Assembly: GCF_965641715.1 (NCBI RefSeq)
Contig: NZ_OZ282453.1
Strand: one strand, 5' to 3'
Length of the DNA stretch: 64,000 bases
Source of the DNA: Escherichia coli
Lineage (GTDB): Bacteria > Pseudomonadota > Gammaproteobacteria > Enterobacterales > Enterobacteriaceae
A program made the translations under genes and the position numbers. Each line of letters starts with the position of its first letter. The first letter of the stretch is position 1. The notes beneath the pieces were generated by a model. That model had not been told where the DNA came from and did not search any database. It saw only the letters and a list, made by a program, of their open reading frames with translations. Below, one piece after another: positions 1-64,000 of the stretch.

Positions 1-117
1 GGTGATGATATCTGGTATCAACGGCTCTGGCGGCAATTAACACCAGAGACAATGGAGGCCATCGTTGAACAGTCGCAACGTTTCCTGTTACCGCTGTTTC
101 GCTTTAATCAGTCATGA
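1..117 (+). CDS. recC: RecC (exodeoxyribonuclease V gamma subunit), C-terminal fragment truncated by window start
   Basis: Frame 1 translates to ...QSQRFLLPLFRFNQS* with stop TGA at 115-117; matches the RecC C-terminus and the expected position upstream of ptrA. Confidence 0.8.
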   Translation, partial: GDDIWYQRLWRQLTPETMEAIVEQSQRFLLPLFRFNQS

Positions 118-292
118 GTGCTGTATAAAAATTGCGCAATCTATCCGCTTACTTTATGATGCGCACCAGTCACGGACTGATGGTTATATAAACATAGGCT
201 GACTCGTGCAGCACAAGATTAAATTCTGGCAGATGATTTGCGTTAACCTGTTGAATCTGGCCAGAAAATAAAGTTGATTATGAGGTCCGTGA

Positions 293-3181
293 ATGCCCCG
301 CAGCACCTGGTTCAAAGCATTATTGTTGTTAGTTGCCCTTTGGGCACCCTTAAGTCAGGCAGAAACGGGATGGCAGCCGATTCAGGAAACCATCCGTAAA
401 AGTGATAAAGATAACCGCCAGTATCAGGCTATACGTCTGGATAACGGTATGGTGGTCTTGCTGGTTTCTGATCGGCAGGCAGTTAAATCGCTCTCGGCGC
501 TGGTGGTGCCCGTTGGGTCGCTGGAAGATCCCGAGGCGTACCAGGGGCTGGCACATTACCTTGAACATATGAGTCTGATGGGGTCGAAAAAGTACCCGCA
601 GGCTGACAGTCTGGCCGAATATCTCAAAATGCACGGTGGCAGCCACAATGCCAGCACGGCACCGTATCGCACGGCTTTCTATCTGGAAGTTGAGAACGAC
701 GCCTTGCCCGGTGCGGTAGACCGCCTGGCGGACGCTATTGCAGAACCCTTGCTCGACAAGAAATACGCCGAACGTGAGCGTAATGCGGTGAATGCCGAAT
801 TAACCATGGCGCGTACGCGTGACGGGATGCGCATGGCACAAGTCAGCGCAGAAACCATTAACCCGGCACACCCCGGTTCAAAGTTTTCTGGTGGTAACCT
901 CGAAACTTTAAGCGACAAACCTGGTAATCCGGTGCAGCAGGCGCTGAAAGATTTCCACGAGAAGTACTATTCCGCCAATCTGATGAAGGCGGTTATTTAC
1001 AGTAATAAACCGCTGCCGGAGTTGGCAAAAATGGCGGCGGACACCTTTGGTCGCGTGCCGAACAAAGAGAGCAAAAAACCGGAAATCACCGTGCCGGTAG
1101 TCACCGACGCGCAAAAGGGCATTATCATTCATTACGTCCCGGCGCTGCCGCGTAAAGTGTTGCGCGTTGAGTTTCGCATCGATAACAACTCAGCGAAGTT
1201 CCGCAGTAAAACGGATGAATTGATTACCTATCTGATTGGTAATCGCAGCCCAGGTACACTGTCTGACTGGCTGCAAAAGCAGGGATTAGTTGAGGGCATT
1301 AGCGCCAACTCCGATCCTATCGTCAACGGCAACAGCGGTGTATTAGCGATCTCTGCGTCTTTAACCGATAAAGGTCTGGCGAATCGCGATCAGGTTGTGG
1401 CGGCTATTTTTAGCTACCTCAATTTGTTACGTGAAAAAGGGATCGATAAACAATACTTCGATGAACTGGCTAATGTGCTGGATATCGACTTCCGTTATCC
1501 GTCAATCACCCGTGATATGGATTACGTCGAATGGCTGGCAGATACCATGATTCGCGTTCCGGTTGAGCATACGCTGGATGCAGTCAATATTGCCGATCGG
1601 TACGATGCTAAAGCAGTAAAAGAACGTCTGGCGATGATGACGCCGCAGAATGCGCGTATCTGGTATATCAGCCCGAAAGAGCCGCACAATAAAACGGCTT
1701 ATTTTGTCGATGCGCCGTATCAGGTCGATAAAATCAGCGAACAAACTTTCGCTGACTGGCAGCAAAAAGCTGCCAATATTGAGCTCTCCTTACCGGAGCT
1801 TAACCCCTATATTCCTGACGATTTCTCGCTGATTAAGTCAGAGAAGAAATATGACCATCCAGAGCTGATTGTTGATGAGTCGAATCTGCGCGTGGTGTAT
1901 GCGCCAAGCCGTTATTTTGCCAGCGAGCCCAAAGCTGATGTCAGCCTGATTTTGCGTAATCCGAAAGCCATGGACAGCGCCCGCAATCAGGTGATATTTG
2001 CGCTCAATGATTATCTCGCAGGGCTGGCGCTTGATCAGTTAAGCAACCAGGCGTCGGTTGGTGGCATAAGTTTTTCCACCAACGCTAACAACGGCCTTAT
2101 GGTTAATGCTAATGGTTACACCCAGCGTCTGCCGCAGCTGTTCCAGGCATTGCTCGAGGGGTACTTTAGCTATACCGCTACGGAAGATCAGCTTGAGCAG
2201 GCGAAGTCCTGGTATAACCAGATGATGGATTCCGCAGAAAAGGGTAAAGCGTTTGAGCAGGCGATTATGCCCGCGCAGATGCTCTCGCAAGTGCCGTACT
2301 TCTCGCGAGATGAACGGCGTAAAATTTTGCCCTCCATTACGTTGAAAGAGGTGCTGGCCTATCGCGACGCCTTAAAATCAGGGGCTCGACCAGAGTTTAT
2401 GGTTATCGGCAACATGACCGAGGCCCAGGCAACAACGCTGGCACGCGATGTGCAAAAACAGTTGGGCGCTGATGGTTCAGAGTGGTGTCGAAACAAAGAT
2501 GTAGTGGTCGATAAAAAACAATCCGTCATCTTTGAAAAAGCCGGTAACAGCACCGACTCCGCACTGGCAGCGGTATTTGTACCGACTGGCTACGATGAAT
2601 ACACCAGCTCAGCCTATAGCTCTCTGTTGGGGCAGATCGTACAGCCGTGGTTCTACAATCAGTTGCGTACCGAAGAACAGTTGGGCTATGCCGTGTTTGC
2701 GTTTCCAATGAGCGTGGGGCGTCAGTGGGGCATGGGCTTCCTTTTGCAAAGCAATGATAAACAGCCTTCATTCTTGTGGGAGCGTTACAAGGCGTTTTTC
2801 CCAACCGCAGAGGCAAAATTGCGGGCGATGAAGCCAGATGAGTTTGCGCAAATCCAGCAGGCGGTAATTACCCAGATGCTGCAGGCACCGCAAACGCTCG
2901 GCGAAGAAGCATCGAAGTTAAGTAAAGATTTCGATCGCGGCAATATGCGCTTCGATTCGCGTGATAAAATCGTGGCCCAGATAAAACTGCTGACGCCGCA
3001 AAAACTTGCTGATTTCTTCCATCAGGCGGTGGTCGAGCCGCAAGGCATGGCTATTCTGTCGCAGATTTCCGGCAGCCAGAACGGGAAAGCCGAATATGTG
3101 CATCCTGAAGGCTGGAAAGTGTGGGAGAACGTCAGCGCGTTGCAGCAAACAATGCCCCTGATGAGTGAAAAGAATGAGTGA
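293..3181 (+). CDS. ptrA: Protease III (pitrilysin), M16 zinc metallopeptidase, periplasmic
   Basis: 962 aa ORF with signal peptide and inverted zinc motif HYLEH (HxxEH); protein recognised as E. coli PtrA. Confidence 0.95.
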   Translation: MPRSTWFKALLLLVALWAPLSQAETGWQPIQETIRKSDKDNRQYQAIRLDNGMVVLLVSDRQAVKSLSALVVPVGSLEDPEAYQGLAHYLEHMSLMGSKKYPQADSLAEYLKMHGGSHNASTAPYRTAFYLEVENDALPGAVDRLADAIAEPLLDKKYAERERNAVNAELTMARTRDGMRMAQVSAETINPAHPGSKFSGGNLETLSDKPGNPVQQALKDFHEKYYSANLMKAVIYSNKPLPELAKMAADTFGRVPNKESKKPEITVPVVTDAQKGIIIHYVPALPRKVLRVEFRIDNNSAKFRSKTDELITYLIGNRSPGTLSDWLQKQGLVEGISANSDPIVNGNSGVLAISASLTDKGLANRDQVVAAIFSYLNLLREKGIDKQYFDELANVLDIDFRYPSITRDMDYVEWLADTMIRVPVEHTLDAVNIADRYDAKAVKERLAMMTPQNARIWYISPKEPHNKTAYFVDAPYQVDKISEQTFADWQQKAANIELSLPELNPYIPDDFSLIKSEKKYDHPELIVDESNLRVVYAPSRYFASEPKADVSLILRNPKAMDSARNQVIFALNDYLAGLALDQLSNQASVGGISFSTNANNGLMVNANGYTQRLPQLFQALLEGYFSYTATEDQLEQAKSWYNQMMDSAEKGKAFEQAIMPAQMLSQVPYFSRDERRKILPSITLKEVLAYRDALKSGARPEFMVIGNMTEAQATTLARDVQKQLGADGSEWCRNKDVVVDKKQSVIFEKAGNSTDSALAAVFVPTGYDEYTSSAYSSLLGQIVQPWFYNQLRTEEQLGYAVFAFPMSVGRQWGMGFLLQSNDKQPSFLWERYKAFFPTAEAKLRAMKPDEFAQIQQAVITQMLQAPQTLGEEASKLSKDFDRGNMRFDSRDKIVAQIKLLTPQKLADFFHQAVVEPQGMAILSQISGSQNGKAEYVHPEGWKVWENVSALQQTMPLMSEKNE

Positions 3182-6100
3182 TGTCGCCGAGACACTAGAT
3201 CCTTTGCGCTTGCCCTTACAGGGCGAGCGCCTGATTGAAGCCTCTGCCGGCACAGGCAAAACCTTTACGATTGCGGCGCTCTATTTGCGCCTGTTACTTG
3301 GACTAGGCGGTTCCGCCGCCTTTCCCCGCCCGCTGACCGTTGAAGAACTGCTGGTGGTCACCTTTACCGAGGCTGCCACGGCAGAATTGCGTGGTCGTAT
3401 CCGTAGCAATATCCATGAGTTGCGCATCGCCTGTCTGCGTGAAACCACCGACAATCCACTGTACGAACGTCTGCTGGAAGAGATCGACGATAAAGCGCAA
3501 GCCGCGAAGTGGTTGTTGTTAGCCGAACGGCAGATGGATGAAGCGGCAGTCTTTACTATTCACGGTTTTTGCCAGCGCATGCTCAACCTGAATGCCTTTG
3601 AATCCGGCATGCTGTTTGAGCAGCAGCTGATTGAAGATGAGTCTCTGCTACGTTACCAGGCCTGCGCCGATTTCTGGCGTCGCCACTGCTACCCGCTGCC
3701 GCGTGAAATAGCCCAGGTCGTCTTTGAAACCTGGAAAGGGCCGCAGGCGTTGCTGCGCGATATTAATCGTTATCTGCAAGGTGAAGCGCCGGTTATCAAA
3801 GCACCGCCGCCCGATGATGAAACGCTGGCTTCCCGTCACGCGCAAATTGTGGCGCGTATTGATACGGTAAAACAGCAGTGGCGCGACGCAGTGGGTGAAC
3901 TGGATGCGCTGATCGAATCTTCTGGTATTGATCGACGCAAGTTTAACCGTAGCAATCAGGCTAAATGGATCGACAAGATCAGCGCCTGGGCAGAAGAAGA
4001 GACAAACAGTTATCAGTTGCCGGAGTCGCTGGAAAAATTCTCCCAGCGTTTCTTAGAAGATCGCACGAAAGCCGGGGGGGAAACCCCGCGACATCCACTG
4101 TTTGAGGCGATCGATCAACTGCTTGCAGAACCATTGTCGATCCGCGATCTGGTGATCACCCGTGCATTGGCTGAGATCCGCGAAACAGTAGCGCGTGAAA
4201 AACGCCGCCGTGGCGAATTGGGTTTTGATGACATGTTAAGTCGGCTCGATTCCGCGCTGCGTAGCGAAAGCGGTGAGGTGTTGGCAGCGGCGATCCGTAC
4301 GCGATTCCCGGTGGCAATGATCGATGAATTTCAGGATACCGACCCCCAGCAGTACCGAATTTTTCGCCGTATCTGGCACCATCAGCCGGAAACCGCATTG
4401 TTGCTAATTGGCGACCCGAAGCAGGCCATATATGCATTCCGGGGTGCGGATATCTTCACTTATATGAAGGCGCGTAGCGAAGTTCACGCCCACTACACTT
4501 TAGACACCAACTGGCGTTCCGCACCAGGAATGGTGAACAGCGTGAACAAGCTTTTCAGACAGACTGATGACGCGTTCATGTTTCGCGAAATACCGTTTAT
4601 TCCAGTGAAATCAGCCGGGAAAAATCAGGCGTTACGTTTTGTCTTTAAAGGTGAAACGCAGCCTGCGATGAAAATGTGGCTGATGGAAGGCGAAAGCTGC
4701 GGCGTTGGCGATTATCAAAGTACCATGGCGCAGGTATGTGCTGCGCAAATCCGCGACTGGCTACAAGCCGGACAGCGGGGCGAAGCGTTGCTGATGAACG
4801 GCGACGACGCGCGTCCGGTGCGTGCTTCGGACATCAGTGTGCTGGTGCGCAGCCGCCAGGAGGCCGCCCAGGTGCGCGATGCCTTAACGTTGCTGGAAAT
4901 CCCTTCCGTTTACCTTTCGAACCGCGACAGTGTTTTTGAAACTCTGGAAGCGCAGGAAATGCTTTGGTTGTTGCAGGCGGTGATGACGCCCGAACGTGAG
5001 AACACCCTGCGCAGTGCGCTGGCAACGTCAATGATGGGGCTGAATGCGCTGGATATTGAAACGCTGAACAATGACGAACATGCGGGGGATGCGGTAGTTG
5101 AAGAGTTCGATGGTTATCGGCAAATCTGGCGCAAACGTGGCGTTATGCCGATGCTGCGGGCGCTGATGTCGGCGCGTAACATTGCAGAAAACTTGCTGGC
5201 AACGGCAGGCGGTGAGCGGCGTCTTACCGATATCTTGCATATCAGCGAACTGCTTCAAGAAGCCGGAACGCAGCTGGAAAGTGAACATGCGCTGGTACGC
5301 TGGTTATCGCAACATATCCTCGAGCCAGACAGTAATGCCTCCAGCCAACAAATGCGCCTCGAAAGTGATAAACATCTGGTACAGATTGTCACGATCCATA
5401 AATCAAAAGGGCTGGAATATCCGCTTGTCTGGTTGCCATTTATTACCAATTTCCGCGTCCAGGATCAGGCGTTTTATCACGATCGCCACTCGTTTGAGGC
5501 TGTTCTGGATCTTAACGCTGCGCCAGAAAGTGTCGATCTCGCGGAGGCCGAACGTCTGGCGGAAGATCTGCGTTTGCTTTACGTGGCGCTGACGCGTTCG
5601 GTTTGGCATTGTAGTCTCGGCGTTGCACCGCTGGTGCGCCGTCGTGGCGATAAAAAAGGTGACACCGACGTCCACCAAAGTGCGCTCGGGCGTTTGCTGC
5701 AAAAAGGGGAACCGCAAGATGCGGCAGGGCTTCGCACCTGTATTGAAGCGTTATGCGATGATGATATTGCCTGGCAAACGGCACAAACTGGTGATAACCA
5801 GCCCTGGCAGGTTAATGATGCTTTAACTGCAGAACTGAATGCGAGGACGCTACAACGATTGCCCGGCGATAACTGGCGTGTCACCAGCTACTCCGGCTTG
5901 CAGCAGCGTGGTCACGGTATCGCTCAGGATCTGATGCCACGGCTGGATGTTGATGCCGCAGGCGTGGTCAGCGTCGTTGAAGAACCGACGTTAACACCGC
6001 ATCAGTTCCCGCGCGGTGCGTCACCGGGGACATTCTTGCACAGTTTGTTTGAAGACCTCGATTTTACCCAGCCGGTTGACCCGAACTGGGTACAGGAAAA

Positions 6101-6716
6101 ACTGGAACTCGGCGGCTTTGAATCGCAGTGGGAACCGGTGTTGACCGAGTGGATCACGGCTGTCCTCCAGGCGCCGCTCAATGAAACGGGTGTTAGCCTG
6201 AGTCAGCTTTCCGACCGCGATAAACAGGTGGAGATGGAGTTTTATCTGCCGATTAGTGAACCGCTTATCGCCAGTCAGCTTGATACGTTAATCCGCCAGT
6301 TTGACCCGCTATCCGCAGGCTGCCCGCCGCTGGAGTTCATGCAGGTACGTGGCATGTTAAAAGGCTTTATCGACCTGGTGTTCCGCCACGAAGGGCGTTA
6401 TTACCTGCTTGACTATAAATCCAACTGGTTGGGTGAAGACAGTTCGGCTTACACCCAACAGGCTATGGCGGCGGCAATGCAGGCACACCGCTATGATCTG
6501 CAATATCAGCTTTATACCCTGGCGCTGCATCGTTATCTGCGCCATCGCATTGCTGATTACGACTATGAGCGCCACTTTGGCGGCGTTATTTATCTGTTCC
6601 TGCGTGGCGTTGATAAAGAACATCCGCAACAGGGGATTTACACAACCCGACCCAACGCCGGGTTGATTGCCCTGATGGATGAGATGTTTGCCGGTATGAC
6701 CCTGGAGGAGGCGTAA
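3174..6716 (+). CDS. recB: RecBCD helicase/nuclease subunit RecB
   Basis: ORF track 3165-6716; likely true start at [10 protein letters not shown] (3174); Walker A GTGKT; overlaps ptrA stop by 8 nt. Confidence 0.95.
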
Positions 6717-8542
6717 TGAAATTGCAAAAGCAATTACTGGAAGCTGTGGAGCACAAACAGCTACGCCCGCTGGATGTGCAATTTGCCCTGACCGTGGCGG
6801 GAGATGAACATCCTGCCGTCACCATCGCGGCGGCACTGTTAAGTCATGATGCCGGAGAGGGACACGTTTGTTTGCCGCTTTCACGACTGGAAAATAACGA
6901 GGCGTCGCATCCGCTGTTGGCGACCTGTGTCAGTGAAATCGGTGAGCTACAAAATTGGGAAGAATGCTTGTTGGCTTCTCAAGCGGTCAGCAGGGGAGAT
7001 GAACCCACGCCGATGATCCTCTGTGACGATCGTCTTTATTTGAATCGCATGTGGTGTAACGAGCGGACGGTAGCGCGCTTCTTCAATGAGGTGAATCATG
7101 CCATCGAGGTGGATGAAGCCTTGTTGGCGCAAACCCTGGATAAACTCTTTCCGACTGGCGATGAAATTAACTGGCAAAAAGTTGCGGCGGCAGTGGCGCT
7201 GACGCGGCGGATCTCGGTGATTTCCGGCGGCCCTGGCACCGGTAAAACGACCACCGTAGCGAAGTTGCTGGCAGCGTTAATTCAAATGGCAGACGGCGAA
7301 CGCTGCCGTATCCGTCTGGCTGCACCAACGGGTAAAGCTGCCGCGCGCTTAACCGAATCTCTCGGCAAGGCTTTGCGACAGTTACCGCTGACCGATGAAC
7401 AAAAGAAACGCATTCCGGAAGATGCCAGCACTTTGCACCGATTGCTGGGCGCGCAGCCGGGTAGCCAGCGTTTACGTCATCATGCCGGTAACCCGCTGCA
7501 TCTTGATGTGCTGGTGGTAGATGAAGCGTCAATGATCGATCTGCCTATGATGTCGAGACTGATCGACGCCTTGCCCGATCATGCGCGAGTGATCTTTCTC
7601 GGCGATCGTGATCAACTGGCCTCGGTTGAGGCTGGGGCTGTGCTGGGCGATATCTGCGCTTATGCCAACGCGGGCTTTACCGCCGAGCGTGCCAGGCAGC
7701 TAAGCCGCCTGACGGGGACTCACGTTCCGGCAGGAACTGGCACAGAAGCGGCATCTTTGCGCGACAGTCTCTGCCTGCTGCAAAAAAGCTATCGTTTCGG
7801 CAGCGATTCTGGCATTGGTCAGTTAGCTGCGGCGATCAACTGTGGTGATAAAACGGCAGTGAAAACCGTTTTTCAGCAGGATTTTACTGATATCGAAAAA
7901 CGACTTTTACAGAGCGGCGAAGATTATATTGCGATGCTTGAGGAAGCTCTTGCGGGTTACGGACGTTATCTGGATCTGCTGCAAGCGCGTGCCGAGCCGG
8001 ATTTAATCATTCAGGCGTTCAATGAGTACCAGCTTTTGTGCGCCCTGCGGGAAGGGCCATTTGGCGTGGCTGGACTGAATGAGCGAATTGAGCAGTTTAT
8101 GCAACAGAAGCGCAAAATTCATCGTAATCCGCACTCTCGTTGGTACGAAGGCCGACCGGTGATGATTGCCCGTAATGACAGCGCGCTTGGGTTGTTTAAT
8201 GGCGATATCGGTATTGCGCTGGATCGCGGGCAGGGGACGCGCGTCTGGTTTGCGATGCCGGACGGCAATATTAAGTCTGTGCAACCGAGTCGCTTGCCAG
8301 AGCACGAAACTACGTGGGCGATGACGGTACATAAATCGCAGGGATCGGAGTTCGACCATGCGGCGTTGATTTTACCGAGCCAACGCACGCCGGTAGTAAC
8401 GCGAGAGCTGGTATACACCGCGGTGACCCGCGCGCGTCGCCGTCTGTCGCTGTATGCCGATGAGCGTATATTAAGTGCGGCAATCGCCACTCGTACTGAG
8501 CGGCGCAGTGGTCTGGCGGCGTTGTTTAGTTCGCGGGAATAA
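6716..8542 (+). CDS. recD: RecBCD helicase subunit RecD
   Basis: 608 aa; Walker [11 protein letters not shown]; start ATG overlaps recB stop (TAATG). Confidence 0.95.
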
Positions 8543-8550
8543 ACGTAATT

Positions 8551-8591
8551 GCCGGATGCGACGCACGAGTGTTACGCCTGCCGCATCCGGC
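8551..8591. repeat. REP-like palindromic element between convergent recD and argA
   Basis: gccggatgcgacgc...cgcatccggc inverted repeat typical of enterobacterial REP units. Confidence 0.6.
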
Positions 8592-8603
8592 GATTTTCAT
8601 CGC

Positions 8604-9935
8604 TTACCCTAAATCCGCCATCAACACTTTGGATTTACGCTGGTAGTTGTACAACTGCTTTTTGCTCTCGGGCAGTAAATCAATATCCACCGGGGTAAAT
8701 CCACGTTCCTGGAACCAGTGAATACTGCGCGTGGTCAGCACAAACAATTTGCTTAAGCCGCTCTGCTTCGCCTGAGCGGCAATGCGTTCCAGCAGAACCT
8801 CGCCCCGTGATGAGCTGCGGTAATCCGGGTGAACTGCCACACAGGCCATTTCCCCAATCTTCTCTTCCGGGAACGGATAGAGCGCGGCGCAGGCAATAGT
8901 CGTGTTATCGCGCTGAATAATGGTGAATTTGTCGATTTCCATCTCCAGCTGCTCGCGAGAACGGCGTACCAGAATACCTTGCTGCTCCAGCGGGCGAATC
9001 AACTCCAGAATACCGCCGATATCGTTGATTGTTGCGCGACGAATCTGCTCGGCGCTTTCCATCACAATCTGCGTACCGATACCGTCGCGTGAGAACAACT
9101 CTTGCAACAGCGCGCCATCTTCCTGATAACTGATTAAATGACAGCGACGCACGCCGCTGCGGCAGGCTTTCACTGCGCCACGCAAAAAGCGCACCGTACC
9201 GGAGTTGTAATCGCCTTTCTCTTCCTGGGCTTCTACCCGCGCTTGCGCTTCGTTAGGGAAAAGTTCGGAGACAATATCACCGTCGTCATTAGTGACGCCC
9301 TGGGAAGAGCAAAAACCAATCATCTTTTCAGCTTTCAGTTTGATGGCCAGTTGAGTGGCAATCTCTTCCGAGGTCAGATTAAAGCTCTCGCCAGTGACTG
9401 AAACAGCGACCGGCCCCATTAGCACTATTGCACCGCTGTCCAGTTGACGATGGATCGCGTCTTCATCAATCCGCCGGATACGCCCGCTATGGCAGTAATC
9501 CACGCCGTCATCGACGCCCAGCGGCTGGGCAATAATAAAATTGCCACTGACGACGTTGATATGCGCGCCCTGTAGCGGCGTGTTATTGAGACTCATCGAC
9601 AGGCGAGCAGTAATATCCAGTTGCAATGTTCCCGCAGCCTGCTTCACCAGTTCCAGTGTTTTGGCGTCGGTCACACGTATATTCTTGTGATACAGCGGTT
9701 CGTGGTGATGCGCAGCCAGATTTGCGTCGATCTGCGGACGTGCGCCATAGACCACCACCAGACGGATGCCGAGGCTGTGCAACAACCCGATATCATTAAC
9801 GATACTGGAGAAATTCTCATGCTCAATGGCTTCACCGCCGAGCATGATGACAAACGTTTTTCCCCGGTGGGTATTGATATAGGGAACCGAATGGCGGAAT
9901 CCCTCGACCAGCTCGGTTTTACGTTCCTTTACCAC
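8604..9935 (-). CDS. argA: N-acetylglutamate synthase
   Basis: ORF track gives 8604-10001; protein matches ArgA from [12 protein letters not shown], implying a GTG start at 9935 (443 aa). Confidence 0.9.
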
Positions 9936-10166
9936 GGCACACCTCTTTGCATTATTATTCGAATTTATTGTATTTTTATTCTGTTTTTTCGCAGGGTGCA
10001 AGTGTAAATTTTATGCGAGAGCGACTTTTTTATCAGTAATGGCGTGAATATAAAAAGAATGTTTACCGTTTATTAGATGACAGATTATGCGTCTTTCGCT
10101 AAAGTTTCCGGTCAAATTAGTCGTTTACTTGTTACACAGCTTAGATTTCTTTTGCTCGGGAGAGGC

Positions 10167-11420
10167 ATGTCAGGATCCAACACTGCAATCAGCCGTCGTC
10201 GTTTACTGCAAGGCGCGGGTGCCATGTGGCTATTGAGCGTAAGTCAGGTCAGTCTGGCTGCGGTCAGCCAGGTCGTGGCGGTGCGCGTCTGGCCTGCGTC
10301 CAGCTACACCCGCGTGACGGTAGAATCAAATCGTCAGCTGAAATATAAGCAGTTCGCGTTGAGTAACCCGGAACGCGTGGTGGTGGATATCGAAGATGTA
10401 AACCTGAACTCGGTACTCAAGGGGATGGCGGCACAAATTCGTGCAGACGACCCGTTCATCAAGTCGGCGCGCGTCGGGCAATTTGACCCGCAAACCGTAC
10501 GGATGGTTTTTGAATTAAAGCAAAACGTAAAACCGCAGCTGTTTGCCCTTGCGCCGGTCGCCGGGTTTAAAGAGCGTCTGGTGATGGACCTCTATCCGGC
10601 CAATGCACAGGATATGCAGGACCCGCTGCTGGCGCTGCTGGAGGATTACAACAAAGGCGACCTCGAAAAGCAGGTGCCGCCAGCGCAAAGTGGTCCACAA
10701 CCAGGTAAAGCAGGGCGCGATCGTCCGATTGTCATTATGCTTGACCCTGGCCACGGTGGCGAAGACTCCGGTGCGGTGGGGAAATACAAAACGCGCGAAA
10801 AAGATGTGGTATTGCAAATAGCTCGCCGTTTGCGCTCTCTGATCGAGAAAGAGGGCAATATGAAGGTGTACATGACGCGCAATGAAGACATCTTCATTCC
10901 GTTGCAAGTGCGCGTAGCAAAAGCTCAGAAACAGCGTGCTGACCTGTTTGTCTCTATCCATGCCGACGCCTTTACCAGTCGCCAGCCGAGCGGTTCCTCG
11001 GTGTTTGCGCTCTCAACCAAAGGTGCAACCAGTACTGCGGCAAAATATCTGGCACAAACCCAGAACGCCTCCGACTTGATTGGTGGCGTGAGCAAAAGCG
11101 GTGACCGCTATGTCGACCACACCATGTTCGATATGGTGCAGTCGCTGACCATTGCTGACAGCCTTAAGTTTGGTAAAGCGGTGCTGAATAAGCTCGGTAA
11201 AATCAACAAGCTGCATAAAAATCAAGTTGAACAGGCCGGGTTTGCCGTACTAAAGGCACCAGATATTCCCTCCATTCTGGTCGAAACGGCGTTTATCAGT
11301 AACGTTGAGGAAGAGCGTAAACTGAAAACGGCGACCTTCCAGCAGGAAGTTGCGGAGTCTATTCTTGCGGGAATTAAAGCGTATTTTGCCGATGGGGCGA
11401 CCCTGGCGAGAAGGGGATGA
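10167..11420 (+). CDS. amiC: N-acetylmuramoyl-L-alanine amidase AmiC (Tat-exported)
   Basis: ORF track starts 10077; likely true start at [18 protein letters not shown] (twin-arginine signal) at 10167; amidase_3 catalytic domain. Confidence 0.9.
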
Positions 11421-11447
11421 TAAAAAGGCGCTGAATGGCGCTTTTTT
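11421..11447 (+). terminator. Intrinsic terminator after amiC
   Basis: aaaaaggcgc-tgaatg-gcgctttttt hairpin flanked by A and T runs immediately after amiC stop. Confidence 0.5.
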
Positions 11448-11454
11448 ATAGGAG

Positions 11455-11490
11455 ACCAGAAACAAAAAAACACCCGTTAGGGTGTTCAAT
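11455..11490 (-). terminator. Intrinsic terminator downstream of the tRNA-fMet operon
   Basis: On minus strand: aacaccc-taacg-ggtgtt followed by a T-run, directly 3' of the last tRNA copy. Confidence 0.5.
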
Positions 11491-11493
11491 AAT

Positions 11494-11570
<77 letters not shown>

Positions 11571-11603
11571 TCACCGTACTGCTTTTACTTCATCAAATTT
11601 GAT

Positions 11604-11680
<77 letters not shown>

Positions 11681-11713
11681 TCACCGTACTGCTTTACTTC
11701 ATCAAATTTTAAT

Positions 11714-11790
<77 letters not shown>

Positions 11791-11998
11791 TCCGTGGATG
11801 CGCACTATACTCCGCTCGCGTTTTCATGCAACCTTTTTTTTACCCCGATCACGGATCTGGCATGATTTTGAACAAAAACAAATCACTAAAGCCTATTTTT
11901 TGTGCAAAATTTGCGTCAGGGAGAGGCTGCTCATTTCATTAAACGCGGTGGTTTGTTATCTTCGTTGCGCCTTATTTTTTAACCTGAAGAAGAGAACA

Positions 11999-13096
11999 AT
12001 GAAAGGACGTTGGGTAAAGTACCTTCTTATGGGCACGGTTGTGGCAATGCTTGCCGCCTGCTCTTCCAAACCAACCGATCGCGGACAGCAATATAAAGAC
12101 GGGAAATTTACCCAGCCTTTCTCTCTGGTGAACCAGCCAGATGCCGTTGGCGCGCCGATTAACGCCGGTGATTTTGCCGAGCAAATTAACCATATCCGTA
12201 ATTCGTCACCGCGTCTGTATGGCAACCAGAGTAATGTTTATAACGCGGTGCAAGAGTGGCTGCGCGCAGGCGGTGATACCCGCAATATGCGTCAGTTCGG
12301 CATTGATGCCTGGCAGATGGAAGGTGCCGACAACTATGGTAACGTGCAGTTTACAGGCTATTACACGCCGGTAATTCAGGCGCGCCATACCCGCCAGGGC
12401 GAGTTCCAGTATCCTATTTACCGTATGCCGCCAAAACGTGGTCGTCTGCCGTCTCGTGCGGAGATCTACGCGGGGGCATTGAGTGATAAATATATTCTCG
12501 CTTACAGTAACTCCCTGATGGATAACTTCATTATGGATGTGCAGGGTAGTGGGTATATCGACTTTGGTGATGGCAGTCCGCTTAACTTTTTCAGCTATGC
12601 AGGGAAAAACGGTCATGCCTATCGCAGCATTGGTAAGGTGCTGATCGACCGTGGCGAAGTGAAAAAAGAAGATATGTCGATGCAGGCGATTCGTCACTGG
12701 GGCGAAACACACAGTGAAGCCGAGGTTCGCGAGCTGCTGGAACAGAACCCGTCTTTCGTCTTCTTTAAACCGCAATCTTTTGCACCGGTGAAAGGGGCAA
12801 GTGCGGTGCCGCTGGTTGGCCGTGCTTCTGTTGCCTCTGATCGTTCAATTATTCCGCCAGGTACAACCTTGCTGGCAGAAGTGCCGCTGCTGGATAATAA
12901 CGGCAAATTTAATGGTCAGTATGAACTGCGTCTGATGGTGGCACTGGATGTCGGTGGCGCAATCAAAGGCCAACACTTCGATATCTATCAAGGGATCGGG
13001 CCGGAAGCCGGACACCGCGCAGGTTGGTACAACCACTATGGACGGGTTTGGGTGCTGAAAACGGCTCCGGGCGCAGGTAACGTCTTTAGCGGCTGA
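11999..13096 (+). CDS. mltA: Membrane-bound lytic murein transglycosylase A (lipoprotein)
   Basis: ORF track starts 11717 and runs through the tRNA genes; true start at MKGRWVKYLLMGTVVAMLAACSS (lipobox) at 11999. Confidence 0.9.
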   Translation: MKGRWVKYLLMGTVVAMLAACSSKPTDRGQQYKDGKFTQPFSLVNQPDAVGAPINAGDFAEQINHIRNSSPRLYGNQSNVYNAVQEWLRAGGDTRNMRQFGIDAWQMEGADNYGNVQFTGYYTPVIQARHTRQGEFQYPIYRMPPKRGRLPSRAEIYAGALSDKYILAYSNSLMDNFIMDVQGSGYIDFGDGSPLNFFSYAGKNGHAYRSIGKVLIDRGEVKKEDMSMQAIRHWGETHSEAEVRELLEQNPSFVFFKPQSFAPVKGASAVPLVGRASVASDRSIIPPGTTLLAEVPLLDNNGKFNGQYELRLMVALDVGGAIKGQHFDIYQGIGPEAGHRAGWYNHYGRVWVLKTAPGAGNVFSG

Positions 13097-13124
13097 TGTG
13101 ATATTCTGTATGCCGTTTTTACGG

Positions 13125-13310
13125 ATATGACAGGGTGAGGGGTAACCTCACATCCTGATTATTGACTAAGTGCGCGTTGTTCATGCCGGATGCGGCGTGA
13201 ACGCCTTATCCGGCCTACAAATCATGCAAATCCAAAATATTGCAGGAGTTATGTAGGCCTGATAAGCGTAGCGCATCAGGCATTTATGCGTTTAGGGTGA
13301 GGGATAACCT
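13125..13310. repeat. BIME-like cluster of REP palindromes between mltA and tcdA
   Basis: gccggatgcggcgtgaacgccttatccggcctac and gtaggcctgataagcgtagcgcatcaggc REP units flanked by gtgaggggtaacctcac-type palindromes. Confidence 0.6.
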
Positions 13311-13334
13311 CGCCCTTTTTAATTCTGAGGTGCT

Positions 13335-14141
13335 ATGTCTGTGGTAATTAGTGATGCATGGCGTCAGCGTTTTGGTGGCACAGCGCGTCTGTATGGTGAA
13401 AAAGCGTTGCAACTGTTTGCTGACGCGCATATTTGTGTGGTTGGTATCGGTGGTGTCGGTTCCTGGGCGGCGGAAGCGCTGGCGCGCACGGGGATTGGCG
13501 CAATCACGCTTATCGATATGGATGATGTGTGCGTCACCAATACCAATCGGCAAATTCATGCCCTGCGCGATAACGTTGGGCTGGCAAAAGCGGAAGTCAT
13601 GGCGGAACGTATTCGCCAGATTAACCCGGAGTGCCGTGTAACGGTGGTGGATGATTTCGTGACGCCGGATAACGTAGCGCAGCATATGAGCGTGGGTTAT
13701 TCGTACGTGATTGATGCCATTGATAGTGTACGGCCCAAAGCGGCGCTGATTGCTTATTGTCGGCGCAATAAAATCCCGCTGGTCACGACCGGTGGCGCGG
13801 GTGGGCAGATTGACCCAACGCAGATTCAGGTTACCGATCTGGCGAAAACGATTCAGGACCCGCTGGCGGCGAAGTTGCGTGAGCGCCTGAAAAGCGATTT
13901 TGGCGTTGTGAAAAACAGTAAAGGTAAGCTCGGCGTCGATTGCGTGTTCTCTACTGAAGCGCTAGTGTATCCGCAGTCAGATGGTACGGTTTGTGCGATG
14001 AAAGCCACGGCGGAAGGGCCAAAGCGGATGGATTGTGCATCTGGATTTGGCGCGGCAACGATGGTGACCGCCACCTTTGGTTTTGTTGCGGTTTCTCATG
14101 CGCTGAAGAAGATGATGGCGAAAGCGGCGCGTCAGGGGTAA
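13335..14141 (+). CDS. tcdA: tRNA threonylcarbamoyladenosine dehydratase (ThiF/MoeB-like E1 fold)
   Basis: 268 aa with GIGGVGS nucleotide-binding motif; recognised as TcdA/CsdL. Confidence 0.9.
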   Translation: MSVVISDAWRQRFGGTARLYGEKALQLFADAHICVVGIGGVGSWAAEALARTGIGAITLIDMDDVCVTNTNRQIHALRDNVGLAKAEVMAERIRQINPECRVTVVDDFVTPDNVAQHMSVGYSYVIDAIDSVRPKAALIAYCRRNKIPLVTTGGAGGQIDPTQIQVTDLAKTIQDPLAAKLRERLKSDFGVVKNSKGKLGVDCVFSTEALVYPQSDGTVCAMKATAEGPKRMDCASGFGAATMVTATFGFVAVSHALKKMMAKAARQG

Positions 14142-14191
14142 ACAATCAGGTCGGATGCGACGCAAACGTCTTATCCGACCCGGTTCTGTGC

Positions 14192-14635
14192 TTAAACCTG
14201 CTTCGTCGCAGCGATAATCGCCTCGCTTAACGCATTTAACCCCTGGCTGCGTGAGGCGCTAAGTTGCGCACGCAATCCCAGCTCATCAAACAATGCCAGC
14301 GGCGACTGTGCCTGCAATTCGGCGGCGGTTTTCCCCTCAACGGCAGTCAACAGCACCGCCAGCAGGCCGCGCACTATACGTCCTTCGCTGTCGCCAAAGA
14401 AGTGCATTTTACCGTTTTCAGCCACGGTATATCCCAGCCAGACGCGGTTTTCGCATCCGGCAATCTCTTTAGCCTGCGCTTTTAACTCGTCTGGCAAAGC
14501 CGGAAGCTGTTTCCCCAGCATGATCAACTGGCGATATTTATCTTCCCATTGCGTCAACGGTGCGAAGGTATTGCGTAACGTTTCTGCGGTTACGGTTGTG
14601 CCGAACGGATGTCCGGCGAATTGCGGGTTCGTCAT
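14192..14635 (-). CDS. csdE: Sulfur acceptor protein CsdE (SufE-like)
   Basis: 147 aa SufE-family protein directly downstream of csdA, overlapping it by 1 nt. Confidence 0.9.
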
Positions 14636-15840
14636 TAATCCACCAATAATTCCAGCGCGCGGTCAACGGCATTCACCAGCGCATCCACATCACTCTTTGT
14701 ATTATATGGCGCAAAAGAGGCGCGCAGTGTGCCGGTTACGCCTAATTCTGCCAGTAGCGGCTGAGCGCAATGTTGCCCGGCCCGCAAGGCAATACCGTAC
14801 TCCGCCAGCAGCGTCACCATATCGCTGTGATGAACGCCAGCAAAATCAAAGGCCAGCAGGCTGGAATCTTGGCAGCGGAATGAACGAAAGCCTGGACGTT
14901 TCGCCAGCGCATCTTCCGCCAGCGTTGCTAAGCTACGGCTCCAGTTTTCGGCCTGGTTGATATCGTAATCTGCCAGCCATTCCAGCGCCGCGCTTAATCC
15001 TATGACACCAGCCACATTTGGCGTTCCTGCTTCCAGTTTCCACGGCGCAGATTGAGTCGTGAAGCCGTCAAAACTCACTTCGTGAATCATTTTGCCGCCA
15101 CCCAGCCAGGGCGACATCGCTTCCAGCAGTTCTGATTTGCCATACAGCACGCCGATACCCGTCGGGCCATACAGTTTGTGACCAGAGAAAGCATAGAAAT
15201 CGATATCCAGTTGTTGAACATCTGCGGGGAAATGCACCGCCCCCTGAGCACCATCAACCATCACCACCATCCCGGCTGAATGAGCAAAGGTAATCGCTCG
15301 TGCCAGATCCGGGCAACCGCCAGTCACGTTCGACATCTGACCCAACGCCAGAATCCGACTACGGGGAGTAATCAGTTTCGGCAACAAATCGACATCCGGC
15401 AGTCGTTGCGCATTAAGCGGCAATTTCACCACTTTGGCTCCAGTTTGTTGGGCGACCATCAGCCAGGGGACGAGGTTAGCGTGGTGTTCTGCCACGCTGA
15501 CAATAATCTCATCGCCCGGTTGCAGACGCGGACGCGCATAGCATTGTGCCACCATGTTGATGGATTCAGTGGTGCCGCGCGTCCAGACGATAGTTTTATC
15601 ATCCGGTGCATTCAGTAATTGCGCCACTTTCTCTCGTGCAGCTTCATAACTCGCGGTCAGGCGTTGGGCTTCGGCAAACTGGCTGCGATGGACGTTTCCG
15701 GCGCTCAGACTGTAAAACTGTCGGGTGGCTTCAACCACGGCTTCAGGTTTAAGCGCGGTCGCGGCGCTGTCGAGATAGACGCCCGCATCCTGTAGAGCGG
15801 GAAACTGGGCGCGAAACTGCGCGGGATTAAAAACGTTCAT
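14635..15840 (-). CDS. csdA: Cysteine desulfurase CsdA (PLP-dependent, class V aminotransferase fold)
   Basis: ORF track 14635-15876; likely true start at [13 protein letters not shown] (15840); [13 protein letters not shown]-lysine motif. Confidence 0.9.
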
Positions 15841-16028
15841 GGTACTCCTCGGCTTGATGCACCGATCGTGACGCAAAATTCACTTTGATACAAGGAGAGT
15901 GCTAACCATCAGAATTATCTGGATATCCTGGCGAAGCCGCGTCAGTAACATATGCTGAATAGTGTTAGGCGTTAATTTTAGCCTGTTAATCAATACTATT
16001 AAGATTTATTAATCGCTTTAAGGAGAAG

Positions 16029-16259
16029 ATGATGAAAAAGACTGCCGCAATTATTTCTGCCTGTATGCTGACTTTTGCCCTGAGCGCCTGTTCCGGTTCG
16101 AACTATGTGATGCACACCAATGACGGACGTACCATCGTCTCTGACGGCAAACCACAGACTGATAACGATACCGGTATGATTTCGTATAAAGACGCTAATG
16201 GCAACAAACAGCAGATCAACCGTACCGACGTGAAAGAGATGGTCGAACTGGATCAGTAA
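16029..16259 (+). CDS. ygdI: Small DUF903-family lipoprotein
   Basis: 76 aa with signal peptide and lipobox LSACSGS; position between csdA and gcvA. Confidence 0.8.
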
Positions 16260-16275
16260 TTCGCGATCGCAAGGT

Positions 16276-16481
16276 AAAAAAAAGCACCGCAATTAGGCGG
16301 TGCTACATTAATCACTATGGACAGACAGGGTAAATGTACAGGAAGTGAAAAAAGGTAGCTTTGCTACCATGGTCTGAATCGCAGACCAATTGCAAACACA
16401 ACAACACAACATCACAACCGTAAGCCAAAAGTTCACCAGAACACGCATTCCGACAAAACTTTTCGTTCCGGCTCAGGAAGT
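16276..16481 (-). ncRNA. gcvB: GcvB small regulatory RNA (Hfq-dependent, represses amino-acid/peptide transporters)
   Basis: Minus-strand sequence starts ACTTCCTGAGCCGGAACGAAAAG, contains the GU-rich TGTGATGTTGTGTTGTTGTGTT region, and ends in a GC hairpin plus U8; divergent from gcvA. Confidence 0.85.
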
Positions 16482-16609
16482 GCCGCCACTATAGGTATTT
16501 GCTGGTAGAAGCTCAACGGACAATTTATAATGGCTCAGATTAAAAAAACTAATAGGTTACACAGTGTGATCTAATTGTTAAATTCATTTAACATCAAAGT
16601 TTAAAAGCC

Positions 16610-17527
16610 ATGTCTAAACGATTACCACCGCTAAATGCCTTACGAGTTTTTGATGCCGCAGCACGCCATTTAAGTTTCACTCGCGCAGCAGAAGAGCTTT
16701 TTGTGACCCAGGCCGCAGTAAGTCATCAAATCAAGTCTCTTGAGGATTTTTTGGGGCTAAAACTGTTCCGCCGCCGTAATCGTTCACTCCTGCTGACCGA
16801 GGAAGGGCAAAGCTATTTCCTCGATATCAAAGAGATATTTTCGCAATTAACCGAAGCGACGCGTAAACTCCAGGCCCGTAGCGCCAAGGGGGCGTTGACG
16901 GTCAGTTTACTCCCCAGTTTCGCCATTCATTGGTTGGTTCCGCGACTTTCCAGCTTTAATTCAGCTTATCCGGGAATTGACGTTCGAATCCAGGCGGTTG
17001 ATCGTCAGGAAGATAAGCTGGCGGATGATGTTGATGTGGCGATATTTTATGGTCGGGGCAACTGGCCGGGGCTACGGGTGGAAAAACTGTACGCCGAATA
17101 TTTATTGCCGGTGTGTTCGCCGCTACTGCTGACTGGCGAAAAACCCTTGAAGACCCCGGAAGATCTGGCTAAACATACGTTATTACATGATGCGTCACGC
17201 CGTGACTGGCAGACATATACTCGTCAATTGGGGTTAAATCATATCAACGTTCAGCAAGGGCCAATTTTTAGCCATAGCGCCATGGTGCTGCAAGCGGCTA
17301 TTCACGGGCAGGGAGTGGCGCTGGCAAATAACGTGATGGCGCAATCTGAAATTGAAGCCGGACGTCTTGTTTGCCCGTTTAATGATGTTCTGGTCAGTAA
17401 AAACGCTTTTTATCTGGTTTGTCATGACAGCCAGGCAGAACTGGGTAAAATAGCCGCCTTTCGCCAATGGATCCTGGCGAAAGCCGCTGCTGAACAAGAA
17501 AAATTCCGCTTTCGTTATGAACAATAA
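16610..17527 (+). CDS. gcvA: LysR-family regulator of the glycine cleavage system
   Basis: 305 aa with N-terminal LysR HTH; recognised as GcvA. Confidence 0.95.
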   Translation: MSKRLPPLNALRVFDAAARHLSFTRAAEELFVTQAAVSHQIKSLEDFLGLKLFRRRNRSLLLTEEGQSYFLDIKEIFSQLTEATRKLQARSAKGALTVSLLPSFAIHWLVPRLSSFNSAYPGIDVRIQAVDRQEDKLADDVDVAIFYGRGNWPGLRVEKLYAEYLLPVCSPLLLTGEKPLKTPEDLAKHTLLHDASRRDWQTYTRQLGLNHINVQQGPIFSHSAMVLQAAIHGQGVALANNVMAQSEIEAGRLVCPFNDVLVSKNAFYLVCHDSQAELGKIAAFRQWILAKAAAEQEKFRFRYEQ

Positions 17528-17545
17528 TTTACGTAGGGTACGACC

Positions 17546-17941
17546 ATGACCAGCCGTTTTATGCTGATTTTCGCCGCCATTAGCGGCTTCATTTTTGTGG
17601 CACTGGGCGCTTTTGGCGCGCATGTGTTAAGTAAAACCATGGGGGCCGTTGAGATGGGCTGGATCCAGACCGGCCTCGAATACCAGGCGTTTCATACGCT
17701 GGCGATCTTAGGTCTGGCGGTGGCAATGCAGCGTCGCATCAGTATCTGGTTTTACTGGAGTAGCGTTTTCCTCGCGTTAGGCACGGTGCTGTTCAGCGGC
17801 AGCCTTTATTGCCTGGCACTGTCCCATCTGCGTTTGTGGGCGTTTGTCACTCCTGTTGGCGGCGTGAGCTTCCTTGCGGGCTGGGCGTTAATGTTAGTTG
17901 GTGCTATCCGTTTAAAGCGCAAGGGCGTAAGTCATGAATAA
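17546..17941 (+). CDS. ygdD: DUF423 inner membrane protein
   Basis: 131 aa, four predicted TM helices; overlaps rlmM start by 8 nt. Confidence 0.85.
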
Positions 17942-19034
17942 GGTTGTATTGCTGTGCCGTCCGGGCTTTGAAAAAGAGTGCGCCGCAGAAATTACCGATA
18001 AAGCCGGCCAGCGGGAAATTTTCGGTTTTGCCCGCGTGAAAGAGAATGCGGGTTATGTCATTTATGAATGTTATCAACCTGATGATGGCGATAAGTTAAT
18101 CCGTGAGCTGCCGTTCAGTTCATTAATTTTTGCCCGCCAGTGGTTTGTGGTGGGGGAACTCCTGCAGCATTTGCCACCAGAAGATCGTATTACCCCCATT
18201 GTCGGCATGTTACAGGGTGTAGTAGAGAAGGGCGGTGAACTGCGTGTTGAAGTTGCCGATACCAACGAAAGCAAAGAATTGCTGAAATTCTGCCGTAAAT
18301 TCACCGTGCCGCTACGCGCTGCCTTGCGCGATGCGGGGGTGCTGGCGAACTATGAAACGCCGAAGCGTCCGGTAGTGCATGTATTCTTCATTGCACCAGG
18401 CTGCTGCTATACCGGTTACTCATACAGCAACAATAATTCGCCGTTCTATATGGGCATTCCGCGCCTGAAATTTCCGGCAGATGCGCCGAGTCGTTCCACG
18501 CTCAAACTGGAAGAGGCATTTCATGTGTTTATTCCTGCGGATGAGTGGGATGAACGCCTGGCGAACGGGATGTGGGCGGTGGATTTAGGCGCTTGCCCTG
18601 GCGGCTGGACCTACCAACTGGTGAAGCGCAACATGTGGGTTTATTCCGTCGACAACGGCCCGATGGCGCAAAGTCTGATGGATACCGGACAGGTGACGTG
18701 GCTACGGGAAGACGGGTTCAAATTCCGTCCGACACGCAGCAATATCTCCTGGATGGTATGCGATATGGTTGAAAAACCGGCGAAAGTTGCGGCATTGATG
18801 GCGCAGTGGCTGGTTAATGGCTGGTGCCGTGAAACCATTTTCAACCTCAAACTGCCGATGAAAAAACGCTACGAAGAAGTGTCACACAATCTGGCGTATA
18901 TTCAGGCACAGCTTGATGAACATGGCATAAATGCTCAGATTCAGGCGCGGCAGTTGTATCACGATCGCGAAGAAGTGACGGTGCACGTCCGTCGTATATG
19001 GGCTGCGGTGGGTGGTCGTCGCGACGAGCGATAA
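17934..19034 (+). CDS. rlmM: 23S rRNA 2'-O-ribose C2498 methyltransferase
   Basis: 366 aa recognised as RlmM/YgdE. Confidence 0.9.
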
Positions 19035-19077
19035 CAGGCAAGGCCGGGGCGTCGTTTCCGGCCTGCTACCCTTTCCG

Positions 19078-19809
19078 TCAGGCTGTTACCAAAGAAGTTG
19101 CAACCTGGCGCTCATCAGAAATAATGTGCGTTACCTCATCCAGATGCCCGATGCGGGCTTCCCCTGAACGATTAAATTTACTTTTATCAATCAATAACAA
19201 CGATTGCGCGGCACGTTTTAATAGCATCGATTTGTAATCAGCGTTGATGGCATTGGAGTCCCACAGTGCGCCGCTGCTATCGATCCCTTCACAAGAAAAA
19301 ATAAACAGATCGATTTCCAGCGATTTAAGTTGGGAAATCAGCGAGGGATTGACGTAACAGCCATATTTGCGCTCAAGTGTGCCGCCGGAACTGATCAGTT
19401 GAATGCGTTCACGTTTACCGAGTTCATGGCAAATCGGATGGCTATTGGTGAAGACCTGAATGTTGATGTCAGGCAACTGGCGTGCCAGATACCAGCAAGT
19501 TGAACTGGCGTCTAAGGCTATCACCATCCCTTCTTCAATCCACGCGAGCGCCTCGCGCGCGATATCTGCTTTATGCGCATAATGGCTTTTCAGCCGGATG
19601 TGAAAGGGATCGCCACTGTCTTGATTTTGACGGTGGATATATTTAGCGCGTCCATGATTGCGCAGAATTTTACCCTGCGTCTGTAATTCATTGAGATCGC
19701 GACGAATGGTTTCTTTACTGACCTTTAGCTGTTCAGAGAGAGCTTCCGTGGTCAGGCTGGTATGGTTCAGCAGCAGGTCGACTATCGCTTGCTGGCGTGC
19801 CGCTTTCAT
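19078..19809 (-). CDS. fucR: DeoR-family activator of the L-fucose regulon
   Basis: ORF track 19078-19818; DeoR HTH and sugar-binding domain; likely start at MKAARQQAIVDLL. Confidence 0.9.
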   Translation of the reverse strand: MKAARQQAIVDLLLNHTSLTTEALSEQLKVSKETIRRDLNELQTQGKILRNHGRAKYIHRQNQDSGDPFHIRLKSHYAHKADIAREALAWIEEGMVIALDASSTCWYLARQLPDINIQVFTNSHPICHELGKRERIQLISSGGTLERKYGCYVNPSLISQLKSLEIDLFIFSCEGIDSSGALWDSNAINADYKSMLLKRAAQSLLLIDKSKFNRSGEARIGHLDEVTHIISDERQVATSLVTA

Positions 19810-19866
19810 ATTTTTCACCCCATCATTCGATAACCGCCCGCGTCATGCGGGCGTACCGGTATGAGA

Positions 19867-20289
19867 TTACGGTGTTACCCCTTTTTTTAAAAGAATATTC
19901 CCGTACTTCGCTCGTTCGCCTGTGATAACGATCGCAAAGGCTTTTTGCGCCCGTTCATAAAACGCAAAACGATTGATGCGGATGATGTCAGGACAGGGAG
20001 CTTGTAGTGAAAGCGCATTACGGTAACGTCGTTCTACTTCAGGATCGAGAGTGTCACCTTCTACCGCTGCCATCATCACCAGCGGCGGTGCATAACTGTC
20101 CAGCTCAAATAACGGGATAATCGCCTGGAGCAAGTCGCTCACCAACAGGCCATCAGCGCGGATCACCTGCGGTCCCATCGAATGGGCGGGAAAGTGAGCA
20201 TCGGAAAAAATAATTTCATCTCCATGTCCCATCTCTGCCAGCACTTTCAATAGTTCGGGAGAAATTAACGGCGAAATTGTTTTCAGCAT
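19867..20289 (-). CDS. fucU: L-fucose mutarotase
   Basis: 140 aa RbsD/FucU family. Confidence 0.9.
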
Positions 20290-20290
20290 T

Positions 20291-21709
20291 TCACACTTCC
20301 TCTATAAATTCAGGTTCAGTTTGCGGGTAGAAATAACGGTACTGATAATGAATCTGTGCGCGGGCTTCTTCCGGGCTGTTAAATTCCCCTACGCCATACC
20401 AACCGAACAGCGCAGCTCCTGCGACGGTCGTTTCGGCATCGTCGAGAACTTTTACCGGAATATCAAGCATATTGGCTTTAATCTGATTCCACAATGTGTT
20501 GCGACTTCCTCCGCCGACTAACAATAATTCAGAGGCTTTAAAGTGGCCGATTTTTTCCAGCATCTGTAGATTGCGCTGTAATTGCGCAGTTAACCCTTCC
20601 AGCGCCGCGCGATAGAAATGCCCCCGCGTGGTATTAAGCGTCACTCCTTGCCAGCCAGCGTTCTGACACGACAATAAATCACACTGCATTTTCACGCCAT
20701 CCGCGCCAGGCGCGATCAGACGAGCCTCTTCAATCAACATTTGCCAGGGTGTTTCAGCCGTCCAGAACAGTTTTCTCACCCATTCCAGCACGCCGGATGC
20801 CAGCCATTGCATACCTGGGTTATACAACCCTGCCTGGCTATCCAGTTCGCAGGTGGAACCGGCGTACTGACTTAACAGCGAAGTATCAACCTGGGCGCTG
20901 CGAACCATTAAAATTTCCCATGTACCGGAAGAGAGCACGGGTTCATTTTGTTCAGCACCAGCGCCAAAAAGGGCGAACTGGGTATCGTGACCTGCGGACA
21001 TCACCGGTATGCCAACGGGTAAGCCGAGCATTGCTGCGGCGCTGTTCTGTAGCGTACCAATCTGTTCACCCGCTTCCACCAGACGAGGGAAGAGTCGGCG
21101 TGGAATACCGGTGGCTTGTAAAATTTGCGGACTGAAATCGCGTTGCTGGATATCCAGCATCTGGCTGGTTCCGGCCATCGTGATATCAGTAGTGAATTCG
21201 CCGGTTAAACGGTGGTTAATCAGCGACGAAATAAAGAGCCAGGCGTGCGCGCGTTCCAGCAGTTGTGGATGATTTTCTTTCAACCACACCAACTTATATA
21301 ACGTATTGAAACTAAAGGGTCCGACGCCAGAAATAGCCTGCAACCGCTGTGCGGAGATCAACTGTTCAATATTGTCCATAACCGCTGCTGTTCGCGGACA
21401 TTTCCAGCTAATGATCGGATAGAGCAGATTGCCTTGCTTATCTACCAGAGCGCCATCCACACCAAAGGTGGTGACGGCGATACCGCGGATGTGGCATTCA
21501 GTCAGTTCACTATTGATTTGCCGACAGCAATCAGCAAAGCGTTGCAAAATGGCATCTAAAGACCACTGGTGCCAGGTGTTGTTTTCCATCGCGATATCGC
21601 TGGCATTAGGCGTTGAGGCGCGGGCAACAATTTTTCCCTGCCGATTAACCGCGATGGCCCTGACATTGGTCGCGCCACAGTCGAGTACCAGGATAACTTC
21701 TTGTTTCAT
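20291..21709 (-). CDS. fucK: L-fuculokinase (FGGY kinase)
   Basis: ORF track 20291-21739; likely start at [15 protein letters not shown]. Confidence 0.9.
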
Positions 21710-21726
21710 AATCGCTCCTGCAATAT

Positions 21727-21752
21727 AGCCGGATAACATTGCTTATCCGGCT
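21727..21752. repeat. Intercistronic palindrome (REP-like hairpin) between fucI and fucK
   Basis: agccggataa-cattgc-ttatccggct perfect 10-bp inverted repeat. Confidence 0.5.
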
Positions 21753-21817
21753 AACCACTCTTGCTTGTTCAGGCCCGGTAGCCGGAGCGACCGGGCATCA
21801 CATCAGGGAGTAATGTA

Positions 21818-23593
21818 TTAACGCTTGTACAACGGACCGTAGTTCTGGCAAGCGCGGTAATCCTGGCCTTCAATATCCATGCCGTGCGCAGCCCAGGCAG
21901 AAGGACGATACACTTTGGTCTCTTCAACGTTGTGCATACATACCGGGATACGCAGCATGGAGGCGAGAGTGATAAAGTCTGCGCCAACGTGGCCGATGGT
22001 CAGAACCCCATGGTTAGCGCCCCAGTTCGCCATTACCGAGTACACATCCGTAAACGGCCCTTTACCGGTGAGGCGCGGTGCAAACCAGGTGGTTGGCCAG
22101 GTTGAGTTGGTGCGTTTGTTGAGGATGTCATGCACATCCTTCGGCAATTCCACGCTCCAGCCTTCCGCGATTTGCAGTACCGGTCCCAGGCCTTTGATGA
22201 TGTTGACACGAGTCATGGTGAACGGGACGCCGCCTTCGGTAAGGAAGCGGGAAGAGTAACCGCCGCCACGGAAGTATTCGTGGATCGCCGGGCACCATTC
22301 GGTAGCGGCGAGGCAAGCGTCAGCCTCTTGCTGAGAGATTTCCCAGTGCGGCTTCATCGTCGGGTTACCTTCGCTGTCGCGTTGTTTACAGGAACCGTCC
22401 AGCGCAGCAGAACCTGAGTTGATCAAATGGATGATGCCGTGTTCTGCCAGTCCATCGAGTTTATGCCCCGTTACACGCTCAATTGCTTCTGGTGACCAGT
22501 AGGTACGCACATCGGCAAATACCTGAGCGGTGCCGGTGAGCTGGTGACCCATTAGCATTGCCACGCCGTTAAGACTGTCGTTTTCGGTCGCCACGACAAA
22601 GGGTTCGCGCACGCCATTCCAGTCAAATGAACTGTTAAGGATCGCTTCGGCGGTGTCGCCATTGGGATATTGATCGGTCCAGTGGCGTTGTCCCTGGAAG
22701 CCCGCAGCGATGGCGTTGTAGCCAAGTGATTCTTCCACGCGACCAATATCGGCCAGTTTGCTGTTGCCTTGCATCATGTCGCGGATACACATCGCCATCA
22801 GTAAACTTTCGCGCAGAACAGCGCGGCTTTGCTCGGCATTACGTTGATACTGTTTGTTATTTTCATCTTCGCCATAGCGGAAGTTTTTATCAGCCCAGGC
22901 CAGCGCCATTTCCAGTTCGGCTTCGTCGTAAATCTTCTGATCGATACGGCGACGCAGTTCGGTCATATCCACCGCCTGGACTTTCATTCCCAGCCAGGAT
23001 TCAAAGAAGTTGTGATCAACAATGGAACCGGCGATACCCATCGAAACGCCGCCCAGCGACAGATAGCTTTTACCTTTCATACTGGCGACGGCCAAACCGG
23101 CGCGGGCAAAGCGCAGCAGTTTTTCTTCAACATCGGCAGGAATCGATGTGTCATCGGCATCCTGAACGTCATGACCGTAAATGGAGAATGCCGGGATGCC
23201 TTTCTGGCTGTGAGCTGCCAGAGCCGCGGCCAGGTAAACAGCGCCGGGGCGTTCAGTGCCGTTAAAGCCCCAAATGGCTTTCGGGCGGGTTGGATCCATG
23301 TCGATGGTTTCACTGCCATAGCACCAGCAAGGCGTTACCGTAATGGTGAGGCCTACATTCTGACTGCTAAATTTTTCTTCGCAAGCCGCGGCTTCAGCCA
23401 TACCCGCGATACAGGTATCGGAAATGACACACTCGACGGCAGCTCCGCAGGCATGGCGCAGTTTCTCGGTCAGCAGTGCGGCCGTAGCTTTCGCCATATT
23501 CATTGTTTGTTCTTCAAGCGACTCACGAACACCCATGCGACGACCGTCAATAACCGGGCGGATACCAATTTTCGGTAAGCTGATTTTTTTCAT
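21818..23593 (-). CDS. fucI: L-fucose isomerase
   Basis: 591 aa recognised as FucI. Confidence 0.95.
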
Positions 23594-23625
23594 TACAGAT
23601 TCCTCACTTTATTCGGAAAATATGT

Positions 23626-24942
23626 TCAGTTAGTTGCCGTTTGAGAACGGAAACGGGCAAAGATAAAGATGACCGCGAAGCAGAGTGCGGGGATCAGTTC
23701 AGCAGTGGGGATGTTGCCCGCCGCGTCACTGACAAAACCCATGACCGGAGTGACAATACCGCCGCCAATGATGGTCATAACGATGAAGGACGAACCGTAT
23801 TTGGTGTCCTGGCCGAGATTCTTAATGCCCAGCGAGAAGATTGTTGGGTACTGAATCGACATAAAGGCGCTGCATAAAGTCAGGGCTATTAAGCCCACAT
23901 GACCGCCAGCGAAGGCTGAGATCAGGCACAGTGCCATAGCGATTAATGCGTAGGCGGCCAGGACTTTGTGTGGTGCGAAGCGACTGATGAGCCAGGTACC
24001 GGTGAAACGACCAATAAAGAAGCACACCATGGTTCCGGTTAAATAGTTAGCGGCAAAGCCTGCAGTCATACCTGGAATTTCTTCTACAGCGTAGCGAATC
24101 AAATAGCTCCAGCAGGCCGTTTGTGCGCCAACGTAGCAGAATTGCGCTAATACTGCCCAGCGCCAGTGGCGAATACGCGCCAGGCGAGAAAGCGATGCGG
24201 AGAACGATCCTTGTTTGGCGTCACTGTGATTATCACTCTGCAATGCCGGGAATTTCGTCAGCATGATCAGCAGGGCGACCAGTAACACGATAGCCACGAT
24301 GATCATATAAGGTGTCTGTACCGATAATACCAGGCTGTGTTTATACGCACTCAATTGCTCTGGAGACATTTTATCGAGAACGTCTTGCGATTGATGCGGC
24401 ACGTTAGACAAAATAAGACTTTGCCCAAAGACAACCGCGATAATTGCGCCAAATGAGTTAAATGTTTGCGCAAGATTTAAGCGGAAGTGACCACTGCTTT
24501 CCGGCCCTAATACCGTAACAAAAGGGTTTGCGGCAGTTTCCAGACAACCTAATCCGGCTGCAATAATAAATAGGCCAACTAAAAATAAGGTGTAGTTCAT
24601 TATTTCTGCGGCGGGCCAGAATAATGCAGCACCCAAGGCATATAAAAATAACCCGGTAATAATTCCTGCTTTATAACTGAGTTTTTTCATCAATATCCCA
24701 GCAGGGATTGGGATAATGAAATAACCAAAGTAAAAGGCCGATTGGATCAGGCCAGCCTGGAAATTTGTCAGTGTAAAAGCCTGCTGGAATTGAGGTAATA
24801 AAATGTCGTTAAGGTTATTGGCTACCGCCCAAAGAAAAAACAGTGAGCACAGCAGCGCGAATGGAATAATGTAACTTCTGCTTTGCCCTGCATCTTTATC
24901 TACCGCACGGTAACTCTGCGTTTGTATTGATGTGTTTCCCAT
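23626..24942 (-). CDS. fucP: L-fucose:H+ symporter (MFS)
   Basis: 438 aa, 12-TM MFS protein recognised as FucP. Confidence 0.95.
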   Translation of the reverse strand: MGNTSIQTQSYRAVDKDAGQSRSYIIPFALLCSLFFLWAVANNLNDILLPQFQQAFTLTNFQAGLIQSAFYFGYFIIPIPAGILMKKLSYKAGIITGLFLYALGAALFWPAAEIMNYTLFLVGLFIIAAGLGCLETAANPFVTVLGPESSGHFRLNLAQTFNSFGAIIAVVFGQSLILSNVPHQSQDVLDKMSPEQLSAYKHSLVLSVQTPYMIIVAIVLLVALLIMLTKFPALQSDNHSDAKQGSFSASLSRLARIRHWRWAVLAQFCYVGAQTACWSYLIRYAVEEIPGMTAGFAANYLTGTMVCFFIGRFTGTWLISRFAPHKVLAAYALIAMALCLISAFAGGHVGLIALTLCSAFMSIQYPTIFSLGIKNLGQDTKYGSSFIVMTIIGGGIVTPVMGFVSDAAGNIPTAELIPALCFAVIFIFARFRSQTATN

Positions 24943-25488
24943 AGCATCCTCTTAGGTTCAGAAGCTTAAGCACGTAATCGGTTATGTTTTCAAAAGTGCA
25001 AAACCAGCGAGTTCGGGCTTCATATCAGTGAATATTTGCCTGTCTGAAATGAACTCATGGATTCATTTTCAAATAAAAAACGCTCTGTAATATGACGGCG
25101 GTCACACTTATTAGCTGGAAGGTGACTTTATGTGACTACCATCACTTTAATAATCGAAATTTCATGCCCGTTTCAGAAAATAAATCATAAAAAACACAAA
25201 CCAGATGACCGTATTAATTGTTTATGCCGAAAACGGGCATTCCTGGCTTAGGTGAATAGAAAAATGACCGTTTTGATAAATATTTTTAAGAGCGGTCATT
25301 TTTAATGGGGTTATAAAAAGAGAACTTGCAGTTATTTACTGTGATTAGTTGAACCAGGTCACAAAATATAAGCTTGTGAATTTCTTTCTGGTTAATCAGG
25401 AAGAAGATGGTGGGTAATTAAACGGCTAATTCAATAGTGTGAAAGGAACAACATTATTGCCCTGTTTTGAATCAGAGAGAGGTAGCTA
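24943..25488. promoter_or_regulatory. Divergent fucPIKUR / fucAO control region
   Basis: 546-bp AT-rich intergenic region between divergent fucP and fucA starts; individual CRP/FucR sites not mapped here. Confidence 0.6.
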
Positions 25489-26136
25489 ATGGAACGAAAT
25501 AAACTTGCTCGTCAGATTATTGACACTTGCCTGGAAATGACCCGCCTGGGACTGAACCAGGGGACAGCGGGGAACGTCAGTGTACGTTATCAGGATGGGA
25601 TGCTGATTACGCCTACAGGCATTCCATATGAAAAACTGACGGAGTCGCATATTGTCTTTATTGATGGCAACGGTAAACATGAGGAAAGAAAGCTCCCCTC
25701 AAGCGAATGGCGTTTCCATATGGCGGCCTATCAAAGCAGACCGGATGCCAACGCGGTTGTTCACAATCATGCCGTTCATTGCACAGCAGTTTCCATTCTT
25801 AACCGACCGATCCCCGCTATTCACTACATGATTGCGGCGGCTGGCGGTAATTCTATTCCTTGCGCGCCTTATGCGACCTTTGGAACACGCGAACTTTCTG
25901 AACATGTTGCGCTGGCTCTCAAAAATCGTAAGGCAACTTTGTTACAACATCATGGGCTTATCGCTTGTGAGGTGAATCTGGAAAAAGCGTTATGGCTGGC
26001 GCATGAAGTTGAAGTGCTGGCGCAACTTTACCTGACGACCCTGGCGATTACGGACCCGGTGCCAGTGCTGAGCGATGAAGAGATTGCCGTAGTGCTGGAG
26101 AAATTCAAAACCTATGGGTTACGGATTGAAGAGTAA
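25489..26136 (+). CDS. fucA: L-fuculose-1-phosphate aldolase (class II)
   Basis: 215 aa recognised as FucA. Confidence 0.95.
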   Translation: MERNKLARQIIDTCLEMTRLGLNQGTAGNVSVRYQDGMLITPTGIPYEKLTESHIVFIDGNGKHEERKLPSSEWRFHMAAYQSRPDANAVVHNHAVHCTAVSILNRPIPAIHYMIAAAGGNSIPCAPYATFGTRELSEHVALALKNRKATLLQHHGLIACEVNLEKALWLAHEVEVLAQLYLTTLAITDPVPVLSDEEIAVVLEKFKTYGLRIEE

Positions 26137-26163
26137 TTTCGTAAAGCAACAAGGAGAAGGATG

Positions 26164-27312
26164 ATGGCTAACAGAATGATTCTGAACGAAACGGCATGGT
26201 TTGGTCGGGGTGCTGTTGGGGCTTTAACCGATGAGGTGAAACGTCGTGGTTATCAGAAGGCGCTGATCGTCACCGATAAAACGCTGGTGCAATGCGGCGT
26301 GGTGGCGAAAGTGACCGATAAGATGGATGCTGCAGGGCTGGCATGGGCGATTTATGACGGCGTAGTACCCAACCCAACAATTACTGTCGTCAAAGAAGGG
26401 CTCGGTGTATTCCAGAATAGCGGCGCGGATTACCTGATCGCTATTGGTGGTGGTTCTCCACAGGATACTTGTAAAGCGATTGGCATTATCAGCAACAACC
26501 CGGAGTTTGCCGATGTGCGTAGCCTGGAAGGACTTTCCCCGACCAATAAACCCAGTGTACCGATTCTGGCAATCCCCACCACAGCAGGCACTGCGGCAGA
26601 AGTGACCATTAACTACGTGATCACTGACGAAGAAAAACGGCGCAAGTTTGTTTGCGTTGATCCGCATGATATCCCGCAGGTGGCGTTTATTGACGCTGAC
26701 ATGATGGATGGTATGCCTCCAGCGCTGAAAGCTGCGACGGGTGTCGATGCGCTCACTCATGCTATTGAGGGGTATATTACCCGTGGCGCGTGGGCGCTAA
26801 CCGATGCACTGCACATTAAAGCGATTGAAATCATTGCTGGGGCGCTGCGAGGATCTGTTGCTGGTGATAAGGATGCCGGAGAAGAAATGGCGCTCGGGCA
26901 GTATGTTGCGGGTATGGGCTTCTCGAATGTTGGGTTAGGGTTGGTGCATGGTATGGCGCATCCACTGGGCGCGTTTTACAACACTCCACACGGTGTTGCG
27001 AACGCCATCCTGTTACCGCATGTCATGCTCTATAACGCTGACTTTACCGGTGAGAAGTACCGCGATATCGCGCGCGTTATGGGTGTGAAAGTGGAAGGTA
27101 TGAGCCTGGAAGAGGCGCGTAATGCCGCTGTTGAAGCGGTGTTTGCTCTCAACCGTGATGTCGGTATTCCGCCACATTTGCGTGATGTTGGTGTACGCAA
27201 GGAAGACATTCCGGCACTGGCTCAGGCGGCACTGGATGATGTTTGTACCGGTGGCAACCCGCGTGAAGCAACGCTTGAGGATATTGTAGAGCTTTACCAT
27301 ACCGCCTGGTAA
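26164..27312 (+). CDS. fucO: L-1,2-propanediol oxidoreductase (iron-dependent ADH)
   Basis: ORF begins MMANRM; second Met taken as start; Fe-ADH family. Confidence 0.9.
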   Translation: MANRMILNETAWFGRGAVGALTDEVKRRGYQKALIVTDKTLVQCGVVAKVTDKMDAAGLAWAIYDGVVPNPTITVVKEGLGVFQNSGADYLIAIGGGSPQDTCKAIGIISNNPEFADVRSLEGLSPTNKPSVPILAIPTTAGTAAEVTINYVITDEEKRRKFVCVDPHDIPQVAFIDADMMDGMPPALKAATGVDALTHAIEGYITRGAWALTDALHIKAIEIIAGALRGSVAGDKDAGEEMALGQYVAGMGFSNVGLGLVHGMAHPLGAFYNTPHGVANAILLPHVMLYNADFTGEKYRDIARVMGVKVEGMSLEEARNAAVEAVFALNRDVGIPPHLRDVGVRKEDIPALAQAALDDVCTGGNPREATLEDIVELYHTAW

Positions 27313-27324
27313 ATGCGCTGATGT

Positions 27325-27366
27325 GATAATGCCGGATACGACGTTTGCGGCGTATCCGGCTCGCCG
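27325..27366. repeat. REP element between fucO and xni
   Basis: gccggatacgacgtttgcggcgtatccggc palindrome. Confidence 0.6.
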
Positions 27367-28233
<867 letters not shown>

Positions 28234-29601
28234 TTAATCGCAGGCAACGATCTTCATTGCCAGGCCGCCGCGAGAGGTTTCGCGGTACTTGGCGTTCATA
28301 TCTTTACCTGTTTCGTACATGGTTTCGATAACTTTATCGAGGCAGACGCGCGGCTCGCTGGTACGGCGCAGCGCCATACGTGCGGCGTTCACCGCTTTTA
28401 CTGCCGCAATGGCGTTACGCTCGATGCATGGCACCTGTACCTGTCCGGCGACCGGGTCACACGTCAGACCGAGGTTGTGCTCCATGGCGATTTCCGCCGC
28501 GATGCACACCTGCGCCGGGCTTGCGCCTAATAGTTCTGCCAGACCAGCCGCCGCCATTGAGCACGCCACGCCAACTTCACCCTGGCAACCCACTTCAGCA
28601 CCAGAAATCGACGCGTTCATCTTATAAAGAGAACCAATGGCGCTGGCTACCAGCAGGTAACGAGCCAGTGAGTTAGCGTTCACTTCGCGGATAAACTTAT
28701 CGTAGTACGCCAGCACAGCCGGGATAATCCCGCACGCACCGTTAGTCGGCGCAGTCACCACGCGACCGCCAGCGGCGTTCTCTTCGTTCACTGCCAGTGC
28801 AAACATGTTGATCCAGTCAACAACCGCCATCGGGTCAGTGGTGGTTTTATCCTGGCTGACCAGCATCCGGCGTAGTGCCGCAGCACGGCGTGGAACGCGC
28901 AGTTTGCCAGGCAACACGCCTTCGGTAGAAATACCGCGCTCAATACCGCCGCGCATGACTTCCCAGACGTTCGCCAGGTGCTGTTCCAGCTCTTCTTTGC
29001 TGTGCAGCGCCAGCTCGTTTTTCATCATCAGGCCAGAGAGTGACAGCCCGGTTTCCTGACAATGTTTTTGCAGATCGGCTGCTGAACTGTACGGATAAGG
29101 AACTTCAACCGGTGCGCTATCCTGCTGGCCAAAATGCTCTTCATCAACGATAAAGCCACCGCCAATAGAGTAGTAAGTCTGACTGTAAACGACTTTATCA
29201 CCCGCCAGCGCGGTAATGCGCATACCGTTTTCATGCAGAGAAAGGTTGTCTGCATGGAAGTTCATGCACTGATCAACCGGGAACTCCACTTCATGCTGAC
29301 CGTTTGCCAGCATCAGGCGACCATGAGTATTCACATCCTGAATAAAACCAGGGATGGAATCGATATCCACGGTATCCGGCAGGTTACCCGCCAGGCCCAT
29401 AATAATGGCGATATCAGTGTGGTGGCCTTTACCAGTCAGAGAGAGCGAGCCGTACACGTCAACCACCACGCGGGTCACGTCTTTAAGCAGGTTACGGGCA
29501 ATCAGATCGTCGGTAAATTGTTTACCCGCTTTCATTGGTCCAACGGTATGAGAACTGGAAGGGCCAATGCCGATTTTGAAAATATCGAATACGCTAATCA
29601 T
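28234..29601 (-). CDS. sdaB: L-serine dehydratase 2 (Fe-S)
   Basis: 455 aa recognised as SdaB. Confidence 0.95.
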   Translation of the reverse strand: MISVFDIFKIGIGPSSSHTVGPMKAGKQFTDDLIARNLLKDVTRVVVDVYGSLSLTGKGHHTDIAIIMGLAGNLPDTVDIDSIPGFIQDVNTHGRLMLANGQHEVEFPVDQCMNFHADNLSLHENGMRITALAGDKVVYSQTYYSIGGGFIVDEEHFGQQDSAPVEVPYPYSSAADLQKHCQETGLSLSGLMMKNELALHSKEELEQHLANVWEVMRGGIERGISTEGVLPGKLRVPRRAAALRRMLVSQDKTTTDPMAVVDWINMFALAVNEENAAGGRVVTAPTNGACGIIPAVLAYYDKFIREVNANSLARYLLVASAIGSLYKMNASISGAEVGCQGEVGVACSMAAAGLAELLGASPAQVCIAAEIAMEHNLGLTCDPVAGQVQVPCIERNAIAAVKAVNAARMALRRTSEPRVCLDKVIETMYETGKDMNAKYRETSRGGLAMKIVACD

Positions 29602-29658
29602 AGGAAATACATCGCGTTAAAACGGAGGAAGCGCCGCCCGAAAGCGGCGCGAAAGGAC

Positions 29659-30948
29659 TTAGCTGAACAGAGAGTAGAAGATTGCGGAGATTGCAATCAG
29701 ACCCATCACGACAACGAATACGTTGCTGATGTGACCGCTGTACTTACGCATTGCCGGTACTTTCTGAATTGCGTACATCGGCATCAGGAACAGGATCATC
29801 GCGATGATTGGGCCGCCCAGGGTTTCAATCATACCCAGGATGCTCGGGTTCAGGGTGGCAACAATCCAGGTCGTTACCAGCATGAACAGCGCAGTGATAC
29901 GGTTCAGCTTGTTGATTTCAATAGACTTACCTTTACCACGCAGAGATTTAATCACCATACCGTTGAAGCCTTCACGTGCGCCCAGGTAGTGGCCGAGGAA
30001 GGATTTGGTGATAGCGATAATCGCGATAATCGGAGCCATCCACGCGATAACCGGTGCGTTAAAGTGGTTAGCCAGGTAAGACAGAATCGAGATGTTCTGC
30101 TCTTTAGCCGCAGCCAGGTCTGCCGGAGTCAGGCTCAGTACGCAGCTGAAGACGAAGAACATTACGGTCAGCACCATCATGATGTGTGCGAATGCCAGGA
30201 TCTTCGAGCATTTCTGTTCTGCCATATCGCCGTACTCTTCACGCTTCGCAACGGCGAAAGAAGAGATGATCGGAGAGTGGTTGAACGAGAACACCATTAC
30301 CGGAATTGCCAGCCACAGGGTCATCCACAGACCGTTTCCGGTTGCAGATGCAGTGTCCAGAGACAGCGTTTCCAGTGCTGCGCCGTTCCACTGCGGGATC
30401 AGGTACAGAGCCAGCAGCATCAGTACGCCAACAAACGGGAATACCAGAATACTCATCGCTTTAACGATCATCTGTTCACCAAAGCGAACGATGGTCATCA
30501 TACCCACGATCAGGATCAGCGACAGAATCGCACGCGGCGGTGGTGTCATACCCAGCTGGTGAGACATGAAGCTTTCAACTGTATTGGTGATTGCCACGCT
30601 ATAAACCAGCAGGATCGGGTAGATAGCGAAGAAGTAGAGCAGGGTAATCAGTTTACCTGCGCCAATACCAAAGTGTTCTTCTACAACCTCGGTAATGTCT
30701 TCGCCCGGGTTTTTACCAGACAGTACGAAGCGAGTCAGGCCGCGGTGAGCAAAAAACGTCATCGGGAACGCAAGGATAGCCATGATGATCAGCGGGATCA
30801 TACCGCCAACACCGGCGTTGATTGGCAGGAACAGCACGCCCGCGCCGATTGCCGTGCCGTAAAGGCCCAGCATCCACATGGTGTCTGTCTTGCGCCAGGC
30901 ACTACGAGAGTCTTTCGACGCAATCGTGCTGGTTTGAGTCGTTTCCAT
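29659..30948 (-). CDS. sdaC: Serine:H+ symporter
   Basis: 429 aa polytopic membrane protein recognised as SdaC. Confidence 0.95.
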
Positions 30949-31504
30949 CTATTTCTCCTGGAGGAATGCAAATAATTCAGCTTTTAGCCAGTTCAGCCCG
31001 GGAAGGTGCCTGACCGTAAAAATGAAATCTGTCTATCGGCGATGGCTTAATCATTTACCGCCGTAATAATTTGAGGGCGGAAAGATACACACAAGTTATG
31101 TATCTATCAGTGATCTTGATCCCAAATACAATAATCTACTTGGAAGATAGATTATCCCAACGCTTTACTCTGTAAATCAAAAGTAAAAGAGAATTTAAGG
31201 GCAATATTTGCCCATTAAACGACATCTGACTTCTTCCGGGGCGCGCAATATATGTAGGTTGAACTGAAAAAATCAATACTTTTAGTTAATCATGGCGATA
31301 ATTTCTTTTTCATAGCGATAAAATACGGTTTATGAAAATAGGGAAACGTTTGCGTTGCAATATAAATTGTATGACATATTAACTGTGATGATATTTGTCG
31401 CGTGAGGGTGGTAAGAAACATTCATATAACAAATGAAATGAGTTGATGAGTAAGTGACCAAAAACGAGAAAACCCGGCAACAAACGTCACCGGGGGAGGG
31501 GAGA

Positions 31505-32869
31505 TTACGTGCAGATTTCGTAGCAAGGGATGTAGGCTGAGCCTGGCAACTTCATACGATGCTGGGCAACAAAACCCTGTAGCAGGTCGTCCATACGACG
31601 CATAATCTCTTTATCGCCGTTGATTTTGTAAGGACCAAACTCTTCAATGGCGCGAATACCGACTTCTTTTACGTTACCCGCCACAATACCGGAGAACGCA
31701 CGGCGCAGGTCGGCAGCCAGCACTTCAACAGGTTGATCCGGGTAAAGCTTCAGATTAGCCATATTCTCGTGAGACGGCTCAAACGGCATTTGCAAATCTG
31801 GTGCAATGCGCATTGACCAGTTAAAGCTGTAAGCGTCACCAGTGTCGCGGCGATTTTCTTTCACCAGCGGCATCGATTTTTTCATCTGACGAGCGACTTC
31901 AGCGGCGTCATCAATGATGATGCGGTAATGGCGGCGCGCGTTTTCACCCAGCGTATGCACGACAAACTCGTCCAGTACGCGGAAGTAGTCGGCGCTCTCT
32001 TTCGGGCCGGTGAGGATCAATGGTAAAACCTGATCTTTGTTGGCCGGGTTCATTAAAATTCCCAGCAAATACAGCAACTCTTCTGCCGTACCCACACCGC
32101 CAGGGAAGATAATGATACCGTGAGCGATACGGACAAACGCTTCCAGACGTTTTTCGATATCTGGCATGATGATCAATTCGTTGACCAGCGGGTTAGGCGG
32201 TTCAGCGGCGATAATCGACGGCTCTGTCATACCAATAAAACGACTGTCTTTGTAACGCTGCTGCGCGTGTCCGACCGCAGCACCTTTCATCGGCGCTTCC
32301 ATCGCTCCCGGACCACAGCCGGTGCAGATATTCAGCTCACGCAGGCCCAGCTGGTTTCCGACGCGACGGGCATACAAATACTCATTTTCGTTAATTGAGT
32401 GACCGCCCCAGCAGACCACCATATTTGGCGCTTCACCCACATGCAGCGCGCGAGCGTTACGCAAGATGGAAAAGACCAGGTTAGTGATGTGGACGGAGTT
32501 GTCGAGATTCAGGTTGGGAAAACGAACGGTGTTATGGATTTGCCCGTAAACGAAGAGAATGTCTCGCAGAACCGCGAACAAGTTGGCCTGCAAAGCGCGA
32601 ATAATTCGCCCATCGACAAAAGCCTCTTCCGGGGGATTAATCAGTTCCAGCTTTACGCCGCGTTCACGGCGCAGGACGTTAATATCGAAATTTTCAAAAC
32701 GAGACAGCAATTCTTTGCTGTTATCGGTCAAACTACCGGAGTTCAGTACGGCAAGTGAACAGTTGCGAAACAATTGATAGAGGTCGCTGCTGGCGGTGCG
32801 TTTAAGCATATCCACTTCCAGCTGCGACAACATATCCATGGAGCCAAGCGGGCTAATATGTGTAATCAA
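31505..32869 (-). CDS. ppnN: Nucleotide 5'-monophosphate nucleosidase (LOG family)
   Basis: 454 aa recognised as PpnN/YgdH. Confidence 0.9.
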
Positions 32870-32980
32870 GAAAAACTCCTTATGGGACGAATATCGTCAT
32901 TCCCTTTGATTACAATAGCCCTGCCTGATGACCTTTCACAACCTTCTGCGTGAATCCAGCACGCAAAATTGAGAAAAAAT

Positions 32981-33829
32981 TTATTGCCGAACCAGTCTTG
33001 TGGTCGATGGGACAAAATCGCTATTACTGCGCCACGGGTTAATGTCCAGACCGCCACGACGGGTATAACGTGCGTAAACGCTCAATTTCTCTGGCTGGCA
33101 GAAGCGTAACAGGTCATTAAAGATGCGTTCCACGCACTGTTCGTGGAACTCGTTGTGATGACGGAATGAGACCAGGTAACGCAGCAGTTTTTCTCTGTCA
33201 ATTTGGCGTCCACGATACTGAATTTGGATCGAACCCCAATCTGGTTGATGGGTGATCAGGCAGTTTGATTTCAGCAGGTGGCTGACAAGCGTCTCTTCCA
33301 CTACTTTTTCACCACAGGTGGCATTCTCCAGATAGTCAGTAGTGAATTCATAGTTATCGATAGTGATATCCTGGTCATCAATGCAAGTGCCATTGAAATG
33401 ACCTATCGGCTGGCCTTCCAGTTCATCAAGACGATATAACGCCACGCTAACATTACCCTGAGCGCAAGTGCTTAAGTCGCGCTCCAGCGTCTGGCGCACC
33501 TCATCCCAGTTATTAAAACGCGTCTGGTTAAAACTGTTGAGATAGAGCTTAAAACTCTTCGACTCAATCAGATTTACGCTGGTGTAATCAAGTTCAACAT
33601 GACCGACAGCGACCTGCGGCAAACCTTTCGCATTCAGCCAGGAAAGTTCATACAGCGTCCAGATGTCCGCACCTTGAAAAGGCAGGTTATCCGCTTTCAG
33701 ACCCAGCGGATCGCGATTCAGGCTGCGTGGAACGCCTTGCAGTAGGCTGGCGTCATAGGTATCCCGGTAATCGGTTGATTTTCCAAGAGTCAGGCCCGCA
33801 AGTGCCTGATGGTTTGCATAAGAAGACAT
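32981..33829 (-). CDS. queF: NADPH-dependent 7-cyano-7-deazaguanine reductase
   Basis: 282 aa recognised as QueF/YqcD. Confidence 0.9.
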
Positions 33830-33896
33830 GTTTCACCGTCATAAACCAGATAAACTAAACGACAAGTGTATCTGGTTTAAGTGAAGAGAGAAATTA

Positions 33897-34442
33897 GTGG
33901 ACGATTTGACCGCACAAGCCCTGAAAGATTTTACTGCACGCTACTGCGATGCGTGGCATGAAGAGCATAAAAGCTGGCCGTTAAGTGAGGAACTGTACGG
34001 CGTTCCTTCACCGTGCATTATTTCAACTACTGAAGATGCCGTATACTGGCAACCCCAGCCGTTTACCGGGGAACAAAATGTAAACGCGGTTGAACGCGCT
34101 TTTGATATTGTGATACAACCCACAATTCATACCTTTTATACGACTCAGTTTGCCGGGGATATGCACGCGCAGTTTGGCGATATCAAACTGACATTGCTGC
34201 AAACCTGGAGTGAAGACGACTTCCGTCGGGTGCAGGAAAATCTGATTGGTCATCTGGTGACTCAGAAAAGGCTAAAACTGCCACCCACGCTATTTATCGC
34301 GACGCTGGAAGAAGAGTTAGAGGTCATCTCGGTGTGTAATCTCTCCGGTGAAGTGTGTAAAGAGACGCTGGGAACACGTAAACGGACGCATTTAGCCTCA
34401 AATCTTGCGGAATTCCTTAATCAACTTAAGCCTCTTCTGTAA
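33897..34442 (+). CDS. syd: SecY-interacting protein Syd
   Basis: 181 aa recognised as Syd. Confidence 0.9.
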
Positions 34443-34461
34443 TCCAAATACCCCATCTGGT

Positions 34462-34479
34462 TGTGAGAGATCTCTTACA
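34462..34479. promoter_or_regulatory. UvrY (GacA-type) response-regulator box upstream of csrB
   Basis: TGTGAGAGATCTCTTACA, an 18-bp near-perfect inverted repeat about 175-190 bp upstream of the csrB 5' end. Confidence 0.65.
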
Positions 34480-34652
34480 GACTCTGTAGGAGATCGCCAG
34501 GAAATAAGCGAATACTTAAAAAGATAAGAATCGTTATTTTCATTTAAAAACAACATGTTGCTTGTTAATTCCTAACTTTCATATGAAATTTTCCTTAAGG
34601 CATTGTCTGTAAGCGCCTTGTAAGACTTCGCGAAAAAGACGATTCTATCTTC

Positions 34653-35019
34653 GTCGACAGGGAGTCAGACAACGAAGTGAACATCAGGATGATGACACTT
34701 CTGAAGGACACACCAGGATGGTGTTTCAGGGAAAGGCTTCTGGATGAAGCGAAGAGGATGACGCAGGACGCGTTAAAGGACACCTCCAGGATGGAGAATG
34801 AGAACCGGTCAGGATGATTCGGTGGGTCAGGAAGGCCAGGGACACTTCAGGATGAAGTATCACATCGGGGTGGTGTGAGCAGGAAGCAATAGTTCAGGAT
34901 GAACGATTGGCCGCAAGGCCAGAGGAAAAGTTGTCAAGGATGAGCAGGGAGCAACAAATGTAGCTGGAATGCTGCGAAACGAACCGGGAGCACTGTGAAT
35001 ACAGTGCTCCCTTTTTTTA
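34653..35019 (+). ncRNA. csrB: CsrB small RNA (CsrA-sequestering RNA)
   Basis: Starts GTCGACAGGGAGTCAGACAACGAAGTGAAC; about 18 GGA-containing CAGGAUG-like motifs; ends in hairpin gggagcactg...cagtgctccc plus T7. Confidence 0.9.
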
Positions 35020-35063
35020 TTCCTGCTATCCTTCGCGGCAGTTTTTCTTATTGAGGTTGCTTT

Positions 35064-35393
35064 ATGACCACTCATGACCGCGTTCGTCTCCAGTTGCAGG
35101 CGCTTGAAGCGTTACTGCGTGAACATCAGCACTGGCGAAACGATGTACCCCAGCCGCATCAATTTAATAGTACCCAACCGTTCTTTATGGACACCATGGA
35201 ACCACTGGAGTGGTTGCAGTGGGTGCTGATCCCGCGAATGCACGATTTGTTAAATAACAACCAGCCGTTACCGGGCGCTTTTGCCGTTGCTCCCTATTAT
35301 GAAATGGCGCTGGCGACGGACCATCCGCAACGCGCGCTTATTCTGGCTGAGTTGGAAAAACTGGATGCTCTTTTTGCGGATGATGCGAGCTAA
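35064..35393 (+). CDS. yqcC: DUF446 family protein
   Basis: 109 aa; stop overlaps truC start. Confidence 0.85.
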   Translation: MTTHDRVRLQLQALEALLREHQHWRNDVPQPHQFNSTQPFFMDTMEPLEWLQWVLIPRMHDLLNNNQPLPGAFAVAPYYEMALATDHPQRALILAELEKLDALFADDAS

Positions 35394-36175
35394 TGCTGGA
35401 AATACTCTATCAGGATGAATGGCTGGTTGCGGTAAATAAACCCTCCGGCTGGCTGGTTCACCGCAGCTGGCTGGATCGCGACGAGAAAGTAGTGGTCATG
35501 CAAACCGTGCGTGACCAGATAGGACAGCATGTTTTTACTGCTCATCGTCTGGACCGACCCACTTCTGGTGTGTTGTTGATGGGATTATCCAGCGAGGCCG
35601 GACGGCTGCTGGCACAACAGTTTGAACAGCACCAAATCCAGAAACGTTACCATGCGATTGTGCGCGGCTGGTTGATGGAAGAAGCGGTGCTGGATTATCC
35701 ACTGGTGGAAGAACTGGACAAAATCGCTGATAAATTTGCCCGCGAAGATAAAGGCCCGCAGCCAGCAGTGACGCATTATCGCGGTCTGGCGACCGTAGAA
35801 ATGCCGGTAGCGACCGGACGTTACCCGACCACGCGCTACGGCCTGGTGGAACTGGAGCCGAAAACCGGACGCAAACATCAGCTTCGCCGACATCTTGCCC
35901 ATTTGCGTCATCCGATTATTGGCGATAGCAAACATGGCGATTTACGCCAGAATCGCAGCGGTGCTGAGCATTTTGGTCTTCAGCGGTTAATGCTGCATGC
36001 CAGTCAGTTGTCATTGACGCATCCTTTTACTGGCGAGCCGCTGACTATTCACGCGGGCCTGGACGACACCTGGATGCAGGCGTTATCACAATTTGGCTGG
36101 CGCGGTCTGCTTCCTGAAAATGAAAGGGTTGAGTTCAGTGCGCCATCAGGTCAGGATGGAGAGATAAGTTCCTAA
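35393..36175 (+). CDS. truC: tRNA pseudouridine(65) synthase
   Basis: 260 aa RluA-family pseudouridine synthase with HRLDRPTSG catalytic motif. Confidence 0.9.
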
Positions 36176-36192
36176 TCCAGGGAGAAAACGGT

Positions 36193-36642
36193 ATGGCGGA
36201 AATTGGTATTTTTGTCGGCACCATGTACGGAAATTCGCTGTTAGTGGCGGAAGAAGCAGAAGCAATTCTGACCGCACAGGGCCACAAAGCAACGGTATTT
36301 GAAGATCCTGAATTAAGCGACTGGCTGCCCTATCAGGATAAGTATGTTCTGGTGGTTACGTCCACGACCGGGCAGGGCGACCTTCCTGATAGCATTGTGC
36401 CGCTCTTTCAGGGAATCAAAGATAGTCTGGGCTTCCAGCCGAATCTGCGTTATGGCGTGATTGCGCTCGGCGACAGCAGTTATGTAAATTTCTGCAATGG
36501 CGGCAAACAGTTCGATGCCTTGTTGCAGGAACAGAGCGCTCAGCGGGTTGGCGAAATGCTGTTGATTGACGCCAGTGAGAACCCGGAACCGGAAACGGAA
36601 TCAAATCCGTGGGTCGAACAGTGGGGCACGCTGTTGTCCTGA
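36193..36642 (+). CDS. yqcA: Short-chain flavodoxin-like protein
   Basis: 149 aa flavodoxin fold. Confidence 0.85.
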
Positions 36643-37076
36643 TATGTTCAGCGAGCGGTAAATGTCGTTTTAGCGGTGCTGAATCGAATCTTTTCAGGCA
36701 AATGCCAGTAAAAACTGCTTCATAGCGCGGATTTTTACTGGCGTTTGCCTGGAGTCAAGCGATCCATTTCATACTCTTCTTTATTTCTTCGTTTTAACCC
36801 TTCCTTTCTTGTTCTTGTTTTCATTTCCGTGAAGTGGATTCCACCGTCCAGGGCTAATGCCAAAATCGGGCCTCATTGAACGCATTAATGTTGTGTTGTT
36901 GCACGGTGAGCCGCTATGGCGCGCTTTTTATACTGCTATTGCCAGATATAAACACGCGCCGTATTCGGCGAACGACCTATAAAAACGGCAAAAAACACCC
37001 TACGTCACCTCTGATTTCCTGGCGATGTCGCAGTCCAGAGTGAGCGTGGCTAACGCGAATTTTCAGGAGTGCAACA

Positions 37077-38429
37077 ATGAGTTCTTTAAGTCAGGCTGCG
37101 AGCCGTGTGGAAAAACGCACGAATGCTCGTTACTGGATAGTGGTGATGTTGTTTATCGTCACATCCTTCAACTACGGCGACCGCGCTACGCTTTCTATTG
37201 CCGGTTCGGAAATGGCCAAAGATATCGGCCTTGATCCCGTGGGAATGGGCTATGTGTTCTCTGCCTTCTCATGGGCTTATGTTATCGGGCAGATCCCTGG
37301 TGGTTGGTTGCTGGATCGTTTTGGTTCAAAACGCGTCTACTTCTGGTCGATCTTTATCTGGTCGATGTTTACCTTGCTGCAAGGCTTCGTCGATATCTTT
37401 AGTGGATTCGGCATTATCGTTGCCCTGTTTACTCTGCGCTTCCTGGTCGGGCTTGCTGAAGCGCCATCTTTCCCCGGCAACAGTCGCATTGTTGCGGCCT
37501 GGTTTCCGGCGCAGGAAAGGGGAACGGCGGTGTCGATTTTTAACTCCGCTCAATACTTCGCAACGGTGATCTTCGCGCCGATTATGGGCTGGCTGACGCA
37601 TGAAGTGGGCTGGTCACACGTCTTCTTCTTTATGGGCGGTCTGGGGATTGTCATCAGCTTTATCTGGTTGAAAGTCATCCACGAGCCAAATCAACATCCG
37701 GGGGTAAATCAGAAAGAGCTGGAGTACATCGCCGCGGGTGGCGCGCTGATCAATATGGATCAGCAAAACACCAAAGTTAAAGTGCCGTTCAGCGTGAAGT
37801 GGGGGCAGATCAAACAGCTGCTCGGATCACGGATGATGATCGGCGTTTATATCGGTCAGTACTGTATCAACGCCCTGACTTACTTCTTCATTACCTGGTT
37901 CCCGGTTTATCTGGTGCAGGCGCGCGGGATGTCGATTCTGAAAGCGGGCTTTGTGGCTTCCGTTCCGGCGGTTTGCGGTTTTATCGGCGGTGTGCTGGGT
38001 GGGATAATTTCCGACTGGCTGATGCGCCGCACGGGGTCGCTGAACATTGCGCGTAAAACACCGATCGTAATGGGCATGTTGCTGTCGATGGTGATGGTGT
38101 TCTGCAACTACGTCAACGTTGAGTGGATGATCATCGGCTTTATGGCGCTGGCCTTCTTCGGTAAGGGCATCGGGGCGCTGGGTTGGGCAGTAATGGCAGA
38201 TACCGCGCCAAAAGAGATCAGCGGTCTTTCCGGTGGCCTGTTCAACATGTTCGGTAACATTTCTGGCATCGTCACGCCAATCGCAATTGGTTATATCGTT
38301 GGCACGACTGGCTCGTTTAATGGGGCGCTGATTTATGTTGGTGTTCATGCCTTAATCGCGGTACTGAGCTACCTGGTGCTGGTGGGCGATATCAAGCGTA
38401 TCGAGCTGAAACCTGTCGCGGGGCAATAA
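37077..38429 (+). CDS. gudP: Glucarate/galactarate MFS transporter
   Basis: 450 aa MFS protein. Confidence 0.9.
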
Positions 38430-38430
38430 G

Positions 38431-39771
38431 ATGACGACACAATCCAGTCCTGTTATTACTGATATGAAAGTCATTCCGGTCGCCGGGCACGATAGCATGT
38501 TGCTTAATATTGGTGGGGCACATAACGCATATTTCACCCGCAATATTGTGGTACTCACCGATAACGCCGGGCATACCGGCATTGGTGAAGCGCCGGGCGG
38601 AGAGGTGATTTATCAGACGCTTGTCGAAGCTATTCCGATGGTGCTGGGCCAGGAAGTCGCGCGCCTGAATAAAGTGGTTCAGCAGGTGCATAAAGGTAAT
38701 CAAGCAGCCGATTTTGATACCTTCGGCAAAGGTGCCTGGACTTTTGAATTGCGCGTTAATGCCGTAGCGGCGCTGGAAGCCGCCTTGCTTGACCTGTTAG
38801 GTAAGGCGCTGAATGTTCCGGTCTGCGAACTGTTAGGGCCAGGCAAGCAACGCGAGGCTATTACCGTCCTCGGTTATCTGTTTTATATCGGTGATCGGAC
38901 CAAAACCGATCTTCCTTATCTGGAAAATACGCCGGGCAACCATGAGTGGTATCAGTTGCGGCATCAGAAAGCGATGAACAGCGAAGCCGTTGTGCGTCTG
39001 GCGGAAGCCTCACAGGATCGCTACGGCTTTAAAGATTTTAAACTTAAGGGCGGCGTGTTACCTGGCGAGCAAGAAATCGACACTGTTCGTGCATTGAAGA
39101 AACGCTTCCCGGATGCGCGGATTACCGTTGATCCCAACGGTGCATGGCTGCTTGATGAAGCCATTTCTCTGTGCAAAGGGCTGAATGATGTTCTTACCTA
39201 TGCCGAAGATCCATGCGGCGCAGAACAGGGCTTCTCCGGACGTGAAGTGATGGCGGAGTTTCGGCGGGCGACCGGCTTGCCCGTCGCGACTAATATGATC
39301 GCCACCAACTGGCGCGAAATGGGCCATGCGGTGATGCTCAATGCGGTAGATATTCCACTTGCCGATCCGCACTTCTGGACGCTTTCCGGTGCAGTCCGCG
39401 TGGCGCAGCTTTGCGACGACTGGGGGCTGACCTGGGGCTGCCATTCCAACAACCATTTCGATATCTCTCTGGCGATGTTTACCCATGTGGGCGCGGCGGC
39501 ACCGGGTAATCCTACCGCTATCGATACCCACTGGATTTGGCAGGAGGGCGACTGTCGCCTGACCAAAAATCCGCTGGAGATTAAAAACGGAAAAATTGCC
39601 GTTCCTGATGCGCCCGGTCTGGGCGTGGAACTGGACTGGGAACAGGTACAAAAGGCACATGAGGCCTATAAACGTCTGCCTGGCGGTGCGCGTAACGACG
39701 CAGGTCCGATGCAGTACCTGATCCCCGGCTGGACCTTTGACCGTAAACGTCCCGTTTTCGGCCGTCATTGA
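38431..39771 (+). CDS. gudX: Glucarate dehydratase-related protein (enolase superfamily)
   Basis: 446 aa, paralog of GudD. Confidence 0.9.
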
Positions 39772-39791
39772 TTCTGAAAAAGGACATAAAT

Positions 39792-41132
39792 ATGAGTTCT
39801 CAATTTACGACGCCTGTTGTTACTGAAATGCAGGTCATCCCGGTGGCGGGCCATGACAGTATGCTGATGAATCTGAGTGGTGCACACGCACCGTTCTTCA
39901 CGCGTAATATTGTGATTATCAAAGATAATTCTGGTCACACTGGCGTAGGGGAAATTCCCGGCGGCGAGAAAATCCGTAAAACGCTGGAAGATGCGATTCC
40001 GCTGGTAGTGGGTAAAACGCTGGGTGAATACAAAAACGTTCTGACGCTGGTGCGTAATACTTTTGCCGATCGTGATGCCGGCGGGCGCGGTTTGCAGACA
40101 TTTGATTTGCGTACCACTATTCATGTAGTTACCGGGATAGAAGCGGCAATGCTGGATCTGCTGGGGCAGCATCTGGGGGTTAACGTGGCATCGCTGCTGG
40201 GCGATGGTCAACAGCGTAGCGAAGTCGAAATGCTCGGTTATCTGTTCTTCGTCGGTAATCGCAAAGCCACACCGCTGCCGTATCAAAGCCAGCCGGATGA
40301 CTCATGCGACTGGTATCGCCTGCGTCATGAAGAAGCGATGACGCCGGATGCGGTGGTGCGCCTGGCGGAAGCGGCGTATGAAAAATATGGCTTCAACGAT
40401 TTCAAACTGAAAGGCGGTGTACTGGCCGGGGAAGAAGAGGCCGAGTCTATTGTGGCACTGGCGCAACGCTTCCCGCAGGCGCGTATTACGCTCGATCCTA
40501 ACGGTGCCTGGTCGCTGAACGAAGCGATTAAAATTGGTAAATACCTGAAAGGTTCGCTGGCTTATGCAGAAGATCCGTGTGGTGCGGAGCAAGGTTTCTC
40601 CGGGCGTGAAGTGATGGCAGAGTTCCGTCGCGCGACTGGCCTGCCGACTGCAACCAATATGATCGCCACCGACTGGCGGCAGATGGGCCATACGCTCTCG
40701 TTACAATCCGTTGATATCCCGCTGGCGGATCCGCATTTCTGGACGATGCAAGGTTCGGTACGTGTGGCGCAAATGTGCCATGAATTTGGCCTGACCTGGG
40801 GTTCACACTCTAACAACCACTTCGATATTTCCCTGGCGATGTTTACCCATGTTGCCGCCGCTGCACCGGGTAAAATTACTGCTATTGATACGCACTGGAT
40901 TTGGCAGGAAGGCAATCAGCGCCTGACCAAAGAACCGTTTGAGATCAAAGGCGGGCTGGTACAGGTGCCAGAAAAACCGGGGCTGGGTGTAGAAATCGAT
41001 ATGGATCAAGTGATGAAAGCCCATGAGCTGTATCAGAAACACGGGCTTGGCGCGCGTGACGATGCGATGGGAATGCAGTATCTGATTCCTGGCTGGACGT
41101 TCGATAACAAGCGCCCGTGCATGGTGCGTTAA
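39792..41132 (+). CDS. gudD: D-glucarate dehydratase (enolase superfamily)
   Basis: ORF track starts 39768; likely true start at [13 protein letters not shown] (39792). Confidence 0.9.
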
Positions 41133-41255
41133 GACAGAAAACCAAAACCGGCTCTATCTGGAGCCGGTTTGAGACTGATGCTAAACGCAAAATAGCCTGT
41201 TGTGCTATGTATCAGGTCTACATCATTTTTTAATTCATTGAATTTAATTGGTTTT

Positions 41256-41291
41256 GTAGGCCGGATAAGGCGTTAACGCCGCATCCGGCAT
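41256..41291. repeat. REP element between gudD and barA
   Basis: gtaggccggataaggcgttaacgccgcatccggcat palindrome. Confidence 0.6.
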
Positions 41292-41363
41292 AAACACAGG
41301 CACTTTGTCACCAATCTGAAACCAGCGTCATAAAAAGCCGATTGCTACTCGACAAGACGTCCG

Positions 41364-44120
41364 TTACCCGAGAATTTTGCTGGCTTCGCGCGCGACATTA
41401 TCCATCTCGTCCAACAGTTCCAGCAGCTCCGGCTCCAAATCTTCTTCTTTAGTACCGCTACGTAGCTGTTGTTCGATCAGTTGGCAGAGATTCTTCATAC
41501 GCGGCACACCGCTATAGCCGCAACTGCCATGCAGTTTATGAATCAAATCAACCAGGCCTTCCGGGTTTTCTCCAACCAGCTGTTCCTCAACTTTGTTGCG
41601 AACTTCAGGCAGGAAATCGAGTAACATTTGCAGCATATCGCGCGCTAAATCGGTTTTTCCTGCTGCCTGGCGTAGTGCCAGTTGCCAGTCGAGGGTCGCA
41701 TTCGGGTTCACCACAATTTCGTTGACTTCAGGCGTCACGACGCGAGACGAAATACCGCTGCCAGGCTTGTAGCGCAACAGCAAATTATGCAATCGCTCTT
41801 CTTCAATCGGTTTCGCCAGATAATCGCTCATCCCTGCGCCAAGCAGCTTCTCTTTTTGCCCGGCCATTGCATGCGCCGTTACCGCGATAACCGGCGTTTG
41901 TTGCTGATGGGGGAGCTGGTGGATGAGTTCGCAGGCCCGAATGCCATCCATGTCAGGCATTTGAATATCCATTAAGATCAAATCGAACGGCATCTGTTTC
42001 GCCCGTTCAACCGCCTGATGCCCGCTATCGCAAAGTTCCACATGTTGCACCATATCTTCCAGCAATGCGCCGATAAGTTTCAGGTTAGCGGGGTTGTCAT
42101 CAACCGCCATGACTGTCATTGCCAGCTTACTTTCATCGGTTACAGGCAAAAGCGTGTTTTGTTTGTGATGACAAAATTCCGTCAGGGCAGGCAACAGGCG
42201 CGTAGGTGTTAATGGTTTCAGCAGACACGCGCCGATACCATCTTGCTTAAGTTTTTCAGCATTGACTTGTGCATGGCAAGGAAGTGCCAGCATCAGGAAA
42301 TCGGTCATCGATACCGCTTTCGCTAATCGCTCATGTTGCATTGTTAGCGGCTCGCGGAAGGTCACCGCGATGCCTAACAACATCATGTCGTAATGCGCGG
42401 GAGGCAGCGCGGAGAACGTTGGGCTATAAACCACTTCCAGCGGCGTTTCACTTAAAATATCCAGCGTGCATTGCGCTGCTGCGGAGTTTGGTTCGACATA
42501 GGCCAGGCGTTTACCGGCGAGGCACTGGGTGGATGGCCCTTCAATAATAATGTTCGGGTTCAGATCGAGATTAATGTGGAACCAGAAAGTTGAACCGCGA
42601 TTCGGCTGGCTATGGAACGAAATATCGCCGCCCATTTCATTAACCAGTTTTTGTGTAATCACCAGCCCCAGCCCGGTGCCACCATGACGGCGGGAAATAC
42701 TGGCATCAGCCTGTCGGAAGGCCTGGAATAAGCGCGATTGATCGCGTTCAGGAATACCAATGCCGGTATCCCGAATCTGCACTTCAATCTGCACTTTGGT
42801 ATTACTCAGCGCACGTTTTTCTACCAGAATATCAATGTTGCCATTCTCGGTGAATTTAATTGCATTCCCCACCAGGTTAGTGATGATTTGCTGTAATCGC
42901 AGTGGGTCGCCGATCACGTTATCAGGCACGTCGCTCTTAATATTGAGCGTCAGTTCCAGACCTTTATCGTGAGAAGAATGTGCCAGCAGGGTAACGACTT
43001 CATCCAGCGTGCTGCGTAGTGGGAATGGAATACTTTCCAGAATCAGCTTACCTGCTTCCAGTTTCGAGAAGTCGAGAACATCATTAATAATTGCCAGCAA
43101 ATTATTTGCCGAACGTTCAATCGTATTCAGGTGATCGCGCTGCGTTGGTGTTAATTCTGTTTTCAGCGTCAGGCGGGTAAAGCCAATAACACCATTCAGT
43201 GGTGTACGCAGCTCGTGTGACATATTTGCCAGAAACTCGGATTTAATACGCGCCGCTTCCTGGGCGCGCTTTTTCGCCAGATCCAACTCAACGTTCTGAA
43301 TTTCCATCTGCTCCAGCGTTTCACGCAGATCGGACGTCGCCTGGTCGATATTGTGCTGCATCTCTTCGTGATAAGCAGCCAGCGACATTGCCATCGAGTT
43401 GATACCGTTTTTCAGCATATCCAGCTCGCCGAGCATAAATCCTTCCACCCGGCTGTCGAGTTGCCCGCGACGGATGCGGTCGACGGTATTCACCATGTTG
43501 CGAATCGGACCGGTTACATCGCGCATTAAGCGCCAGCCAAAAATAAGCGCAATACCGATACAAAACAGCATCATCACGCTGGAAATAAAGATCTCTTTAT
43601 ATTGCTGCAAGCGAACCGATTTAAGATCCAGCTCCAGCGCAATATATCCCAGCATATTTTGACTATTTTTGGCATCGCTACTGGGCGATTCGTCGGGGGA
43701 GTAACTCTCAGAAATAATCGGCGTGCGGAGGATCATAATATCGCCGTCACGAGTGACAGTGAGCTGGCGAGGAAACGGCACGTTGCTGCCGAGCTGCATA
43801 GATGAGGGATCAAGATGAAAATTGGAGGTGACAAAGAGTCGGTTATTTTCATCATAAACCGAAATCGCGCGAACAATATCGGAATGGCGACGATGCAGTA
43901 CGCTTATTAACTGACCGATAGATTCGCGATTTTGCAAGCTCATGCCATATTCAGTAGAAACTGCAAGCGGCTCAATAATGCTGGCACCGGCATCTTCCAG
44001 TTGACGCTGCAAGTCGTTATAGCGATGCACGACGAAAAAGATACTCAGCAATAAACCAATAAGGACGGTCGGTGCCAGGATCAGAATCATCATGCGTGCG
44101 CGCAGGCTGTAGTTGGTCAT
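41364..44120 (-). CDS. barA: Hybrid sensor histidine kinase BarA (HAMP-HisKA-HATPase-REC-HPt)
   Basis: 918 aa recognised as BarA. Confidence 0.95.
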
Positions 44121-44176
44121 GGAGTTCCGTTATGGGACAATTAAGGTCACACTGTTAAATTGAGAAAGTCTCGCCA

Positions 44177-45478
44177 ATGGCGCAATTCTACTCTGCAAAA
44201 CGACGCACGACGACGCGTCAGATCATAACCGTTTCAGTCAACGACCTCGACTCTTTTGGTCAGGGCGTGGCGCGACATAACGGCAAAACGCTATTTATCC
44301 CCGGATTATTGCCGCAGGAAAACGCGGAAGTTACTGTTACTGAAGATAAAAAACAGTATGCCCGCGCTAAAGTCGTACGCCGGTTAAGCGATAGCCCGGA
44401 ACGCGAAACGCCACGCTGTCCTCATTTTGGCGTATGCGGCGGCTGTCAGCAACAACACGCCAGCGTGGATTTACAGCAGCGAAGCAAAAGTGCGGCACTC
44501 GCCCGATTAATGAAACACGAAGTCTCTGAAGTGATCGCCGATGTTCCCTGGGGCTATCGCCGTCGCGCGCGTTTAAGTCTGAACTACTTACCGAAAACAC
44601 AGCAACTTCAGATGGGGTTTCGCAAAGCGGGCTCCAGTGACATTGTCGACGTTAAACAATGTCCCATTTTAGTGCCCCAACTTGAAGCATTGCTGCCCAA
44701 AGTCAGGGCATGCCTGGGCAGCTTACAAGCTATGCGCCATCTTGGTCATGTTGAACTGGTACAGGCAACCAGCGGCACGCTGATGATTTTGCGCCATACC
44801 GCACCGCTAAGTTCGGCAGATCGCGAAAAACTGGAACGCTTTTCGCATTCTGAAGGCCTGGATCTGTATCTCGCCCCCGATAGTGAGATACTCGAAACCG
44901 TCTCTGGTGAGATGCCCTGGTATGACTCAAACGGGTTGCGCTTAACTTTTAGCCCGCGCGATTTTATTCAGGTCAATGCGGGTGTGAACCAAAAAATGGT
45001 AGCGCGTGCGTTGGAATGGCTGGATGTGCAACCTGAAGATCGCGTACTGGATCTGTTCTGCGGTATGGGCAACTTTACACTGCCATTGGCGACACAAGCT
45101 GCCAGTGTGGTCGGTGTAGAAGGTGTTCCGGCGCTGGTGGAAAAAGGCCAGCAGAATGCGCGTCTTAATGGCTTACAGAATGTGACGTTTTATCACGAAA
45201 ATCTTGAAGAAGATGTCACAAAGCAGCCGTGGGCGAAAAACGGCTTCGATAAAGTGTTGCTGGACCCGGCGCGAGCAGGTGCCGCAGGTGTTATGCAGCA
45301 AATTATAAAACTGGAACCTATTCGTATAGTTTATGTATCCTGTAACCCTGCAACGCTGGCTCGGGATAGCGAAGCGTTATTAAAAGCAGGATATACCATT
45401 GCGCGACTGGCGATGCTGGATATGTTCCCACACACGGGACATCTGGAATCGATGGTACTTTTCTCGCGCGTTAAATAG
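44177..45478 (+). CDS. rlmD: 23S rRNA m5U1939 methyltransferase (TRAM and Fe-S cluster domains)
   Basis: 433 aa with [14 protein letters not shown] cluster motif. Confidence 0.9.
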
Positions 45479-45525
45479 TTGCGATTTGCCGATTTCGGCA
45501 GGTCTGGTCCCTAAAGGAGAGGACG

Positions 45526-47760
45526 ATGGTTGCGGTAAGAAGTGCACATATCAATAAGGCTGGTGAATTTGATCCGGAAAAATGGATCGCAAGTCTGGGT
45601 ATTACCAGCCAGAAGTCGTGTGAGTGCTTAGCCGAAACCTGGGCGTATTGTCTGCAACAGACGCAGGGGCATCCGGATGCCAGTCTGTTATTGTGGCGTG
45701 GTGTTGAGATGGTGGAGATCCTCTCGACATTAAGTATGGACATTGACACGCTGCGGGCGGCGCTGCTTTTCCCTCTGGCGGATGCCAACGTAGTCAGCGA
45801 AGATGTGCTGCGTGAGAGCGTCGGTAAGTCGGTCGTTAACCTTATTCACGGCGTGCGTGATATGGCGGCGATCCGCCAGCTGAAAGCGACGCACACTGAT
45901 TCTGTTTCCTCCGAACAGGTCGATAACGTTCGCCGGATGTTATTGGCGATGGTCGATGATTTTCGCTGCGTGGTCATCAAACTGGCGGAGCGTATTGCTC
46001 ATCTGCGTGAAGTAAAAGATGCGCCGGAAGATGAACGCGTACTGGCGGCAAAAGAGTGCACCAATATCTACGCGCCGTTGGCAAACCGTCTTGGGATTGG
46101 GCAACTGAAATGGGAGCTGGAAGATTACTGCTTCCGTTATCTCCACCCGACCGAATACAAACGCATCGCAAAACTGTTGCATGAACGCCGTCTCGACCGC
46201 GAACACTATATCGAAGAGTTTGTCGGCCATCTGCGCGCTGAGATGAAAGCTGAAGGCGTTAAAGCTGAAGTGTATGGTCGTCCGAAACACATCTACAGCA
46301 TCTGGCGCAAAATGCAGAAAAAGAACCTCGCCTTCGATGAGCTGTTTGATGTGCGTGCGGTACGTATTGTCGCCGAGCGTTTACAGGATTGTTATGCCGC
46401 ACTGGGGATAGTGCACACTCACTATCGCCACCTGCCGGATGAGTTTGATGATTACGTCGCTAACCCGAAACCAAACGGTTATCAGTCTATTCATACCGTG
46501 GTTCTGGGGCCGGGTGGAAAAACCGTTGAGATCCAAATCCGCACCAAACAGATGCATGAAGATGCAGAGTTGGGTGTTGCTGCGCACTGGAAATATAAAG
46601 AGGGCGCGGCAGCTGGCGGCGCACGTTCGGGACATGAAGACCGGATTGCCTGGCTGCGTAAACTGATTGCGTGGCAGGAAGAGATGGCTGATTCCGGCGA
46701 AATGCTCGACGAAGTACGCAGCCAGGTCTTTGACGACCGGGTGTACGTCTTTACGCCGAAAGGTGATGTCGTTGATTTGCCTGCGGGATCAACGCCGCTG
46801 GACTTCGCTTACCACATCCACAGTGATGTCGGGCACCGTTGCATCGGGGCAAAAATTGGCGGGCGCATTGTGCCGTTCACCTACCAGCTGCAGATGGGCG
46901 ACCAGATTGAAATTATCACCCAGAAACAGCCGAACCCCAGCCGTGACTGGTTAAACCCAAACCTCGGTTACGTCACAACCAGCCGTGGGCGTTCGAAAAT
47001 TCACGCCTGGTTCCGTAAACAGGACCGTGACAAAAACATTCTGGCTGGGCGGCAAATCCTTGACGACGAGCTGGAACATCTGGGGATCAGCCTGAAAGAA
47101 GCAGAAAAACATCTGCTGCCGCGTTACAACTTCAATGATGTCGACGAGTTGCTGGCGGCGATTGGTGGCGGGGATATCCGTCTCAATCAGATGGTGAACT
47201 TCCTGCAATCGCAATTTAATAAGCCGAGTGCCGAAGAGCAGGACGCCGCCGCGCTGAAACAGCTTCAGCAAAAAAGCTACACGCCGCAAAACCGCAGTAA
47301 AGATAACGGTCGTGTAGTGGTTGAAGGTGTTGGTAACCTGATGCACCACATCGCGCGCTGCTGCCAGCCGATTCCTGGAGATGAGATTGTCGGCTTCATT
47401 ACCCAGGGACGCGGTATTTCAGTACACCGCGCCGATTGCGAACAACTGGCGGAACTGCGCTCCCATGCGCCAGAACGCATTGTTGACGCGGTATGGGGTG
47501 AGAGCTACTCCGCCGGATATTCGCTGGTGGTCCGCGTGGTGGCTAATGATCGTAGTGGGTTGTTACGTGATATCACGACCATTCTCGCCAACGAGAAGGT
47601 GAACGTGCTTGGCGTTGCCAGCCGTAGCGACACCAAACAGCAACTGGCGACCATCGACATGACCATTGAGATTTACAACCTGCAAGTGCTGGGGCGCGTG
47701 CTGGGTAAACTCAACCAGGTGCCGGATGTTATCGACGCGCGTCGGTTGCACGGGAGTTAG
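45526..47760 (+). CDS. relA: GTP pyrophosphokinase, (p)ppGpp synthetase I
   Basis: 744 aa recognised as RelA. Confidence 0.95.
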   Translation: MVAVRSAHINKAGEFDPEKWIASLGITSQKSCECLAETWAYCLQQTQGHPDASLLLWRGVEMVEILSTLSMDIDTLRAALLFPLADANVVSEDVLRESVGKSVVNLIHGVRDMAAIRQLKATHTDSVSSEQVDNVRRMLLAMVDDFRCVVIKLAERIAHLREVKDAPEDERVLAAKECTNIYAPLANRLGIGQLKWELEDYCFRYLHPTEYKRIAKLLHERRLDREHYIEEFVGHLRAEMKAEGVKAEVYGRPKHIYSIWRKMQKKNLAFDELFDVRAVRIVAERLQDCYAALGIVHTHYRHLPDEFDDYVANPKPNGYQSIHTVVLGPGGKTVEIQIRTKQMHEDAELGVAAHWKYKEGAAAGGARSGHEDRIAWLRKLIAWQEEMADSGEMLDEVRSQVFDDRVYVFTPKGDVVDLPAGSTPLDFAYHIHSDVGHRCIGAKIGGRIVPFTYQLQMGDQIEIITQKQPNPSRDWLNPNLGYVTTSRGRSKIHAWFRKQDRDKNILAGRQILDDELEHLGISLKEAEKHLLPRYNFNDVDELLAAIGGGDIRLNQMVNFLQSQFNKPSAEEQDAAALKQLQQKSYTPQNRSKDNGRVVVEGVGNLMHHIARCCQPIPGDEIVGFITQGRGISVHRADCEQLAELRSHAPERIVDAVWGESYSAGYSLVVRVVANDRSGLLRDITTILANEKVNVLGVASRSDTKQQLATIDMTIEIYNLQVLGRVLGKLNQVPDVIDARRLHGS

Positions 47761-47774
47761 GCCGAAACTTGCTC

Positions 47775-47820
47775 GTATCTACAATGTAGATTGATATATA
47801 CTGTATCTACATATGATAGT
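47775..47820. promoter_or_regulatory. mazEF promoter/operator with alternating palindrome
   Basis: TCGTATCTACAATGTAGATTGATATATACTGTATCTACATATGATAG, overlapping palindromes upstream of the mazE start. Confidence 0.7.
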
Positions 47821-47837
47821 GGTTTGAGGAAAGGGTT

Positions 47838-48086
47838 ATGATCCACAGTAGCGTAAAGCGTTGGGGAAATTCACCGGCGGTGCGGATCCCGGCTACGTTA
47901 ATGCAGGCGCTCAATCTGAATATTGATGATGAAGTGAAGATTGACCTGGTGGATGGCAAATTAATTATTGAGCCAGTGCGTAAAGAGCCCGTATTTACGC
48001 TTGCTGAACTGGTCAACGACATCACGCCGGAAAACCTCCACGAGAATATCGACTGGGGAGAGCCGAAAGATAAGGAAGTCTGGTAA
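47838..48086 (+). CDS. mazE: Antitoxin MazE (AbrB/SpoVT fold)
   Basis: 82 aa; stop overlaps mazF start (TAATG). Confidence 0.95.
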
Positions 48087-48421
48087 TGGTAAGCCGATAC
48101 GTACCCGATATGGGCGATCTGATTTGGGTTGATTTTGACCCGACAAAAGGTAGCGAGCAAGCCGGACATCGTCCGGCTGTTGTCCTGAGTCCGTTCATGT
48201 ACAACAACAAAACAGGTATGTGTCTGTGTGTTCCTTGTACAACGCAATCAAAAGGATATCCGTTCGAAGTTGTTTTATCCGGTCAGGAACGTGATGGCGT
48301 AGCGTTAGCTGATCAGGTAAAAAGTATCGCCTGGCGGGCAAGAGGAGCAACGAAGAAAGGAACGGTTGCCCCAGAGGAATTACAACTCATTAAAGCCAAA
48401 ATTAACGTACTGATTGGGTAG
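48086..48421 (+). CDS. mazF: Toxin MazF, ACA-specific mRNA interferase
   Basis: 111 aa PemK/MazF fold. Confidence 0.95.
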   Translation: MVSRYVPDMGDLIWVDFDPTKGSEQAGHRPAVVLSPFMYNNKTGMCLCVPCTTQSKGYPFEVVLSGQERDGVALADQVKSIAWRARGATKKGTVAPEELQLIKAKINVLIG

Positions 48422-48492
48422 GTGTTACTAACTCACTTCTATTCTGGTCACAGGTTTCCACCTGACAGACCCGCAATTTTCAGGACATTCTA

Positions 48493-49284
48493 ATGAATCA
48501 AATCGACCGTTTGCTCACTATTATGCAGCGCCTGCGCGACCCGGAAAACGGCTGCCCGTGGGATAAAGAGCAGACATTTGCCACCATTGCGCCTTACACC
48601 CTTGAAGAAACCTACGAAGTGCTGGACGCCATCGCCCGTGAAGATTTTGACGATCTGCGCGGTGAACTGGGCGATCTGCTATTCCAGGTGGTGTTTTACG
48701 CGCAAATGGCTCAGGAAGAAGGGCGCTTTGACTTTAATGATATTTGCGCTGCTATTAGCGATAAATTAGAGCGTCGCCATCCGCATGTTTTTGCTGACAG
48801 TTCTGCCGAAAACAGTAGTGAAGTGCTTGCCCGTTGGGAGCAAATCAAAACCGAAGAGCGCGCGCAGAAAGCGCAGCATTCGGCGCTGGACGATATTCCT
48901 CGTAGTTTACCGGCTTTAATGCGGGCGCAAAAAATCCAGAAACGTTGCGCCAACGTTGGCTTCGACTGGACGACGCTTGGCCCAGTGGTTGATAAAGTCT
49001 ACGAAGAGATCGACGAGGTGATGTACGAGGCACGGCAGGCTGTTATCGACCAGGCTAAACTGGAGGAGGAAATGGGTGACCTGCTGTTTGCCACGGTCAA
49101 TCTGGCTCGTCATTTAGGGACAAAAGCGGAAATCGCATTGCAAAAAGCGAACGAAAAATTCGAGCGTCGTTTTCGCGAAGTGGAGCGTATTGTTGCCGCG
49201 CGTGGACTGGAAATGACAGGTGTTGACCTCGAAACAATGGAAGAAGTCTGGCAACAGGTAAAACGGCAGGAAATTGATCTCTAA
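48493..49284 (+). CDS. mazG: Nucleoside triphosphate pyrophosphohydrolase MazG
   Basis: 263 aa with tandem MazG domains. Confidence 0.9.
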   Translation: MNQIDRLLTIMQRLRDPENGCPWDKEQTFATIAPYTLEETYEVLDAIAREDFDDLRGELGDLLFQVVFYAQMAQEEGRFDFNDICAAISDKLERRHPHVFADSSAENSSEVLARWEQIKTEERAQKAQHSALDDIPRSLPALMRAQKIQKRCANVGFDWTTLGPVVDKVYEEIDEVMYEARQAVIDQAKLEEEMGDLLFATVNLARHLGTKAEIALQKANEKFERRFREVERIVAARGLEMTGVDLETMEEVWQQVKRQEIDL

Positions 49285-49496
49285 GGGAATTACGCGGTCA
49301 AGCGCCATTTGTGTCATTTTTTAAATGACAAGCGCTTGATTTGCGTCAAAAACATTTACCCCAAAGGGGCTATTTTCTCACTCCTGATTTCAATAGTGCG
49401 CTGGCGAAGAGGAGGGATAATGAAAGTTTGTGGCACAGGTCATGTTCGGGTATACTGCTTTCCCGTCCTGGTTATTCCATCGTCTTTTCAACCTAA

Positions 49497-51149
<1,653 letters not shown>

Positions 51150-51169
51150 GTAAAAAAGTTAGAACGGCA

Positions 51170-51200
51170 ACGCGTACCCAGGGTACGCGTTGTTTGTCTG
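51170..51200 (+). terminator. Hairpin between pyrG and eno (possible partial terminator)
   Basis: aacgcgta-cccaggg-tacgcgtt stem-loop followed by gtttgtctgg. Confidence 0.4.
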
Positions 51201-51221
51201 GAGTTTCAGTTTAACTAGTGA

Positions 51222-52535
<1,314 letters not shown>

Positions 52536-52554
52536 GACTGACTTTATCTGATTT

Positions 52555-52586
52555 AAAAATGCCAGCCTCCGGGCTGGCGTTTTTTA
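52555..52586. terminator. Bidirectional intrinsic terminator shared by eno (+) and the convergent TPM/LemA operon (-)
   Basis: aaaaat-gccagcc-tccg-ggctggc-gttttttat: GC stem flanked by an A-run and a T-run. Confidence 0.75.
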
Positions 52587-52594
52587 TGGTTGAG

Positions 52595-53488
52595 TTACCA
52601 GCGACCGGACGCGCCGCCACCGCCAGAAGAACCGCCCCCGCCGCTAAATCCGCCGCCACTTGAGCCTCCACCGGAAGAGGATGAAGAAGAACCTTTTCTT
52701 GAAGCTCTATCTTTACTGAGTTTTTTGTATTTGGCGCGTAGCTTTTTATTGACGATAAGCCAAAAAATAACCAGTGGTACGATCGCAAAAGGCGTTAACA
52801 TACCGCAGGCAACGATTAAATTGGTCCATGGTCCTGGCTCGGCAACATAGAGGAATACCATCCCGTAAATGGCGCCAGTGAGAGTGATCCAGGGTAAATT
52901 CGACGGATCGGTAAAAACAATAAAATATGAAAGTACCGCCAGCAATATAATTACAGCAAGCGATAATGGAATAGGGGGATTGATACTGTAATAATCCCCC
53001 CTGTCTTCCGGTAATTCACCATTCAACAGAAGCGCGCCGATATTTTCGCTTGCCAGTGTTAATCCACCCATCAGGTCGTCACTTTTGAAGGCAGGGATCA
53101 ATATATCCCTGATAATCTTCGCCGCTTGCAGGTCGGTTACCACCCCTTCCAGCCCGTAGCCAACCTCAATACGAACAGCATGATCCTCCCTGGCAACCAG
53201 AAGTAAAATACCATCGTTTCTCTGCTTATCTCCCAGTTTCCAGCTATCAAAAACCCTTGTAGCATATTGTTCAATGGAATCGTCTCCGGTGGACGGCACT
53301 ACTAATACAGCGACCTGCGCCCGTGTTTTATGTGTAATATCCTGCAGTTGCTGTGTCAGTGATTGTTGTTCAGACGTGCTTAACGTACCAGTAATATCGG
53401 TCACCTGTTGGCGCAGCTCCGGCACAGCAATTTGCTGGGCAAGCCCGGGAAGGCTCCACAAAGCAAGTAGAATAAAGATTAAGCGCAT
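52595..53488 (-). CDS. TPM-domain membrane protein, YgcG family, paralog 1 (promoter-distal)
   Basis: ORF track 52595-53500 begins at a non-ATG codon; likely ATG start at MRLIFILLALWSLPGLA (signal peptide); TPM fold motifs (LVVPSTGDDSIEQYATRVFDSWK, DGILLLVA, RIEVGYGLEG); C-terminal TM segments then Ser/Gly tail ...GGGSSGGGGASGRW. Confidence 0.8.
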   Translation of the reverse strand: MRLIFILLALWSLPGLAQQIAVPELRQQVTDITGTLSTSEQQSLTQQLQDITHKTRAQVAVLVVPSTGDDSIEQYATRVFDSWKLGDKQRNDGILLLVAREDHAVRIEVGYGLEGVVTDLQAAKIIRDILIPAFKSDDLMGGLTLASENIGALLLNGELPEDRGDYYSINPPIPLSLAVIILLAVLSYFIVFTDPSNLPWITLTGAIYGMVFLYVAEPGPWTNLIVACGMLTPFAIVPLVIFWLIVNKKLRAKYKKLSKDRASRKGSSSSSSGGGSSGGGFSGGGGSSGGGGASGRW

Positions 53489-53493
53489 TACGA

Positions 53494-54642
53494 TCACCAA
53501 CGGCCGGATGAACCGCCGCCTCCTGAAGAACCGCCACCACCGCGGAAAGAATTCCTCGACGAAGAGCGAGAATGAGCATTACGATTCCCCGTTTTCCTGT
53601 TGCTTTTTTCTCCTGACCCCAGCTTAAGATTGCCAGTAAATTTGGCCACAATGATCAGCAGAACGATGCCAGCAATGGTTATTGGGCCGATAAAATGATC
53701 AATTAACCCAATAATTGTTGAGATGAATGCAATATCTTTATTACTGGCGAACACCAGGCACCATCCCACAATAATTATCAGCATCACGACAAACAATGAA
53801 TTTCGTCCTGATTCACGAACCTGCGGAGTCTTCTTTTGTTTTTTCACTTTAGCGTTTTTATTTTTTGGGGCCAGCATCATAGGAAATACGCGGCACAAAT
53901 TAAAAACTACCGCGAGACGCTGCTTGCAGGTTGTTGCTAACAATAAACTAAAACAAACGACCGATACCCGCCGAATGATGACATCGTCCTGAAAGGAGAA
54001 AAACCAGACCATAGGGGTAATCATCGATATCATCCATATGCCACGCCGTGGGCGGCTGGCAAATCGCCAGAGGACAACGATGGCAACGATCATCAGCAGT
54101 GTCCAGGCAAGACATGGCAGCGAACGTTGCGGATTAGCAAACAGATGATTGGCTAAAGCATCCAAAGGGCTAAGGTTCGCTTTGATATGGGTAAACTGTG
54201 CGATGCTTTCAATTCCGCCCGTTAATCCAGCAAAGAGATTGTTTTTTTCGAATTCTGGCTGCATATGGTAACGAACAATTTGCGCAGCTTGTTCCGGCGG
54301 CAACATCTCTTCCAGTCCATGTCCAATCTTCATTGACGCCAGCCCTTCCGGCCATACGACGAGAATTAAGATACCTTCGCCATATCGCTTCTCTCCAACG
54401 GGTTTCCAGTGATATACCCCGTATCTCTGCGAGGCTGCAAGTTTAATGTTTTTGCCCCCTGTGGTCGGCGTAACCAACACGGCCACCTGGAAGTGGTTTT
54501 GCTGCTCGAGAGTCTGTAATTGTTGAGTTAAAGCAGTTTGTTCTTCTGTCGTTAATGTCCCGGTTAAGTCAGTCACTGAAGGCAATCGTTCAGCGAATAC
54601 CTGAAAACCGCATAGCATCAGAAGTAAGAGAAAAATACGCAT
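53494..54642 (-). CDS. TPM-domain membrane protein, divergent paralog 2 with long polytopic C-terminal region
   Basis: 382 aa; signal peptide; TPM-like N-terminal domain; several hydrophobic segments; tail ...RGGGGSSGGGGSSGRW; 5-nt gap to paralog 1 start. Confidence 0.75.
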   Translation of the reverse strand: MRIFLLLLMLCGFQVFAERLPSVTDLTGTLTTEEQTALTQQLQTLEQQNHFQVAVLVTPTTGGKNIKLAASQRYGVYHWKPVGEKRYGEGILILVVWPEGLASMKIGHGLEEMLPPEQAAQIVRYHMQPEFEKNNLFAGLTGGIESIAQFTHIKANLSPLDALANHLFANPQRSLPCLAWTLLMIVAIVVLWRFASRPRRGIWMISMITPMVWFFSFQDDVIIRRVSVVCFSLLLATTCKQRLAVVFNLCRVFPMMLAPKNKNAKVKKQKKTPQVRESGRNSLFVVMLIIIVGWCLVFASNKDIAFISTIIGLIDHFIGPITIAGIVLLIIVAKFTGNLKLGSGEKSNRKTGNRNAHSRSSSRNSFRGGGGSSGGGGSSGRW

Positions 54643-54656
54643 ATCAATTCCTTTTG

Positions 54657-55550
54657 TTACCAGCGCCCGGAAGCGCCACCGCCACCAGATGAACCGCCAC
54701 CACCGCTGAAATTGTCATTGTTGAATGAAGAGGATGACGATGATGAATAGTGGGAGGAAGAATTGCTTCTTGTATGGCGTGATGGCTGGTTGACATCACG
54801 CATCAAATCCCGAACTTTTTTGCCGAAGGGGGTAAAAGCGATGGCGACAGCCAGGAACGGTGTGGCGAAGCAGAGTAATGTTGCGAGTACTCCCCAGCTT
54901 CCGCTGAAGCCTGCTATAGGTAAAACAAAGGCCAGTACAATAGCTGCGAAGCAAATTACTCCCAGCGTTTTGATATATCCTCTGGCAGAAATAAACGTCA
55001 GTACTATCGCCCAGACTAACAATGCCCACCAACCGCTAAAGGGCAAAGGGTGATCGGTCGGTGTTATCGTTGCTAAATTATTCCCCGTAAGACGACTTTC
55101 AATATCGCTGATCCCCTTTTGTAAACCGCCAGCCAGGTCGCCTTTTTTAAATGCAGGAATAATACTGTTGCGAATAATTTTCCCGGACTGTGCATCCGTA
55201 ATAATACCTTCCAGCCCGTAACCGATTTCAATACGCACGGTATGATCCTGCCAGGCGACTAACAGTAGAACGCCATCATCACGGTCTTTATCACCCGGTT
55301 TCCAGCTATCGAATACCCGCGTTGCGTACTGCTCGATGGTTTCATCGCCTGTTGTATCAACCACTAACACGACCAACTGTGCGTGGTTTTTTTGCGTCAG
55401 GGCTTTAATCTGGTTGGTCAGGGTGTTTACTTCGCTGTTTGTTAATGTGCCGGTTAAGTCATTCACATACTTGGGGGATTCAGGTACTGGAATTTGTGTG
55501 GCAAACACAGATGAACAGAAGAAAGCCATAAGGAAGATAAAATTTCGCAT
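54657..55550 (-). CDS. TPM-domain membrane protein, YgcG family, paralog 3
   Basis: ORF track 54657-55580; likely start at MRNFIFLMAFFCSSVFA (55550); shares IEQYATRVFDSWK and RIEIGYGLEG blocks with paralog 1; tail ...SGGGGSSGGGGASGRW. Confidence 0.8.
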   Translation of the reverse strand: MRNFIFLMAFFCSSVFATQIPVPESPKYVNDLTGTLTNSEVNTLTNQIKALTQKNHAQLVVLVVDTTGDETIEQYATRVFDSWKPGDKDRDDGVLLLVAWQDHTVRIEIGYGLEGIITDAQSGKIIRNSIIPAFKKGDLAGGLQKGISDIESRLTGNNLATITPTDHPLPFSGWWALLVWAIVLTFISARGYIKTLGVICFAAIVLAFVLPIAGFSGSWGVLATLLCFATPFLAVAIAFTPFGKKVRDLMRDVNQPSRHTRSNSSSHYSSSSSSSFNNDNFSGGGGSSGGGGASGRW

Positions 55551-55563
55551 AGAACTTCCCCGC

Positions 55564-56184
55564 TTAATGAGCATTAGCATTCTGGCTAAAATCTATTGTT
55601 GGGGCTTTACTTACTGCGGCGACATCATCCGGTAAATAATTTTTCTTTGGCGTGTAATCCATGACCTTTGCGGTTAATACAGCGGGGAATTTGCGGATAG
55701 TGACATTATATTGTTCAATGGCTTTAATATATCTTCCTCGCGCAACGGCAATTCTATTTTCACTTCCTTCGAGCTGTACCATTAAGTTTTGATAGAGCTC
55801 TTGAGCCTTTAACTCAGGGTAACGCTCACTAATTATCGTTAACTGACCGAGAGTGCGAGTCACCTGCGCCTGGGCCTGTTGCCAGGCTTGTAATTTTTGT
55901 GCATCTCCGGGAGCTTGCTGAAGATCGCTGCTGGCGCGATTAGCCTGGCTACGAGCCAATGTTACGGCTTCCAAAACGTCTTTTTCATGGTTGGAATAAC
56001 CTTTAATACTGGCGACAAGATTAGGAATAAGATCGGCGCGACGTTGATATTGATTTAATACCTCAGACCAGGAGGCGTTAACCTGCTCATCATAGGTTTG
56101 AATATCGTTATATCCACAGCCTGATAAATTGAAAATAAATATAATTACGATGAATATCCTGAGCATGTTTAAATCCTTTTTCAT
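55564..56184 (-). CDS. lemA: LemA-family lipoprotein
   Basis: 206 aa; lipobox NLSGC; LemA blocks QRRADLIPNLV, ERYPELKA, GSENRIAVARGRY; stop lies 13 nt upstream of TPM paralog 3 start. Confidence 0.8.
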   Translation of the reverse strand: MKKDLNMLRIFIVIIFIFNLSGCGYNDIQTYDEQVNASWSEVLNQYQRRADLIPNLVASIKGYSNHEKDVLEAVTLARSQANRASSDLQQAPGDAQKLQAWQQAQAQVTRTLGQLTIISERYPELKAQELYQNLMVQLEGSENRIAVARGRYIKAIEQYNVTIRKFPAVLTAKVMDYTPKKNYLPDDVAAVSKAPTIDFSQNANAH

Positions 56185-56338
56185 TAATTCCTTAAAACAT
56201 AATACGCCGCTTCATTTTATTCTTTATGATCTAATGCACTTTTTGCCTTAAACCTGCCTGTAACAGAATGTTAATAAGACATGATTGTTGCGGCAGGATC
56301 TGCAATAATTAACAATTATCCACTTCACAGAGAATGCT

Positions 56339-57010
56339 ATGCAGTACCCGATTAACGAGATGTTCCAGACCCTGCAAGGTGAGGGTTACTTTACCGGCGT
56401 CCCCGCCATTTTTATTCGTTTACAGGGATGCCCGGTTGGCTGTGCCTGGTGCGACACCAAACACACCTGGGAAAAGCTTGAGGATCGGGAAGTCTCCCTT
56501 TTCAGCATTCTGGCGAAGACCAAAGAGAGTGATAAGTGGGGGGCGGCGAGCAGTGAAGACTTGTTGGCTGTCATTAGTCGCCAGGGATACACCGCGCGGC
56601 ATGTGGTGATTACGGGTGGTGAGCCTTGCATTCATGATTTGCTACCACTGACTGATCTGCTCGAAAAGAACGGTTTTAGCTGCCAGATCGAGACCAGTGG
56701 TACTCATGAGGTACGCTGTACACCGAATACCTGGGTTACCGTATCGCCAAAGCTGAACATGCGCGGCGGCTATGAAGTGTTGTCACAGGCACTGGAGCGA
56801 GCCAACGAAATCAAGCACCCAGTGGGACGCGTACGTGATATTGAAGCACTGGATGAACTTTTGGCGACGCTGACCGATGATAAACCGCGAGTCATTGCAC
56901 TGCAGCCGATTAGCCAAAAGGATGATGCCACACGTTTGTGCATTGAAACCTGCATTGCGCGTAATTGGCGTTTGTCGATGCAAACCCATAAATATTTAAA
57001 TATTGCCTGA
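56339..57010 (+). CDS. queE: 7-carboxy-7-deazaguanine synthase (radical SAM)
   Basis: 223 aa with CPVGCAWC cluster motif; recognised as QueE/YgcF. Confidence 0.9.
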   Translation: MQYPINEMFQTLQGEGYFTGVPAIFIRLQGCPVGCAWCDTKHTWEKLEDREVSLFSILAKTKESDKWGAASSEDLLAVISRQGYTARHVVITGGEPCIHDLLPLTDLLEKNGFSCQIETSGTHEVRCTPNTWVTVSPKLNMRGGYEVLSQALERANEIKHPVGRVRDIEALDELLATLTDDKPRVIALQPISQKDDATRLCIETCIARNWRLSMQTHKYLNIA

Positions 57011-57149
57011 TTAAACATTTATAAGCGTTATAAATGGGTGGAACCTGTGAAGACTTCTACTCATTTATATTCTTTGTCGTCTCTGAAAAACATCCATTTT
57101 GCCCATCCTGAACTAATCATTATCATTCTCTACAAATTCTGTGGCGTTA

Positions 57150-57348
57150 ATTTTTCGTTGGAGTGAAAATTATTGCGGTAAAGTTTGGTAGATTTTAGTT
57201 TGTATAGAGTTATTTTAAATATTTACCTTTTTAATCAATGGGTTAAGTGCTCTTTAACATAATGGATGTGTTGTTTGTGTGATACTGTAAAGTTGGTAGA
57301 TTGTGACTGGCTTAAAAAATCATTAATTAATAATAGGTTATGTTTAGA
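57150..57348 (+). promoter_or_regulatory. CRISPR leader (AT-rich, promoter and integration-host-factor region)
   Basis: AT-rich stretch ending ...tggtagattgtgactggcttaaaaaatcattaattaataataggttatgtttaga immediately 5' of the first repeat. Confidence 0.65.
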
Positions 57349-58353
57349 GAGTTCCCCGCGCCAGCGGGGATAAACCGGGCGACCGGCAGGCGGCCTATGC
57401 GTTTTTCACGAGTTCCCCGCGCCAGCGGGGATAAACCGGGGCATTAGAATAACTTAAATGGAAAAAGAAAGAGTTCCCCGCGCCAGCGGGGATAAACCGG
57501 CCTTATCTCTGCTTGGATTCTCTGCTGATGTGAGTTCCCCGCGCCAGCGGGGATAAACCGCGGCGCACACGTTGTATTTGTGCTGCCTATGCGAGTTCCC
57601 CGCGCCAGCGGGGATAAACCGCCCACCAGCGCGTTTTTTGCCGGGGCCATAGTGAGTTCCCCGCGCCAGCGGGGATAAACCGGCAATGCTCGTACGCCGT
57701 CTCACTCCGCGTGAGAGTTCCCCGCGCCAGCGGGGATAAACCGCGGGGGCGCGGGGTGTGGACGCATTCACAGCAGAGTTCCCCGCGCCAGCGGGGATAA
57801 ACCGTATATGCAGTGCTGACAGACCGGGGGGCGCAAGAGTTCCCCGCGCCAGCGGGGATAAACCGGCAACGCAGGAACCGCAGGCGGTTCGTCATCTGAG
57901 TTCCCCGCGCCAGCGGGGATAAACCGCTTGCCGCGCCAGGGTATTTTTGTGTGGTCGTGAGTTCCCCGCGCCAGCGGGGATAAACCGTCCGCAACAACTC
58001 AGAGAACCAGACACCAAGCGAGTTCCCCGCGCCAGCGGGGATAAACCGTTTCGCCGCCGGGAAAATTTATATTAACGTTGGAGTTCCCCGCGCCAGCGGG
58101 GATAAACCGCGAAGCACGTCGGGGACCGTAAGGCGTTTGAAGAGTTCCCCGCGCCAGCGGGGATAAACCGCAATCCACGCCGAAGCGCTGGAAATGGAAA
58201 AAGAGTTCCCCGCGCCAGCGGGGATAAACCGTTTACCTGCTCGGTGATATCGTCCTGCAAATCGAGTTCCCCGCGCCAGCGGGGATAAACCGGGTACAAA
58301 AGAGGCCCCATTCTGGCAGGGCTCAAGTTCCCCGCGCCAGCGGGGATAAACCA
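57349..58353 (+). CRISPR. Type I-E CRISPR array: 17 repeats of 29 bp, 16 spacers of 32 bp
   Basis: Repeat GAGTTCCCCGCGCCAGCGGGGATAAACCG with exact 61-bp period from 57349; terminal repeat degenerate (AAGTTCCCCGCGCCAGCGGGGATAAACCA, 58325-58353); leader at the 57349 end sets + orientation. Confidence 0.97.
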
Positions 58354-58824
58354 CCATATAACCCATTATCTCTTTCTCAAGTTTTTATATTAGCAGTACT
58401 CGTAATAAGCAACATATCCACGTAACACCTCATGTTCAGAATAGCTCGCCATATATGAGAAGTTCACAATTATCGATACAAAAAATTAAATTTAATCAAA
58501 GTGTTATTTGTATGATGCTTAAACCGTTAAGAAATTTTCATATATTATTTTTTTTAATGTTGAATTAATGTCTATTAATTTTTTCTTCAGGATAATAGTT
58601 TGTTTTTTAAGCTTGTTATTCATTGATTAAGTAATAAATCAGAAAAATTGTCTTTGTTTTGAGGCTAATGAGTGGTTTTACATAACCGCCTCTATACGCT
58701 GTTGATGAATAGTTCTTATGAATAAAGATATCCAGTTCATACTTTAAGTGAAAATTGATAAAGTGCGATTCGTATTGTCTTTTATTCTAAAGACATCGAG
58801 TGTAGTTAATATTCCTTGTAAAAA

Positions 58825-58884
58825 CAGGGATAAACCGAACTAGTTAAAGTTTTTATTATGTTCCCCGCGTCAGCGGGGATAACC
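58825..58884 (+). CRISPR. Degenerate CRISPR repeat remnant (decayed second mini-array)
   Basis: cagggataaaccg (58825-58837), 22-nt spacer-like gap, then gttccccgcgtcagcggggataacc (58860-58884); preceded by a second AT-rich leader-like stretch. Confidence 0.6.
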
Positions 58885-58931
58885 ATTCAGGTATGTTCAG
58901 GCCGGGCTGTTTCCCGCCCGGCCTTCCTCAC

Positions 58932-60410
58932 TTACGCATTCGACCAGCTCTGGATCGAATCCGCATTTCCCAATTCCCCATGCATCACTTCATACGATTT
59001 TTTCAGAATCACATCAGTATGTTTGGTTAGGTCTTTGAAAATGCCTTTATTCATCGCGTCGTAGCGTTTGGCATTGCTCTCAATCGGTATAAAGATATCT
59101 TTCACGCGAACCATTTTATCGACAGCCGTTGCGTAATCCGGGTATAGCCCCAGACCTACCGCTGTATTAATCGCTGCCCCCAGACTTGCACAACCGTTAA
59201 TGGCGTTACGTCGTGCCGGAAGGTTGAACACGTCGGCAAAAATCTGCATAAACAGATCGCTGTTCGAACCGCCGCCAGTAATGATTACATGCTTCGCAAA
59301 GTGATTCATTTCATTACACATATTGTCGTAATTGTTCTTCAGCGTCAGCGCCACGCTTTCCAGTATCGAACGATATATCCATGCGTAATCCATGCTGGAA
59401 TCAAAGCCGATCATAATCCCGCGTTTGTACGGTTCCCACGGATTGGTCAGCCAGTCCAGCACCGTCATCAGCCCATTACAGCCAGGTGGCACACTAGAGG
59501 CTTTCTTGTTGAGTAAATCTTCCGGTGAAAGATCCTGCGCCCTGGCATCCTGAATTAACGACTCGCCTAACATGTCGCGCAGCCAGCTCACCGTCCACAT
59601 GCCTTTGCGAATACCGTAACCTTCATACAGCAATGTTTGCGGAATAGAAGACATAATCGGCCAGTACGCCACCGGATCTTTCGGCAGTGCTTTGCCGTTC
59701 ATCATCAATGCGATGTAAGTGCCAAGAGAAATTACCGCAGTTTCATCATCCAGTAATCCGGCCCCCAGAGCTTCTACCGGTTTATCACTGGTGGTACAAA
59801 CAACCGGCAGCCCTGCCGGGAAATGTGTCGCCAGCGCGGCTTGTGGTGTGATCTGTCCAAGAACAGTGCCTGGCATTTGCACATCAAACAGCATATGACG
59901 GGGGATATTAAACTTCTCCATGACTGCGGCATCTTCACTCCATGCCCAGCTCTTATAATCCACCGGCCACTGACCAAAATAGTTGGCGATATTGTCTTTA
60001 AACTCGCCGGTTAAGCGATGCGTCAGATAACCCGAAAAAGAGGTGACATAGGCCACGTCAGGATTAGTGTGTTCGTAGGGACGCGTTACGCGTGCATCCT
60101 GCCAGCTAATCAATGGCGCAGCTGGCGTGCCATCGGCTTTCAATAACGCACGGCAGCAACGGATGGATCCCAGACCAATAACGACAATATCTTCTTTATT
60201 CCCGGCAAACTGACTCATCAAATCGTGACCGGCAAAACATAATGATGCCCATAAATCGTCGTCAGGATGTTCTGCGGTATCGGCATCTGGCGTGTGCATC
60301 GGCTGCAATAAACCTTTGCCTTCGCAAACCACGTTACCTTCCAGATCGTACATCACCACTTTTGTGCTCTGACTTCCGCCATCAATCCCTATGATGTATT
60401 TCTTCGACAT
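58932..60410 (-). CDS. ygcE: FGGY-family carbohydrate kinase, substrate unknown
   Basis: 492 aa with FGGY N- and C-terminal domains (GIDGGSQSTK start). Confidence 0.85.
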   Translation of the reverse strand: MSKKYIIGIDGGSQSTKVVMYDLEGNVVCEGKGLLQPMHTPDADTAEHPDDDLWASLCFAGHDLMSQFAGNKEDIVVIGLGSIRCCRALLKADGTPAAPLISWQDARVTRPYEHTNPDVAYVTSFSGYLTHRLTGEFKDNIANYFGQWPVDYKSWAWSEDAAVMEKFNIPRHMLFDVQMPGTVLGQITPQAALATHFPAGLPVVCTTSDKPVEALGAGLLDDETAVISLGTYIALMMNGKALPKDPVAYWPIMSSIPQTLLYEGYGIRKGMWTVSWLRDMLGESLIQDARAQDLSPEDLLNKKASSVPPGCNGLMTVLDWLTNPWEPYKRGIMIGFDSSMDYAWIYRSILESVALTLKNNYDNMCNEMNHFAKHVIITGGGSNSDLFMQIFADVFNLPARRNAINGCASLGAAINTAVGLGLYPDYATAVDKMVRVKDIFIPIESNAKRYDAMNKGIFKDLTKHTDVILKKSYEVMHGELGNADSIQSWSNA

Positions 60411-60436
60411 GATTTTTCTCCTGTAATTTTCCTGGC

Positions 60437-61714
60437 TTACTTGCTGCTAGCCATTGCGGGGGCGCTATCAGCAGTACGAATTTTTTGGAACAGCAAAAAG
60501 GTAAAGACAATCACCATGGCAAGCGCCGCCATGCCCATCAGCCACATATTGCGGTAGGCTTCTGCTGCGGGCAGGGTGTCTTGCCAGTGGCCGATAATGG
60601 GGTAAACGAAGACATCCGGCAGGAATCCAATCACCGAGCAAATACCTACCGTGGTGCCCATAATGTAAGACGGTGTTCTCGCTTCGCCAGGGCAGGCCCA
60701 GTACAGCCCGCGTGAGGCGTAACAGGTGAATCCCAGCAGTAAAATCAGGCCAATCCCCATCGCGACCGATTGCGGGTTAGAGTTCGTGACGAGCAGGGCA
60801 GTTAACGCCAGCAGGCCGAGTACGGAAAGGATTTGGATCACGCGGGTAGGGGATTTCACTTTGCTGTAGGTGGTGATTATGCCGCCAAGTGGGCCGCACA
60901 GCGCGCGGAAGATTTTGTTGATCACAATCCCCATGTAGCTCGCCGCCACCAGCGACATGCCGTACATTTCGGTCAGATAGTTGGTGGAGTAACTCAGAAT
61001 GGCGTAGATGGTGAAGACACCAAAAATCACCATGCTGCAATACCAGGTGGTACTGATACGCAAAACGGCCAGGATATCGCTAAGCTGGAATGACTGTTTT
61101 TCTTCGTTATTGGCACTGCGCTGGTTGTTGTTATCGCTAACAAAAAACCAGCACAGAATCCCCAACAAGATGTAAACCACACTATAGATGATAATGACCG
61201 TTTTCAGGCTGGTGCTGTCATCCGGTGCAAAGCGAGAAAAGACCCACATGGTAAACACTGCCAGCGACATTACACCGACGCCGCGCAGCCCTTCCATCCA
61301 GCCCATAATTTTCCCTTGCTCGCTATGATCGCCAAGCAACGAGGCGGCTTTAATCGACACCGACCACAGCATTAAAATCGTTGTTATCGCAAAGGCGACC
61401 TGAATACAGAGCATTACCCACAGCGGTGGATACGTTGCCATTAACAGACCCAGTAATCCGGTAATGATCATCGCGGAAGTAATCATTTTGCGGTGTGAAA
61501 ATTTATCGGCAATAACGCCGCTGGGGGCATAAAGAATAATAGCTGCAATACCAAAGGTACTCATTATTAAACCTATCTCGGTATTGCTGAATCCCATAAA
61601 TTTCGCCATGGGAATTTGATAAATATAACGTAAATAAGCCAGGTCGAAACTAACGCCGCCGCTAAAACTAATTATCGCGAGGGTTATCCAACGGCGATAT
61701 GAGTTGTGTTGCAT
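60437..61714 (-). CDS. yqcE: MFS transporter, substrate unknown
   Basis: 425 aa, 12 predicted TM helices. Confidence 0.85.
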   Translation of the reverse strand: MQHNSYRRWITLAIISFSGGVSFDLAYLRYIYQIPMAKFMGFSNTEIGLIMSTFGIAAIILYAPSGVIADKFSHRKMITSAMIITGLLGLLMATYPPLWVMLCIQVAFAITTILMLWSVSIKAASLLGDHSEQGKIMGWMEGLRGVGVMSLAVFTMWVFSRFAPDDSTSLKTVIIIYSVVYILLGILCWFFVSDNNNQRSANNEEKQSFQLSDILAVLRISTTWYCSMVIFGVFTIYAILSYSTNYLTEMYGMSLVAASYMGIVINKIFRALCGPLGGIITTYSKVKSPTRVIQILSVLGLLALTALLVTNSNPQSVAMGIGLILLLGFTCYASRGLYWACPGEARTPSYIMGTTVGICSVIGFLPDVFVYPIIGHWQDTLPAAEAYRNMWLMGMAALAMVIVFTFLLFQKIRTADSAPAMASSK

Positions 61715-61960
61715 ATCGTATTCCCATTTGTAATAGACAAAAAAAAGAGAAAAGTAAGCCGCCCTTTCAGGTGGATTACTTTTCTCAGGTCTCTAGTAAT
61801 TGAAATAATAAATAACATGGAAAGCAGAGGTGTTGTGTGAGAGTAATCACGCTTCTGCTTTTTAAAACTATTTGATAATGCGAATATCACACTGTGATTA
61901 CGATCACATTAGCAGTTATGTCCTTATGCTACAAATTATCTCCAGTTACCAGAGATAATG

Positions 61961-62009
61961 AGAAAGGTAACTTCCCTCTCGCGGGGGAAGTTACCTTTCT
62001 TTTTTTTTG
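61961..62009 (+). terminator. Terminator-like hairpin plus T9 in the ygcW 5' leader (candidate attenuator)
   Basis: agaaaggtaacttccc-tctcgcgg-gggaagttacctttct (16-bp perfect stem) followed by ttttttttt; ends 24 nt upstream of the ygcW ATG. Confidence 0.6.
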
Positions 62010-62032
62010 CCTTACGGAAATTGGAGCTAACT

Positions 62033-62818
62033 ATGTCAATCGAATCTCTCAATACGTTCTCAATGGATTTTTTCTCCCTGAAAGGTAAAACCGCAATTGT
62101 TACCGGCGGGAATAGCGGTTTAGGCCAGGCATTTGCCATGGCGTTGGCCAAAGCAGGCGCAAATGTCTTTATTCCAAGTTTTGTCAAAGATAACGGCGAA
62201 ACAAAGGAAATGATTGAAAAACAGGGTGTTGAGGTGGACTTCATGCAGGTGGATATCACCGCAGAAGGCGCGCCGCAGAAGATAATCGCCGCCTGTTGCG
62301 AACGTTTCGGTACCGTCGATATTCTGGTTAACAATGCCGGTATTTGTAAGCTGAATAAGGTGCTGGACTTCGGTCGTGCCGACTGGGACCCGATGATTGA
62401 TGTGAACCTGACCGCCGCATTCGAGTTAAGCTATGAAGCGGCAAAAATTATGATCCCGCAGAAAAGCGGTAAAATCATTAATATCTGTTCATTATTCTCT
62501 TACTTAGGTGGACAATGGTCACCTGCATATTCTGCCACTAAACATGCTCTTGCCGGATTCACCAAAGCTTATTGTGATGAACTAGGTCAATATAATATTC
62601 AGGTAAATGGTATTGCCCCTGGCTATTATGCAACAGATATTACGCTGGCGACACGCAGTAATCCAGAAACCAATCAGCGCGTTCTTGATCATATTCCAGC
62701 AAACCGTTGGGGCGATACTCAGGATTTAATGGGCGCAGCCGTATTCCTCGCAAGTCAGGCATCGAATTATGTCAACGGGCATTTATTAGTGGTCGATGGC
62801 GGTTATTTAGTGCGCTAA
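62033..62818 (+). CDS. ygcW: Short-chain dehydrogenase/reductase (KduD/FabG-like)
   Basis: ORF track starts 61958; likely true start MSIESLNTFSMDFF at 62033 with GGAG RBS; TGGNSGLG Rossmann motif and YxxxK. Confidence 0.85.
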   Translation: MSIESLNTFSMDFFSLKGKTAIVTGGNSGLGQAFAMALAKAGANVFIPSFVKDNGETKEMIEKQGVEVDFMQVDITAEGAPQKIIAACCERFGTVDILVNNAGICKLNKVLDFGRADWDPMIDVNLTAAFELSYEAAKIMIPQKSGKIINICSLFSYLGGQWSPAYSATKHALAGFTKAYCDELGQYNIQVNGIAPGYYATDITLATRSNPETNQRVLDHIPANRWGDTQDLMGAAVFLASQASNYVNGHLLVVDGGYLVR

Positions 62819-62887
62819 TCCATAACGGTGGTTTCTGTTTTCTCTTATTAATGATTATTCCATTTTTATTATCAGGAAGGAATTACT

Positions 62888-64000
62888 ATGTCTTTATCTC
62901 GCGCAGCGATTGTCGACCAGCTAAAGGAAATTGTTGGTGCAGATCGCGTAATTACCGATGAAACAGTATTAAAGAAGAACAGTATTGACCGTTTTCGTAA
63001 ATTTCCGGATATTCATGGCATTTATACTTTGCCGATTCCGGCAGCGGTCGTAAAACTCGGTTCCACAGAGCAAGTATCCCGTGTGCTGAATTTTATGAAT
63101 GCGCACAAAATTAACGGTGTGCCGCGTACCGGTGCTTCCGCCACCGAAGGTGGGCTGGAAACTGTTGTAGAAAACTCGGTGGTGCTCGACGGTTCCGCCA
63201 TGAATCAAATCATTAATATTGATATTGAGAATATGCAGGCGACGGCGCAATGTGGCGTTCCGCTGGAGGTGCTGGAAAACGCGTTGCGTGAAAAAGGTTA
63301 CACCACGGGGCATTCTCCGCAGTCAAAGCCGCTGGCGCAGATGGGCGGCCTGGTAGCAACTCGCAGTATCGGGCAGTTCTCCACACTCTACGGCGCAATC
63401 GAAGATATGGTCGTTGGTCTGGAGGCAGTGTTGGCAGATGGCACCGTCACACGCATTAAAAACGTGCCACGCCGCGCGGCTGGCCCGGACATTCGTCACA
63501 TCATCATCGGCAACGAAGGTGCATTGTGCTATATCACTGAAGTAACAGTGAAAATCTTTAAATTCACCCCGGAAAACAACCTCTTCTACGGCTATATCCT
63601 GGAAGACATGAAAACCGGCTTCAACATCCTGCGTGAAATCATGGTGGAAGGGTATCGTCCGTCGATCGCTCGTTTGTATGACGCTGAAGATGGCACCCAA
63701 CACTTCACCCATTTTGCCGACGGAAAATGCGTGCTGATCTTTATGGCTGAAGGTAACCCTCGCATTGCGAAGGCGACGGGCGAAGGGATTGCGGAAATCG
63801 TTGCCCGCTACCCGCAATGCCAACGCGTGGACAGCAAGCTGATCGAAACTTGGTTTAACAACCTGAACTGGGGACCGGATAAAGTGGCTGCCGAACGTGT
63901 GCAGATCCTCAAAACCGGCAACATGGGCTTTACTACCGAAGTGTCCGGCTGCTGGAGCTGTATCCACGAAATCTACGAAAGCGTTATTAACCGTATTCGT
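62888..64000 (+). CDS. ygcU: FAD-linked oxidoreductase (GlcD / FAD-binding type 4 family), 3'-truncated by window end
   Basis: Open frame from ATG 62888 (MSLSRAAIVDQLKEIVGADRVITDE...) to the window edge; absent from the ORF track because no stop lies inside the window. Confidence 0.8.
   Translation, partial: MSLSRAAIVDQLKEIVGADRVITDETVLKKNSIDRFRKFPDIHGIYTLPIPAAVVKLGSTEQVSRVLNFMNAHKINGVPRTGASATEGGLETVVENSVVLDGSAMNQIINIDIENMQATAQCGVPLEVLENALREKGYTTGHSPQSKPLAQMGGLVATRSIGQFSTLYGAIEDMVVGLEAVLADGTVTRIKNVPRRAAGPDIRHIIIGNEGALCYITEVTVKIFKFTPENNLFYGYILEDMKTGFNILREIMVEGYRPSIARLYDAEDGTQHFTHFADGKCVLIFMAEGNPRIAKATGEGIAEIVARYPQCQRVDSKLIETWFNNLNWGPDKVAAERVQILKTGNMGFTTEVSGCWSCIHEIYESVINRIR

Follow-up and report, generated by a model that had tools for sequence, protein, structure and literature searches.

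The window analyzed here is a stretch of 64,000 nucleotides of Escherichia coli DNA that harbors the ten-gene ygc/yqc cluster, a cluster for which we know of no function. The genes ygcW-ygcU-ygcS-ygcR-ygcQ are followed by ygcP-ygcO-ygcN on the opposite strand, and yqcE-ygcE diverge from ygcW. The spacer between the divergent genes yqcE (60437-61714, minus strand) and ygcW (ATG at 62033, plus strand) is 318 bp long. These gene positions bear out what a previous sequence-only reading of the region had claimed, namely that yqcE is divergent and that no plus-strand gene lies upstream of ygcW. The ygcW product is an SDR (PF13561/PF00106). Just beyond ygcE, a type I-E CRISPR array (repeat GAGTTCCCCGCGCCAGCGGGGATAAACCG) takes up positions 57471-58171; a CRISPR is annotated in a related genome.

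The leader of ygcW takes on a hairpin whose arms, AGAAAGGTAACTTCCC (61961-61976) and GGGAAGTTACCTTTCT (61985-62000), are 100% complementary and form 16 perfect pairs (Table 1). The perfect 16-bp hairpin with its run of nine U residues is thus as the sequence-only reading had described it, and the distance of 24 nt that it gave between the U run and the ygcW start (62009-62032) is likewise correct. In the minus-strand direction the hairpin leads into CATTATC and not into a U run, so that it is a one-way terminator for the plus strand; the orientation claimed earlier holds, with a U run on one side only. The segment 61940-62040 folds with -41.7 kcal/mol, as compared with -21.6 +/- 3.4 kcal/mol in shuffled sequences (z = -6.0; 0 of 200 as good), and the 550-bp region contains six terminator-like sites where 0.4 are expected. 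When positions 61500-62300 were searched on both strands with 4227 Rfam models at E <= 10, only noise was returned, all of it far below the gathering scores. The last 24 nt before the ygcW ATG contain two motifs with GGA, ACGGAA and UUGGAG, which resemble CsrA-type binding sites; the second overlaps the Shine-Dalgarno sequence.

Table 1. Features of the spacer between yqcE and ygcW, in window coordinates
Feature	Position	Strand	Basis and remarks
yqcE leader RNA ("ecr2775")	61739..61801	-	Sequence; covariance model 80.9 bits; published 63-nt RNA
Second CRP-like site TGTGAGAGTAATCACG, putative	61836..61851	.	Centre 42.5 bp upstream of the yqcE leader 5' end; sequence only
CRP site TGTGATTACGATCACA	61893..61908	.	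Centre about 40-41.5 bp upstream of the ygcW leader 5' end; sequence and published binding
ygcW leader RNA; terminated product "ecr2774"	61940..62008	+	Mapped 5' end to end of U run; model match 61940-62011, 82.7 bits
5' box AGUUACC, 5' strand of the proposed antiterminator helix	61944..61950	+	Pairs with 61966-61972; covariation
Purine-rich loop AGAGAUAAUGAGAAA, proposed YgcP contact (protein binding inferred)	61951..61965	+	GAG and GAGAAA invariant or nearly so in alignments A2 and A4
Switching segment GGUAACU, antiterminator 3' strand and terminator 5' arm	61966..61972	+	Covariation, folding
Terminator stem-loop of the ygcW leader	61960..62001	+	19 pairs with G.U and inner pairs; 8 G-C; 4-nt loop UCGC
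U9 tract (T9 in DNA)	62000..62008	+	Read from sequence
ygcW Shine-Dalgarno GGAG (62023-62026) and ATG (62033-62035)	62023..62035	+	Sequence

The minus-strand leader of yqcE harbors a second element of the same build. Its box AUUACU (61800-61795) is complemented by a partner AGUAAU (61780-61775), and its terminator is constructed from a stem of 17 pairs (61786-61747) and a U8 run (61746-61739). The distance from this run to the yqcE ATG (61714) is 24 nt, the same spacing as on the ygcW side. Both hairpins have the stem-loop and adjoining U tract (U9 in ygcW, U8 in yqcE) of intrinsic, Rho-independent terminators. The two leaders can be aligned over their whole length and share the box CA(G/A)TTAC(C/T)AGAGA, the stem base GAGAAA(G/A)GTAA with its partner TTAC(C/T)TTTCT, and the U run. 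Judged from this alignment, the spacer is made of two inverted paralogous copies of one module. The earlier reading of the region contained neither the yqcE twin nor the CRP sites nor the link to ygcP.

Each leader is preceded by a CRP site or CRP-like site (Table 1). The site upstream of ygcW matches the consensus and is also a PhyloScan prediction. It coincides with a CRP ChIP-seq peak in ETEC H10407 (PMC4287617), and Footprint-seq gave an in vitro Kd of 1.7 nM for its binding by CRP (PMC12871828). The putative second site occupies the mirror position for the yqcE promoter, and yqcE-ygcE is given as Crp-activated in the literature (PMC8085971). A simple promoter scan of the region missed the CRP-dependent promoters, and its two matches were at chance level. 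The putative -10 region of ygcW (61930-61935) has the sequence TACAAA here, as compared with TAAAAA in K-12 MG1655.

Transcripts from both leaders are found in published data sets. Romero et al. 2014 describe two "potential novel sRNAs" in the spacer, each consisting of one extended stem-loop (PMC4681348). The first, ecr2774, is a 73-nt RNA on the ygcW side (2898315-2898388 in NC_000913.2; Table S5 in PMC4681348), and the second, ecr2775, is a 63-nt RNA on the yqcE side that was verified by northern blot (PMC4681348). NC_000913.2 positions were transferred to the window by an offset of +1978, which was checked against an array probe-set name ending one base before the yqcE start, and then by the K-12 map; the window is the reverse complement of the K-12 numbering. 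The converted ends are 61940 to 62013 on the plus strand for ecr2774 and 61801 to 61738 on the minus strand for ecr2775. Hence both 5' ends are located about 20 nt before the stem, and the 3' boundaries from RNA-seq (62013 and 61738) fall at or just past the U runs.

Term-seq by Adams et al. 2021 adds 3' ends at 2900311(-), with 40,640 reads, and at 2900556(+), with 1,557 reads; the first lies 38 nt before the ygcW ORF and the second 36 nt before the yqcE ORF (PMC7815308). Their Rho scores of 0.50 (ygcW) and 0.61 (yqcE) put them outside Rho termination regions, and their intrinsic-terminator scores are 15.8 and 11.4 (PMC7815308). In the window these ends correspond to 61995 and 61750, which is 5 nt and 3 nt inside the 3' arms and not in the U runs. 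Trimming of poly-A/U from the reads was considered as the cause and rejected, as it fits the ygcW end and not the yqcE end. Should the 5' arm be taken up by the antiterminator helix (see below), the upper hairpins that are left end at 61988 and 61759, and the Term-seq ends follow 7 nt and 9 nt downstream. 3' exonucleases stall at about 7-9 nt from a duplex. Possibly, the ends at 61995 and 61750 reflect stalled exonucleases at the upper hairpins of the antiterminated form.

The 5' ends upstream of the hairpins, together with the 3' ends at them, indicate that transcription starts upstream and that a large share of it stops at the hairpins. Each element has its 5' end upstream (at about 61940 and about 61801), an ORF downstream and 24 nt from the U run to the ATG; in ygcW, these 24 nt leave no room for another promoter. 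Both elements very probably behave as transcription attenuators in vivo. The sequence-only reading had named the ygcW hairpin a candidate for a regulated attenuator or an RNA-stability element, on the grounds that every ygcW transcript must read through it, and had pointed to term-seq data as a check and to a ygcW start downstream of the hairpin as the observation that would speak against it. The mapped 5' end of ecr2774 at 61940 lies 20 nt upstream of the stem, and the abundant 3' end is at the hairpin, so the attenuator reading is now supported by published transcript ends on both sides. Readthrough at the ygcW hairpin is presumably regulated, and the candidate regulator is YgcP in conjunction with a covarying antiterminator helix. 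Romero 2014 and Adams 2021 catalogue the RNAs (as "simple stem-loop" and "orphan") without a regulator, paralogy, conservation or mechanism (PMC4681348, PMC7815308). The RNA motif itself has not been described before, and its terminated products are already catalogued as candidate sRNAs.

The distribution of the leader was followed in 64 loci that were gathered only by YgcP similarity and scanned by regular expression and then by a covariance model (R1) built from 67 enterobacterial leaders. Nearly every one of the 64 loci that extends far enough contains the leader, in most cases as two divergent copies; it is missing from contigs that end too early and from the locus of one Serratia ygcP. 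In Serratia microhaemolytica (L046), the ygcP homologue is found with neither a catabolic cluster nor a leader copy. At E <= 1e-4 the model yields 108 matches, including 105 genuine sense-strand leaders; the other three are two hairpin rows without a box in locus L033 and one antisense row in locus L014. Together with seven weaker Firmicute matches, 115 copies were examined. Of the 115, 111 closely precede homologues of YgcW (57), YqcE (49), YgcU (4) and YgcE (1), with a median distance of 23 nt to the start codon; this count includes the three non-leader rows (the L033 pair before YqcE/YgcW homologues, and the L014 antisense row, assigned to a YgcW homologue at a distance of 224 nt). All copies belong to clusters that encode YgcP, and their hosts are Enterobacterales, Vibrio, Bacilli, Clostridia and Negativicutes. 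No third leader was found before ygcN-ygcO-ygcP or elsewhere in the cluster, and both a search of 28.5 kb and that of the 64-kb window returned two copies only. Locus L033 (Limnobaculum eriocheiris, 13884-13953) has a single ygc-type hairpin between its YqcE and YgcW homologues that is flanked by A9 and T9 and lacks the upstream box in both directions; it resembles a leader pair that has collapsed into one bidirectional element.

YgcP-subfamily loci of Vibrio, Clostridium, Sporomusa, Fodinisporobacter, Bacillus and Thalassobacillus also carry leaders before their operons, and these encode an SDR, an FGGY kinase, an FAD-linked oxidase, ETF and a transporter. In Lachnoclostridium and Faecalibacterium, where the two matches are weak, the gene downstream encodes an FAD-dependent dehydrogenase of the DAO family (PF01266) with a BFD-like [2Fe-2S] domain. 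In YgcP clusters outside the Enterobacterales (L058, L060, L067-L070), the SDR, the FGGY kinase and the FAD-oxidase/ETF are kept and the MFS transporter is swapped for BCCT or OpuA-type (OpuAC) transporters. This swap hints at a cluster substrate that resembles a compatible solute or quaternary amine.

Conservation within the leader is concentrated in the box, the purine stretch and the lower stem, and the upper stem and loop are free to vary. All 67 enterobacterial leaders contain TTAC and AGAG without change; upstream of the stem, TTAC..GAG and GAGAAA.GT are invariant or nearly so. Among 102 distinct leaders, 96% of the cells in the terminator stem are paired, and ten pairs show changes on both sides. 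The stem contains many U-A to U.G transitions (U.G in 50 of the 102 leaders at one position), which correspond to C-A mismatches on the other strand. Such strand-specific G.U pairs indicate an RNA structure that is read on the strand of the gene and not a DNA palindrome.

The box AGUUACY is the reverse complement of RGUAACU in the 5' arm of the terminator, in ygcW (61944-61950 with 61966-61972) as well as in yqcE (61800-61795 with 61780-61775). A helix between the two would take up the lower part of the 5' arm and exclude the terminator; an alternative antiterminator fold had been proposed as a check of the candidate attenuator, and this helix supplies it. In the model-fitted alignment, 93% of the cells in the 7-bp helix are paired, as compared with 15-54% when the partner is slid. 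Three of its pairs show compensatory change (G-C/A-U, U-A/C-G and A-U/G-C), a score that 0 of 500 shuffles reach. As most of these changes separate the two paralogue types, they amount to few independent covariation events. The outermost pair forms in 63 of the 102 sequences, and the Rahnella and Ewingella leaders have one C-A mismatch in the helix. Joint changes on both sides are seen in more distant leaders, with UUGC/GCGA in Bacillus and Listeria, UUGC/GCAA in Lachnoclostridium and GUUUC/GAAAC in Faecalibacterium; one enterobacterial MAG combines TTGCC with GGCGA, both sides being changed. In the MAFFT alignment of the most distant leaders (A3) several rows are misaligned, and anchor-based counts and the model-fitted alignment A4 were used instead. 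The proposed check across Enterobacteria shows a conserved leader in which both helices have compensatory changes.

The nascent RNA was folded as well. The hairpin between box and arm is the minimum free energy (MFE) structure at -6.7 kcal/mol in ygcW (RNA of 35-45 nt) and -1.4 kcal/mol in yqcE, and before the 3' arm is made it is the MFE structure in 13 of 15 distant leaders. The full ygcW leader folds into the terminator at -34.2 kcal/mol. When the small hairpin is enforced, only an upper hairpin of six pairs is left, which is separated from the U run by 11 nt (61989-61999). The two helices are mutually exclusive and the smaller one covaries, though in few independent events. The covariation supports the view that the 7-bp helix and the stem with which it competes make up a terminator/antiterminator pair, in which the weaker structure would need a protein to persist.

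The protein that would fill this role is encoded 5.5 kb from the leaders in the same cluster. YgcP matches the full profile (1-173 of 173) of PF04309 (G3P_antiterm, glycerol-3-phosphate responsive antiterminator) with E = 1.4e-62; among its relatives, structures have been solved for the GlpP-type proteins 3KTS and 1VKF. As is characteristic of GlpP-type systems, the PF04309 protein is encoded together with the operons that it would regulate, and leader and gene co-occur across phyla. The annotation of E. coli ygcP as an antiterminator by homology is of long standing, and we know of no target assigned to it. A literature search on ygcP, the other ygc genes and PF04309 turned up no paper on their function.

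Taken together, the following mechanism is proposed. CRP-activated promoters would start RNA synthesis at about 61940 on the plus strand and about 61801 on the minus strand. The first 33 nt or so of each leader would form a hairpin with the stem AGUUACY/RGUAACU and a purine-rich loop AGAGA..GAGAAA. By default, the far more stable terminator stem would retake RGUAACU, and the polymerase would release an RNA of 60-70 nt at the U run. With inducer present, YgcP, as a GlpP-family protein, would bind and lock the box-loop hairpin, so that the lower half of the terminator is blocked and the polymerase reads through into the operons. The inducer may be the phosphorylated product of the FGGY kinase YgcE. 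We put the probability at roughly two in three that the two terminators gate ygcW-ygcU-ygcS-ygcR-ygcQ and yqcE-ygcE and that YgcP acts as their antiterminator through this exchange of helices. The binding of YgcP to the leader RNA, the readthrough that follows on it and the identity of the ligand are what we infer beyond the transcript and alignment data. Most likely, two sugar-like catabolic operons are kept off until YgcP overrides their terminators. It is also rather probable, if a little less so, that the leaders make up an undescribed, phylum-spanning family of cis-regulatory RNAs (AGUUACY box, purine loop, switching segment and terminator) that is the specific target of the YgcP subfamily.

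Three other explanations of the leaders can be set against this mechanism. It is unlikely that they are unregulated, that is, leaky terminators that damp strong CRP promoters, or 5' stem-loops that stabilize the mRNA, without a dedicated antiterminator. Terminated products do pile up in ordinary LB culture, and a stabilizing role has a precedent in the glpD leader of B. subtilis, which reportedly also controls mRNA stability (so the title of Glatz et al. 1996). An unregulated leader, however, leaves unexplained why box and purine stretch upstream of the stem are invariant and conserved across phyla, why the box covaries with the 5' arm, and why the element co-occurs so strictly with a PF04309 gene. 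It is quite unlikely that ecr2774 and ecr2775 are independent trans-acting sRNAs, with the hairpin and U tail serving as their terminator and possible Hfq module and the mRNAs arising from incidental readthrough. Both RNAs are catalogued as potential novel sRNAs, one of them is northern-verified, and they are abundant in LB (40,640 Term-seq reads); a stable hairpin followed by at least eight U residues is typical of Hfq-dependent sRNAs. Yet 111 of the 115 copies are placed a median of 23 nt before the start of a ygc-cluster gene and none elsewhere in the loci or the window. The conserved box, purines and lower stem with a free upper stem and loop are the opposite of a conserved seed, and the 24 nt from U run to ATG offer ygcW no other promoter space.

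Control of the leader by something other than YgcP, such as a metabolite riboswitch, leader-peptide attenuation or a DNA operator at the palindrome, is very improbable. The position in the 5' UTR would suit any attenuation mechanism, but a riboswitch is opposed by the Rfam search, with no match beyond noise at E <= 10, and by the roughly 20 nt before the stem, which are too short for an aptamer. A leader peptide could be suggested by an ATG at 61958 that opens a frame through the hairpin; this AUG is not conserved (AAG, CUG, ACG, CCG and GGG in homologous leaders), and the option was rejected. The perfect 16-bp palindrome is a conceivable site for a dimeric DNA-binding protein, but the G.U pairs, the one-sided U run and the compensated variation in upper-stem length point to recognition of RNA and not of DNA.

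If YgcP does act as the antiterminator, its target is narrowed to two leaders of about 65 nt with a conserved box and a helix swap, and the regulation becomes accessible to reporter fusions and in vitro transcription. The "candidate sRNAs" ecr2774 and ecr2775 would then be reinterpreted as products of attenuation. A fusion of the ygcW leader to a reporter could be used to screen for the inducer and the substrate. Such a system would also offer a way into a catabolic pathway that is so far unassigned (SDR, FGGY kinase, FAD-oxidase/ETF and MFS/BCCT/OpuA transporters).

The closest known system is GlpP of B. subtilis, which together with glycerol-3-phosphate overrides terminators in the 5' UTRs of glpD, glpFK and glpTQ. 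At the GlpP-regulated promoters, the core promoter is followed by a GlpP site and then by an inherent terminator in the 5' UTR (PMC9604022). The ygc system resembles this arrangement in its cluster-encoded PF04309 protein, in the intrinsic 5' UTR terminator within about 20 nt of each regulated promoter, and in purine-rich GAGA/GGAGA repeats that run into the 5' arm of the terminator. An FGGY kinase, a transporter and a flavoprotein dehydrogenase are among the regulated genes of both. The glpD leaders of B. subtilis and P. megaterium likewise have a short upstream segment that is complementary to the arm (GGUC/GACC and UGGUU/GACCA), and the hairpin between the two is the MFE structure of the nascent RNA; in the B. 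subtilis glpD leader, which is experimentally defined, GGUC and GACC occupy positions that correspond to those of the ygc helix (sequence taken from Table S4 of PMC9604022).

The two systems differ in their host, which is proteobacterial for ygc, and in their promoters, which depend on CRP in ygc and on CcpA in the glp system. The ygc genes encode an SDR, an FAD-linked oxidase with ETF and MFS transporters, and are not glpF, glpK and glpD; proof of G3P as the ygc ligand is unlikely. Classical glp leaders begin with AAGUUAAUA, whereas the ygc leaders have a different RNA sequence. The glpFK and glpD leaders of P. megaterium/Paenibacillus (L071 8565-8737 and 11128-11293; L073 8571-8820 and 12750-12880) show this start and GGAGA repeats that run into the terminator. 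The combination of AAGUUAAUA and GGAGA may mark the GlpP site of classical glp leaders. The ygc covariance model R1 scored at best 14 bits on classical glp leaders (P. megaterium glpD, E = 0.42) and returned nothing on glpFK, and a helix equivalent to the ygc antiterminator is predicted for leaders of the glpD type only and not for the glpFK type. Since the model finds no match, RNA homology to the proven GlpP targets is not established, and the likeness is one of working principle only. Membership of the classical glp leaders in the same RNA family was accordingly rejected, their model scores being at noise level; it is the architecture alone that resembles. The reading with YgcP as antiterminator would suggest a general architecture of RNA recognition for the poorly understood GlpP family.

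A second point of comparison is the RAT-terminator switch of BglG, SacY and LicT (bgl in E. coli, sac/lic in B. subtilis), in which a weak 5' hairpin also overlaps the 5' arm of the terminator and is stabilized by a protein. The ygc system differs from it in having neither a PRD-domain protein nor a RAT consensus. YgcP has the TIM-barrel-like fold of PF04309, and its control is presumed to come from a small ligand in place of phosphorylation by the PTS. If the proposed mechanism is true, the ygc leaders would represent the first GlpP-type protein-dependent antitermination in Proteobacteria and, after BglG, the second such class in E. coli.
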